The position numbers and the translations under genes are program-made. The notes beneath the pieces were generated by a model. It was not told where the DNA came from and ran no database searches. It saw only the letters and a list, made by a program, of their open reading frames with translations. Positions 1-50,654 of a stretch of 50,654 nt of DNA are shown here, in pieces; within the stretch, counting starts at the first letter, position 1; each line of letters begins with the position of its first letter. The stretch is from a virus (taxonomy: Duplodnaviria > Caudoviricetes), in the IMG/VR virus record IMGVR_UViG_3300006169_000158, positions 1 through 50,654 of that record. One strand, written 5' to 3'.

Positions 1-264
1 GCGAACGGTCGACTCGGCCCCAGCGCCGGGAGCGCGACGACCATGGATAGGCGCTTCCGCGTCCCAACCCATGACGTTGGCGAGGATGGTGCGCTTCGCC
101 TGAGTGTTGCCAGCACCGAGGATGTACTCGTACTCCAAGGTCGAACTGGTTCGGTTCGGAAGCACGTTCTCCGTGCCACCGTAGAACGTCTCGGGCTCCG
201 GAACACTCCGGATGTACCCGAGGAACGTCGGGTTCTGAAACTCTTCCAACTCCCAAAGTGCCAT
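1..264 (-). CDS. Major capsid protein, N-terminal part (runs off the window; lambda gpE-like)
   Basis: Hand translation from ATG 264: MALWELEEFQNPTFLGYIRSVPEP...LANVMGWDAEAPI. Follows portal, scaffold and decoration genes. Not in the ORF track. Confidence 0.8.
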   Translation of the reverse strand, partial: MALWELEEFQNPTFLGYIRSVPEPETFYGGTENVLPNRTSSTLEYEYILGAGNTQAKRTILANVMGWDAEAPIHGRRAPGAGAESTVR

Positions 265-280
265 GAGTATCAGCCCCGTC

Positions 281-676
281 TCACTGGAAGAGGAACGAAC
301 CGGCGAGGTCCGTCTCCGCTGCGGCGTCGAGGCCGGTGCACCGCATGGCGATGACAGACCCCCCGATCATGAGCCCTGTGACAGCGTTGCCCTTCTTCAG
401 GTTCACGCTCTCGAACAGGAAGCCCTTCGCATCCTGACGGCCATCCACAGCCGCGTTGTCGTAGGGGCCGTATCGCCCGGTGGCAGTGACGCGACCGATG
501 GTCTGACCCTTCGGAAGGATCTTGTCGCCATTGCCGTCTGCGGTCACGAGAGATGCGTCCAACGTGATGCCAACACGCTTGGCAGTGAAGTTCTCAGATG
601 CGATGAACTCCGCCTCCTGCGTCAGCCCACTTGCCGCAGCCCCGTCGACCCGTTCGATCTGAGGGTGCCAAGCCAT
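281..676 (-). CDS. Head decoration protein (lambda gpD-like)
   Basis: 131 aa with KILPKGQTIGR..GRYGPYD..DGRQDAKGFL; lies between scaffold and capsid genes; AAGGAG RBS. Confidence 0.75.
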   Translation of the reverse strand: MAWHPQIERVDGAAASGLTQEAEFIASENFTAKRVGITLDASLVTADGNGDKILPKGQTIGRVTATGRYGPYDNAAVDGRQDAKGFLFESVNLKKGNAVTGLMIGGSVIAMRCTGLDAAAETDLAGSFLFQ

Positions 677-702
677 TGCTGGTCTCCTTGTTCAGGCGGC
701 TG

Positions 703-1467
703 TCAGCCGCTCCTGCGTGGGTGGCGCGATGCTGCGATCTGTGCGCCCTTTCGCATTGCCGTGGCGGGATCGGGCCGCTTTCGACCGGTCACTCCGCCGC
801 CGTTCTGCTGGGTCGTCGTCTGGGGGATCAGTCCCAGACCCTGCAACTGGCGGACCTTGCGGTCGGACCCGATCTTGATCAGGTCACCAGCGCTACCAGC
901 GAGTGCGGCCACTACGTCGTCGATGACCTCATCGGCATCCTCTTCTCGCAGATGAGGAACGATCGCGTCGAGCGCCTTCTTCGCGGCGATCTGTGCAGAT
1001 CGTCCCGAGGTGGCCATCTCGTCTGCGAGGCGGTCCCGTGCGAGCGTGCGGAGAGCGATGCTGTCTCCCGAGCGACGTGGAGCGGGGCGCTGCCTCTGGC
1101 GCGGGGCCGGGGGCTCTTCCTCTTCCTCGTCGGGATCGGGGTCGGGCTGACGGTACTGGGACTCCAAGCGCCGGGTGATCTTCGTGATCGCCTTGTCGAA
1201 GCGCCGCTGAAGGCGTTCCTCGACTCGGCGTTCGATCTCCTCGATGTCGACCTCAGGGTCGTCATCCTCGGGGTCTTCTCCGTCAGGGTCTTCGGCGTCA
1301 TCCACGGGCGGAAGGCCGGTCAGGTCGACGTCGTCGTCACTTCGATCCTCAGGATCGGGTGCCGGGGGCTGAACATCAACTTCCGGATCTGCCGGTGGGT
1401 CCTGCGGCCCCCCTGCTGTCGGCGGGATGAGTCCCGCGCCAGTGGGTCCTGCATTTGGACGTGCCAT
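703..1467 (-). CDS. Capsid scaffolding protein
   Basis: Acidic, Pro-rich N-terminus, coiled-coil middle, basic C-terminus; upstream of decoration and capsid genes. Confidence 0.7.
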   Translation of the reverse strand: MARPNAGPTGAGLIPPTAGGPQDPPADPEVDVQPPAPDPEDRSDDDVDLTGLPPVDDAEDPDGEDPEDDDPEVDIEEIERRVEERLQRRFDKAITKITRRLESQYRQPDPDPDEEEEEPPAPRQRQRPAPRRSGDSIALRTLARDRLADEMATSGRSAQIAAKKALDAIVPHLREEDADEVIDDVVAALAGSAGDLIKIGSDRKVRQLQGLGLIPQTTTQQNGGGVTGRKRPDPATAMRKGAQIAASRHPRRSG

Positions 1468-1588
1468 CTTCTGTTCTCCATTCAGAAGTCTTAACTATCG
1501 GATGCCTCGAAAGTCAGTGCCGATGCCAAGCCTTCGGTCTCAAAGTACATGATTCGGTCGTATTCAGTTAGCGCCCCGCCGAGAAAAC

Positions 1589-1822
1589 TCAGCGACCGTA
1601 GAGCAGCCCACCGGGCTTGTAGAGCAGCGGGTAGAACCCACGGTTGATCCGGTTGGGGTCCTGCGGGTTCTCGTACTTCTTCAAGAACGGGTTCCGCTTC
1701 GGAGCCTCCGGAGTCTGAAGGACGTAGATCTCGGAGCGGCTACGCACGACTCCGGGGTACGCCGACGGAGGGAGGCCGAAGACCGGCGCACCCTTGCGAG
1801 ACAGTTCCTTGTCGACAGGCAT
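1589..1822 (-). CDS. Hypothetical small protein (possibly virion)
   Basis: AGGAG RBS directly after the upstream stop; in head module. Confidence 0.65.
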   Translation of the reverse strand: MPVDKELSRKGAPVFGLPPSAYPGVVRSRSEIYVLQTPEAPKRNPFLKKYENPQDPNRINRGFYPLLYKPGGLLYGR

Positions 1823-1831
1823 TGCGACTCC

Positions 1832-2329
1832 TTATGCAGCGGCTGCCGCAGCAGCAGTGAGGAACGGACCGACGAGCACGTGCTTGTACAGCGGGTCGGT
1901 CTTGTCTCCGGAGAACGGACGGCGCTCCTCGCCGGGAGCAAGGCGAACAACTGCGCCGCCTGCCGACGTGTCCTTCCAGAACGTGTAGCCGTTGGAACCG
2001 CGCTCCTCGCCGTACAGGTGGAGGTCGGTTTCGAGCCGCATGGCCACCGCCGTGTTGCCCGCCTCGGCCACCGTGAACTGGCCCGCCATGACCGGGTCAG
2101 CCACGCCTTCGCCGTGGGCTCCGACCCACTGAGCGTCGTAGATCGACGTGTTCATCTCCTCCACGTGGAGGACGTAAGTGCCAGCGGCGACAGAGACGAC
2201 GGCCACGCCGGAACCGTTCGTCGTGGCGACACCGCCGTAGTTGCCGTACAGGTCCCATGCCTTGACAACGGCCCCGGCGACAGTTGCGCCACCGTGGTCC
2301 GTCACCGTGACGGTGAAGGTTCCAGCCAT
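1832..2329 (-). CDS. Ig-like/carboxypeptidase-regulatory-like beta-sandwich protein, probably virion-associated
   Basis: GTFTVTVTD..GATVAGA.V..ATTNGSG..V.V.AGTY.L pattern; AGGAG RBS. Confidence 0.6.
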   Translation of the reverse strand: MAGTFTVTVTDHGGATVAGAVVKAWDLYGNYGGVATTNGSGVAVVSVAAGTYVLHVEEMNTSIYDAQWVGAHGEGVADPVMAGQFTVAEAGNTAVAMRLETDLHLYGEERGSNGYTFWKDTSAGGAVVRLAPGEERRPFSGDKTDPLYKHVLVGPFLTAAAAAAA

Positions 2330-2344
2330 TGCGTGCTCCTTAGG

Positions 2345-3985
2345 TTACGACGACGCCGTCGTTGTCGACTGTACTGGTTGTGCGGGCGGACGTGCAGCAG
2401 CCTGCACCGTGGCGATTTCCTTCTGTGTCTGCGCAGCGATCTCCTGAGCCTGCAAGGCGTGCTGCGCGCTGGCATCCGCAACCTTTATGTTCTCGTCGGT
2501 CTGGATGCTCGCCTCCAACCGCATCTCCTTCTCGATCTCCTTCTCGATGTTGTCGATCTCCGTCTTGCCGAGCCCCTTGCGGCTCAGGATCCAGCGGCGC
2601 GAGACGATCTTGGCCGCATAGTCCTCGCGGTCACCGACGGCGTCGACGATGTCGCCCGACCCGATGACAACCTTGATCTCGTCGCGCTTGTCGTAGACCT
2701 CCTTCGGGTCCACCTCGTACCACGGACCTTCGGACATGCGGACGGCGTGGAGGTCGAGCATCTGGTTGGCGAGTGCCTTGATCGCCGTAATGGCGTTCTT
2801 CCGGACTCGCTGGTGCGTCGCCCGGTCCTTGCGGTTCAACACCTCCAAGGCGTACCCCGAGACGGTGCCGAGACCGCCGATGTCATCGAGGTCGATCTTC
2901 GTCAGGCCGAACTCCCGGTAGAGGTTCTTCTCCAAGAGGCGCTGCTGGCTCTCGATCATGCGGGGGTCCGTCGGGAGCGTGATCGAGTGGAGCGACGTGC
3001 CACCGGGGAAGCGAAGGACGTCAGCAATGTCCTTTGCGATCGTCTCGTCCCGACTACCAGCACCGAGGAGCGCCTGATCCCCGACGACACCGATGGTGGC
3101 GAACGAGTTCTGCCGGGCAACCCGGAACCCCAACTGGCCGAGCGCGTTGAACCGGTCCGCCGTCCCCTTGACCTTCCGCGTGATCATCGACTCGCCGAAC
3201 ATGCTGCGGATGCGTCGGCGTCCATCCCCCTTGCAGTGGACGAGGTCGAACCCCGACGTCTGCATCGGCACCCGGTTGATGATCTCGTTGTTCTCGTCGA
3301 GCGTGTAGCGAACGACCTGATTCACGATCGCCATCTCGTCGTCGATCTGACGGACCACGAGGTCGTCGTTCTCGTACATCGGCTCCCGGACGTACACGTG
3401 GGTCAGTTCACGTTCCCCGTCAGGCGTGTCGAGCGTCTCGAAGCGGTAGTAGCGAACGAGTCGCCGGTAGTCCTTGTCGCTGTAGACGGGCCAGATCTCC
3501 GAAGCGTTCCAGAAGTCAGCATTGACCCCGTCGGTGACAGCGTCGAACACCGGGTTGGCGAACGACTGTCCAGTGATCAGGGCCTCTCGGAACCAGTCGT
3601 CAGTGCGGGACTCGATGTCGAACTCGGCGAACCAAGCATTGAGCAACTCCGAGTGCGGGCCGTCGAACTTGATGCCCGACGAGAACATGTCCGCAAGGAC
3701 GTCGATCGCTTCCTGAACATGGCTGCTGTAGGCGTGCTTGCGCAGGTGCTCCGGGAGGCGCTTGTTCGCCTGAACGTAACCGGTCTTCGCAGCGAAGTCG
3801 TCGTTCTCGCCGTCGTACTGACTGCCCTCGTAGTAGGCGGCTGCCGAGGCGTACTCGATCTTGGCCTCCTGCCACTGGGCAATCTCGTGCAGGAACTGCT
3901 TCTCCTTCAGGCCGGGAATCGCATCCTCGATCGCAGGTGCCCCGTCATCGAAGGCCACCAACTGCGGGTTGGGCATGAGAGGCAT
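2345..3985 (-). CDS. Portal protein (SPP1-like)
   Basis: About 546 aa with YYEG near the N-terminus and SGYAL near the C-terminus; follows terminase. ATG 3985 has a GGAG RBS (ORF track starts at TTG 4015). Confidence 0.85.
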   Translation of the reverse strand: MPLMPNPQLVAFDDGAPAIEDAIPGLKEKQFLHEIAQWQEAKIEYASAAAYYEGSQYDGENDDFAAKTGYVQANKRLPEHLRKHAYSSHVQEAIDVLADMFSSGIKFDGPHSELLNAWFAEFDIESRTDDWFREALITGQSFANPVFDAVTDGVNADFWNASEIWPVYSDKDYRRLVRYYRFETLDTPDGERELTHVYVREPMYENDDLVVRQIDDEMAIVNQVVRYTLDENNEIINRVPMQTSGFDLVHCKGDGRRRIRSMFGESMITRKVKGTADRFNALGQLGFRVARQNSFATIGVVGDQALLGAGSRDETIAKDIADVLRFPGGTSLHSITLPTDPRMIESQQRLLEKNLYREFGLTKIDLDDIGGLGTVSGYALEVLNRKDRATHQRVRKNAITAIKALANQMLDLHAVRMSEGPWYEVDPKEVYDKRDEIKVVIGSGDIVDAVGDREDYAAKIVSRRWILSRKGLGKTEIDNIEKEIEKEMRLEASIQTDENIKVADASAQHALQAQEIAAQTQKEIATVQAAARPPAQPVQSTTTASS

Positions 3986-4142
3986 CGTGGCTCCGATCCG
4001 TGATGGTTGTGTCAATACTGCCGCAAGGCGTTGCTCTCGGGGAACAGACAGGCCGGGGGGCTAGGTCGTGTGGAGTTGTGAGCCAGCCCGTGGGAAGGCC
4101 GTACATGACGCTGGACGAGCGCCATAACTTTTAAACTTATGG

Positions 4143-5042
4143 TCAAATCTCGACCGTGTCATTGAGGCCGAGAGACGCCGGACCGTAGGCGCTCTTGCCA
4201 GCCTTCTTCAGGCCCAACTCCGCCAGCCACCAAGCGATGACCGTGTCGTCGTGCTCACCGACACCCTGCAACTTGTCATTCACCCAGCCGTAGGCCATGC
4301 ACTCGGCCAGCCAGATGTCGACCATCTCTCGGGTGATGCCGCTCATGTACGGGATGACGTACATCCCTCGTTCCAGAGCGAGCAGGAGGGACGGAACGCC
4401 GTTCTCCAACGACTGCTTCTCGGTACCGGTGTCGTGACCGATGACCGGGATCATCGTCCGCTCGGTGATCCAGTTCTGGTAGATCCGCTGGAACAGCACC
4501 GACTCCAAGACGACGACGTCATCCTTGTACCGGTTGTACGACTGCTGGATCTCGTGCAACTGCCGGTCGAACGAGATGCCCTTCCATCGCCGGATCTCCA
4601 AGATCTGTCGCTTCTGCGTCTTCCGGTGGTACGCCATCGTGTACTTCGCCGTGAAGTCGGCGGCCACCTTCTCCGAGAGGGCGAAGTCCCAGCCCGTCGT
4701 GATGACGAACTCCTCACGCAACTTGGGCGACCAGTGCTCCGTGCTGCTCGTGAACTGCAAGTTCTTGTTGAGCATCGGCTCGAACATCTCGATCGGGAAG
4801 AGCGAGGACACCGACGAGCGCGGGTTGCACATGAACTCCCGGTCGAAGACGAGCGGACCGACCTCTCGTCGCTTGCCGATCAGGCACGCCAACTGGGCCG
4901 GGCACTTCGGGCAGTCGAAGTCACAGTCGGGGATCGCTCGGATGGGCCACCGCTCGGGCCACAGGGCCTCGTGGTTCTCCAAGAGCCTTGCAATGGCAGG
5001 GTCGAGTTCCTCTTCCTCGTTCCCCATCGCGTACTGCGTCAT
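4143..5042 (-). CDS. terL: Terminase large subunit, C-terminal part (LWPE..FDREF segment plus RNase H-fold nuclease)
   Basis: ALWPERWP, GPLVFDREFMCNP, ITTGWDFA, ADFTA, VVLESVLFQ, EHDDTVIA. ATG 5042 overlaps the upstream TGA. Confidence 0.85.
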   Translation of the reverse strand: MTQYAMGNEEEELDPAIARLLENHEALWPERWPIRAIPDCDFDCPKCPAQLACLIGKRREVGPLVFDREFMCNPRSSVSSLFPIEMFEPMLNKNLQFTSSTEHWSPKLREEFVITTGWDFALSEKVAADFTAKYTMAYHRKTQKRQILEIRRWKGISFDRQLHEIQQSYNRYKDDVVVLESVLFQRIYQNWITERTMIPVIGHDTGTEKQSLENGVPSLLLALERGMYVIPYMSGITREMVDIWLAECMAYGWVNDKLQGVGEHDDTVIAWWLAELGLKKAGKSAYGPASLGLNDTVEI

Positions 5043-5446
5043 GCTGGCTCCCACTTCTTCGATGATCGGCCCAGAGCGTTGACAACAGGCGGGTACGGCG
5101 GGATCGGCGCAGCCCCCGTACCGTTCCACGGCACTGCATACCCCGAAGCCACCATCAGGTCGTTGACGCACGAGCCGTCAGGACGGTAGATGCGACCGTC
5201 GAAGCGACCTGCGTACTTGTCGAGACGAACGATCATCGCCGTCACCTTCATCCCGGTCGGAACGAGGGAGCGGAGGAAGTCCCTCGCCTCCACCGCTCCC
5301 TCCATCCCGATCTCGCGGGTGTTCAACCCCGCCAGACGACAGGACTGGTCAGCGATCTTGAACAACAAGACGTCGATCGTGAGGAACAACGTGTCTCCGT
5401 CGTACACCCTTTCGACGACCGCTGACCGAACCCTGTTGTCGATCAC
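5039..5446 (-). CDS. Thermonuclease (SNase) family nuclease
   Basis: VERVYDGDT, RLAGLNTRE, DKYAGR, VNDLMVASGYA. Confidence 0.85.
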   Translation of the reverse strand: MIDNRVRSAVVERVYDGDTLFLTIDVLLFKIADQSCRLAGLNTREIGMEGAVEARDFLRSLVPTGMKVTAMIVRLDKYAGRFDGRIYRPDGSCVNDLMVASGYAVPWNGTGAAPIPPYPPVVNALGRSSKKWEPA

Positions 5447-5829
5447 CCTTCCGCCGCGCCCTTGTTCGCAGCCTTGTAGGCGGCTCGGGCTTCCTTCTTG
5501 CCCTTGGCGCTCTTCAGGTAGCGGAGGCGCTTCTTCAGTTCAGCCTTGACCTCCTCGCCCTCGGCGGACTGTGACGTCTCCGAAAGGCGCGTCTCGATGT
5601 GGGCGATCTCCGCCTCGGGGGTCATTGCGTTGGCGGTGTTGGCCGCAACCTCGTTGCCTGCGGGGGACAGGCCCCCACCTCCGGACCGCCCCGACGAGCG
5701 GGTTCCGGTTGCCGCACCGGTTCCGCCACCCGACGAGCGAGTGCCGGTGGGGACGCCGCCAGACGACGAGCCAGTCGACCCAGCGGACCCAGTGCCAGCA
5801 GTTCCACCTGAACTCCCTGCGTTAGCCAT
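5443..5829 (-). CDS. Gly/Ser-rich hypothetical protein with basic C-terminus
   Basis: AAGGAG RBS; overlaps both neighbours. Confidence 0.65.
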   Translation of the reverse strand: MANAGSSGGTAGTGSAGSTGSSSGGVPTGTRSSGGGTGAATGTRSSGRSGGGGLSPAGNEVAANTANAMTPEAEIAHIETRLSETSQSAEGEEVKAELKKRLRYLKSAKGKKEARAAYKAANKGAAEG

Positions 5830-6340
5830 GATGCTCCTTCGGTTTCGCGATGAGGGCGATTCGAGTGAACCCCGGAAGACGCGGGTCCGAGTACACGCCC
5901 ATGAGTTTCCTGTCGGTGATGAGAGCGACCGGTCCGCGCCTCATCTGCTCCTCAGTATCGTCCGACAGGACACCGATGCGCTGTAGCACATCCGGGAAGA
6001 TCTTCCAGAACGTAGCGTCGAAGTTCGACAAGTCCCGGTGAGCACCCTTCCGAAAGATGATCTGCGCCTGAACGTACGCCCACTCCGACGGCGGGACCGA
6101 GTCGCGGCGAGCGTAGAGCCGGAGGTACTCCTCCCAACTGGCCTTCGTGCGGTTGCGTGCCGACCAGTGCGACCGCTCCCAGACGTTGAGCGACGGCGGG
6201 GTCTTGGGAATCGTCCAGAGAACCCGGACAAGCCCGTCGAGACCGGGTCGCACGATCCGCTCGACCTTGCCGCCCAGTCGGGGCGTTCCAGCATTCCGGT
6301 TCGGCTTGCCGTCCGGCCACACCCGAGTCGAGGTCGTCAC
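5822..6340 (-). CDS. RusA-like Holliday junction resolvase
   Basis: PPSLN..HW..R..K..W and RDLSN..K..D.L..G.LSDD. Confidence 0.7.
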   Translation of the reverse strand: MTTSTRVWPDGKPNRNAGTPRLGGKVERIVRPGLDGLVRVLWTIPKTPPSLNVWERSHWSARNRTKASWEEYLRLYARRDSVPPSEWAYVQAQIIFRKGAHRDLSNFDATFWKIFPDVLQRIGVLSDDTEEQMRRGPVALITDRKLMGVYSDPRLPGFTRIALIAKPKEHHG

Positions 6341-6654
6341 TTCGTCGTCTTCTTCGCCGCCGCCTTCTTGGCAGGCTTGCTCGCCGCCTTCTTGGCCGTC
6401 CGGCGTGTCGTGGTCTTGTTGAGCGTGTCGCCGGGCTCGATCGTCACGGTGATGCGACCGGGAGAGCCCATGTCCTCCCAGTCGATCGTCCGGACCGACA
6501 GCATGCCGACGAACGGCTGGCCAGCGACATCCTCGTCGGGGAAGCCGAACCCCGTCGTCCCGGCAATGGTGTCGTGACCGATGAGGTCAAGGAGCCGGAT
6601 GGTCTTGGACATCTCGACCCTCTTGCGTGTGGTCTCGACCTTCTTCTCAGTCAT
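6337..6654 (-). CDS. Hypothetical protein with KKAA/PAKK basic tail
   Basis: GGAGG RBS; C-terminus TAKKAASKPAKKAAAKKTTK. Confidence 0.7.
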   Translation of the reverse strand: MTEKKVETTRKRVEMSKTIRLLDLIGHDTIAGTTGFGFPDEDVAGQPFVGMLSVRTIDWEDMGSPGRITVTIEPGDTLNKTTTRRTAKKAASKPAKKAAAKKTTK

Positions 6655-6880
6655 CTTCCATCGCCTCCTTGATCTTCTCTTCCACGATGGCGATCCATTC
6701 GGACGCCGGGATCTCGTCCAGCGAGTCGTTCATGTCGAGCAGCCAGACAGGAACGTCTTCGAGGCTCTCGATCTGTCGCGCGTCGATGGCATCCCGTACG
6801 GCCAGTGCCACCTGCTGCATCATCAGGTGGACGACCTGACGGCTCGTCTCGACCTCTTCTCGGGTCAGGATGCGAGGCAT
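6647..6880 (-). CDS. Hypothetical protein (MPRILTREEV...)
   Basis: TGATG coupling to the peptidase gene; corresponds to the C-terminal 77 aa of the ORF-track 324-aa ORF. Confidence 0.65.
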   Translation of the reverse strand: MPRILTREEVETSRQVVHLMMQQVALAVRDAIDARQIESLEDVPVWLLDMNDSLDEIPASEWIAIVEEKIKEAMEDD

Positions 6881-7593
6881 CACTCCACCCCCGTCGGACT
6901 GCTGTTCACCATGTCGAACGTGACGCACTCGCCATCTTCCCTCAACAGACGACGCAGCGTCTCGAAGCGCATGCGGAAACGGCCCCGGAGCCCCCACCAC
7001 GGACCCCACGAGTTCGTCCCCTCGACATACTCCTTCTGAACGTTGACCCCGTGGAGTTCGATCGCGTGCCCACCGGCCAGCGGTCCGGACGGCTCGACGA
7101 ACCCGTTGGCATCGGTGTCGAACATGCCGTCGTACCAGTTGATCCCGATGACGACGGGTCCGTGGTAGCCGAGCATCCGGATCGTGTCCTCGGTGCCGAA
7201 GCCCCAGCGGTACGCCTGAATGACGTTCCACTCCTTCAGCGCCTTGACGCCAGCGAGGGTCGAGGTGCCAAAGTACGACGGCTCCACCCCCGGCCATTCG
7301 TCGTTGTTCTGCGCCCAGACATAAATATCCGTCGCGCTGTGCGACCTCCGGACCTTCAAGGGAATGTCCTTCGTGAGCGGTTGCGTGTTCGCCATGCCGT
7401 ACATCGAGTAGCCGACGCACTGTGACGTCTGTCCTTGGTCCCAAGCCCTCGGCCTGCGCCACGTCTTGCTGATGAGCGGGTCCTGAGCGGCGAAGAACGC
7501 TCCGCGAGCCGCGAACTCCTTGGACCGAGCGTCGAGGTTGACGATCGTGCGTCCCAAGAGCGGATGGTCCGGGAGGAGGCTGATGTCTGTCAT
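6880..7593 (-). CDS. Papain-like cysteine peptidase (family C1)
   Basis: DQGQTSQCVGY (Gln/Cys), GPVVIGI.W, GGHAI (His), NSWG.WG..G.F (Asn). Confidence 0.85.
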   Translation of the reverse strand: MTDISLLPDHPLLGRTIVNLDARSKEFAARGAFFAAQDPLISKTWRRPRAWDQGQTSQCVGYSMYGMANTQPLTKDIPLKVRRSHSATDIYVWAQNNDEWPGVEPSYFGTSTLAGVKALKEWNVIQAYRWGFGTEDTIRMLGYHGPVVIGINWYDGMFDTDANGFVEPSGPLAGGHAIELHGVNVQKEYVEGTNSWGPWWGLRGRFRMRFETLRRLLREDGECVTFDMVNSSPTGVE

Positions 7594-7644
7594 GATGCTC
7601 CTTGTTGCGTCGTTGCTGCACCGAAACTACAAACTACGTACGGT

Positions 7645-8457
7645 CTAGTCGTCATCCTTCGTACCGTCATTGACGACGCGAGCCGCACCGAACAAGCGCC
7701 ATTCGTACATCTCATTGTCACGGCAACCCATGAGCAAGTCGAGACTGTGGAACGGCGTACCGACGAGCATGATGCGCGTGGGCGGGAAGGTCTCCACCCG
7801 AGCAGGCTTCTTCACCTCCTGCACCACCCTCGTGGTCACTGGGTGAGCCATGCCGCCTACGGTTCCGAACCACCACCCCTTCAGGCGGTCGCGCTGCATC
7901 TGGGTACCGGTGTTGTTCTCGTCCTGCACGTCGTCCCCGATGATCAAGTCAGGGTGAGCACCACGAACGGCAGCACCTGAACCACGGACGGTGATGCGAG
8001 CGTCGTTCATGAACACCACCTCCTTGGTGTGCAGCACCTTCGGACTGACCAGCAGGTGCGGAGCCACTTGGTTCACCGCTGCGACCGTTCGAGCGAGAAT
8101 CTTCTCGCCCTGATCGCCGCTGTTGCAGAAGATGTACGTCCAGAAGCCCGGTCGGTAGATCGAGTGCCATGCGGCGTTGTTGATCGAGAAGATCTCCGAC
8201 TTGCCGTGCTCACGCGGGGCCAGTACGGCAGCCCGTCGGGCGTGCTGAGCGATGCGGTACCACTCCCAGTGGACTCCGGCATTCTTGAACTCCCGCTTGA
8301 TCTCCGACCACTGACCCATGTCGACCGCTGCTGCCGCTTCGAGCAGTTCTGCCTCGGTGAAGCGAGCCAACTGGGGGTGCTTGCGAATAAGCGCTGCGAG
8401 CGCGGCCCGATGAGACCCGTTGCCCTGAACGCCCGTCAGGTCATCAGTGATCGTCAC
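7645..8457 (-). CDS. terL: Terminase large subunit, N-terminal ATPase part
   Basis: Walker A APREHGKS, VRGAHPD, Walker B LIIGDD, coupling motif VGTPFH..DL; ends at TAG 7645. Confidence 0.88.
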   Translation of the reverse strand: MTITDDLTGVQGNGSHRAALAALIRKHPQLARFTEAELLEAAAAVDMGQWSEIKREFKNAGVHWEWYRIAQHARRAAVLAPREHGKSEIFSINNAAWHSIYRPGFWTYIFCNSGDQGEKILARTVAAVNQVAPHLLVSPKVLHTKEVVFMNDARITVRGSGAAVRGAHPDLIIGDDVQDENNTGTQMQRDRLKGWWFGTVGGMAHPVTTRVVQEVKKPARVETFPPTRIMLVGTPFHSLDLLMGCRDNEMYEWRLFGAARVVNDGTKDDD

Positions 8458-9088
8458 TGACCTCTCCCTTCACCAGCATGAGCGCCCTCCCGGCCTCCGC
8501 CAGAACGGACGGGTCAACCCCGTGGGTCAGTTCGTCGAGCGTCTTGTCGCTCGGGACGGGAGTGCTGCTGATGGCGGCAGCCTGTCCCCCTGTGGCTGTC
8601 ACGTTCACCTGCGTCGCCGCCACCTTCTCCAACTGGGGCAACAGACCGAGTTCCTGCATGTCCTGCTTGATGTCCGAGTAAATCTTGTTCAGCAGGTCGA
8701 TCTCCTTCGTCCCCGAAGTGAACAACTTACCCATGGAGAACTCGTGCTCGGAGTCGATCCGGATGCGCTCCTCCTGAAGACGAGCCAGCGCCAGCCTGCG
8801 CGTCACGATGTCGGGCAGTTCGTCGGCGGGCGTGAGGAACGCCTGAACCCTCCCCTTTGCCGTGTTCGGATCCCCCGGCTCCTTCCAGATCGCAGGCAAC
8901 TTGCCCTTCTTGTCGAGGGCGTCGAGACGACGCTGCCGCCATGTGCGGAGCGTGGAGTCAGGGATCGTCTCGCCATACTTGGTCTCCAAGTACTTCGCGA
9001 CAGTCCGGGAGCCCCATCGCAACTCGATGAGCAGGTGCTCGATCTCGGCCTTGTGGGCTGAAGCGTCTACCAGTGAACGTCGTGGCAT
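8444..9088 (-). CDS. terS: Probable terminase small subunit
   Basis: N-terminal HTH-like segment (SRTVAKYL..IPDSTLRTWR) and helical body; overlaps the start of the TerL ATPase gene. Confidence 0.6.
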   Translation of the reverse strand: MPRRSLVDASAHKAEIEHLLIELRWGSRTVAKYLETKYGETIPDSTLRTWRQRRLDALDKKGKLPAIWKEPGDPNTAKGRVQAFLTPADELPDIVTRRLALARLQEERIRIDSEHEFSMGKLFTSGTKEIDLLNKIYSDIKQDMQELGLLPQLEKVAATQVNVTATGGQAAAISSTPVPSDKTLDELTHGVDPSVLAEAGRALMLVKGEVSDDH

Positions 9089-9133
9089 GGGGACAACGTA
9101 ACAGCCCCCTTGTACAAAGACGGTCGGAAACGC

Positions 9134-9307
9134 TCAGTGGCGAGCGCGGTACTCCGGACGGTCGTCGAGCGGGACGTGCCTCATGACGATGAACTCGTCG
9201 TGCATCTCACGTACCGGGTGGCAGACGCAATCGTAGATCGAGTGTTCGATGAGGTCGTCGAACGGCATGACGTGGAAGTCCGGTTCAGCCTGCTCCCGCC
9301 ACGACAT
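9134..9307 (-). CDS. Small His/Cys protein
   Basis: HVMP.DDLIEH..CVCHP..RH; TGATG coupling. Confidence 0.6.
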   Translation of the reverse strand: MSWREQAEPDFHVMPFDDLIEHSIYDCVCHPVREMHDEFIVMRHVPLDDRPEYRARH

Positions 9308-9654
9308 CAAATCTCCCCGTTCACCGTCCATCGCGTCACGACGGGCAACACGCGGTCGTAGTCGTCCTCGGAGCCGAACGGCTGGGCGTCGAGGATGCGG
9401 CGGTACTGACGAGCCACGGGATCTGCGCTGTGGATGAACTCAGGGTCGTCGAAAGCATTCACCACAGCGACGTGCGGCGGGTAGTTGCTCATGATGAGGC
9501 TCTTCTCCCGCTCCCCGTAGCGACGCTGCGGGTCCGGGTGCGTGAACTGCTCCCTCATGGGCTGCATCGTGGCGGCGTAGTGCAACTCCGCCTGAATCTC
9601 CCTCTCCCGACCTTCGGTGATCGAGTGGGTGCGACCGAACTCCTCGACAGCCAT
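9307..9654 (-). CDS. Hypothetical protein
   Basis: AAGGAGG RBS, 115 aa. Confidence 0.7.
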   Translation of the reverse strand: MAVEEFGRTHSITEGREREIQAELHYAATMQPMREQFTHPDPQRRYGEREKSLIMSNYPPHVAVVNAFDDPEFIHSADPVARQYRRILDAQPFGSEDDYDRVLPVVTRWTVNGEI

Positions 9655-9675
9655 GACGACCTCCTTCCAGCAACC

Positions 9676-9987
9676 CTACCGCTCCACACATGTCACGACG
9701 ATCGTCTCGCCGTTCGACATGAGGAAGCGGAACGTCAGCGACGACTTGTCCACATGGCCCGTGGACGAGCAGGTCGCACCTCGGAGACGAATGTCCCCTG
9801 CTTGCAGCGACTTCTGGATCTCCTCCACGATCGCCTGCTGCCTCGCGTTACTGATCGCATCCCGACGGTCGTCGATGTAGACGTACGCCAGCGCGGCAGT
9901 CAGGAGGGCGATGAGCAGCCCGACGACGAACCACGCGACGCCGTCACGCTTCTTCTCCTTCGCCACCTTGGGAATCGGGTCCTTCAT
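9676..9987 (-). CDS. Single-pass membrane protein
   Basis: Hydrophobic segment VAWFVVGLLIALLTAALAYVYI. Confidence 0.7.
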   Translation of the reverse strand: MKDPIPKVAKEKKRDGVAWFVVGLLIALLTAALAYVYIDDRRDAISNARQQAIVEEIQKSLQAGDIRLRGATCSSTGHVDKSSLTFRFLMSNGETIVVTCVER

Positions 9988-10310
9988 TCCTTCCCACCCC
10001 TCTCACCCTTCTCCCCCTCGGTCGCCGGGTGCTGCGGGTACGGCTCCTTGGGCGGCAAGTACTCGTGGCCCAACTTGCTCACGATGATGAACACCAGCCG
10101 TCCGGCGTAGTCCCGCCACCACTGGTGCTGAAGGCTCTCCCACTCCCTGACGTCGTCGGCCTGCCGCCTCCACCGCTCCAAGTCCGCGACTGCCGAGTCC
10201 TTGCGATTCCATGACCCCTGACGAAAACTTTCCAACCCCTTGTACAGCGCGGCGATCGTACCGACGAGGCCGCCACCGAGCAGGAGGTTCACAAGGTCAG
10301 AACCTTCCAT
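9984..10310 (-). CDS. Membrane protein with N-terminal TM segment
   Basis: LVNLLLGGGLVGTIAALY followed by a charged helix; coupled start. Confidence 0.7.
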   Translation of the reverse strand: MEGSDLVNLLLGGGLVGTIAALYKGLESFRQGSWNRKDSAVADLERWRRQADDVREWESLQHQWWRDYAGRLVFIIVSKLGHEYLPPKEPYPQHPATEGEKGERGGKE

Positions 10311-10789
10311 CACTCCCCCTCTCCAAGGCGGTGGATTTGACGATCAGCCGCCCGCGCCTCCTTCAGCAACCCTTCCGTCTGGATCTTCGTCCTCTCGATG
10401 TCCTGTCGAATCTCCTCGTCCAGTTCGATCAGTTGCTTAAGGTCGTGGGACCGCCCGTACAGGCCGAAGGCGAACCCGAGGAGCAGGAGGCCGATGAACG
10501 TCCGGGCTGCCGTGCCGCCCGAGAGCAGAACGACAACCAGAGCGACCATCGATGTCAGGAGCAACGGGTACGCGGCCCGTTCGAGGACGAGCGAATGCAA
10601 GATGTGACCGGCCAGCGCCATCAGCCCTCCGATCATGAGGACGATGCCGAGAGCCCAGATGGTCGCGTTGACGAGGTCTTCGAGGAACGGGAGATCGAGG
10701 AACGGGGTCGCCAGACCGGCTCCCGCGATGCAGGCATACATGAGTGCCCGAGACGTCCGATGTTGCCGCATGACCATCCGCTGTGGCAT
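10310..10789 (-). CDS. Four-TM membrane protein (holin-like candidate)
   Basis: AGGAGG RBS before ATG 10789; four hydrophobic segments and a charged C-terminus. Confidence 0.65.
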   Translation of the reverse strand: MPQRMVMRQHRTSRALMYACIAGAGLATPFLDLPFLEDLVNATIWALGIVLMIGGLMALAGHILHSLVLERAAYPLLLTSMVALVVVLLSGGTAARTFIGLLLLGFAFGLYGRSHDLKQLIELDEEIRQDIERTKIQTEGLLKEARAADRQIHRLGEGE

Positions 10790-11885
10790 GAGCCCCTCCT
10801 TGGTTCCTCCCAGTATTGCCCACCGAGAGGCTCCTGTCTCGTACCCCCTTTCCCCCGTGCCGCAGGCCGAAAATATTTCGGGAACCTCCGCCCGCCCCGT
10901 CCCCAAGTTTTTCCATCGCGAAGCGTCGCGAGATTTTTTCGACCGGGGTTCTTCGGGGATTTTTCGGATCGAGTTCCGAGGGATTTTTTTCGGAGTCGGT
11001 GTCGTGAAGCCCTGTTCTAGAGGGATACGGACGTATGGGGTAGTGGGGGCCGTATCCGGGTTGGTGAGCCGTATGGGACCTTGCGGAGTGGGACGGGGAG
11101 GATCGAGGGGGGAGGGGGGTCGAGTCGTGGTGTCATGGGTCGTTGGGTGGGTCGGAGGGATTCGTTTGACCGTCGATAGCAACAGCCTCCATCGGCTCAC
11201 CGGACGTATCACACTCGCTCCACGTGTCACGCGCATCTGCATCGCTCACTTCGGCGACTCACTACGCGCCTGCGCTTCTGCCACAGCAGCGACCTGCAAC
11301 CAAGACTGTTGCGATCTGGTCAGTCTGATCCGCCTGCGTTCGATCTGCCTGCACTGGCTGCGTTCGACCTGCCTGCGATCTGTCTTGGCTGTTCCGGGCT
11401 GGGCAAGGCTGTTGCGATCTGGCAACCTGCGTCCATCTGTCTGGACATGCTGCGTGCTGGCATCCTGCGTGCTGCGTGCGAGCATGCAACGTTCGATCTA
11501 CGTACATGACATGACGACGTACGTACGTACTACCTACGTATCTACGATCTACGTACGTACATGACATACATAAACAACGTGCATGACTTGCGTCTTGACG
11601 TACATGACTTACGTACGTACTTGACGTACTACGTACTAACGATCTTGACGTACTTACATACGTACTTGCATGACGATCATTCTTAACGTACGTGCGTGCG
11701 TGACGTGCATGACTTGCGAGGCAGTGACGAGCATCGTGCTGGGCTTGCGTGCGTGCGAGTAGCCCCTACGAATCCGGGGTCGTCTCTTCTGGCAACTCTC
11801 GCGACAAGCGCTTCATACACCTCTCGCATGGGAACTCGCATACACCGCACTTCATGGCGCACTTCATGAGCGCTCGGTCAGGCGC
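10790..11885. other. Long non-coding region, candidate genome terminus/pac/origin zone
   Basis: No credible gene; contains T-tracts, a G-run tract, degenerate repeats and an ACGT tract; separates the cassette array from the packaging operon. Confidence 0.5.
11490..11715. repeat. Low-complexity (T)ACGTAC/CATGAC degenerate repeat tract
   Basis: Many ACGT, GTAC, CATG and TGCA tetramers; CGTACATGAC at 11501, 11556 and 11599. Confidence 0.85.
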
Positions 11886-12143
11886 TCAGGGCTGGCTCCC
11901 CGACTGCTTCGTCTGTGGCACTGGCTGCAAGCGCGGGTCGTAGCCCCGTGCTGCGGCATTCTGGAACCCCTCCAACGCCAGCCCGCCGAACAGGCCGCAC
12001 TCCTTCTGGATCTCTTCCGCCTCGTACCCCGCCGTCCACATGTCCAGCACTCGTTCGCAGAGCGCCACCAGCGCGGGCCACTCCATCTGAACCCCGTACT
12101 TCTCCAAGCCCTTCGCGCACAGCACTGCCCAAGCGTTCGCCAT
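11886..12143 (-). CDS. Hypothetical protein (MANAWAVLC...)
   Basis: AAGGAGGAG RBS before ATG 12143. Confidence 0.7.
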   Translation of the reverse strand: MANAWAVLCAKGLEKYGVQMEWPALVALCERVLDMWTAGYEAEEIQKECGLFGGLALEGFQNAAARGYDPRLQPVPQTKQSGSQP

Positions 12144-12172
12144 CGCTCCTCCTTGACTCCGAACTGGAAGAG

Positions 12173-12207
12173 CCCCGGCGTCTCCGATCCTCCGAGAGAC
12201 GCCGGGG
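12173..12207 (-). terminator. GC-rich hairpin, putative terminator
   Basis: 12-bp stem CCCCGGCGTCTC/GAGACGCCGGGG. Confidence 0.55.
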
Positions 12208-12472
12208 CCATGCAGCCGACGCTCGGCCCACAGTCCACGTGAAAGGCAACTCGTGGCAGGTAGGACGCCGGAGAGGACACCACTCCTCCTTGGCCTGACT
12301 TCGCCAAGTCCAGATACTACGTTGCACAAGCCAGCGCGACCAGACCCATCTCGGCGGGGGGCACCGAGTCTTCCCCGGATCTGGCTTGGTCGGCAGGGGG
12401 GGCTTTCGACCAAGAGGGCCAACTGCTGGCTTGCGACTTCATCCCAGCCCATCGGGACGTCTGCGAGGTGGC

Positions 12473-12826
12473 TCAGGCACCACCCCAGAGGTTCTCTTCG
12501 CGGTCCCACTGGCGGATGTTCTCGACCTCGGACTCGAACTCGTTCACCCGGTCGAGGTTCACCTTGTGCTGGTGGGCCAGCCGCTCGGTCTCTCCGACCA
12601 TCCGCTCGGCCTCGGCCAGTTCCTCGTCCGAGAGGAACGCGCACTCCGCGCACAGGCTGGCCCCCGCAGGAACCTTGCGGATCAGGCACTGCTCGGCAGT
12701 GGCTTCTTCGACGAGGGCCTTGCGGCCAGTCGCGTTGCAGATCCAGCACTTCGAGTTCGAGAAGCGAACCGGGCGGTCATAGTCTCGGATGACCGATCCG
12801 CCGAGCCTCACTGCGATGTCTCCCAT
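12473..12826 (-). CDS. Hypothetical Zn-binding protein
   Basis: CWIC..CAEC; start follows the cassette leader and AGAAAGG RBS. Confidence 0.7.
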   Translation of the reverse strand: MGDIAVRLGGSVIRDYDRPVRFSNSKCWICNATGRKALVEEATAEQCLIRKVPAGASLCAECAFLSDEELAEAERMVGETERLAHQHKVNLDRVNEFESEVENIRQWDREENLWGGA

Positions 12827-12846
12827 GGTCTTGGCCTTTCTCTCTG

Positions 12847-12902
12847 TGTGGTGTTGTCCGATGTTTAAGTATAAGCCAGCACCGACTGGGCGGGAAGGGT
12901 TT
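12847..12902 (-). promoter_or_regulatory. Class-1 cassette promoter and leader
   Basis: AAACCC TTCCCG-17-TATACT TAAACATCGGACAACACCAC. Confidence 0.75.
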
Positions 12903-12988
12903 CTGCCGAGTATCCCCAAGTTTCGCCTGCGCTCACGGGGCCGCTGCCACAGCGCCAGCCGGTCACCCTGCGTCCGGCTGGCCTGCGC

Positions 12989-13345
12989 TCACCACTGGCG
13001 CGTGCTGACGATGGCGTCACCTCCGTCGAAGCATCGCTCCCACGTGCGCGTGCGCGTCACGAGGGCAAGGCAGTCGTTGCCGACGCCCTTCCAGCCTGCG
13101 TCGACCATGGCCTGCCGCAACTCACGGCCCCTGCGGTCATCTTCCGGCGATCCGATCCAGCACGCCTCGTCTTCTTCGCACCACTCCCGGACCAGCGTCG
13201 GGCTTGGCTCCTCCTGCACTGGGGTCGCCGTAGGCGTGCTGCGTTCGTACGCCTCCCCCATGTCGGTGCAGCCAGCAGCAACCCCAACCAAGCAGGTCAG
13301 CCATGCTGTGGCGACGACGACCTTGCCGCGTCTCGTCAACCTCAT
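12989..13345 (-). CDS. Putative lipoprotein
   Basis: MRLTRRGK, hydrophobic stretch, lipobox-like AAGC. Confidence 0.65.
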   Translation of the reverse strand: MRLTRRGKVVVATAWLTCLVGVAAGCTDMGEAYERSTPTATPVQEEPSPTLVREWCEEDEACWIGSPEDDRRGRELRQAMVDAGWKGVGNDCLALVTRTRTWERCFDGGDAIVSTRQW

Positions 13346-13848
13346 CGGTTCTCCTTCCAGACATACACGAAACGGGCGTCCCAGCGACCCCCGTTGTACT
13401 TCTTGCAGCAGGCCGAGCAAGCGAGCGACCTGGCCCCCTTGAACAGCGTCTGGCGGCTGGTCTGGCCGTCGCAGAGCGGCGTGGGGCAGTACCCCGTCCA
13501 CTTGGCCTTCGGCGTCTTCCCCGAGGCCAACCGGCTCGGCGTCGCACCGACCACCAAGCAGTTGCGCCGCCACTCCGGGCCATGCGCTTCCGGCCTCCGT
13601 CCGCCGTTGCGCACCCACTCCATGTCGGTCAGCGCGTGCGCGATCTCGTGGCGCACCGTGTCCATCATCTCGGCCTCGTCGTTCAGGGCGACGAGCACCT
13701 TGCTCAGCCAGATCTGCTGCTTCCCGCTGACGCACCGTCCGAACTCCGACTTCGCCTCCGACCAGTGCAGCGTCCATCCGCCGCCGAGCCACTTGACGAT
13801 CTCCGCGTCCGCCATCCGGGCTGCCTTCCGAACGTCCATCTCAGGCAC
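13342..13848 (-). CDS. SprT-like zinc metalloprotease
   Basis: FGRC..I.LS, DTVRHEIAH, HGPEW, C-terminal Cys cluster. Confidence 0.85.
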   Translation of the reverse strand: MPEMDVRKAARMADAEIVKWLGGGWTLHWSEAKSEFGRCVSGKQQIWLSKVLVALNDEAEMMDTVRHEIAHALTDMEWVRNGGRRPEAHGPEWRRNCLVVGATPSRLASGKTPKAKWTGYCPTPLCDGQTSRQTLFKGARSLACSACCKKYNGGRWDARFVYVWKENR

Positions 13849-14161
13849 GCACCTTCTTGGCAGCCGCGACCTTCTGGCAAGCCGCCGTAGCCCCGCAGTC
13901 GCAGTCGCCCGAGTCGATCACTTCGATCAGTCCCCGGAGGACGGCTCCTTCTTCGCCCGTCCACTGCCACTTCAGGTACTCCGCAGTGCGCCGGTCCTCG
14001 TGGATCGCCATGGGCTTCGACTCGTACCCGTGGTACTTCTGGAAGAACGCTTCGCACATCTGGTCGAGGAGAACTTCCGCGCCGCCCTTGCCGGGATCTT
14101 CCCCCGTCTCGGCCTTCCACTCCGCTCGGATCGAACGGACGGTCTCTGCCTTGCTCGCCAT
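13841..14161 (-). CDS. Hypothetical protein (MASKAETV...)
   Basis: Start follows the cassette leader and RBS. Confidence 0.7.
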   Translation of the reverse strand: MASKAETVRSIRAEWKAETGEDPGKGGAEVLLDQMCEAFFQKYHGYESKPMAIHEDRRTAEYLKWQWTGEEGAVLRGLIEVIDSGDCDCGATAACQKVAAAKKVRA

Positions 14162-14180
14162 GTCCTTGGCCTTTCTCTGG

Positions 14181-14236
14181 GTGGTGGTGTCCGATGGTTT
14201 AAGTTTAGTCCACACCGTCTGCGCCGGAAAGGGTTT
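14181..14236 (-). promoter_or_regulatory. Class-1 cassette promoter and leader
   Basis: AAACCC TTTCCG-17-TAAACT TAAACCATCGGACACCACCAC. Confidence 0.75.
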
Positions 14237-14352
14237 CTCCGCAGGATCGGAAGTTTCCCCAAGTTTCCCCGGCGCATCTTCTGTCACAGCACCAGCAGGC
14301 AGCGTCATGGCAACAACCATCGACTCCGCCCAGCCGTGCTGAGGCCCGCGAA

Positions 14353-15129
14353 CTACTCCGCGACCTCCGTGAAGACCGGGCGGTACGTGTCCATCGAGTG
14401 GATCTGCCCATCCGTCCAGTTCCGCGCCTCTGTCTTCAGCACCTTCCCCGAGGCCAGCGTGAACTCCGGGTGCAGCCTCGGGCTGTAGGCGATCTGCCCG
14501 TTCTCCAAGATCTTCAGGTCTTCCACGTTCGCTGCCAGCGCCCTCTTCACTCGACCGATCCAGCCGACGAACGAGACGTCGCCAGCCTGATCGACCATCA
14601 CCTCGGCCACGCGGTTGTACCCCGTGTAGCGGAACCCCCACTCCGCCTTCTTGTCCTCCACGATCTCCTCGGCCCAGATCCACAGGGTCGACTCGCCGCG
14701 AGCCTCCGCAGCCTCGATCCAGTAGTACTTCTCGCCGTCGTCGGGGAGCAACTGGGCTCCATCGTTCGACACGTGAAGGCATCCGCCATCCTGAACGATC
14801 GCCGTGCTGTGCACGAACCGGCTGGTGCTCATGGTGTCTCCCCACAGCCACACCGACCTGCCGTCCGGAAGAGCGACCGAGATCCCCACGTCCGCCGCCC
14901 CCCACTGCTCCTGCGGGAGCGACCTGAACATGGCGTCGAACCCCTTCGCCGTGTCCGGGGCCTCCTGGGCGCACCGCTGCGTCTGGATGGGCGACGGGGC
15001 AGGCACCGTCACCGTCACCTGCGGGGTCGGTGCGGGCGGCATCTGGACATCCGGCTTCGCCACCCAACTACCGAGCGTGATGCCGACCGTCATTCCGAGG
15101 ACTGCCAGTGCCTTCTCCGTCTTCCGCAT
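14353..15129 (-). CDS. Membrane-anchored or secreted protein, DUF4185/DUF5005-like beta-propeller fragment
   Basis: Signal/TM segment, Pro/Thr linker, WGAADVGISVALPDGRSVWLWGDT. Confidence 0.55.
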   Translation of the reverse strand: MRKTEKALAVLGMTVGITLGSWVAKPDVQMPPAPTPQVTVTVPAPSPIQTQRCAQEAPDTAKGFDAMFRSLPQEQWGAADVGISVALPDGRSVWLWGDTMSTSRFVHSTAIVQDGGCLHVSNDGAQLLPDDGEKYYWIEAAEARGESTLWIWAEEIVEDKKAEWGFRYTGYNRVAEVMVDQAGDVSFVGWIGRVKRALAANVEDLKILENGQIAYSPRLHPEFTLASGKVLKTEARNWTDGQIHSMDTYRPVFTEVAE

Positions 15130-15148
15130 GATCCGTCTGCCTTTCCTT

Positions 15149-15205
15149 GGTGGTGTGTTCCGATGGTTTAAGTTTAGCCGCTCGCCTCGCGGGCTGCAAG
15201 GGTTT
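15149..15205 (-). promoter_or_regulatory. Class-1 cassette promoter and leader
   Basis: AAACCC TTGCAG-17-TAAACT TAAACCATCGGAACACACCAC. Confidence 0.75.
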
Positions 15206-15263
15206 CTGCGCTCCACCACAAGTATCCCCAAGTTTCCCCGGCGCACACCTACTGTCACAGCAA

Positions 15264-15298
15264 CCGAGGCCGGGGGCTTTCGCTCGTCCCGGCCTCGG
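15264..15298 (-). terminator. Hairpin terminator
   Basis: CCGAGGCCGGG..CCCGGCCTCGG, downstream of the gene ending at 15325. Confidence 0.6.
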
Positions 15299-15324
15299 CG
15301 CTTCTCAGGTGGCTCGTGCTCAGG

Positions 15325-15645
15325 CTACGCCCAGACCTGCCTCGGCGCATAGCGCTCGTCGTAGTCGTCCTGCGTCTTGATCCAGAGACCACGCGGCTCG
15401 ATCTTGCCGTCCAGCGTGCAGTCCTCCGCGTGCCCCTCGTCGCTCATGTCGTACCCGCACTCTCGGCACTCCCACGTCAGGTCGACCACCGCGTCGACCA
15501 AGTGGGACGTCGGCCACTGCGCTCCAATGGCCACCTTGATCTCCGGGTCGGGGTCGACCTCGTGCTCGCCCTCCCAGTTCGTGGCGCGGGCCTCCAACTC
15601 GCCCGCTGCTTCTTCGAGTGCTGCGATCAGTTCGCTCAGACGCAT
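15325..15645 (-). CDS. Hypothetical protein (MRLSELIAAL...)
   Basis: AAGGAGAAGG RBS preceded by the leader motif. Confidence 0.7.
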   Translation of the reverse strand: MRLSELIAALEEAAGELEARATNWEGEHEVDPDPEIKVAIGAQWPTSHLVDAVVDLTWECRECGYDMSDEGHAEDCTLDGKIEPRGLWIKTQDDYDERYAPRQVWA

Positions 15646-15777
15646 GTTGCCTTCTCCTTCTGTGGTGTTCCGATCCGGGCGGGGGACTCCGCTCGGTGCA
15701 GGTGCAGTGAGCACCGTGTCCGGCCCGGCTCAGGCCGGTCTTCGCAGCACCTGTAGGTGCAAGCGATGTACTTCATC

Positions 15778-15960
15778 TCAGGCCACCTCACCCTCAGGGT
15801 GGCGCTCAATGGTCACCGTGTGGCAGAACCCCATCTGGTCATGGACCATCAGGACCACCTTGTCGTCTTCCTCAACGATGGTCAGGATGCTGGCATCCCG
15901 GTTCGCCAAGTCCTGCTCGATCTGGCTTGCGAGGATCGCAGTGGCCAACTTGTTCTCCAT
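15778..15960 (-). CDS. Small acidic hypothetical protein
   Basis: Directly follows a class-1 promoter and RBS. Confidence 0.7.
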   Translation of the reverse strand: MENKLATAILASQIEQDLANRDASILTIVEEDDKVVLMVHDQMGFCHTVTIERHPEGEVA

Positions 15961-15980
15961 CTCGGGGGCCTTTCTCTCGG

Positions 15981-16038
15981 TGTGGTGTTTTCCGATGTTT
16001 AAGTATAAACACTCGCCTCGCTCGCATGTCTAGGGTTT
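15981..16038 (-). promoter_or_regulatory. Class-1 cassette promoter and leader
   Basis: AAACCC TAGACA-19-TATACT TAAACATCGGAAAACACCAC. Confidence 0.75.
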
Positions 16039-16238
16039 CGACCAAGTATCGAAAGTTTCTTCATGGCTCTCCACTCGACCTCATGGGTGAGTGGATTCGA
16101 GGCGCACCCTCGCTCGGTGGCGGGCTCATACGGGCTCTGGGCGCTCCATCTTGCTGGTGGGAGGAGCACTCAACGGAGGGCACCATCACGTCTGCTGTCA
16201 CAGCACCGCCCCCCGGTCTCCCGAGGGGCGATCGCCGC

Positions 16239-16511
16239 CTACTTGTTGAGCAGCGCCCGAATCCAGTAGTCCGCGAAGACTTCCAATGCCTTCCGGTTCA
16301 ACCGGTCCGTCGGGTCGTCCTGCCCGTCCTCCGTCTTCCCGGAGTACGTTGACCAGATTTCGTACTCCGAGTACTCCGCCAGTTCCATGACGAGCCTTCG
16401 CAGCGCGAGGTGCCGGTTCTCGTACTGTGCGCCGGTCTTGGTGTCTGCGACCAGTTCCTCCACGATCCGCTGGATCGTCTGGCTGCTTGCCGGTACTCCG
16501 AACTGTCCCAT
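16239..16511 (-). CDS. Hypothetical protein
   Basis: AAGGAGAAGG RBS with leader motif. Confidence 0.7.
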   Translation of the reverse strand: MGQFGVPASSQTIQRIVEELVADTKTGAQYENRHLALRRLVMELAEYSEYEIWSTYSGKTEDGQDDPTDRLNRKALEVFADYWIRALLNK

Positions 16512-16602
16512 TGCCTTCTCCTTCTCGTGGTGTTCCGACTCACGGCGCGTGATTCGCGCCGCGTATTTCGCGTGATGGTCCTCTGTTTAGTTCCTTAGTT
16601 TT

Positions 16603-16635
16603 AGTTTAGTTCACGGCTCCTTCGTGTCAAGGGTT
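16603..16635 (-). promoter_or_regulatory. Class-1 promoter (leader motif displaced to 16527-16538)
   Basis: AACCC TTGACA-16-TAAACT. Confidence 0.7.
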
Positions 16636-16705
16636 CACCTCTCGCCTGCACATGTTTCCCCACCGCACTCCACTCGCACGGCTGCTGTCACAGCACCAGC
16701 GGCAT

Positions 16706-16746
16706 GAGTCGAGCCCGGCCCCTGTGGGGAGGCCGGGCTCGGGCTC
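16706..16746 (-). terminator. Hairpin terminator
   Basis: CGAGCCCGGCC..GGCCGGGCTCG immediately after the stop at 16747. Confidence 0.65.
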
Positions 16747-17142
16747 TTACTTGTAGACCACCTCCCCCGCCTCGGCCGCGTTCCAGAAGAAGTCCAGCGC
16801 CTCCGCGAGGACCGTGAGGCCGACCGACTCCTGCCCGTCCGGGTAGTTGTTGAGGCCGTCGACCTCCACCTTCCCGGTCTCCCGGAGGTGGGCGAAGCCC
16901 GCCTTGATCACCTCGGGCTCGACCGGGTTCTCGAAGTCCGGGTAGATCTCCCGCCCGAAGGCCGCTTGGAGCGCGGGGAGAATCACCTCGTACCACTGGC
17001 CGGTGCCGAAGCCCGCGCTCTGGAACGGGTGGTCCGCCTCCACCTTCTCCCAGTCGACGGTCTCGCCGGAGTCCGAAGCGCGGGATGCCGCCCAGTGGGC
17101 CTCCGCGTCCGCCCTCTTGGCTCTGAAGATACTGACGCTCAT
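16747..17142 (-). CDS. Hypothetical protein (MSVSIFRAKR...)
   Basis: Start follows leader and RBS. Confidence 0.75.
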   Translation of the reverse strand: MSVSIFRAKRADAEAHWAASRASDSGETVDWEKVEADHPFQSAGFGTGQWYEVILPALQAAFGREIYPDFENPVEPEVIKAGFAHLRETGKVEVDGLNNYPDGQESVGLTVLAEALDFFWNAAEAGEVVYK

Positions 17143-17160
17143 CGGGTCCTGCCTTTCCTT

Positions 17161-17217
17161 GGTGGTGTGTTCCGATGGTTTAAGTTTAGGGGAGACCGGC
17201 TGCACCGGAAAGGGTTT
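17161..17217 (-). promoter_or_regulatory. Class-1 cassette promoter and leader
   Basis: AAACCC TTTCCG-17-TAAACT TAAACCATCGGAACACACCAC. Confidence 0.75.
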
Positions 17218-17360
17218 CGGCCTCACCGGGGAAAGAATCGAAAGTTTCTTGGGCGCTCTGGACGGGCGAGACGACTAGCGACACCTCGCCGCGCTCACCT
17301 CGCTCGCGCCATTCACCTCGCTGGGGCGACTCTGGCTGCTGTCACAGCACCGGCAAGCAG

Positions 17361-17392
17361 CCACCCGCTGGGATGTGAGGCCCAGCGGGTGG
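17361..17392 (-). terminator. Hairpin terminator
   Basis: 12-bp stem CCACCCGCTGGG/CCCAGCGGGTGG. Confidence 0.65.
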
Positions 17393-17402
17393 AGTGGGGC
17401 GG

Positions 17403-17663
17403 TCAGCCCTTTTCGGCGATCAGGATGGCATCCATGGCGGATTGTCCACCATTGACCACCTGAGCGACGAGTTCGGCGGTGTCCGGGCGGTCAGGGTAGT
17501 TCTCCTGAACGAACCGGGCAGCCATGGCGGCGACGCCACCGACCAGATTCATCCAGTCGCGGTACGAGTCCGACGCCTGGACTTCCGCGACGAGCATCCC
17601 GAGCAGTTCGGGAGCCGCCGTTTCCGGTGCGGGGACGGTGTCTCCGAATCCAATGAGGTCCAT
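17403..17663 (-). CDS. Hypothetical protein
   Basis: AAAGGAGG RBS after a promoter. Confidence 0.75.
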   Translation of the reverse strand: MDLIGFGDTVPAPETAAPELLGMLVAEVQASDSYRDWMNLVGGVAAMAARFVQENYPDRPDTAELVAQVVNGGQSAMDAILIAEKG

Positions 17664-17680
17664 TTCTTTCCTCCTTTCGG

Positions 17681-17738
17681 GTGTGGTGTTGTCCGATAGT
17701 TAAAGTATAGGGGAGCACCGCACCTGCTGCAAGGGTTT
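17681..17738 (-). promoter_or_regulatory. Class-1 cassette promoter and leader
   Basis: AAACCC TTGCAG-17-TATACT TTAACTATCGGACAACACCAC. Confidence 0.75.
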
Positions 17739-17816
17739 CTCCGCTGAATCGAGAAGTTTCCCCAAGTTTCTTCGGGCGCGACACTGTCACAGCACCGCCG
17801 CCGAAGCGGCAGGCTG

Positions 17817-18080
17817 TCAGACCGGCGCTCTCCACGGGCGGGTCTGGGAGTCGATCCGGTCGCGGAGCCTCGGGTCGCGGTCGAGCATTCGCTGCATCGT
17901 CACCGTCACCAAGTCGTAGGCGAGCACCTTGTCATCGATCGACCGGATCAGGTCGTCGTTGTCCGGGTCGGCGTCCGCGAGGTCCCACAGTCGGTCGATC
18001 TCCCGACCCAACTGGACCTCCTCGCCCCGGAGCAACCACCACGCCTTCGCGTCGGCCTCCAACCTCTGCGCGCTCACCAC
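17817..18080 (-). CDS. Hypothetical protein
   Basis: Overlaps the upstream stop codon. Confidence 0.6.
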   Translation of the reverse strand: MVSAQRLEADAKAWWLLRGEEVQLGREIDRLWDLADADPDNDDLIRSIDDKVLAYDLVTVTMQRMLDRDPRLRDRIDSQTRPWRAPV

Positions 18081-18259
18081 TGCCTCGGCTCGTCCTCGAA
18101 GAACATCCAGTCGTCGTCGCCCGACTCGATCAGCGCCCGGACGCGCTCCTTGATCTCCTCGTCGGTCCCGTACAACTGGCCCGAGCAGTCACCCGCCTCG
18201 TGGCCGCAGCACGGGAAGTCTTCGCAGCGCCCGATCGACGCCTCCTCACTCCACGGCAT
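18074..18259 (-). CDS. Small Cys-rich acidic protein
   Basis: RCEDFPCCGHEAGDC; TGATG coupling. Confidence 0.65.
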   Translation of the reverse strand: MPWSEEASIGRCEDFPCCGHEAGDCSGQLYGTDEEIKERVRALIESGDDDWMFFEDEPRQW

Positions 18260-18513
18260 CACCGACCACCGCCGATCAACGGGTAGCGCCGGACGATCGC
18301 CTCGACGCACTGCGCGTGCGTCAGGTCTCCCACCCGGAACTCCGGGTCCGACTCGATCTTCGGGAGCAACTCACCTGCGACCAGCGAGCCCTCGGCGAAC
18401 ACCGCCTCCCAGACGTCGTCGTTGCTGCCGCCGACCCACACCTCCTCGGCCCGAGCCTCCGCAGCCTCGAACGCGGCGTCCTCCGCCGCCATCTTCTCCG
18501 CCATCTTCTCCAT
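18259..18513 (-). CDS. Small acidic protein (MEKMAEKMAA...)
   Basis: GGAGG RBS; starts just after the upstream stop. Confidence 0.65.
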   Translation of the reverse strand: MEKMAEKMAAEDAAFEAAEARAEEVWVGGSNDDVWEAVFAEGSLVAGELLPKIESDPEFRVGDLTHAQCVEAIVRRYPLIGGGR

Positions 18514-18514
18514 C

Positions 18515-18670
18515 TCAGAGCACCTCCATTCCCTCGCTCGCGCCGAGGCACTCAACGCAAAGGTCGAGCACCTCATCGGTCTCGGTGTCGCGGACTCGCA
18601 GCACCGGCTTCGCCTCCGAAATGTCTTCGGTGGCTTCGTGCCCGCAACCTCCGCACAGCCTGGTCTCCAT
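18515..18670 (-). CDS. 51-aa Zn-ribbon protein (METRLCGGCGH...LCVECL)
   Basis: Hand translation; follows promoter and RBS; below the ORF-track length cutoff. Confidence 0.65.
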   Translation of the reverse strand: METRLCGGCGHEATEDISEAKPVLRVRDTETDEVLDLCVECLGASEGMEVL

Positions 18671-18687
18671 CTGCCTCTCCCTTCGTT

Positions 18688-18743
18688 GGTGGTGTTTCCC
18701 GATAGTTAAAGTTTAGCCCTCACCGCCTTCATGTCTAGGGTTT
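18688..18743 (-). promoter_or_regulatory. Class-1 cassette promoter and leader
   Basis: AAACCC TAGACA-16-TAAACT TTAACTATCGGGAAACACCAC. Confidence 0.75.
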
Positions 18744-19017
18744 CTCCCAAGTATCCCCAAGTATCCCCGGCGTCAACTCTGCGCCTCGCTCGGTGGCGAC
18801 CACTGACGGCCTCTGGGCGCGACCTACTCCAAGGGTGAGGGGCGCTCGTCGGGATGCTTCAGCACTGACGCAGCCAGGTCGGCCTGCTCGGGTCACAGCA
18901 CCGCCGAAGGCGTCATGACGGCTGGAGGCTCTTGCGCACTCGCTGCTCTGCGAGGTCTTCAAGCCTCCACCACACCTCGGCTCACTCGCTGCTCTGGCGC
19001 ATCACCTACTACAGCAA

Positions 19018-19047
19018 CGACGGCGGCACCGTCAGGCACCGCCGTCG
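19018..19047 (-). terminator. Hairpin terminator
   Basis: CGACGGCGG..CCGCCGTCG after the stop at 19055. Confidence 0.6.
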
Positions 19048-19054
19048 TCTCCGA

Positions 19055-19339
19055 TCAGTCTTGCGACTTCGGGTCCACCACCAGATGGTCAAACGGGCAC
19101 CGGCATTCACCGGTCACCGAGCGGGGCGCTCCAGCCATGTCTTCGTCAGTCGGCATGCCCACCGCGTGCAGGCTGCGCGACCACGGGTTCTTCGTCAGGT
19201 ACTCCGCCGTCGGGTGGTTCTTGCAGGTGACTTCGAACAGGCCACCCGGCTCCGGCCACTCGAACTCGTTGATCGGCACCCAGTCAGCGATGTCGTCCTT
19301 GGTGCGGCCAGCCTCTTGGCTCGGGAAGCCCACCATCAC
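19055..19339 (-). CDS. Hypothetical protein (C..H..CxC)
   Basis: Coupled to the upstream gene. Confidence 0.65.
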   Translation of the reverse strand: MMVGFPSQEAGRTKDDIADWVPINEFEWPEPGGLFEVTCKNHPTAEYLTKNPWSRSLHAVGMPTDEDMAGAPRSVTGECRCPFDHLVVDPKSQD

Positions 19340-19590
19340 AGCGCTCCGATCAGTGAGTCGAACTCGGCGTTGGTCTCGAAGTCGCCCTCACCGTCGAACC
19401 CCGCACCCACGTAGACGATCGCGACCGCCGAGTTCCGGTCCTCCGCTTCGACCAGCCCGACCACGTCCTCGTGCTGCGGATCCCACTGCCACAGCCACTC
19501 GCCGGAGTCCGCCATCTTGGCCGCAGTGTCAACCACCACGGGGTCTGCCACCTCGCGGAGTACTGTCTCCGCTTGGGTCCTTGCGTCCAT
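19336..19590 (-). CDS. Small acidic protein
   Basis: Follows promoter and RBS. Confidence 0.7.
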   Translation of the reverse strand: MDARTQAETVLREVADPVVVDTAAKMADSGEWLWQWDPQHEDVVGLVEAEDRNSAVAIVYVGAGFDGEGDFETNAEFDSLIGAL

Positions 19591-19610
19591 CTCGGGGTCC
19601 TGCCTTTCTC

Positions 19611-19669
19611 TGGTGGTGTTTTCCGATGTTTAAGTATAAACACTCGTGCGCTCGCGGTGTCTAGGGTTT
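19611..19669 (-). promoter_or_regulatory. Class-1 cassette promoter and leader
   Basis: AAACCC TAGACA-19-TATACT TAAACATCGGAAAACACCAC. Confidence 0.75.
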
Positions 19670-19996
19670 CGGGCAAGTATCGGAAGTTTCTGCATGGCTC
19701 TGCACAGGGGGCCTAGGAGGATGGGGTTCGGTTCGCACCCTCGCTCGGTGGCGACGCTGGACGGCCTCTGGACGGCTCTACTTCCTGAGGGGAGGAGCGC
19801 TCGGCGGGCTGCTCAGGACACAGCACCGCCGCCCTCCGGGTCGGGCGGGCGGCGATGCCTATTCAGTTGTTCAGCGCCAACTTCACATGCCGCAGGGACT
19901 ACTGGCGATCGTCCCTACGTACTGTGCGTCGTCACTTGTGCCAGCGACGCATCCTCCGCCCGGCTGACTGCTCAACCGGGCGGAGGACGTCTGGGC

Positions 19997-20332
19997 TCAG
20001 CCCTTCGCGGACTGGCGACCGCGACCGCGACCCTTGGGGGCGGCGGGCTTCGGCTCGTCCTTCGCCGGGGCCGGGGAGACCGGCGAGGTCTCGCTCTTCG
20101 GCGTGTGCTTGCGGGCGAACTCGGTGACCGAGGAGCACGTGTAGATCACCACGACCTCGGCCTTCGTGAGACCGGCGTCCGTCAGGACCGGCAGCGTCTT
20201 GTCGGCCTTCTCGCTGGTGTCGTACGGGCCGAACTCGGTGATCTTGCCGTCGAAGAGGCCGCGCACGGCCCACTTCTCCTGGATCCCCTTGTTGGCCTTG
20301 CGGGCGGGCTGGGTCTGGGTCGAAACGCTCAT
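19997..20332 (-). CDS. Basic hypothetical protein (MSVSTQTQP...)
   Basis: AGGAAG RBS; GC3-rich codons; C-terminus KGRGRGR. Confidence 0.7.
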   Translation of the reverse strand: MSVSTQTQPARKANKGIQEKWAVRGLFDGKITEFGPYDTSEKADKTLPVLTDAGLTKAEVVVIYTCSSVTEFARKHTPKSETSPVSPAPAKDEPKPAAPKGRGRGRQSAKG

Positions 20333-20394
20333 GATGCACTTCCTGTCTGTCGCTCTCTTGCGACCTCTCGGAGGGCCACCCTCTTGGTGACCTC

Positions 20395-20449
20395 GGTGTT
20401 TTCCGATGATTAAGTATAAACACGGGTCCGCTCTCAGTGTCAAGGGTTT
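20395..20449 (-). promoter_or_regulatory. Class-1 cassette promoter and leader
   Basis: AAACCC TTGACA-19-TATACT TAATCATCGGAAAACACC. Confidence 0.75.
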
Positions 20450-20625
20450 TCTCTCGTCACCAAAAGAATCTCGAAAAAGTTCTACGTCGCGGATCACACA
20501 TGACCGGCATGTCAAGAGTTCGCCGCAAGTATCGGCTGGAATCTTCACCGCTCGGGGCAGCACGGGTCACTACCCCGAGCGGCGGTCTCTGGACTCAGCA
20601 CCTGCTGACAGGCACCGAACATCGG

Positions 20626-21432
20626 CTAGGCAACCGGCCAGGCCCAGTCGCAAGTGCGGCAGTTCACCGAGACGAGCACCTTCTTGCCATCCTTCGTCTT
20701 CGTGCGAACAAGCACCGGGCCGCCGTCTGCCGGACACTTGCGGTCAAGCACCGCCTGCCGGACATCATTCGCCGACGACCAGCCGGTCGTGCTGCCACCG
20801 AACGGACTGCTTCCGACGACATGCGCCGACTCCACCGTGCCGGGCTCCTCCTTGGCATCGGCTGAGAACTGCGCCTCGGGGATTCGCCGACTCACTCGCT
20901 GCTCTGCATCGGCTGACACCGCCGCCTCGCCGCCACCAGACTTCACTCGCTGCTCTGCACTGCCATCGGCTGCATCAGACGCCTCGCCTCCATCGGACTG
21001 CACTCGCTGCTCTACACGCAGCGACTCCTGCGCCATGCGAGCAACACCCATCGCCTGCTTCATCTTGGCTTCGACAGACTCTGGCGTGTCTGGCATCACC
21101 ACGGACAGCGGCTGTGACACCGGTTCCGTCGATTCGCCTCCACGCTCGCTGCTCTGGCGCTGCGACTCCTTCACCCGAGCATCGGACTGCTTCTGCGACA
21201 GCGACTGCTCCTGCGATTCCTCAACAACCGTCGTCGTCTTGCCGCGTTCGGCTGCCCGCTTGGCCCGTCGGTCCGCTCGGATCTGCTCCTCGTGCTCGTC
21301 CATCCACTTCTCGATGGCTTCGAGCGTGCTCACTGCCATGCTCTTGGCTCCGACCAAGTTGCGGAGGCGGTCGCGGGTCTGCCGGGGCCACCGCTGCTGA
21401 ACGGCCACCATGTCGGTCTTGCGGTCACTCAT
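20626..21432 (-). CDS. RHH-like DNA-binding protein with AEQRV repeats and C-terminal Zn ribbon
   Basis: VAVQQRWPRQTRDRL..LEAIEKW; CPAD..CRTC. Confidence 0.55.
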   Translation of the reverse strand: MSDRKTDMVAVQQRWPRQTRDRLRNLVGAKSMAVSTLEAIEKWMDEHEEQIRADRRAKRAAERGKTTTVVEESQEQSLSQKQSDARVKESQRQSSERGGESTEPVSQPLSVVMPDTPESVEAKMKQAMGVARMAQESLRVEQRVQSDGGEASDAADGSAEQRVKSGGGEAAVSADAEQRVSRRIPEAQFSADAKEEPGTVESAHVVGSSPFGGSTTGWSSANDVRQAVLDRKCPADGGPVLVRTKTKDGKKVLVSVNCRTCDWAWPVA

Positions 21433-21530
21433 TGCTGCCTTCTCCTCTGTCGTCGTGCTCAACTTACTGGCCAGTTCGGGTCTAACCCCGTGTTTTCTGG
21501 CACTTCCGGGGTTCAAACATAAGCATTCAC

Positions 21531-21980
21531 CTAGATCACGAGGCCACAGGTCTGACACCGTGGGCTCGCGGGGCTCCACGACCTTTGCTCCTTGCCACAG
21601 GTGCATCGTGGCGCGGGGCCTTGTCGAATCCGAATCCTTCCCGTGTCCACCATGCCCTCCGCCGAGACTCGGGGATCGATCTGAGGCGGGTCATACGACC
21701 TCGGGTCGACAGTGCGCGTGGTGCGAGCAGGCGCGGGTGCTTCATGGGCCGCTGGGCCTTCTGCGTGCTCATTGTTCATACTATCGCGGGTCGCTTCCTC
21801 GATGACGGACGGTGGCCCGGTCTCCGGAACGTGCATCTGGTCGGGGCGTGAGCGGTAGCCGACGTACTGCTCCACCGCCATCTGGATCACCACTCCCGGC
21901 GTGACCCCGAGGTTGGCAGCGAGGTCCAGCAGCAGACCATCCACCTCGTCGCCGAAGCGTCGGGTGCGCGGTTCACTCAT
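21531..21980 (-). CDS. Ribbon-helix-helix DNA-binding protein with C-terminal Cys motif
   Basis: PRTRRFGDEVD.LL..LA..G.T...VI..AVEQY; CTC..CQTC. Confidence 0.6.
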   Translation of the reverse strand: MSEPRTRRFGDEVDGLLLDLAANLGVTPGVVIQMAVEQYVGYRSRPDQMHVPETGPPSVIEEATRDSMNNEHAEGPAAHEAPAPARTTRTVDPRSYDPPQIDPRVSAEGMVDTGRIRIRQGPAPRCTCGKEQRSWSPASPRCQTCGLVI

Positions 21981-22197
21981 CTAGATCGCCTCCGGATTTT
22001 TCATCTCATCGCCTCACGACTCAGGGGTGTAGTGGGTGCACATTCGCCCGTCTTTCCGCCTCATTCTCCTCTTATTCCTTAACCTTCCGCACGCATCCTC
22101 CCACTGTCTGTTTTCGCCTCCTTCCATGGGGGATGGGGAGTTCTCCTCTTGGTCTATGGAGAGCGGGGACTGACGGGTCCTGTGCCGCCCGTACACG

Positions 22198-23283
22198 CTA
22201 GATAGTGGTTGGTTCTGTCAGGTTGCGTACCCATTCGTTCCACACCTGCGGACGTGGCGACACCGTGAGGCACCATTTCCCGTCCGTCTCCTTCCGTCCG
22301 GAGTCGTACCGCTGGACAGTCGCCATGATCGTGGGGCCGCAGTGGTCGTCGAACTTGCGGATGTAGCGCCACACCACTACCGGGACTCCCATGTACCAGA
22401 CCGTTGCTCCTGCCGGGGTGTCAACATCGGTCCTCCCGATCTGCGAAACCGCGTAACTGTGGGCTGCAATCGCGGTGGTGAACGGTCCGACGTCTGCGAC
22501 AACCTTGCTTTCCCCACTGCTCGTGACTGCCACAACTCCGACCCAGTAGGACGTGTTGCCGAAGTGATCGGCATACAGCCGCGAGTGCGACAACTCCGCG
22601 AAGATCGATGCGTACGTCGAGTTCTCAGGACGCTTCCCATTGCTTAGGAAGTGCTCCCGCCACGTGTCGATCCGGAGGTTCTTGGTCATCACGAAGCGCG
22701 GCATGGCTGCGGTTTCGGGTGGACGATTTCCATCCATCTCCTGCGCGGTCACTGCTTCGTCCGAGAGTGGAAGCAATCCGGCGTCGTACGCCTGCCAGTA
22801 GCGGGAAGCGTGCGGGTACGAGAGTCGATTTCCGCCCTTCGTCTTGCAGGTACGATTCTTCTCCGCTCCGCAGTACCCACAGTCGAACGACAACATGGCA
22901 TCCAACACCCGCTCATGCGGTCGCCTCCGTGGCGTCTCCTTCGGGTAGTCCTCCCACGGCGTGCCGGGAAGCGGATCGACAGACGGCTTGGTCATCTCGG
23001 TGATCACCGCCTCCTCTTCCTTCTTTTGCGCCAACTTCTCCTTCCCCTTGACGATGGCGTGCGCGAGGATGCGTCGCCAGACCGTCAGTTCATGCCTGAA
23101 CGTCTGAGCGAACAGAGAGTCAGCCTTGGCCTCCTCGCCCTCGGCCCACATGGACAAGCATCGGTAGACGGTGGAGATCTCGCCGTTCGTCCTATACCCC
23201 AACGAGTTGGCCAGCACGAGACCAGCCTCGATGTCCACTGGGTCGACGTTCACGCCCGGTACCAACTTCTCCGTGGGGCTCAT
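22198..23283 (-). CDS. Hypothetical protein with internal zinc finger
   Basis: CGYCGA...C........HASR. Confidence 0.7.
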   Translation of the reverse strand: MSPTEKLVPGVNVDPVDIEAGLVLANSLGYRTNGEISTVYRCLSMWAEGEEAKADSLFAQTFRHELTVWRRILAHAIVKGKEKLAQKKEEEAVITEMTKPSVDPLPGTPWEDYPKETPRRRPHERVLDAMLSFDCGYCGAEKNRTCKTKGGNRLSYPHASRYWQAYDAGLLPLSDEAVTAQEMDGNRPPETAAMPRFVMTKNLRIDTWREHFLSNGKRPENSTYASIFAELSHSRLYADHFGNTSYWVGVVAVTSSGESKVVADVGPFTTAIAAHSYAVSQIGRTDVDTPAGATVWYMGVPVVVWRYIRKFDDHCGPTIMATVQRYDSGRKETDGKWCLTVSPRPQVWNEWVRNLTEPTTI

Positions 23284-23528
23284 GGCGTCCCCTCGTGTTC
23301 GCGAATGACGTTGCTGATGCTGGCCCGTGGGACGTCGATCGTGCGGTACTTGGCAGGGCTGCCGGTGCCCGAACTGATCGTCCGCTGCACTCGCACGAAC
23401 CCTATGGTGGCGAAGAGGACTCTGCCGGACACGGAGGCCGGAGCCAGCGTCACGATGGTCACGTACTCACCGATCACGAATGGCAGTTCGCTGCCGCTTT
23501 TGACATCCAGTCCAGTTGTCTCGCTCAT
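23280..23528 (-). CDS. Hypothetical protein
   Basis: ATGA-coupled operon gene. Confidence 0.65.
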   Translation of the reverse strand: MSETTGLDVKSGSELPFVIGEYVTIVTLAPASVSGRVLFATIGFVRVQRTISSGTGSPAKYRTIDVPRASISNVIREHEGTP

Positions 23529-23824
23529 AACTCTCCTTCCGGTTGGCGGATCATCTCGACCAGTTCCATCAGGCCGATGACCGCATTGCCAAGATGCCCC
23601 GTGGCATCCATGTGCTGGTTCACCGTGTCGACAAGACTGCGGAGCACGTCATTCGTGACTCCTTGGGCCTTCTCCAACTCGGTAACCCTTGCGCGAAGAG
23701 CGGCGATCTGCTCTGCGTGCGTCCCGACGTTCTGCGACTCGTGGTACATGTCGCAGGCCGGACATGCTCCGGGTGGCTCGATATCCCGAGTCACGTGGTT
23801 GTGCTCAGCCGCTTCACTGACCAT
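23525..23824 (-). CDS. Hypothetical coiled-coil protein (CPAC)
   Basis: Coupled operon gene. Confidence 0.65.
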   Translation of the reverse strand: MVSEAAEHNHVTRDIEPPGACPACDMYHESQNVGTHAEQIAALRARVTELEKAQGVTNDVLRSLVDTVNQHMDATGHLGNAVIGLMELVEMIRQPEGEL

Positions 23825-24053
23825 GCTGCGCCGCCTTCCTCATCCGGAACTGCGTCTTTCTTGCGACGTCGTCCGGATTCATCACCGTGATGCTGTTGCG
23901 GTTCATCCCGATTGCTTTCCAGCCGGTGCCGAGCATCAGAGCAGCCATGCTGATCATTCGACTGCGGGCCTCCCGTGCGATGAAGGGCTTCTCGGATCGC
24001 TTCCACTGCTCATCCCCGGAGTCGCGGGCCTCAACCCAGAACATGTCAGTCAT
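23814..24053 (-). CDS. Hypothetical protein
   Basis: GGAGG RBS before MTDMFW. Confidence 0.6.
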   Translation of the reverse strand: MTDMFWVEARDSGDEQWKRSEKPFIAREARSRMISMAALMLGTGWKAIGMNRNSITVMNPDDVARKTQFRMRKAAQHGQ

Positions 24054-24429
24054 CGAGATCCTCCATCTCGGCCTCTTCACGGCAGATCCGTGCGGACTGC
24101 GGGAACTTACGCTTGATCCGAGCCCACCGCTGAGGCGTCATCTCCTGAGGCGACTGGGCCTTCATGTTGTAGATCTCAGCCGCAAGACCATCGAGATCGT
24201 CGTCGTACTCCAAGTCCGTGCTGTACGGGTTTGCACAGTCGTAGTGCAGCGTGATGCCGTCGTCGTCTCGGACGGCGCAGTCGAGAACCTCCCTGACCGC
24301 CTCGTCGAACACCTCGGCCAAGGCGAAGTCGATCTTCTTCGCGACCTTCTCGACCGTGGCAGCATCTCCGGCGATCAAAGCCAGTGACGCGAGATGCGCC
24401 GCCGTGTTGGTGGCTTCCTTGCTACTCAT
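24046..24429 (-). CDS. Hypothetical protein (MSSKEAT...)
   Basis: ATGA coupling. Confidence 0.65.
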   Translation of the reverse strand: MSSKEATNTAAHLASLALIAGDAATVEKVAKKIDFALAEVFDEAVREVLDCAVRDDDGITLHYDCANPYSTDLEYDDDLDGLAAEIYNMKAQSPQEMTPQRWARIKRKFPQSARICREEAEMEDLDD

Positions 24430-24665
24430 GGCACCTTCACCTCCGGGAACCCGTCTCGCAGGTAGCCGTCCGAGTCGATGAGGCCGTTCTGCGCCATCAT
24501 CCAAGCCATGTTCATCTTGGTCAGACGACCGAACTTGAACCCCTTGGACTTGGCATGGTTCCGAAGAGCGTTGCGGGTGTAGCGCCTGCATGCCTCCTGA
24601 CCACGGCGCTGGGCAATGTGGACACGCATCATGCCGTAGCGGTCGTCGTCATACTCGCCGCTCAT
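24426..24665 (-). CDS. Hypothetical protein
   Basis: AAGGAG RBS, coupled. Confidence 0.65.
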   Translation of the reverse strand: MSGEYDDDRYGMMRVHIAQRRGQEACRRYTRNALRNHAKSKGFKFGRLTKMNMAWMMAQNGLIDSDGYLRDGFPEVKVP

Positions 24666-24976
24666 GGGCTGTCTCCTTCCTTTGGGACATACAGGGCTCC
24701 GCGTGCCACGTGGGTCATCGTGGCGATGTCGTCGTCGGAGATCTTCGAGTGCGAGATGCGCTGAAGTGGCGTGACGTTCAGGTCGTCCAAGGGTGCGAAG
24801 GTGGCGGCATTCATCTGGTCGAATGTGCCGATCCAGCCATACTCACCCCCGGTCTCGATCAACCAGAGTTCTTCTGGCGGGGGCCATGACAACCTGAGGT
24901 CCTTCAACATCGCGTGCGCGACACGAGGCCCCTCTTCCGACAGTTCGATCACGAGGTGATCGGAGTCACCTGTCAT
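24662..24976 (-). CDS. Hypothetical protein (MTGDSDH...)
   Basis: ATGA coupling. Confidence 0.6.
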   Translation of the reverse strand: MTGDSDHLVIELSEEGPRVAHAMLKDLRLSWPPPEELWLIETGGEYGWIGTFDQMNAATFAPLDDLNVTPLQRISHSKISDDDIATMTHVARGALYVPKEGDSP

Positions 24977-25992
24977 GGCGTCGGGTTGACGCTGAGCGTC
25001 TTGGTCAGGTCGGACGCGGAGCCGCAAGTGAACCCTGCCGGGAGCGGGCCGTTCTTGCCGACGTCCCAAGCGTTCATCATCTCCAAGCAGTACCGCGTGT
25101 TGCCCTGATCGCTGAGCGCACCGGACTGCGCTCGGACCTTGGCAGTCTCCGCATCCTTCAGCGCCCGCTGGTACTCGTTCTCGGCGTTGGCGATGTTCGC
25201 CTCGGAGGCCACGATCCGATCCAGAGCCTTCTGCGTCGGTTCGTTGAGCGGCAGTGACAGGATCGAGACCGAGTCGACCGTGACGCCGTAGGGCTTCAGT
25301 CGCTCCTCCAACCTCGCCCTGACCTTGCTGCCCATCTCGTCCTGAGCGGCGATGGCGTCCTCCGGCGCGAAATCGTTCGCCACGTTGATGAACGCGTCGC
25401 GGGTCTCCGCATAGACCAACGTCTCCCGCACGGTGTCGAAGTCCTTGTACTTATCCCACAGGGCCTTGGCTCCACCGGAACTGGTGTCATTGGCGATCGA
25501 CCACCGGCTGATGCCGTACACCCATCCCTTGCCACCACCCTCGAAGGCGACCGGGATGGCGTGCTTGCTGTCGTTGTCCTCGTCCTCGTCTCCGTTCAGC
25601 GTCGTCTCGACCGTCTGGATGCGGGTCGTGAACTTCTCCACCGTCGACCACGGGCGCTTCATGTAGAACCCCTGATCCATCGTCGAGGTGTAGACGCCGA
25701 ACTGCGTCTGGATGCCGATCGTCCTGCTGCCGACGAACGTGACCGACGCCAAGAGCGTGGCGACGAAGAAGAACCCCAGACCGATCAGGAGGACTCCCTT
25801 GATCGAACCGGGCGGTGGAGAGGGAGCCTCCCCTCCGTACCCCAGCATGCGCCTGCGTTCGCCCTCCGGGAGAGCGTCCCACGCCGCCTTCTTGTCGCGG
25901 TACTCCTCGCGGGCCTTGTACACCCCTCCTGCCGTGACTGCCGTTGCGATCGCGATCGCCACGACGATGATGACATACACCCATCCGTCCAT
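24973..25992 (-). CDS. SPFH/Band-7 family membrane protein
   Basis: Two TM segments, then TFVG..IGIQTQFG..GFYMKRPW..VEKF..R and L.ERLKPYGVTVDSVSI. Confidence 0.85.
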   Translation of the reverse strand: MDGWVYVIIVVAIAIATAVTAGGVYKAREEYRDKKAAWDALPEGERRRMLGYGGEAPSPPPGSIKGVLLIGLGFFFVATLLASVTFVGSRTIGIQTQFGVYTSTMDQGFYMKRPWSTVEKFTTRIQTVETTLNGDEDEDNDSKHAIPVAFEGGGKGWVYGISRWSIANDTSSGGAKALWDKYKDFDTVRETLVYAETRDAFINVANDFAPEDAIAAQDEMGSKVRARLEERLKPYGVTVDSVSILSLPLNEPTQKALDRIVASEANIANAENEYQRALKDAETAKVRAQSGALSDQGNTRYCLEMMNAWDVGKNGPLPAGFTCGSASDLTKTLSVNPTP

Positions 25993-26042
25993 GCTGCTGC
26001 CTTTCTTCTGTTTGCGTGCTGAATCTTCAAGAACTACGCCAC

Positions 26043-26456
26043 CTACTGAGTTGTCACCTCCGGAACGAGACTGACTCGGATGAGCCCGGCGACCATGCGT
26101 CGAACCTGTCTCCCTTCGATCACTCTCCCCCGAGCAACACTGTTCTCCATATGGCTTGCGCTGGTTGCCATGGCCGTCGACTCGGGAGGCTCTTCCATCT
26201 GCGAAGCCTCCGTGGCCAACTGATCGGCAATCTCCTTCATGGTCTCCAAGCAGTACGCCAAGTCGGTAATGACGCCCAACGTCTCAGGCAGCCCATGGCT
26301 GAGCGCGAAGTTGCAGTAGTCCTGCTCCCCGTCAGCGAACATGTACGTGGCGTGGGACGGGTTTCGACAGACGTAGCAGCCGTCCTTTTCGAGCCACTGT
26401 CGCTGGCACGAGTTCTTCAGCAGAATCTGCATTGCCCGGTTCGTCAGATCGGTCAC
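26043..26456 (-). CDS. Hypothetical protein
   Basis: GAGGAGG RBS, TAGTG overlap. Confidence 0.55.
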   Translation of the reverse strand: MTDLTNRAMQILLKNSCQRQWLEKDGCYVCRNPSHATYMFADGEQDYCNFALSHGLPETLGVITDLAYCLETMKEIADQLATEASQMEEPPESTAMATSASHMENSVARGRVIEGRQVRRMVAGLIRVSLVPEVTTQ

Positions 26457-26629
26457 TACATCCTCCTCAGTCCAATGCGCTTACGCGTTCCGCAGTACGT
26501 GCAGACTCGCCACCTGACAACCTCTGCGTGCAGGAGGAAGGCGTTCGAGTACGGCGTCTCCTCCTCGGTGACCTCCACCGTCCACCAGTGGCCGATCACG
26601 AGACACCTGAGCGCAAGGAGTGCCCTCAT
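26456..26629 (-). CDS. Small protein (LRCLVIGH.W...CTYCG)
   Basis: Common small phage C..GH..CxxCG pattern; coupled. Confidence 0.6.
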   Translation of the reverse strand: MRALLALRCLVIGHWWTVEVTEEETPYSNAFLLHAEVVRWRVCTYCGTRKRIGLRRM

Positions 26630-27063
26630 GTCGGGTCCTCCGTGAGCCCGAGAGCGTCGATCGTCTGGCAAGGCCATTCGACCGTGTGCCAGTCCATGTC
26701 GTACGGATCGCTGCTGGCCGTGATGCATTCTCGACAGTCACCGAGTGCGTTCGGGGAGTGCAACGCCTTGATGCGGGCCAGAGCAGCCTCCGCATTCTTC
26801 AGCCGGTCGATCAGTTCGATCGCCGTCGCTGGGTCTATGGCAGCGACGTACTCCGCCTCGGCCTTAGCGAACGTCTCCCGGAACTCGTCGTTGACCTCGT
26901 CGCAGCGTTCCCATGGAGTTGGCGTCTCCGCCGTGATCTTCACGTCCTTGCAGTCGGTGCCGATGTGCACCTCATACCCGATGCCACGGTCCCACGTGTG
27001 CCACTGCCTTCGTTCGGGGTCGATCGCCGCCGCCCGAGAGCGAAGCAGGTCAAGGTCTTCCAT
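26626..27063 (-). CDS. Ead/Ea22-like hypothetical protein
   Basis: AEYVAAIDPATAIELI, then H..C.EC..WPC.T. Confidence 0.6.
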   Translation of the reverse strand: MEDLDLLRSRAAAIDPERRQWHTWDRGIGYEVHIGTDCKDVKITAETPTPWERCDEVNDEFRETFAKAEAEYVAAIDPATAIELIDRLKNAEAALARIKALHSPNALGDCRECITASSDPYDMDWHTVEWPCQTIDALGLTEDPT

Positions 27064-27343
27064 CACGTCTCCTCGCATCCACGAGCGCTTGCTCGTTGTA
27101 CGACAGCGGCTTCTGCCGTGCCAGTGCGGGACGCGGAGCAGGCGCACGTCGCAACCATGCAAGGCCGGGGAAAAACGGCTGCTGCGGGTATCCGTCGCGC
27201 CAGTCGTCGAGGCGTTGGAGCCAGACATGGAGCGCCTGCCACGACCAGACCGTGAGGATCAGAGCGATCACCATGCCGAGGACACCTGCGAACAGATCCC
27301 CGAGGGCGATCCGAGCGCCACCGATCACCAGATACCAGTTCAC
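27050..27343 (-). CDS. Membrane protein
   Basis: Hydrophobic N-terminal half; GTGA coupling. Confidence 0.55.
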   Translation of the reverse strand: MNWYLVIGGARIALGDLFAGVLGMVIALILTVWSWQALHVWLQRLDDWRDGYPQQPFFPGLAWLRRAPAPRPALARQKPLSYNEQALVDARRRDGRP

Positions 27344-28014
27344 CGGGACGCCACCACCTTCAACGACTCCTCCGGCGTTGCCTTGCGCCATTCCCTAAGC
27401 GAGAAGTCCCATGTGGCCTCTCGGCCAACTTGCTTGACCCCGTCATGCTGAAGACTGCGAGCGAGAACCGTCTCGTCACCGATCGCCGTAATGACGACCC
27501 AGTCCTCATGCTCAGAGTCGTCGTTGTACTTCTCGGTGCCAACGAGAACCGAACCCACAGTCCAGTCGCGAGCGCGACACAGGTCAGCAGTGGTCATGTA
27601 CGACTCGGTGGACGACTCGGGCTCCTCCTCCGCGTCCACCGGATGCGGTTCGCTCATGAAGTCAACGGCCACCCGAGCGTTTCGACGGAACCCCTGCTTC
27701 ACTGCAAGCGACGCTCTGTTCCAAGAGACTTGATTGTGTACCCCCTCATACATCTTCCGGGCAATGTCTTCGATCATCCGTTCACGGGGATCGGGATCGG
27801 ACACGACATGCATCGCTCGGATCTTGTCGTAGCGTATCCAGAGGTCGCTGATGATCATTCCGTCGCCTGCGTTCGACTCGCCGTAGACCCCGACGATCTG
27901 AGTGTCATCATGGAGAACGACGTAGACGACCGACCCGACGGTCACTTCTCCGTAGTCGTTCGGGTCGAGGAACTGATCCTCCCGAAGGTTCGCCATCAGG
28001 ATCGCCCTGCTCAT
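27340..28014 (-). CDS. Hypothetical protein (MSRAILM...)
   Basis: ATGA coupling. Confidence 0.65.
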   Translation of the reverse strand: MSRAILMANLREDQFLDPNDYGEVTVGSVVYVVLHDDTQIVGVYGESNAGDGMIISDLWIRYDKIRAMHVVSDPDPRERMIEDIARKMYEGVHNQVSWNRASLAVKQGFRRNARVAVDFMSEPHPVDAEEEPESSTESYMTTADLCRARDWTVGSVLVGTEKYNDDSEHEDWVVITAIGDETVLARSLQHDGVKQVGREATWDFSLREWRKATPEESLKVVASR

Positions 28015-28298
28015 GCCGCCACCTTCTTGATCGCCTTGCGAAGATGCTTCTCCGCTTGGCCCAGCCCTTCGTCGTACCGCACGTAGCGGTTCAACTTCCA
28101 GCCGCACTCGCACTGGATCAGGTAGAGCGTGACATCCGCCTGCCTGTCCATGTTGACGCAGTGGCGACTGCGCGGCCCCTGCGTCGTCGTGACCTCCGAG
28201 TTCGGGTTCTCAGAAGCCTGCCGTGGCGACCGCTCGGGCTTCTTGACCGTTCCGTCGATCGCCTCCTTGACGATGACGTCTGCCACGTTCTCGACCAT
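28011..28298 (-). CDS. Hypothetical protein with CECGW..H motif
   Basis: TGATG coupling. Confidence 0.6.
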   Translation of the reverse strand: MVENVADVIVKEAIDGTVKKPERSPRQASENPNSEVTTTQGPRSRHCVNMDRQADVTLYLIQCECGWKLNRYVRYDEGLGQAEKHLRKAIKKVAA

Positions 28299-28480
28299 CA
28301 GATGAGTCCTTTCGCTTCCAGTCGGTGTTGTACTGCCTGTCGAGCCGCCTCGCGCCGGTCTTCGTCCTGACCGCCGAGGTGCCCCGTCGTCCAACCACAG
28401 GTGCAGGTCGACACCCATGCGTCGTACGTTTCGAGGAACTTGTTCGACGTCCTGTGCTGCTCGACCTCGATCTTCGTCAA
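28298..28480 (-). CDS. Small protein with CTCGW..H motif
   Basis: Coupled; motif shared with its neighbour. Confidence 0.6.
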   Translation of the reverse strand: MTKIEVEQHRTSNKFLETYDAWVSTCTCGWTTGHLGGQDEDRREAARQAVQHRLEAKGLI

Positions 28481-28863
28481 GACCGGTCACCCGGCCCCGG
28501 TACGGCAGCCAGTGCTTCGAGCATGACGCTGGTGCACTTGCCGCAGAGCGTCCACTCATCCTCGTGAACGTGGCCGTGAACCTCCTTGGCCACGAGGTTC
28601 ACGCCCGACCAAGCGAACGTGGGCGAGTTCGACTCCTTCGCGAACGCATCCGCTCCACAGATCGAGCAGTTCACGGTCTTCGGGATCGATGACTTGACGA
28701 AGTTCACCTCGCCCAGTTTGCGGTCCGATCGCGGTGCCTCGGTCTCAGCGTGCGGCAGAAGACTCACCCGTCGAGGCGCAACGGGGGTCGGGGTGGCGAC
28801 GGTCATCTTCACCTTCTCCGCGACTCGCATTGCCTTACGGGGAGCGGGCCTCTTCTTACCCAT
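28477..28863 (-). CDS. Zn-binding hypothetical protein
   Basis: CSICG..LCGKC; first gene after a class-2 promoter. Confidence 0.7.
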   Translation of the reverse strand: MGKKRPAPRKAMRVAEKVKMTVATPTPVAPRRVSLLPHAETEAPRSDRKLGEVNFVKSSIPKTVNCSICGADAFAKESNSPTFAWSGVNLVAKEVHGHVHEDEWTLCGKCTSVMLEALAAVPGPGDRS

Positions 28864-28890
28864 CAGTGCTGCTGCCTTTCTTTTGAGGTT

Positions 28891-28932
28891 GGTAGTTAAA
28901 GAATGCCTTCCACCGCCTGCATGTCAAGGGTT
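28891..28932 (-). promoter_or_regulatory. Class-2 promoter
   Basis: AACCC TTGACA-16-CATTCT TTAACTACC. Confidence 0.7.
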
Positions 28933-28947
28933 ACGAACTTGAATCTG

Positions 28948-29337
28948 CTAGAGGACCCAGCCGTCCTGCGGTCGCTTCAGTTCCAGCACCTTGATCAACA
29001 TGTCGGACATCGGTCCGTTCCAGCGGAGCGTGACGTCCTTCAGTTCTCCGCAGCGGCAGTGGCATCCGTCGACGTTGACCCCGACTTCCATGGCATTCGA
29101 GTGGTTCGTGTCAGTGAACTGGGAGAAGGTCTCCTCCTTGCATTCGGACCCCCGAGGAACAATCCAGCCCCCACACTCCATAGCGTGCTTGGATGCGCCG
29201 AAGTCGTTCCAGCCATACGTCGACACGTGCCTTCCGAATCGGTCTTCCAGCCATTCGACCGGCCTGCCGTGCTGCTCCATGAAGGCTCGGACCTTCGGGG
29301 CATACTCCGCCATCCACTGGCTTGTCACGTGCTCCAT
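28948..29337 (-). CDS. Hypothetical protein
   Basis: TGATG coupling; CHCRCG. Confidence 0.65.
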   Translation of the reverse strand: MEHVTSQWMAEYAPKVRAFMEQHGRPVEWLEDRFGRHVSTYGWNDFGASKHAMECGGWIVPRGSECKEETFSQFTDTNHSNAMEVGVNVDGCHCRCGELKDVTLRWNGPMSDMLIKVLELKRPQDGWVL

Positions 29338-29633
29338 CAGAACGGCTCCTCCACCCACGCCCGGAAGACGTGCCAGACAAGGTGACCGATCGGCACCGTG
29401 CCGAGGTAGTCACCAATGGCATCAGGCAGTCGGTTGCCCGTACCGGCCACCACGAGCGACTGATCGACGAGTGGAGCGTCACTGTCCGGAATGACCCACC
29501 ACGTCGTGATGCAGTTCAGGACGTCCGGGTAGCGGTCGCTCTTGGCAACATGAGGCAACGGGTACGCGCCTCGGGGCACCTTGACCGTGATGGTCCCGTT
29601 CACCATCTCATCGAACCGCCAGATCGTCTTCAT
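29337..29633 (-). CDS. Hypothetical phage protein (MKTIWRF...GTG..P..YLGT...LVWHVF)
   Basis: Pattern typical of a common small phage family; coupled. Confidence 0.7.
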   Translation of the reverse strand: MKTIWRFDEMVNGTITVKVPRGAYPLPHVAKSDRYPDVLNCITTWWVIPDSDAPLVDQSLVVAGTGNRLPDAIGDYLGTVPIGHLVWHVFRAWVEEPF

Positions 29634-29806
29634 TCTGCTGCCTCCACATCGTCCGCCAAGGCTCGGAGCGCCTCAGCCGGGGTCGAGCCAGACGATCCGG
29701 CGAACATGTCGCCCGACTCGCCGTCTTGGTCAATCTCAAACGCCGCAGAGATCCACGGCTCGTCTTGGTCACCTTCGTCGGTGAGAGTGACTTCGATGCG
29801 CCTCAT
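29630..29806 (-). CDS. Small acidic protein
   Basis: GGAG RBS before MRRIEV. Confidence 0.6.
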   Translation of the reverse strand: MRRIEVTLTDEGDQDEPWISAAFEIDQDGESGDMFAGSSGSTPAEALRALADDVEAAE

Positions 29807-29807
29807 G

Positions 29808-30071
29808 TCACCACTCCGGCTTGTGTTGAGGGGCCTCCGGGATGTGGCGCAGCGACGGATCGTTCTGGCCGTGCTCGACCATCCACTCCTCGCACGCCTC
29901 CACATATCTCCTTAGCGCCGGGTACGGCTTCATTCGGTCCCTGAGGTCCACGATCTCGTCCCAGACGGCCAAGCCGGGCAGGTCGCTGTCGAGGACGTCG
30001 AGGTCGAACACTGGGATCTCGGGGTCGTTCTGGACGACTCCACCTTCGATCACGACGTACGGGTCAGTCAT
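29808..30071 (-). CDS. Hypothetical protein (MTDPYVV...)
   Basis: AAGGAGG RBS. Confidence 0.65.
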   Translation of the reverse strand: MTDPYVVIEGGVVQNDPEIPVFDLDVLDSDLPGLAVWDEIVDLRDRMKPYPALRRYVEACEEWMVEHGQNDPSLRHIPEAPQHKPEW

Positions 30072-30690
30072 ACCATCCTCCTTCTGTTGAGCCGGGCCTG
30101 TAGCACTTGCACCGACAGGCCACGACGTCTTCGTCTCCACTTTTCGCAATGGTCAACTGCTTCCAGCCGTGGAACTCGCACGGCTCGATCAGGTCGACCC
30201 CCGGCGCGTGCGCCACCATCCCCCACGTCGGGTTGTACGGACCACCCCCTCCTGACGTCCTGACGTACTGGCCGCAGACCAAGCACTGCACGACCCGCTG
30301 GTTCGGCACTTCGCGGAACCACTCCTTGCGGGACCCCGGACACATGCGAGGCGGTTCGACGCGAGGACTGAACAACAAGTCCTCGCGTTCCTTGCGAGCC
30401 CCCTCAGATCGCCCGTAGCACGTGCCGCACACCGGTTCTTCATCTGGCGGGGCCTCTGCGATCCACGGTCGCCTCCGGCTTGACGTGGACTGCCCGCACC
30501 AGAACTGGTACAGACGAACGATTTCGTCGTCCCACTCCCGCAAGGCGTCATACGCCGAACGGACCATGTGCCACCGGGTGCCAACTCGGGAGCGTGCATA
30601 CCCCGGTCCTTCTGCAACCGCCTCCCTGAGAAGCGACTCCCCGAGTTGCGCATGTGACGACGTGATCGGGGGCAGATACGTGACGGTCAT
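30064..30690 (-). CDS. Cys-rich hypothetical protein
   Basis: Several CxxC motifs; coupled. Confidence 0.7.
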   Translation of the reverse strand: MTVTYLPPITSSHAQLGESLLREAVAEGPGYARSRVGTRWHMVRSAYDALREWDDEIVRLYQFWCGQSTSSRRRPWIAEAPPDEEPVCGTCYGRSEGARKEREDLLFSPRVEPPRMCPGSRKEWFREVPNQRVVQCLVCGQYVRTSGGGGPYNPTWGMVAHAPGVDLIEPCEFHGWKQLTIAKSGDEDVVACRCKCYRPGSTEGGWYD

Positions 30691-30887
30691 GGCCTGCGGT
30701 CAACCTCCGGGTTTCTCATTCGCGACAGGTCGACGTTGTTCGGCACCTTGACGTAGTCCTTGCGGATCATCGTCCAGATCGTCTCCTGCACCAGTCGTTG
30801 CCTTCCGTGATGCTGTCGAACCTCGGGCCAGACATCCTTCGTCACCTTCGTGACGAACTTGCCCGGTCCGATCATGTCGTCAGCCAT
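30687..30887 (-). CDS. Small hypothetical protein
   Basis: AAGGAGG RBS. Confidence 0.6.
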   Translation of the reverse strand: MADDMIGPGKFVTKVTKDVWPEVRQHHGRQRLVQETIWTMIRKDYVKVPNNVDLSRMRNPEVDRRP

Positions 30888-30917
30888 GTGCGCCTCCTTC
30901 TGTCGGCGTCATCGTCT

Positions 30918-31916
30918 TCATCTCCTGAGGTCGTAGATTCTCTGACTTGCCACGAGCGGTCGGTCCTCAGGTCCCTTGACGTACGGGTGCACCCAGACGC
31001 GCTTCTTCTCAGAGAGGCCGGGGCCACACCGCTGCCACCGCCAGTGCCCCCGCACCAGCCATCTGTGGCTCCATTCGACGTGCGATTCACCGGGCTCCCG
31101 ATCCGGGTACTCCGAGCGGCGCAACTCAATCACCGTCACCTTGCCGGGGATGGGCATGCGCTTCAGTCGACGACGCTCCTTGGAGTTCGGCTCATGGGTC
31201 GACGTCCTGACTATCGTCTGGTTGAGCATCAAGAACAGCGCGTGCAGGTATCGAGGTACGTTGACCGATTCGAGGTTCGGCGTCTCGTTCCGCTCTGCGA
31301 ACCTCCGACGCATGGGCTCAGGGATCGCCGTGCCCGCAATGGTCGGGGGGCCGATCCTTTCGCCGTTGAGCATGACGAACGAGCCGGTGTAGTTCCACCT
31401 ACCAACGACGCGTCTGACGAACTCCCGTTCGTCCTCCGGTCTGTACTGCCATATGGCCGTGTCGTCAGGGTCATCGTCGTCATTCCATGCGGATACCTGT
31501 AGACCGACCCCCTGCTCAACCACCGTACCGCTCCATACGATCCAGTGAATCTTCAAGATCGAACCATGGACGTCCTTCACTTCAAGCGGAACATCCAGTC
31601 GGACGATGCCAGTCAGGCTGGGGGCCAACCGTTCGTCGTGAACATCATCGTCATCCAACTGAAGCGATGCTGCTTGAACGAGCGCGCACATGTCTGTATT
31701 GACGTGGAAGGCTTCTGCTCGTTGCAGCGCATGATGTAGCCCGGCAGTCAATGCTTGCGCATCCTTCTCGACAGTCTGCGAGCGCCTGGGCATGTCGAGG
31801 TCATAGACGTCGTTCAGCAGTGCTTCATGACAGCGTTCGACGTAGGCAGTGAAGCGTTCGTCCTTGAAGCGTTCGACGAAGTCTGCCTGCATGGCCAGCA
31901 CTTCAAACGGTCTCAC
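30918..31916 (-). CDS. Hypothetical protein with C-terminal VRGHWR.Q..GP....K.VW..PY.KGP motif
   Basis: 332 aa; first gene after a class-2 promoter. Confidence 0.75.
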   Translation of the reverse strand: MRPFEVLAMQADFVERFKDERFTAYVERCHEALLNDVYDLDMPRRSQTVEKDAQALTAGLHHALQRAEAFHVNTDMCALVQAASLQLDDDDVHDERLAPSLTGIVRLDVPLEVKDVHGSILKIHWIVWSGTVVEQGVGLQVSAWNDDDDPDDTAIWQYRPEDEREFVRRVVGRWNYTGSFVMLNGERIGPPTIAGTAIPEPMRRRFAERNETPNLESVNVPRYLHALFLMLNQTIVRTSTHEPNSKERRRLKRMPIPGKVTVIELRRSEYPDREPGESHVEWSHRWLVRGHWRWQRCGPGLSEKKRVWVHPYVKGPEDRPLVASQRIYDLRR

Positions 31917-31942
31917 CTGCTGCTGCCTTTCTATGGAGGAGT

Positions 31943-31984
31943 GGTAGTTAAAGGGTGACTCTCATCGCCTCCATGTCAAGGGTT
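31943..31984 (-). promoter_or_regulatory. Class-2 promoter
   Basis: AACCC TTGACA-16-CACCCT TTAACTACC. Confidence 0.7.
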
Positions 31985-32416
31985 GTCGATGCGCTCGATG
32001 TCCTTCAGTCGAACCTTGTCGATCCAACCGTCGCCACTGTTCGTGAAGTACTCCTCGGTCTCGTAGTCGAGACGAAGTCCGAAGTCAGTGACGTTGATGT
32101 GCGCAGCGTCGAGGTTGCTGTGCTCACTGAGATACTCAATCCATCTGGGAGACGGGCTGTCGAGGTGAAGCGTGATCTCGATGACCGCCTCGATCGGTCC
32201 ATCCAGACGGTCGATGCCAAGTTCCTCCAAGACGTCGTTGATCTCTTCGCAAACATCACCAGCATTGAGGGCTTCGTTCGCCTTCTCCCGAACAGCAGTC
32301 TTCAAGTCGGTCAACGCTTGGACCGCAGTATCGGCTCGACGCTTCTCTGCTCCCAGAGCGCCTTCTGCATCCTTCAACCTTCGCTGAAGGCTCGCCATCG
32401 TTTCTCTTGCCATCAC
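31976..32416 (-). CDS. Hypothetical coiled-coil protein
   Basis: AAGGAG RBS; its stop codon lies within the next promoter's -35. Confidence 0.7.
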   Translation of the reverse strand: MMARETMASLQRRLKDAEGALGAEKRRADTAVQALTDLKTAVREKANEALNAGDVCEEINDVLEELGIDRLDGPIEAVIEITLHLDSPSPRWIEYLSEHSNLDAAHINVTDFGLRLDYETEEYFTNSGDGWIDKVRLKDIERIDNP

Positions 32417-32426
32417 TGACTCCTTG

Positions 32427-33038
32427 TCAGTCTCTGAGGTACAGACCGTTCGGGTTGAGATCGGTCAACATGCCAACTACGTCAACTGGGATGCCGAACC
32501 GCAGTTCGGGCATCTCCGCCGCCAGACCAACCAGTTCGCGACTCGGCCATCCCTGAAGCGGACCGGAGAACAAGCGACACCAGAAGCGGACGTCCAGGGG
32601 TCCGTCGACAGTCATGCGGACGAACTCCACCCATTCGGCAGTCTCGCTCGTCATCCCCTTGATCTCGACCTCAGGTCCCCCACCCGACTCGGGATACTCG
32701 GTCAGCATTCCCCATCCATGCGGACGATGCGACCTGAAGTTCCGTGCGTAACTGATCATCGGTGCGTTCATCACGGTGGACGACCATGTCGGATCAACAA
32801 CCAGTGCCGTGCGATCGAAAACGTCCTTCCCCAGAACGATCCACGAATGCTGGCTGGTGATCTGGATGCTGAAGCCACGAGCCATGCGAGCATCGATTCC
32901 GACGAAGGCATCACTCTTCAGCAGGGCGAGAGAAATCTCGTGGCATCGATTCTTCCACAGTTCACGAGGCGTCCCAACGGCCCTCTCCACGACATCTAGG
33001 TTGAGTCGCGAACGGATCAACTGCTCATCCACCGACAC
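32427..33038 (-). CDS. Hypothetical protein (C..H.W, cysteine-protease/transglutaminase-like pattern)
   Basis: NRCHEIS..QHSWIV..VDPT. Confidence 0.6.
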   Translation of the reverse strand: MSVDEQLIRSRLNLDVVERAVGTPRELWKNRCHEISLALLKSDAFVGIDARMARGFSIQITSQHSWIVLGKDVFDRTALVVDPTWSSTVMNAPMISYARNFRSHRPHGWGMLTEYPESGGGPEVEIKGMTSETAEWVEFVRMTVDGPLDVRFWCRLFSGPLQGWPSRELVGLAAEMPELRFGIPVDVVGMLTDLNPNGLYLRD

Positions 33039-33402
33039 GAGGCTTCACCGGCCCTTCTCCGTTGTATCGCTGGTCCCATGACTTCACCCATGCGACAGGT
33101 TCCGTGTGCGCTTCGATCGTCCACGCCCTTGCCGCCGCAAGCGGAACAGCCGGGATGCTCCGAGGCGTATAGCACCAGTAGCGACCCATCGTCATCCAGT
33201 CATCCTCCTTCGACTCGGCCAGTCGGAGGTTGAAGATCATGACGTACATATCGAGGCGATGGCCGTTCTCAACCTTCAACGACCAGCCCCCATAGATGCG
33301 CTGAGCGTCAGGGAACAGTTCAAGCACCTGCGGGCGTGCTTGCTCTGCGATCTGCCTGATGGACTCCGCCTCCCCAGTCAAAACGAACGGATCGAGCATC
33401 AC
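33025..33402 (-). CDS. Hypothetical protein
   Basis: GAGGAGG RBS, coupled. Confidence 0.65.
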   Translation of the reverse strand: MMLDPFVLTGEAESIRQIAEQARPQVLELFPDAQRIYGGWSLKVENGHRLDMYVMIFNLRLAESKEDDWMTMGRYWCYTPRSIPAVPLAAARAWTIEAHTEPVAWVKSWDQRYNGEGPVKPRVGG

Positions 33403-33716
33403 TCCTCCTCGACCGGTTCGACGAAGTCGTCATCGGGGTACGGCTCCCACAACCCCTTGGACGGAACGAACTGGACGAACTGGGCGCGTGCAGTCACCGT
33501 TTCGTCGGTCTTCCACTTGACCACAGGGATCGAGTCGGATCCCCAGCCCATACTGAAGCCCTCACACTCGATGACGTCACCGAGGTGCAGTTGCTGACCC
33601 CACCCCTGATGCGCACCGGGACCGATGGGTGTCATTCCGCTGAGGCGACACTGCTCTCGGACGACCCGGAACTTTCGTCCCTTGCGATACACCTCGCGAG
33701 CCTCCCTGCCATTCAT
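33399..33716 (-). CDS. Hypothetical protein
   Basis: ATGA coupling. Confidence 0.65.
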   Translation of the reverse strand: MNGREAREVYRKGRKFRVVREQCRLSGMTPIGPGAHQGWGQQLHLGDVIECEGFSMGWGSDSIPVVKWKTDETVTARAQFVQFVPSKGLWEPYPDDDFVEPVEEE

Positions 33717-34075
33717 GTCTCGTCCTTTCCGCCCCTGTCGAGCAGGTCCTTGACCAGCCCGAAGGGGAGATCCTCCATGGAGTCGACGAACGATTCCGCC
33801 TCATCACGGCCCATCTTCAGAGCCAAGTCACCCAAGCCGCCCGGAACAGCCTTGACAGGAGCGTCGTCCAGTTCGGGATCGTTCGCTCCGCAGGTCGTGC
33901 ACATCATCTTGGCGTTGGGATTCTCCTCCAAGAACTTCACTCCCGACGGCGAGACGATGACGGAGGACTGGCAGATCGGGCAGCGCATCTGCTTCGACCC
34001 CTCCACGTGAAGCAGCGGATGGAATCGATCACCCCTCATGGTCATCAAGATCCCGATCGTCTCGTCTTCATTCAT
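33713..34075 (-). CDS. Zn-binding hypothetical protein
   Basis: CPIC..CTTC; AAGGAGG RBS. Confidence 0.7.
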   Translation of the reverse strand: MNEDETIGILMTMRGDRFHPLLHVEGSKQMRCPICQSSVIVSPSGVKFLEENPNAKMMCTTCGANDPELDDAPVKAVPGGLGDLALKMGRDEAESFVDSMEDLPFGLVKDLLDRGGKDET

Positions 34076-34302
34076 CGCAACGCCTCCTTGGCACTGTCCT
34101 TGATCTGATCGGCCACCTGCATGGCGTACTGAGCCGGTATGACCGTGTGGGCACTGTCTCGCTGGCCGCGCCGCGCCCCTTCGAACACTCCAACTACCAC
34201 CGGAGCGATCGAGGCTTCCAGCACCTCCTTCCCGCCGAGACAGTGGAACCTGTCGACGCGGAGGGCGTCCTTCGACTGATACACACCTGAGTCATCGGGC
34301 AT
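34072..34302 (-). CDS. Hypothetical protein (MPDDSGV...)
   Basis: AAGGAG RBS. Confidence 0.6.
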   Translation of the reverse strand: MPDDSGVYQSKDALRVDRFHCLGGKEVLEASIAPVVVGVFEGARRGQRDSAHTVIPAQYAMQVADQIKDSAKEALR

Positions 34303-34303
34303 A

Positions 34304-34597
34304 TCACTCCTTCGTGTACGTGACCTCCCCATCCGGAGAGATGCGGGCTTCTTCGGTACGGACTGACATTCGACTGACAATCACCTCCGTCTCGGACTCC
34401 GCAGCGATCTGCTTCGCGATCTTCATGTAGTCATCTCGACGAGTCGGATCCGACGCGATAAGCGGCCACTGGACCCCTCGGGCACGGAATGACGCGATGC
34501 CTTCTTGATCGTCGTCCTTGTCGATCACTGTGAAGAGCCAGATGTTCTCGACGCGAAATCCGTCGTAGCGTGGGTCACCGGGCGGTACGTGTGTCAT
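34304..34597 (-). CDS. Hypothetical protein
   Basis: GGAGG RBS, coupled. Confidence 0.7.
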   Translation of the reverse strand: MTHVPPGDPRYDGFRVENIWLFTVIDKDDDQEGIASFRARGVQWPLIASDPTRRDDYMKIAKQIAAESETEVIVSRMSVRTEEARISPDGEVTYTKE

Positions 34598-34857
34598 ACC
34601 TGTCCTCCGTGTGTCTCGGTCTCAGCGGGCGAGCCACCGTCAATGGCCTCCACGGTGACTCGAACGACGCTGCCCAATCCTTCGACCCGGAACTCTCCGA
34701 CGTCGGTCATGACGAGCGCGATGCCCTGTGACTTGGAGGCCAACTGGCGTAACACTCCTTCGATGAGGCCGGTAGTCATTCCAGCCAATGGACTGTCGAA
34801 GCCGAAGGGCTCGCGTTCGTCGACGATCACTGGTTCATCTCCGGGTAGTGAGGCCAT
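34594..34857 (-). CDS. Hypothetical protein
   Basis: Fills the operon gap. Confidence 0.55.
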   Translation of the reverse strand: MASLPGDEPVIVDEREPFGFDSPLAGMTTGLIEGVLRQLASKSQGIALVMTDVGEFRVEGLGSVVRVTVEAIDGGSPAETETHGGQV

Positions 34858-35162
34858 GCCTTCTGAAGCAGTGGACGAATGACGTACGCGGCAGTGATTC
34901 CTTGACTGACGAGCCTCTCGACGGACTCCGGGAGCGGTCCCCCGTTGCCTGCCGTCATGCGAGCGAATCCGAGCAGCGTCAACATTGCGTCTGCTCCATC
35001 GGGGGTGATGATGTAGCCACGCTCGTCATCGTCGGGGTCAGACGCGGGGTCAGCGAAGACGAGACCTGCCGCCTCCATCTTGTTGATCAGATCGCGGTTG
35101 CCGATGATCCTGTCGATGTCGGCATGGACCTGAGCGATGAACTCTTCGGGCATTTCGCCCAT
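34827..35162 (-). CDS. Hypothetical protein (MGEMPEEF...)
   Basis: AGGAAGG RBS. Confidence 0.65.
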   Translation of the reverse strand: MGEMPEEFIAQVHADIDRIIGNRDLINKMEAAGLVFADPASDPDDDERGYIITPDGADAMLTLLGFARMTAGNGGPLPESVERLVSQGITAAYVIRPLLQKAWPHYPEMNQ

Positions 35163-35190
35163 GGCGATCCTTCCTGTCTGGCGGATCAAC

Positions 35191-35220
35191 CGGGCGGGGC
35201 CGCACTTGCGACCCCGCCCG
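35191..35220 (-). terminator. Hairpin after the AAA gene
   Basis: CGGGCGGGG..CCCCGCCCG. Confidence 0.55.
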
Positions 35221-35240
35221 GCGTCCGGTGGCGAGCCGGG

Positions 35241-36758
35241 TCAGTGGTAGAGCGCTTCCTTGCGCTCCTCATCCGCGACCGTGAGCGAGTAGATCGCGTC
35301 ACCGTCCCGGTCCGTGAACTGCGATCCGTGCGTGGCGTTCTGCACCGCGTCGCGGAACGCGCCGTCGAGGGTCGGCTTCTTCGTGCCCTCGCCCGCACCC
35401 TCCATGAGATCGAGTTGCGGTCGCAGGCCGTTCGCCGCGTCGACGAAGTCCGGCGTCGAGAGGACGATGTTCGTGTCCCCGTGCGTGCGCGAGATCGCGT
35501 ACCTCATGGCACGGTCCGACGCCTCCTTGGCGAAGGCGGGCATGAACCCCGTCATCGCCTCCGAGACCTGCGCGTAGTCCGTGTTCGGGTCGAGCATGGC
35601 CTCCGGGACGTTCGCCTTGATGAGGCGCTCGTACCCGGCGTCGTCGAGAGCGCCGATGTGGATGACGCTGTCGAGACGACCCGGACGCAGCATCGCCTTG
35701 TGGATGCGCTCCACGTGGTTCGTCGTCAAGACGCAGATGATCTCCGAGCCCTTGTTCGTGATGCCGTCGAACAGGTCCAGCAGGCGCGAGACCGTGTCGC
35801 TGTCGCCGCGCTCCGCGACGACGTCGATGTCCTCGAAGAAGACGACGGCGGGGGCGTACAGGTTCGCCGTCTTCATCGTGGTTTCGAGGTCGTCGACGCC
35901 GGGACGGCAGAACACGAACGTCCAGCCGTTCTCGATCGCCTTCTGGGCCGTGAGCGTCGCCGCGAGCGACTTGCCGGTGCCGAACGGTCCCTCGACGAGG
36001 CAGGTGCGCTTCAGCGGGAGGCCCGTCTCGCGCATCGCGTCCGTGTGCTCGATGAGCGCCCAGATGTTCGCGTCGAGTTGGCGGGTCACGTCCTCGCTGT
36101 AGACGACCCGGCTCTTGTTCGTCCGGAACGGGTCGATGAAGCCGGGCTTCGTCGCACCGTCGATCGCCTTGCCCTTGTAGATCGAGTTCTCGCGGAGTTC
36201 CTGCTCGATCGCGATGAACAGGCCCTCGACGTGACCCCGGTACTTGCGGGGGCAGTCGACGAGCAGGTGGAAGAGCGGCCCGAGCGTCGGGTCCTGCTTC
36301 TCGGTGAGGAAGAGCGTCGCCTCCAGAGGCGGGAACGACACCTGCCCCCACGGGACCTGCGCCTGCTCGTTGACGCCGACGTCGACCGAGATGAACTCGG
36401 GCGGCGTCGAGGAGAAGAAGGTGTGCGTGTACCGCCCGACGCCGGTCGAGCCGAAGATCTTCTTCAGCGCGGCCTGAAGGGCATGCGCACCGTCGTTCGG
36501 ACGATAGTTGAACGTCCGGTTGAAGCGGTGCTCCTGCTCCTGCTGCTTCTGGTAGTCCGACAGGTACCGGATGGCACCGTCGATGTTGCCCGCCATCGTC
36601 TCCGGGAGGATCATCTGCCTGCCACGGTAGATGAGCGCGTCCTCCTGAACGAGGTCGCCGCCGAGCCGGGCCAGCGTCTCCATGAGGACCTTCTGGGCCG
36701 GGTCGTCCTTCTTGACGGTCTGGCCGGTCTTCTCGTAGTCGTGGATGTCCAGTGACAT
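35241..36758 (-). CDS. AAA+ ATPase (classic AAA clade)
   Basis: Walker A GPFGTGKS, Walker B VFFEDID, SRH TTNHVERIHKAMLRPGRLD. Confidence 0.92.
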   Translation of the reverse strand: MSLDIHDYEKTGQTVKKDDPAQKVLMETLARLGGDLVQEDALIYRGRQMILPETMAGNIDGAIRYLSDYQKQQEQEHRFNRTFNYRPNDGAHALQAALKKIFGSTGVGRYTHTFFSSTPPEFISVDVGVNEQAQVPWGQVSFPPLEATLFLTEKQDPTLGPLFHLLVDCPRKYRGHVEGLFIAIEQELRENSIYKGKAIDGATKPGFIDPFRTNKSRVVYSEDVTRQLDANIWALIEHTDAMRETGLPLKRTCLVEGPFGTGKSLAATLTAQKAIENGWTFVFCRPGVDDLETTMKTANLYAPAVVFFEDIDVVAERGDSDTVSRLLDLFDGITNKGSEIICVLTTNHVERIHKAMLRPGRLDSVIHIGALDDAGYERLIKANVPEAMLDPNTDYAQVSEAMTGFMPAFAKEASDRAMRYAISRTHGDTNIVLSTPDFVDAANGLRPQLDLMEGAGEGTKKPTLDGAFRDAVQNATHGSQFTDRDGDAIYSLTVADEERKEALYH

Positions 36759-37265
36759 CTACTCGCCACCTTTCGGTATCAGCGGAACGGTCCTTCCGTC
36801 CCACTTCTCTCGCACCTCACGGTGAAGTGCGAGAATCTCTTGGCTCATCCCCTCAATGAGCAAATCCCTGCGTCCGGCCAGTCGACCATCCTTGGCCAAC
36901 CGGTCGACGAGGATCACCGCCGAGCGCCGTGCTATCGACTCCAAGTCGCCACGGACGAAGTCATCACGGCAGGTGAAGCAAGCCGTCCAGACCGGGTCCA
37001 TCACGTGGATCGTCGTGCCGGTGTCCTTCTTGACAGTGCGCGTCAGTTCTTCGCTGGTGTGAAACTCCGCCACGACGTACGGGTTGGAGTCGAAGTCGCA
37101 GAGCAGCACCTCCGTGTCGGGGTGGTCGCTCCATTCGATCGACAGGTTGTGGTCGTCGCCGTACGCCCCCCATGCTGTGACTCGGGCTTCTTCTTCGGTT
37201 CTTGCTGCTGGGAACGACACCACCGGACCGTGCGGCGAACGCCCGATCCACTGCCCTTCTGCCAT
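36759..37265 (-). CDS. Hypothetical protein (MAEGQW...; CDF..W.AC..C)
   Basis: First gene after a class-2 promoter. Confidence 0.7.
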   Translation of the reverse strand: MAEGQWIGRSPHGPVVSFPAARTEEEARVTAWGAYGDDHNLSIEWSDHPDTEVLLCDFDSNPYVVAEFHTSEELTRTVKKDTGTTIHVMDPVWTACFTCRDDFVRGDLESIARRSAVILVDRLAKDGRLAGRRDLLIEGMSQEILALHREVREKWDGRTVPLIPKGGE

Positions 37266-37296
37266 AGCCCCGCTGCCCTTCCTTGGCTGGTTGGTT

Positions 37297-37338
37297 GGTA
37301 AGTAAAGAGTGACTCTCATCGTCTCAGGGTCAAGGGTT
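37297..37338 (-). promoter_or_regulatory. Class-2 promoter
   Basis: AACCC TTGACC-16-CACTCT TTACTTACC. Confidence 0.65.
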
Positions 37339-37800
37339 TCACCGAGGTTCCTCGGGTTTCGCCTCATCCGGTCGTGTCTCGGTCTCAGCGTCATGGAACG
37401 GCTTCATCCAGTCGAACAGCCCCGAGTTTTGAACGTGCATCGGACTGACCTTGTGGTTGTCATCGAGACCTCTGGCGATGTGGTGCCAAGTGCCAGTTCT
37501 CAGGCTTGGCGGCGTCTGCACCCATTCGGTCTGCTGATTGCACTTTTCGCAGGTACTCCACCCTTCGACTATGTCGACATGGTCGGGTACCACGTGCTCC
37601 ATGGGCTCCATCTGACGCACGGTCCCGAACACCGTGCTGTAGTCCCAGTGGTACTCCGTGAACAGGTACTCGAACCCAAACTTCTTTCTGATCCCGATGA
37701 ATCCCTGAACGACCGGATCCCACACTCCAACGGCGAGGTTGCGTGAGCGGATGCGGTACAGCCGTCTCGGTTCGAGGTCACCCACCGGGATGAGTTCCAT
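37339..37800 (-). CDS. Hypothetical protein
   Basis: TGATG coupling; YRIRSRNL.VGV..FIGIR.KF. Confidence 0.7.
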   Translation of the reverse strand: MELIPVGDLEPRRLYRIRSRNLAVGVWDPVVQGFIGIRKKFGFEYLFTEYHWDYSTVFGTVRQMEPMEHVVPDHVDIVEGWSTCEKCNQQTEWVQTPPSLRTGTWHHIARGLDDNHKVSPMHVQNSGLFDWMKPFHDAETETRPDEAKPEEPR

Positions 37801-38030
37801 CAGTCCGTCACGGCATACAACTGCCCATGCTCCTGATCGACGCGGTCGAACCCCTTGTCGCGACCGCAGGGCATGCCGTGGAAGAAGCCGCCGTTGTACG
37901 TGTATCCCCGGTCTCGGACGTACTTGGCGTACTTGTCAGCCTCCTCCTCGGTCTTGAACCACGAGATCCCGAAGCAGATCCGTGACTCACGCTTCACGGG
38001 CTCCGGGACCTTCACCTTTTCGCTCGCCAT
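37800..38030 (-). CDS. Small protein (YNGGFFHGMPCGRD)
   Basis: AAGGAGG RBS. Confidence 0.7.
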   Translation of the reverse strand: MASEKVKVPEPVKRESRICFGISWFKTEEEADKYAKYVRDRGYTYNGGFFHGMPCGRDKGFDRVDQEHGQLYAVTD

Positions 38031-38040
38031 CAGTCCTCCT

Positions 38041-38226
38041 TCACTTGATGCACTGCGGTCCACTTGTATGGCGAACCCACGAGCCGCCGACTTCGATGCA
38101 CTGTCGACCGAGTTGGTTCTCTCGCTCGTTCGCCTTGCTGCCTGCGAAGACCATGCCTCCGGCCACTCCTCCGATCGTCAGGCACAAGACGATCAGAACA
38201 GCCACGATGTGCTTCGTCTCCATCAC
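38041..38226 (-). CDS. Small membrane protein
   Basis: TM segment then C...GG.W......C. Confidence 0.65.
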   Translation of the reverse strand: MMETKHIVAVLIVLCLTIGGVAGGMVFAGSKANERENQLGRQCIEVGGSWVRHTSGPQCIK

Positions 38227-38780
38227 TCCCCCTCCCTCCGGTATCGCTTCCTGTCACGCCACTCATCACGGTCCTCGGGTGCGATGTAGTCGACTCCGAG
38301 CGCCTCGAAAATGCTCATCTCATCGGCGTACGGATCACCAGTCGATCGATCGAGGCGAACGGCATCCTTGCCGTGACCGTCGTATAGGCCGTACTGGCTC
38401 AACTTCCAGCCCTTGTTCTTGGCCAACGATCGCAGCCAGACATTGAGCGACCCAGGTCCAGAGACGAACTGAAGCGTCGCCCCTGCACAGCCCGGAGGGG
38501 CGAGGTACAACTCCACCCGGACACCTTCGATCAGTGCTACGCCACCCTTGGGCGTGAATGCGATCCGATGGTCGTCCAGCGATCCCCGATACTGCGTCAG
38601 ATCGATCACGCCATCAGTCACTACGACCAGATCGACATCACTGACGACCGGACGCTGCCTGCGGACGCTGCCTGCGATGAGGACGTCGTCGATGCCGTCG
38701 AGCGTCAGAAGCGAGTCGCGGACATAGGACGCGGCGACCTCCGCCCGGTGCAGGCCGGTCGGTGCACCCAACTTGCCCAT
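38223..38780 (-). CDS. Minimal DNA polymerase X family protein (palm and thumb only)
   Basis: AGSVRR...SDVDLVV, TLQFVSG...N..LR.LA..KG.KLSQYGL, E.SIFEALG.DYI.PE.R. Confidence 0.85.
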   Translation of the reverse strand: MGKLGAPTGLHRAEVAASYVRDSLLTLDGIDDVLIAGSVRRQRPVVSDVDLVVVTDGVIDLTQYRGSLDDHRIAFTPKGGVALIEGVRVELYLAPPGCAGATLQFVSGPGSLNVWLRSLAKNKGWKLSQYGLYDGHGKDAVRLDRSTGDPYADEMSIFEALGVDYIAPEDRDEWRDRKRYRREGE

Positions 38781-39088
38781 TAGTTGTCGAACTCCAACAG
38801 ATCCTCGATGTTCTTCGTGCTCAGAATCATCAGTGGTCTCGACGCGATCTCGCCGTTCTCGTCGGGCTGAACATTCGGCTCGTCAGTCACCCCGAGAACG
38901 AGGACCCTGCGACCGTCGAGCCTTGCGGGACTGACAACCACCGACCCTGTCGCCATTGCGGTACGGAGCACCACGGGGAACAAGGCGATGCGGCGCTTGT
39001 CGTCTTCGCTGAGTTCATTCAGCGCCTCCTCCTGCACGTCCGTGTCAGCGATGATCGTGGCCTGTCCGACCCTCTCGCGCTTAGCCAC
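38780..39088 (-). CDS. Hypothetical protein
   Basis: AGGAG RBS before a GTG start. Confidence 0.6.
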   Translation of the reverse strand: MAKRERVGQATIIADTDVQEEALNELSEDDKRRIALFPVVLRTAMATGSVVVSPARLDGRRVLVLGVTDEPNVQPDENGEIASRPLMILSTKNIEDLLEFDN

Positions 39089-39365
39089 GGGCCTTCTCCT
39101 CCCTCTCCGCATCCAGAAGGATGAGGTCGTCATCCCATGCATGCGGCAAGAGGATGGCGACCGGGTGGAGGTGCGACTGGTCCGGGTCGTCATCGTCGGG
39201 CAAGTTGACGCAGATCGCCCGGACGTTGTCACCACGGAACTCACCTCGGGCGATGACCAGTGCGTGATCCTGCATTGCGTATCCGAGGATCTCAGCGATG
39301 CTTTCCACTCGGCCTCGGTCTTCCGTGGACAAGTCGTTGAACCAGTCCGGCGTGGGCTGTGCCAT
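39081..39365 (-). CDS. Hypothetical protein
   Basis: First gene after a class-2 promoter. Confidence 0.7.
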   Translation of the reverse strand: MAQPTPDWFNDLSTEDRGRVESIAEILGYAMQDHALVIARGEFRGDNVRAICVNLPDDDDPDQSHLHPVAILLPHAWDDDLILLDAEREEKARG

Positions 39366-39390
39366 TGCTGCTGCCTTCCAGTAGAGGTTT

Positions 39391-39432
39391 GGTAGTTAAA
39401 GGGTGACTCTCATCTCCTTCATGTCAAGGGTT
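39391..39432 (-). promoter_or_regulatory. Class-2 promoter
   Basis: AACCC TTGACA-16-CACCCT TTAACTACC. Confidence 0.7.
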
Positions 39433-39625
39433 ATCTGCGCCACCATGTCTTCGCGTGCTCCTCGACCTCGTCCCTCAGCGTGCGAACGTGCTCCATCACT
39501 TCATCGTCGGACCATGCCGCCTGCTGCTGGGCATCTGCTGCGTACTGCAAGTAGTCGACATTGCATCGCTCCGTCTCGACGAGAGCATCAGGCCCCTCGA
39601 TCGTCGGGTATCGCTCGTCAGGCAT
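39431..39625 (-). CDS. Small hypothetical protein (MPDERYP...)
   Basis: Overlaps the upstream stop; GAGGG RBS. Confidence 0.55.
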   Translation of the reverse strand: MPDERYPTIEGPDALVETERCNVDYLQYAADAQQQAAWSDDEVMEHVRTLRDEVEEHAKTWWRR

Positions 39626-40361
39626 CGGTCCCCTCGGCCATCGCCATGATCTTCTGCCTTTCGGCCAGCATCTTCCTGACGTTCTCCATGTCGAACTCCC
39701 GAGGCACGACTGCGTACGACCCGATCTCCTCGACATCTCCGGGCAACGCCTCGGTGAACTCGAAGAACTGTTCATCGCACCATGGCGGCACCCAAGCACC
39801 AGAACGGCACAGGTGAATCGTGTCGAACACAACGTCGAGCGAACCGAAGTCATCGCGATCGATGTCGACCTTCACGTCCTTGACGGACGGCTGGGACCAG
39901 TCGGACATCCAGCGCGGGTGCCTGACATGCAACTCAGACCCGTCCTGAGCATGCATAAGCATCCAGTCTTCGCACGAATACCGTCCTGTCGCCTGCCACT
40001 CGGCCAAGGTGGTTGGGTGATAGCCCGAGTCATGATGCGCGTCAAAGAGCCATACGGACTCGAACGGTTGTCCGTCAGGACTAGTGAGACCTCCCGCAAG
40101 CATGTTCGACTCCGAGTAGTACGACACGACGTCGTCAGTGAACTGGAAGCGGCTCAGGAAGGACTTCCATTCGTCGTTCACCATCGGGAGCGGCAGGTCA
40201 TTGCCGACGAAGGCCACCGCACGATGCGGCCAGACGCGCTCGATCATGAAGGCGTTCTCGTAGTGACCCCAGTCGAAGAACATGTCGTGCCCAGTCGTTG
40301 GACTTCCTTCCATCGGACTCGGGAAGAAGTAGTCCCAATCGATCGCCAGTAGGTTCGACAT
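39618..40361 (-). CDS. UPF0489/arginase-like metal-binding protein
   Basis: LLAIDWDYFF, WLFDAHHD, LCRSGAWVPP. Confidence 0.6.
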   Translation of the reverse strand: MSNLLAIDWDYFFPSPMEGSPTTGHDMFFDWGHYENAFMIERVWPHRAVAFVGNDLPLPMVNDEWKSFLSRFQFTDDVVSYYSESNMLAGGLTSPDGQPFESVWLFDAHHDSGYHPTTLAEWQATGRYSCEDWMLMHAQDGSELHVRHPRWMSDWSQPSVKDVKVDIDRDDFGSLDVVFDTIHLCRSGAWVPPWCDEQFFEFTEALPGDVEEIGSYAVVPREFDMENVRKMLAERQKIMAMAEGTDA

Positions 40362-40636
40362 CACCGCCTCCTTGCCTGAAGGCGCTCGACGATCGTCTTG
40401 ATGTGCGGAAGGTCTCGGAACATCTCTTCGCGACGATCATCCGGCATCGTGACGAGCGCGCCTTTGTCGCCAAGCATGTTCGTGGCCCCACAGTCCCAGC
40501 AGATGATGGCGTCGCCGGGTTCGGGTGAGTGGCCGTCATCCCCAGCCTCGGTAGCCCGGTCGTGCTTCGCTCCGCATGTGGGACATGCAAACTTGACCAT
40601 CCACGTCGGCCCATCGGCCACATCCTTCGGACGCAT
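40361..40636 (-). CDS. Zn-ribbon protein
   Basis: CPTCG..PEPGD.IICWDCG. Confidence 0.65.
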   Translation of the reverse strand: MRPKDVADGPTWMVKFACPTCGAKHDRATEAGDDGHSPEPGDAIICWDCGATNMLGDKGALVTMPDDRREEMFRDLPHIKTIVERLQARRR

Positions 40637-40779
40637 CACTCCACCTTCCTGTCGATCTTCTGCCGACCGTGAGTGACGCAGTCGGCCTTCTTGTCCGTCC
40701 CCTTCGCCAGTGCGCGGCGAAGCCTGTGGTCCGACATGCCGATCACACATCCGCATGCAAGACGTACCTGTTCGATCAC
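40636..40779 (-). CDS. 47-aa protein (LACGC...C.TH)
   Basis: Hand translation; overlaps both neighbours. Confidence 0.55.
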   Translation of the reverse strand: MIEQVRLACGCVIGMSDHRLRRALAKGTDKKADCVTHGRQKIDRKVE

Positions 40780-41111
40780 GGCCTGTCACCGAACGCTGTT
40801 CGGAGAGCCCTGCGCTCCCGCGCCTTGGCGAGAACGTCTTCTGCCGTGAGACCTCGAATCAGTGCATCCTCCACACGCCATCTGTCCATGAACGGGAGCC
40901 ACTGAACGATCAGCGGGTCCTCATGAACGACGAGGTAGAGGGCGTATCCATCACCTCGCTGGAAAGCAAGAACCCTGCCGACGATCTCATCGTCCGGCAG
41001 GGCATCGGCTTCTTCTCGTAACGCTTGCACTGCTTCGTAATGGCGATCGATCCCATCGGTCGTCATCACCAGCGGTGGGAGCGGGTACGGCATGTCAATC
41101 AGTAGCGCCAT
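40776..41111 (-). CDS. Hypothetical protein
   Basis: AGGAGG RBS; FQRGDGYA.Y.V. Confidence 0.7.
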   Translation of the reverse strand: MALLIDMPYPLPPLVMTTDGIDRHYEAVQALREEADALPDDEIVGRVLAFQRGDGYALYLVVHEDPLIVQWLPFMDRWRVEDALIRGLTAEDVLAKARERRALRTAFGDRP

Positions 41112-41119
41112 CTGTCCTC

Positions 41120-41581
41120 CTATTCACAGCAGTCGAGTGCTTCTCGCTTGGTTGCGTACTCTTCTCCGCAGGCGCAGACGAAGGCTTCAACTTCATCGAT
41201 CTCGATGCAGCACTGAACGGCTTCGGAGCGGGTCTCGTGCGTCGTACCGCAGTTGTCGCAGGAGAAGCCATCCGTCTCGTCGAGTTCGACGCAACAGAAC
41301 ATCGCCTCCTGCCGTGCCTCCTCCCCGTAGTCACTCTCAGACCACTCCTCCCCACACTTAGCGCAGAAGTACGAAATGGTGGGTTCATGGTCGTCCGGGT
41401 CATGGCACGATCGTGCTTCGCTGATGTCGCTGTACTTCCTGTCACAGCCAGCACATTCGTACAGTGTGATCGACTCCGTGTACTCCCACCCGCAACACGT
41501 CGCCGCCTCATCCTGCTCTTCGTACAGGCAACTACAGTTCGGACACTTGTACCGCGTGGGGCGGGTCTTCACGTCGAGCAT
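41120..41581 (-). CDS. Acidic protein with five tandem Cys-finger repeats
   Basis: Repeat (Y/F)xCx1-2C..A..C(C/H); AGGAGG RBS. Confidence 0.75.
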   Translation of the reverse strand: MLDVKTRPTRYKCPNCSCLYEEQDEAATCCGWEYTESITLYECAGCDRKYSDISEARSCHDPDDHEPTISYFCAKCGEEWSESDYGEEARQEAMFCCVELDETDGFSCDNCGTTHETRSEAVQCCIEIDEVEAFVCACGEEYATKREALDCCE

Positions 41582-41589
41582 TCGACCTC

Positions 41590-42021
41590 CTAGTCGAACG
41601 AGTCCTCGTGACGTATCAGCCAGACGTCGAGGCCAGCCGCAGTCGCGAGATCAACGGTGTTCTTCGTTCCCCTGCTCTTCGTTAGAGCATCGTGGAACGC
41701 GATGACGAGGTCTGGCTTGCCCTCTTCGATCATCTGCTTGTTCCGGATTGGACCAGCAGCCCTTCTGTACCGCTTCCAGTCGGCTGGGAACGGTAGCGAC
41801 TGAACGCCGATCGCGCGGCGCGAGTAAGCCCACTCCGCTGCATGCTTGTCGGCTCCCCCATACGGACATTCGCCCTGCATCAGGACGAACTCCTCGGTCA
41901 GTCCGGTGATCACACCGAAGACCCTGTCTCGGATCACGAACTTGTCGAGCACCGTGTCCAGCACGTTCCAGACGTAGGCAGCGTCACGCCAGTTGCGATC
42001 ACCCGTGACGCACACCCTCAT
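41590..42021 (-). CDS. YspA/DUF2493 SLOG-superfamily protein
   Basis: MRVCVTGDR, GAD..A..WA, FPADW..AAGPIRN.QM, PDLVIAF, SRGT. Confidence 0.85.
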   Translation of the reverse strand: MRVCVTGDRNWRDAAYVWNVLDTVLDKFVIRDRVFGVITGLTEEFVLMQGECPYGGADKHAAEWAYSRRAIGVQSLPFPADWKRYRRAAGPIRNKQMIEEGKPDLVIAFHDALTKSRGTKNTVDLATAAGLDVWLIRHEDSFD

Positions 42022-42752
42022 CGCGTCAACTCGATGAGGGACCAGTTCTCGTTCCCGAGCCGTTCGATCGACTCCTTGACCATCTGCTGCTCCTCTTCGC
42101 TGCGGAACGCGAAGGCCACAGACTTTCCAGCCTCCAAGGCAAACCGGGCCATTACGATGGCGCAGTGCACCTCCTTCTCCCGGTCGGGCATGTCGCTGAA
42201 CAGTGAGCCGTACATCCGCTCCATCTCCGCCCTCGGCTGCGGGAGACTCATGGCCCAAGCGAGCGTGTCCGGGATGAAGCCACCCATCTGCGAATCCGCA
42301 CTCTTCGGGATGAAGTCAACGTGCCTTTCGTCTTCGATCCAGACGAGTGCACCGCTCTCCTTCTTGAACGGCATAGTGATGTGGACGACGTTCCCCGAAC
42401 GGTCCATCCCATGGGCGATGACACACTCGTAGACGCCCTCCTCTCCGTCCTCGAAGCGCTTCTCGAGGTTCTGAGGTCCGTTCGGCATCTCCTTCTTGCT
42501 GTTGACCATGTATGCCTCACCGACATGCATGACGTACGACTCAGCCGCCCCGGCAGCGCAGGCGTACATCTGAGGCATCTCCTCGCGCTCCACCCCGACC
42601 ATCGAGAAGTGAACGAACGGAGTCCCCTCCGAGTCGACCGCGATGATGTTCGGTGCGAGGTCGCAGTTCTCCGGGTCCTCCAAGAACTCCCGCTCCTTCA
42701 TGTCCTTCAGGTACCCCGCGAACTCATCCGCCATCTCTTGCGTCAGGTCCAT
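42018..42752 (-). CDS. Hypothetical protein (MDLTQEM...)
   Basis: AAAGGA RBS after a class-2 promoter. Confidence 0.7.
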   Translation of the reverse strand: MDLTQEMADEFAGYLKDMKEREFLEDPENCDLAPNIIAVDSEGTPFVHFSMVGVEREEMPQMYACAAGAAESYVMHVGEAYMVNSKKEMPNGPQNLEKRFEDGEEGVYECVIAHGMDRSGNVVHITMPFKKESGALVWIEDERHVDFIPKSADSQMGGFIPDTLAWAMSLPQPRAEMERMYGSLFSDMPDREKEVHCAIVMARFALEAGKSVAFAFRSEEEQQMVKESIERLGNENWSLIELTR

Positions 42753-42792
42753 CTGACTGTCCTTTCGTCGTCTTCCGGTGTGGAGTGGTGAG

Positions 42793-42831
42793 GGTTTAAG
42801 GATGACTCTCATCGTCTTCATGTCAAGGGTT
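42793..42831 (-). promoter_or_regulatory. Class-2 promoter
   Basis: AACCC TTGACA-16-CATCCT TAAACC. Confidence 0.7.
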
Positions 42832-43188
42832 ACGGACTTGGGGCTTTCGGTACATCTCCGGGTAGTCGCCTTGGAACTGGACGAACCCCAGACGCTCGTA
42901 CCACGCCTTCAGTTGGCTGTGTGTCAGCGACTTGTGCGATCCGTCAGGCTGGCATGTCAGGACGAGGTTCACACTCTCCGCATCAGCATCATCCAGCAGC
43001 GTTCGAACGGCTTGACGAGCCAGTCCTTGTCCCCGAAGTTCTTCGGCTACCTCGATGCGTGTCACGAGGTACACGGATCCCCGGACGTCGGGGATCTGGT
43101 ACATCTCTTCGGCACTCCACTTGAAGTCCGTGATGTCGATCAGATCGACCGACACTCGCAGCATCGGTATGCCGTAGCGCGTCTTCAC
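42823..43188 (-). CDS. GNAT family acetyltransferase
   Basis: IEV..ELRGQGLA, L..WYERLGF. Confidence 0.8.
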   Translation of the reverse strand: MKTRYGIPMLRVSVDLIDITDFKWSAEEMYQIPDVRGSVYLVTRIEVAEELRGQGLARQAVRTLLDDADAESVNLVLTCQPDGSHKSLTHSQLKAWYERLGFVQFQGDYPEMYRKPQVRNP

Positions 43189-43469
43189 CTCTCGGCCTTC
43201 TTCTCGTCGCGCAAGGTCTTGAACTTCTTGGCCTGCCCTGCTCGTTCGACAACCCGTTCCTGCAACACCATGCACGCCTTCCAGTAGCAGCACACCCAGA
43301 GAACGAGCAACCACCAAGGCGACCGGCCTTCCTTTATCCACATCGCGACGATTTCTCCCACCACGAAGACGAGGTAGAACATCGCCCAGAAGATCATCCG
43401 GAGCACTGCGTCTCGGAACTGTCGTTCGAGGTGGCGGATCTCGTGCTCCGGCTCGATGTCCGTGCTCAC
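43185..43469 (-). CDS. Two-TM membrane protein
   Basis: Two hydrophobic segments; coupled. Confidence 0.65.
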   Translation of the reverse strand: MSTDIEPEHEIRHLERQFRDAVLRMIFWAMFYLVFVVGEIVAMWIKEGRSPWWLLVLWVCCYWKACMVLQERVVERAGQAKKFKTLRDEKKAER

Positions 43470-43891
43470 GACTCCGCCTTCAGTGCTTCAAGTTCCCTGC
43501 GAGCCATCTTCAACTTCTGGATCGCCACGTCTCGGCGGCGCATGTCACGCTGATTCAGCGAAACGACCGTGGCCGTGGCAGCGATTCCTGTCGCGATCGC
43601 CAGCATCTTCATCCATGCGTACGGCAGGGCGAGGACACCAGTGAGCGAGATACCAACGACCATCGCTGCAAGAACCCATCCCATCCGGATTGTCGTCCTG
43701 ATCCCCATGACGACCTGATGCAGGTGCTCGACATTCACCTCGCGCACGAGGATCTCTGACTTCCGGATCGCTTCGTCGATCTCAGCGAGGGTCTCGTCGT
43801 CACCGTCGGTAACCTCGCGACGCAAGTCGTCCAGTTCTTCGCGGATCGAGTAGATGCGTTCTCCGATCTCCCTGTAGTCGTCGTCGTCCAT
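43466..43891 (-). CDS. Two-TM membrane protein with coiled coil
   Basis: First gene after a class-2 promoter. Confidence 0.7.
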   Translation of the reverse strand: MDDDDYREIGERIYSIREELDDLRREVTDGDDETLAEIDEAIRKSEILVREVNVEHLHQVVMGIRTTIRMGWVLAAMVVGISLTGVLALPYAWMKMLAIATGIAATATVVSLNQRDMRRRDVAIQKLKMARRELEALKAES

Positions 43892-43916
43892 CAGCAGTGC
43901 CCTTCAGTAGAGGTTT

Positions 43917-43958
43917 GGTAGTTAGAGGATGACTCTCGTCGCCTTCATGTCAAGGGTT
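43917..43958 (-). promoter_or_regulatory. Class-2 promoter
   Basis: AACCC TTGACA-16-CATCCT CTAACTACC. Confidence 0.7.
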
Positions 43959-43980
43959 CCGACAGGTTTCGGACATGAGG

Positions 43981-44012
43981 AAGCCCCCGAGCGATGGAGG
44001 TCTCGGGGGCTT
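43981..44012 (-). terminator. Hairpin terminator ending the modification operon
   Basis: AAGCCCCCGAG..CTCGGGGGCTT. Confidence 0.65.
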
Positions 44013-44039
44013 CCGGTCTACTTGGTCGGCAGTCCGACT

Positions 44040-44768
44040 CTACATGTCCTTGGGCCAGTCCATCCGCTGCATGAACTGCTCGTCCACCATGACCTTGTTC
44101 TCGACGCACCAGTCGATGAACGCCTTGATCCGGTGCCATGCGGACGGAGCCGTCAACTGGACCATGACGTGCTCCCGGCCACCGTACGAGAAGAACATTG
44201 CGTGGAACTTCACCGTCGAGCCGTAGTCGGTGAACAGGCGGTTGAGCACGAGTGAGAGGTCGTCGACCGTCTTCAACTCGTTGCGCACCTCCTCCAACTT
44301 GTCCTGCATCTCGGGCGGCAGCGCCTTCTTGGCGTCGAGGTACACCTTGTTGAACGCATCCCCCTTGGTGAACGCCATCTCCCGGCGAAGCACCTCGGCG
44401 TCGTACTTCTGCGCCAACTTGTTGAACAGAGCGGTGAACTTCTCCGGGTTCAACTCACCGTGCAGGACGTTCTGCTTGACGACCTGAATCTCCTGTCGGT
44501 CCCGGTCGAACACCACCGGGTCGACCACGATCGCCGGTACCTCATCCATGCCGAGGACGAGCGCCGCCTTCTTGCGGTGGTGGCCACCGATCAGTCGATA
44601 CGTCCCGTCGGGGTCCGGTCCGGCAACCTGAATCGGGACCAGCCAGCCCGACTCCGCGATCTCCTCCACCAAGGCCGAGAACATGTCGTCGGACATCTCG
44701 TTCGGATTGTCCTCGTACTCCACCACCGTGTCGAGACTGATCATCTCGGTGGGCCACATCTCAGTCAT
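44040..44768 (-). CDS. ParB N-terminal (ParB/Srx) domain protein
   Basis: NPNEM..L..EI..SG..PI.V..YRLIGGHHR.KAA..LG..EVP. Confidence 0.85.
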   Translation of the reverse strand: MTEMWPTEMISLDTVVEYEDNPNEMSDDMFSALVEEIAESGWLVPIQVAGPDPDGTYRLIGGHHRKKAALVLGMDEVPAIVVDPVVFDRDRQEIQVVKQNVLHGELNPEKFTALFNKLAQKYDAEVLRREMAFTKGDAFNKVYLDAKKALPPEMQDKLEEVRNELKTVDDLSLVLNRLFTDYGSTVKFHAMFFSYGGREHVMVQLTAPSAWHRIKAFIDWCVENKVMVDEQFMQRMDWPKDM

Positions 44769-44794
44769 GCGCCATCTCTCCTCTGGCCTCAGCG

Positions 44795-45616
44795 TCAGCG
44801 CCGAGTCTCCTTGTAGTAGTCCACCGTCTCGTTGAAGCGGTCGATCTCGAACTCAGGCGTGTGCCACAACTTCTCCCAGCCCTCACCGCTGGCCACGATC
44901 TTCGCCTCGTGCTCACCGAGTCGCATGGGAAGGTAGTCGACGCCAGCCGTCGAGCCAGTGCGCTCGATGACGAGGTTGGCCACCTCCCTCACAGACATGG
45001 CCTTGCGCGTACCTGCGTCGAATACGTCGTCGTTGCCATGCTCCAAGGCATTGACGAGGATCTTCGCCACGTCATCCACGTGCACCATGTCAACGGTCTG
45101 GGTGCCGTCACCCCAGATCGGGATCGGCTGGTTGCGCCACGCCTTGGTGGCGAACGTCGGGACGATCTTCTGGACGCCATACACCTTCTGACCGGGGCCG
45201 AAGACGTTGAACGCCCGGACGTGCGATACGGGCAAGCCGTAGTGGCGATGCCAAGCAGATGCCAGCGTCTTGGCGCACCCCTTCGTTGCTTGGTACACGT
45301 TGTCCCAGACCTGAGGCATCGTGATGCCGACGTAGTGCGCCTCATTGCTCCGTGCGGCGAGCAGGACGTTCAGCGTGCCATTGACGTTCACATCCACGGC
45401 TCCATACGGGTCGTCGAACAGTTCCGCCGTTCCCAGAACCCCAGCCAGATGGATCACGGCAGAACACCCGCGCATCTGGTTGAAGACGTCATTCGAGTTC
45501 TCGACAGTGTCGCCGTGCTGCCGGTCGAACGGAACGACCTTGTGGCCATCCTTCTTCAGTTCCCTGCTGACCGCCGAGCCGATGAAGCCTGCCGATCCCG
45601 TCACCATCACTCGCAT
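44795..45616 (-). CDS. NAD-dependent sugar epimerase/dehydratase (extended SDR)
   Basis: VTGSAGFIG, VIHLAG, VNVNGT.NVL, YQATK, R.FNVFGPGQ, IWGDG.QT.D.VHV.D. Confidence 0.92.
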   Translation of the reverse strand: MRVMVTGSAGFIGSAVSRELKKDGHKVVPFDRQHGDTVENSNDVFNQMRGCSAVIHLAGVLGTAELFDDPYGAVDVNVNGTLNVLLAARSNEAHYVGITMPQVWDNVYQATKGCAKTLASAWHRHYGLPVSHVRAFNVFGPGQKVYGVQKIVPTFATKAWRNQPIPIWGDGTQTVDMVHVDDVAKILVNALEHGNDDVFDAGTRKAMSVREVANLVIERTGSTAGVDYLPMRLGEHEAKIVASGEGWEKLWHTPEFEIDRFNETVDYYKETRR

Positions 45617-46350
45617 ACGAGCCTCCAAAACTCCGTGTCTGCTGCCTCTATCCGCTTCCGCAACTGCGGTACGGGCTCATCGAACCATCCGACGTTTTCG
45701 TTGACCACCAGTTCACATCCCGACAACTGCGCCTCCATGACGGACCGAGGTCCGGCATCGAAGATCTCCGACAAGAGGACGAACCTCCTGTGGATCGCCA
45801 TCATGTTCAGCACCTGCATACGCGGAGCATCGGTCAGGATCGTCAGGTCGGCATCGTTCTTCTGCGCCCAGTCCTTTGCCAGTTCCAGTCCCTTGTGCCA
45901 AACGTCTCGGTGAGACCAGAGAGCGTCCATCGACTTGCCCAAGTTGACGCATTCGGTCGTGTCGAACCATCCGGGGTTCATGGCGAACCGGGCATTCGGC
46001 AGCCAGCGACGTTCGATCTCCTCGTGCTGGGGCGTGAGAGTCACGACGTACGACGACCCTTCGTACAGCCACCTCAGCAACGCCATAGGCTCCTGCTGAT
46101 GATGCAGCCACGACACGGGTGACATGGCGATCAGTCGTTCGATGCTTTCGATGTCCAGTCCGACCATTCCCGAGATCACGACCCGGTCGTACGACTCCAA
46201 GTCGTCCGGCAAGTTCTGTGGATGCATGACGGTGACGTTCACTCCGACCGGAGCCCGTCGAATCATGGCTTCATCAGCCATCTCAGCCCCACCGATGTAG
46301 CCCGTGAACAGCGAGGTGTGCGTGACCCAAGCGACCTTCGCCTTAGGCAT
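45607..46350 (-). CDS. Glycosyltransferase (GT-B/GT4-like, short)
   Basis: GGAE near the N-terminus, HKGL, D.GPRSVMEA..GC. Confidence 0.7.
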   Translation of the reverse strand: MPKAKVAWVTHTSLFTGYIGGAEMADEAMIRRAPVGVNVTVMHPQNLPDDLESYDRVVISGMVGLDIESIERLIAMSPVSWLHHQQEPMALLRWLYEGSSYVVTLTPQHEEIERRWLPNARFAMNPGWFDTTECVNLGKSMDALWSHRDVWHKGLELAKDWAQKNDADLTILTDAPRMQVLNMMAIHRRFVLLSEIFDAGPRSVMEAQLSGCELVVNENVGWFDEPVPQLRKRIEAADTEFWRLVCE

Positions 46351-47437
46351 GGGCACCATCCCAGTTCGCTACTTCGGGTTTGACGCACTGGTTTCCAAGT
46401 ACGGCCTTGCAGACCGCCGCGATCCTCTCCGCAGCCTTACCGTCCCCGTACGGATTCGGTGCCTGTGCCATGGCGTCCCACTCCGACTGGTCGCTCATGA
46501 TCCACTTGGCCCAGCCGACGATCTTGTTCCTGTCACGATCAACGAGGCGTGCACCACCAGCCGCTATGCCTTCCGGACGCTCCGTCTCCGCCCTCATCAC
46601 GAGGCAGGGGACGTCGAGTGCCAGCGCCTCCTCCTGCAAGCCTCCCGAGTCGGTGAGGAGCATGCGCGAGTTCCGAACAAGGTTCACCATCTCGTCGTAG
46701 GGCAGCGGTTCGATCAACTCGACGTTCCGAATGTTCTTCATGTACTTCGGGACGACGTCACGGACGATCGGGTTCGGGTGCACCGGCCAGACGATGTAGT
46801 CGAACACCCGGTCCTGCGCCAACTGCTTGACGGCCTGACAGATGTTCCGGACCGACAAGGCATTCTCCCTACGATGCAGCGTCACGACGGCATACGACCC
46901 CTTGCGCGGCCTCGTCCGCTTCACCATCGCCAGTGCATCGATCCCCGTGTTACCGGTGACGTAGACGTTGCCTGACAGCGTCGTGGCAGCCTGCGCCGTC
47001 GGGGCGAACTTGTAGTCAGCCACCGCGTCGATCCAGACCCTGCTCGCCTCCTCAGGGAACGGCGACATCACATCCCACGAGCGCAGTCCTGCTTCAACAT
47101 GTCCTACCTTGACTCCGCCGAGGAACGCCTGCTGTGCACCGACAGCCGCCGAGAGCGTGTCACCCTGAACGATCACCATCTGAGGGTTCAGGTCGTCCAA
47201 CGCCTCCTGCATGACATTCGCCAGCAGGGCGTTCAACTCCGTCAGCGTGCCCTTGGGTCGAGTGAGCGTGTACTCGTACTCAGGGATCATGTCGAAGACG
47301 CCGAACGTGGGTCGAGCGAGGTCGGCCTGCTGGCCGGTAAACAACCACTCGGGCTCCAACCGCGCCTTGCGGAGGGCGGCGTACACAGGAGCCAACTTGA
47401 TGATCTCCGGACGAGTCCCTGCGACTACGAGGATCAT
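46343..47437 (-). CDS. wecB: UDP-N-acetylglucosamine 2-epimerase (non-hydrolysing)
   Basis: GTRPE.IKLAP, QGDT, HVEAGLRS, PFPEE, VTGNTGIDAL, TLHRREN, HPNP, TDSGGLQEEA, ERPEG, NPYGDG.A. Confidence 0.95.
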   Translation of the reverse strand: MILVVAGTRPEIIKLAPVYAALRKARLEPEWLFTGQQADLARPTFGVFDMIPEYEYTLTRPKGTLTELNALLANVMQEALDDLNPQMVIVQGDTLSAAVGAQQAFLGGVKVGHVEAGLRSWDVMSPFPEEASRVWIDAVADYKFAPTAQAATTLSGNVYVTGNTGIDALAMVKRTRPRKGSYAVVTLHRRENALSVRNICQAVKQLAQDRVFDYIVWPVHPNPIVRDVVPKYMKNIRNVELIEPLPYDEMVNLVRNSRMLLTDSGGLQEEALALDVPCLVMRAETERPEGIAAGGARLVDRDRNKIVGWAKWIMSDQSEWDAMAQAPNPYGDGKAAERIAAVCKAVLGNQCVKPEVANWDGAHA

Positions 47438-48909
47438 GACGTCACCTCTTCCTCTTCGGGCGCTGCCTCCTCAATGGTCTCAGCCTCCCAGTTCGCAGGC
47501 TTGATGACTTCCCATTCGATCGGCAACTTCCTCATCCGAGTCTCGGGGCTGTTGTGCAGATCCTCTGCGATGCCCTCGTTCATCAACCATCGACGGACAG
47601 CCCACTTGGTCGTCTGACCTCGGCGCGGGTCTTCCTTCATGGCCCGCGACTCTTCCGTCATCTGGCGATAGAGCGCCTCGATCGTGAACTCCTCCGGCAT
47701 GGACTGAAGCGCCTGAAGCGTCAGTTCGCGGTTGCTCGTGGACATCAAGCCCCGGACGTACTCCGACCCCAACTCCCGGTCCGTGACCGCCTTGTAGTGC
47801 TGCCAGTGCTCCTCGTTCGTCCGCTGCATGTCGTACTGCTCGCGGACCCAGTCACCGAGCCATGCGATCTTCTTGACCGCTTCGTCGTAGTTCTCGTGGA
47901 CCCAGCGAAGCATGACGCGGGCTTCCTCGAAGTTGTTGTACAGGAACGGGTACTCGTCGAACTTCTCCTTGAACATGCCCTGCGTCCAGTGCGTGCGGGG
48001 GGCGATCAGCACCGTGCCGTACTTCGTCAGGTACATCATCTCGGCGAACCCGACCGAGAACCCCTCATGAGCCGACGTGTTGAGGAAGACGTGCGCCCGA
48101 GCGGCCCGAGCCTTGAACTCGTCACTGGGCGTCTGGACGAGCACCTTGATCTCCGGGTACTCCTTCTTCACCATGTCGAGAATCCAGCCCTCATCCTTAG
48201 GGCTGCACACCACGATGTCGACGTCACGCCCGAACCGGAAGAAGTCGTCGTACTCCCGAAGCATGATGTCTGCCCTCTTGGACCCCTTGTTGAGACGACC
48301 ACCGAAGAAGCACGTGAACTTCTCCTCCTTGGTCGTGTCCTGACCAGCGAGGACGGCGTCGGTGCGGTCGGGGTTGAATCCGCACGGGATCACGACGCTC
48401 TTCTCGATCGCCTTCAGCGTCTGCGCTCCGGACAGGTAGCGGCGGGCTGCGCTCATCGCGTTCTTCTTCTGGATCTCCGTGTCGAACACCGGGTAGCCGT
48501 AGGCGTAGCCGAGAGTCTGCGCCATCATCTCGATCTCGCTGACCTGCGACGGCGTCAGGTTGCGCTCCACGACCATGGACTCGTCGATGAAGATGGGCAG
48601 CGACGTCTTCATGCGGTGGTCCCACAACTCTCGGGCCATCCCGATCGTCAAAGCCCGTCGCGACGTGACGAGGCCGTCGATCTGGTAGCGACCGATACGC
48701 AGGTTGAACGTGTCGAGGAACGTGCCGGGCAAGTCGGTCAACTTGTCGTAGTACAGCCCCAACTTGTCGATCCACAGGACCGAACAGCGCGGCCATTCCT
48801 CGATGATCCCCTCCCACCCTTGGTCCTTGCAGTCTTCCGGCAGGATGAAGTACACCCATGTGTCTTCGTGCTCGTGGACCCACTGCTTGATCTGGGCGGT
48901 GAACATCAC
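47434..48909 (-). CDS. Glycosyltransferase GT-B/GT4-like (main frame; the first ~18 aa appear to be encoded in another frame upstream)
   Basis: VIPCG, FGGRL...K, A.VFLNTS.HEGFSVGFAE. Confidence 0.8.
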   Translation of the reverse strand: MMFTAQIKQWVHEHEDTWVYFILPEDCKDQGWEGIIEEWPRCSVLWIDKLGLYYDKLTDLPGTFLDTFNLRIGRYQIDGLVTSRRALTIGMARELWDHRMKTSLPIFIDESMVVERNLTPSQVSEIEMMAQTLGYAYGYPVFDTEIQKKNAMSAARRYLSGAQTLKAIEKSVVIPCGFNPDRTDAVLAGQDTTKEEKFTCFFGGRLNKGSKRADIMLREYDDFFRFGRDVDIVVCSPKDEGWILDMVKKEYPEIKVLVQTPSDEFKARAARAHVFLNTSAHEGFSVGFAEMMYLTKYGTVLIAPRTHWTQGMFKEKFDEYPFLYNNFEEARVMLRWVHENYDEAVKKIAWLGDWVREQYDMQRTNEEHWQHYKAVTDRELGSEYVRGLMSTSNRELTLQALQSMPEEFTIEALYRQMTEESRAMKEDPRRGQTTKWAVRRWLMNEGIAEDLHNSPETRMRKLPIEWEVIKPANWEAETIEEAAPEEEEVTS

Positions 48910-48926
48910 AATCTCGGATGCTCACG

Positions 48927-48983
48927 CTAAGACTCGCCCTTCAAGTGGCGGAAACTTGTTATCGGAAGGACGGCTAGACGCAT
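48927..48983 (-). CDS. 18-codon ORF MRLAVLPITSFRHLKGES, probable true N-terminus of the glycosyltransferase
   Basis: AGGAGG RBS, ATG 48983, TAG at 48929-48927; resembles a GT-B first beta-strand. Confidence 0.6.
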   Translation of the reverse strand: MRLAVLPITSFRHLKGES

Positions 48984-48993
48984 GGCTCACCTC

Positions 48994-49431
48994 CTATCTC
49001 GTGAAGTGACGATGCATCGTCTTCTTCACGAACTCGGGGTCGACCTGCCATGCAGCCCGACCCTTTTTCATCATGTCCCGCACGTTGTCAGTCCTGCTGC
49101 CCCACCACAGATGATCCGGGCGTACGCACGGCGGGTTGTCGCACGTGTGGCAAGCATCGTTCTTCTCTGGGACTACTCCGGTCGCCATCCACAAGGCGAC
49201 CCTCCCGGCCATCCAGAGCCTTCCGTTCCAGTACACCTGCGGACGGCCATAAGCATTCAGTGTTGCCGTCCACATCCAACAGGATTCTTCGTCAAGAACC
49301 CGATCTACCTTCTTCCAGAAGCGGTTAGCCTGCTCGATCGCATGGAACGGCTCCCAACCGTGCTCTTCTACCAAGAGGCGTGCACATGCCATGACGAGGT
49401 CGAGATCCGACTCCGCCATCCACCACGTCAC
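48994..49431 (-). CDS. HNH endonuclease (free-standing)
   Basis: RFW.KV..CW.W....YG, CHTCDNPPCVRPDHL.WG...DN..DM..KGR. Confidence 0.88.
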   Translation of the reverse strand: MTWWMAESDLDLVMACARLLVEEHGWEPFHAIEQANRFWKKVDRVLDEESCWMWTATLNAYGRPQVYWNGRLWMAGRVALWMATGVVPEKNDACHTCDNPPCVRPDHLWWGSRTDNVRDMMKKGRAAWQVDPEFVKKTMHRHFTR

Positions 49432-49805
49432 CCTTCGTTCAACTCCTTCCACACCTCGACCTGCTCGTCCGCAGCCTTGTCGATCCACGAGTCGAACATG
49501 GTGTCTCTCGGCCCCTCGCAGTCCGGGTCCGTGCATTGAGCCTCGTGGGTCTCGTTCGCCAAGCACAGTGGGCAACCGTCGTGCTGCATTACTGCGATCG
49601 GATTGCTTGCGATAGCCATGAGGTTGTTCACGATCGCCCAGTGCGCGTTCATCAGCGGATCGAACGTGTCAATACTTCGTTCACCCTCCAACTCCCGAGC
49701 CATGTTGGACGCTGCCTTCTCGCCGCTGTCGGGAACGAGTGAGGCAAGACCCCGTTCTTCAATCGCCTTGCGGAGACGATCCCAGTGGTCTGTACAGAAG
49801 TGCAT
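49428..49805 (-). CDS. Hypothetical Cys/His protein
   Basis: FC..HW..LR.AI, FDPLM.AH, CPLC; AAAGG RBS. Confidence 0.7.
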   Translation of the reverse strand: MHFCTDHWDRLRKAIEERGLASLVPDSGEKAASNMARELEGERSIDTFDPLMNAHWAIVNNLMAIASNPIAVMQHDGCPLCLANETHEAQCTDPDCEGPRDTMFDSWIDKAADEQVEVWKELNEG

Positions 49806-49820
49806 GATGCTGCCTTTCGG

Positions 49821-50090
49821 TTATCGGAGCCAACGGACGAGCGTGAAGAAGTCGCCCCACTTGCCTTGCCAGCCACAGTGGGCGCATCCGAGCGGCCTGT
49901 CGCGAGCCCGGAGCCAGTGCGGGTTGTAGCAGATCAAGTGCGTGCGCGGCTTGCTTCGATGGCAGTTGGGGCATGCGCCTTGGATCACGATGTCAGCCGG
50001 GTTGCCGCACTGTCGGCCCGACTTCTTGTACTTCACTTCGCACGGGACCTCTGGATCGAAGTCCAGTTCGTCCAGCACGTCGAACAGCAT
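49821..50090 (-). CDS. Cys-rich protein (may start at 50186 and read through the tRNA)
   Basis: PCE..CG.PA..CPNC..CAHC. Confidence 0.6.
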   Translation of the reverse strand: MLFDVLDELDFDPEVPCEVKYKKSGRQCGNPADIVIQGACPNCHRSKPRTHLICYNPHWLRARDRPLGCAHCGWQGKWGDFFTLVRWLR

Positions 50091-50095
50091 TGCGG

Positions 50096-50177
50096 TGCCC
50101 CCGGAGGGGGTCGAACCCTCACGCCTTTCGGCACTTGCTTTTGAGACAAGCGTGTCTGCCTGTTCCACCACGGGGGC
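50096..50177 (-). tRNA. tRNA-Leu(CAA)
   Basis: Acceptor GCCCCCG/CGGGGGC plus discriminator A; D-loop GG; anticodon arm CTTGT-CTCAAAA-GCAAG; long variable arm; GAGGG-TTCGACC-CCCTC; CCA not encoded. Confidence 0.93.
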
Positions 50178-50182
50178 CTTGC

Positions 50183-50461
50183 TCATCGGGACTTGCCGAA
50201 CACTCGGACCAGCGTCGACTTGGCCATGACCGTCGGGGAGATCTTCCCGTCATCGCCAGCCCGGATCTGCAAGTGGATGCTGTCGTAAGCATCCTCGATC
50301 GATCGTACGAGCCCGTGGTCCTGCCAGACGTCCCCGACAACCACTTGCTCGGCACTGATCGTCTGCCATGACTTGCCGTGGCCCGAGACGCTGACGCTCT
50401 GTCGTCGAGGCATGAGCCCCATCGACTTGCCGTTCTCGATGATCTTTTCGACGTCAACCAT
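50183..50461 (-). CDS. Hypothetical protein (MVDVEKII...)
   Basis: AAAGGAG RBS. Confidence 0.65.
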   Translation of the reverse strand: MVDVEKIIENGKSMGLMPRRQSVSVSGHGKSWQTISAEQVVVGDVWQDHGLVRSIEDAYDSIHLQIRAGDDGKISPTVMAKSTLVRVFGKSR

Positions 50462-50654
50462 GCTTCTGCTCCTTTCGAGGGCATGTTTCGACAATCATGC
50501 GAAGCGGCGTCTCTCCTGTTGCTTCCAACTTCTTGACAACGGCCTCGGTCAAGATCGTTGCTCCACGCCAAGGGTCGCCGCTGAATCCGAAGACATGATC
50601 GGTGTAGCGAGCACCAGTGCTGTCGGTAGCCAGACAGACATGTCCGTCAACCAT
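50454..50654 (-). CDS. Hypothetical protein, possibly 5'-truncated by the window edge
   Basis: Open frame to the edge; overlaps the next gene's start. Confidence 0.45.
   Translation of the reverse strand: MVDGHVCLATDSTGARYTDHVFGFSGDPWRGATILTEAVVKKLEATGETPLRMIVETCPRKEQKHG

Follow-up and report, generated by a model that had tools for sequence, protein, structure and literature searches.

As described in the available portions of the cited reports, natural translational bypassing is found in T4 gene 60 and its MobA relatives, in the phiHau3-type terminase gaps, and in the yeast mitochondrial byps (10.1101/2022.08.31.505936; PMC10732093). The 50-nt gap of T4 travels with the gene of the HNH endonuclease MobA, adjoins a copy of the target that has diverged, and prevents self-nicking (Manning and Atkins, bioRxiv 10.1101/2022.08.31.505936, which cites Bonocora 2011 for the T4 MobA work), and the codon pairs of MobA cassettes are GAU/GAC and GGU/GGC (10.1101/2022.08.31.505936). 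The 10-nt phiHau3 gap (UUA to UAA) was bypassed in E. coli, and the junction peptide was identified by mass spectrometry (Antonov et al. 2023, PMC10732093). Synthetic stop-hops (Weiss 1987), in which matched codons flank a slow A-site codon, give a low-level hop without elaborate signals (PMC5009743). Free-standing endonucleases are reported to cut neighbouring genes and to co-convert them (PMC2988022). In the open-access literature we found no published report of bypass in a phage glycosyltransferase (GT).

Here we analyzed a candidate bypass site at the start of a large GT gene in an IMG/VR virus record of 50,654 nt (the whole of which is called the window below). The record is classed as a provirus, 50% complete, and was excised from a 100,598-nt JGI contig. 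The window contains terminase and portal genes, and its gene order is largely common to that of a 109.5-kb complete phage (G001), with which it shares many genes. The GT gene heads a minus-strand cluster that consists of the large GT, a UDP-GlcNAc 2-epimerase, a 250-aa ORF (no Pfam or PHROG match), an NAD-dependent epimerase, and a ParB-like gene. Out of about 82 called genes in the window, 62/82 end with TGA and 13/82 with TAG, so neither stop is reassigned, and stop-codon reassignment was ruled out as an explanation of the broken GT frame. No sigma-70 promoters or terminators were found in the region 47300-50654.

Other gene structures were observed in these genomes. The large terminase is encoded by two separate genes (window 7645-8457 and 4143-5171, minus strand) with several ORFs between them; both pieces match terL profiles, and the split is identical in G001. 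In the window the portal gene (2345-4015) runs without a break, but its G001 counterpart (L025, about 4330) is frameshifted, which looks like a single-base lesion. A short PolX-like gene (window 38223-38780, minus strand; DNA_pol_B_thumb, E 1.3e-16) is found in the window, and G001 and the related locus L007 have one too.

Table 1. Features at the start of the GT gene (window positions; SD, Shine-Dalgarno sequence)
Feature	Positions	Strand	Remarks
Free-standing HNH endonuclease gene (putative)	48994..49419	-	A start at ATG 49419 gives 141 aa; the other candidate start, GTG 49431, overlaps the upstream stop
SD of the GT gene	48987..48995	-	Strong; overlaps the HNH stop; anti-SD duplex -11.5, or -16.1 with a longer anti-SD motif
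GT 'exon 1', 18 codons	48930..48983	-	Encodes the predicted beta-1 strand and the loop after it; take-off is proposed at TCT, the last codon
14-nt coding gap	48916..48929	-	TAG 48929-48927; TGA 48924-48922 in the GT frame; landing proposed at TCC 48918-48916
Predicted RNA hairpin	48899..48925	-	9-bp helix of gap and Met-Phe-Thr codons, within which the landing codon and the internal ATG 48906 are buried
GT-B (GT4-like) glycosyltransferase body	47434..48915	-	493 codons from the resume codon GAG

The features at the junction are listed in Table 1. Read directly on the minus strand, the stop codon of the HNH gene (TAG 48996-48994) overlaps an AGGAGG (48995-48990), which is followed by the ATG at 48983 and by 18 sense codons, the last of which (TCT, 48932-48930) directly precedes TAG; after the landing TCC the strand continues with GAG ATT GTG (48909) ATG (48906), and the GT frame is closed by a TGA five codons ahead of the GTG. 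The original prediction had described the same layout, i.e., a strong ribosome binding site (RBS) with ATG 48983, a short ORF ended by TAG, and a GT body in another frame that lacks a good RBS and has a TGA five codons before its GTG, and the direct reading bears it out: anti-SD pairing is -11.5 kcal/mol at ATG 48983 versus -2.0 and -3.0 at the internal GTG and ATG, where there is no SD. The claim that neither readthrough nor a simple shift can join the two parts also holds, as both paths run into a TGA. TAG readthrough is ruled out by a TGA that follows 7 codons later, and a -1/+2 frameshift into the GT frame is blocked by the TGA at 48924-48922. The 14-nt gap has one exact copy in the window (itself) and a G+C content of 57%, and the register of the insert is ambiguous by up to 3 nt. 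The public gene call begins at the internal Met and misses the first 21 residues, which matters for annotation.

Homologs of the GT place the short ORF at the start of the gene. Rather than beginning at MFTAQ without the upstream 18 aa, 16 of the 23 homologous proteins that we collected carry a conserved N-terminal start (MR-x4-P...G-x-S-E), and 7/23 are called without it. It had been predicted that homologs would start with a contiguous MRxAVxP and would lack about 14-20 nt at this place, and this is exactly what we found, the missing stretch being 14 nt. Residues 1-18 of P0025 are 100% identical to the short ORF of the window, and the 18 N-terminal residues run straight into the body in the closest homologs, all of them intact, namely P0025 (89% identical over the GT body) and P0001 and P0026 (83-87%). 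DNA alignment of the window with the two closest loci (L002 and L001) gives exactly 14 extra nt at the junction in the window. The junction is contiguous in 10/10 distinct GT loci that hold the 5' end (the 11th locus, L011, is cut by a contig end).

The predicted structure agrees with this placement. P0025 matches a glycosyltransferase family (PHROG 30253, E 1.5e-17), and the AlphaFold2 model of the intact homolog P0001 (pLDDT 84.7) has two Rossmann-like domains starting at beta-1, as expected of a GT-B, GT4-like enzyme. Its match to GT4-type GT-B enzymes begins at residue 1 (best VIA Z 24.7, rmsd 3.1, 361 aligned, model range 1-402). In the model, residues 2-6 form a beta-strand, and residues 1-10 have a pLDDT of 91, in line with the earlier proposal that the joined product restores a GT-B start. 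From the contiguous N-termini of the homologs and beta-1 of the P0001 model, we conclude that the 18-codon short ORF is the true start of the GT gene. Since exon 1 carries the predicted beta-1, the GT body without it is, judging by the model, unlikely to be functional.

These results bear on the possibility that no recoding occurs, with ribosomes stopping at UAG and re-initiating at GTG 48909 or ATG 48906, so that a 490-aa protein would work without beta-1 or with the 18-aa peptide supplied in trans. The internal starts do lie 18-21 nt past the stop, and the N-terminus is absent from 7/23 homologs (protein calls only), with P0006 beginning at the same Met; but neither internal start has an SD, ATG 48906 is predicted to be paired (unpaired probability 0.0), and the protein would lack the strand that is predicted to come first in the N-terminal domain, which is aligned from residue 1 in GT4 structures. 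We consider re-initiation extremely unlikely.

Five close GT homologs that are called without the N-terminus (P0004, P0006, P0007, P0009 and P0028; protein calls only) could represent further gaps or contig ends; the call for P0004 starts near the landing position, that for P0006 at the internal Met. The ParB-like gene closely follows the GT gene in related phages, and members of the GT family in L006-L012, L014 and L027 are repeatedly found near a ParB-like gene and sugar epimerases, several of these loci also having terminase-like genes (labels assigned mostly by eye). In L007, there is an in-frame TAG near the 3' end of the GT gene (at about 5072), which is a point mutation or an assembly error.

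A hop from UCU to UCC with UAG between them gives exactly the protein length of the homologs, so the Ser TCT to Ser TCC hop of 14 nt originally put forward fits the site. UCC is the first Ser TCN codon past the take-off, and among the three such codons within 45 nt it is the only one in the GT frame. A 20-nt GAG-to-GAG hop, which had been offered as an alternative, was rejected: it drops two residues of the conserved G-x-S-E motif and its take-off codon has no stop behind it, and thus the Ser hop alone fits. As a chance control, natural 14-mers of the window were placed at random within the GT gene, and a matched synonymous landing codon with an immediate stop was obtained in 0.14% of 300,000 trials (0.10% for pairs read by the same tRNA). 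A homolog-blind scan of both strands gave six hits with such geometry at five sites, the GT site among them; the hit at 31978 (the only other one inspected) turned out to be an ordinary gene boundary. The hop geometry alone is not unique, and it is weaker without the homolog evidence.

The least probable of the explanations is that the 14 nt are removed or crossed in another way, either by RNA-level excision or by two successive +1 shifts. The +1 frame is indeed open through the junction, but it is not the GT frame, and a double shift would add about four residues in a motif that has no insertion in close homologs; for excision, an Rfam scan gave no match at the junction (its sole match was a tRNA). 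An archaeal bulge-helix-bulge intron was ruled out, with 0/4 possible registers fitting (checked by hand).

We searched for a second carrier of the gap in viral, metagenome and GTDB contigs, a set from which records very close to this genome may be absent, using single-protein and alignment scans, which yielded 11 distinct GT loci (including L027), none of them gapped; recurrence is thus 0 second carriers among the 10 loci with the 5' end, next to the 7/23 homologs whose missing N-terminus is seen in protein calls only. A pattern search for the gapped junction returned only the intact G001 copy, and one for a stop-led junction returned nothing. In the genes that the window and G001 have in common, terminase among them, we found no second bypass site and saw no other gene break. 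The insert is known from one genome only, which limits the weight of the finding. That it is an assembly or amplification artefact, with the 14 nt absent from the real phage, nevertheless appears very unlikely. The insert is on a single JGI contig, and small lesions exist in related metagenomic records (the portal frameshift of G001 and the in-frame TAG in the L007 GT), but those lesions are single-base, whereas the insert is 14 nt long, has no exact source in the window, and comes with a stop and matched codons. Assemblers seldom invent sequence of this kind.

The gene directly upstream of the GT matches Pfam HNH_3 (E 1.4e-5, 25 bits versus a cut-off of 24.8; 27.5 bits in a second search) and PHROG 826 (E 3.4e-22). 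It ends 10 nt before the GT ATG and is the sole HNH_3 match among the about 82 genes of the window. The closest other protein shares 53% identity over 67% of its length, its relatives in viral contigs are found at two distant loci, neither of them before a GT (by ORF inspection), and cultured phages match its nuclease core only. HNH_3 matches in G001-G004 are not upstream of the GT, and none of the upstream neighbours of the GT in other loci is HNH-like by eye. In L002, a 90-aa upstream gene overlaps the GT start directly, whereas in the window a tRNA-Leu(CAA), two ORFs and the HNH gene lie between the upstream gene and the GT start, all of which are missing in L002; HNH is therefore not the only extra gene, and the co-occurrence of HNH and insert is a single instance. 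For the 125-aa gene upstream, viral contigs gave no confirmed relative. No dead stub of the original 5' end was found upstream of the HNH gene, where the best local match was equalled in 7/71 control windows. With an HNH gene directly upstream, MobA-type self-protection is a likelier purpose of the insert than regulation of the operon; we found no support for the earlier suggestion that recoding could control the modification operon.

The tRNA-Leu(CAA) gene (window 50094-50177, minus strand) is located directly after a 93-aa gene, within the 1.2-kb block that is missing from L002. In L007 (5592-6819), another HNH gene (G003:3709-3843) separates the GT gene from the ParB-like one, and it begins with about 22 codons resembling the start of ParB, followed by a second, differently spelled ParB start. 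The arrangement is probably that of an endonuclease cassette which brings a replacement 5' end, within the same phage family.

The predicted hairpin at the gap depends on the region that is folded, with z scores of -3.2 (71-nt region), -2.0 (121-nt) and -0.4 (46-nt). A helix as long is found in 153/7230 natural windows, and 18/1402 GC-matched 45-mers fold as well, so the hairpin is a post-hoc feature at the 1-2% level. Its loop is 3' of the landing codon, its 3' arm is in coding sequence, and the take-off and stop codons are weakly paired. Because a stalled ribosome would unwind the helix, its role may only be to slow ribosomes or to block re-initiation. The same hexamer occurs at 48984-48990 and at 48919-48925 (minus strand), in identical register before the start codon and the landing codon (the strand has 16 copies of it), and the RBS and the gap pair about equally with the same downstream Met-Phe-Thr segment (-14.7 and -15.3). 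The shared hexamer may have a function or may be a mere trace of the origin of the gap. Anti-SD pairing of the gap is ordinary, with 299/1150 sites pairing as strongly.

Compared with L002, codons 2-18 of exon 1 contain 10 synonymous and 0 amino-acid differences. The fraction of differing codons is 10/17 in exon 1 versus 120/372 in the body (Fisher p 0.033; the highest of 28 windows), and dS is 1.76 for exon 1 versus 0.66 for the body, the former being based on a small sample. Third positions in exon 1 are AT-rich (7/17), but this was ruled out as a mark of a cassette, as 5/20 control ORF starts match it. The GT body has dN 0.09 and dS 0.66 against L002, and none of its 14 lineage-private substitutions falls in the 134 invariant columns (of 462; p 0.008), with 0/17 and 1/36 in the same test for P0025 and P0001. 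Judged from these substitutions, any inactivation would be bounded to less than about 0.01 substitutions per site ago. It may be that the GT is dispensable.

A recently inactivated gene, in which an insert made by local template switching or brought in with the HNH block killed a dispensable GT and the codon match is due to chance or micro-homology, is in our view an unlikely explanation that has several observations behind it. The insert occurs once, the closest homologs (P0025, P0001 and P0026) are intact, and the record is classed as a provirus; 8/9 gap nt match the Met-Phe-Thr codons downstream as their reverse complement, the gap shares a hexamer with the GT's own RBS in the same register, and a loss more recent than about 0.01 substitutions per site would go unseen. 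However, chance would have to account both for the 0.14% geometry and for an HNH gene (1 among about 82) next door, the gap copies neither neighbour exactly, as the product of a fresh template switch should, and the window genes shared with G001 have no further break.

We therefore favour, as the probable reading of the sequence, an insert that is linked to the nuclease, is protective, and is hopped over by ribosomes. The 14-nt insert would have arrived with the adjacent HNH endonuclease and would shield the GT gene from that nuclease; the HNH protein would be an active homing nuclease with a target overlapping GT codons 1-20, and the insert would block its cutting. During translation, the ribosome would pause at UAG and free the peptidyl-tRNA-Ser from UCU, which would re-pair at UCC 14 nt on, and translation would resume at GAG, giving a product of the same length as in the intact relatives. 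Hop efficiency may be low, with the very strong RBS perhaps compensating. Bypass, as originally proposed, is the best-supported mechanism (exact homolog length and rare geometry), although it is inferred from one genome only; new as compared with that proposal are the HNH gene 10 nt before the ATG, the synonymously diverged exon 1, and the undecayed body.

A more specific version, which we put forward tentatively and hold to be somewhat less probable than its negation, is that this is a minimal natural bypass, i.e., a stop-led 14-nt Ser-to-Ser hop in an HNH cassette unrelated to MobA, without the T4 hairpin, a mini-SD or a long nascent peptide, in which the gap reuses the RBS hexamer, equally far ahead of the landing codon, and this copy would either assist landing or act as a decoy keeping the start site open. 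If this minimal-bypass reading is true, homing nucleases repeatedly exploit basal ribosome hopping to lodge protective DNA in conserved genes. The gap is 14 nt long, follows codon 18, and has near-identical intact homologs that can serve as controls; it makes a very small and easily cloned test of the requirements for ribosome hopping, and the site could be used to probe whether self-protection of nucleases is a general reason for such gaps.

Among known enzymes, the predicted fold is like that of GT-B, GT4-like retaining enzymes (PimA, BshA, MshA and PglA), of PHROG 30253, and of gp97 of Arthrobacter phage DanielleIgnace. Among known bypass systems, the stop-hops are synthetic, and the Magnusiomyces byps are described as 27-55 nt long, mitochondrial and present in many copies (PMC5009743; 10.1101/2022.08.31.505936), whereas the gap here is single-copy. 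The Streptomyces terminase gaps (phiHau3, StrepC.1 and S. catenulae), as far as the available part of PMC10732093 describes them, are similar in being short (7-10 nt versus 14 nt), in having a conserved junction, and in the predicted structure around the gap. They differ in that the trigger is an in-frame rare UUA and the proposed role is regulatory; here the trigger is a true stop, UAG, in a GT gene, and the only TTA at the site is out of frame. No neighbouring endonuclease is mentioned in that part of the report, whereas an HNH gene is the neighbour here.

The closest likeness is to T4 MobA/gene 60. In both, an endonuclease gene is directly 5' of the recoded ORF (an HNH_3 ORF here, which does not imply orthology with MobA), a diverged 5' piece of the target lies beside the gap, the insert is at a conserved motif and changes the frame, the codons used for take-off and for landing are matched by wobble (here UCU/UCC, read by one tRNA), and UAG comes right after the take-off (here 48929-48927). 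The differences are as follows: the target is Topo2L in T4 and a GT-B glycosyltransferase here; no gene is split here and no N-terminal extension is added, exon 1 being the homologs' own start; the gap is 14 nt rather than 20-50 nt and uses Ser rather than Gly/Asp codons; there is no UUCG take-off stem-loop within the gap, no GAG, GGA, GGG or AGG 5-7 nt before the landing codon (a GAG is found 2 nt before it), and no AU-rich 3' part of the gap; the nascent peptide is 18 aa rather than 46 aa; and there is one instance rather than dozens. By analogy, the layout of HNH gene, diverged exon 1 and gap resembles the T4 MobA/gene 60 cassette in miniature, and the site would work like such a cassette but is not a member of that group.
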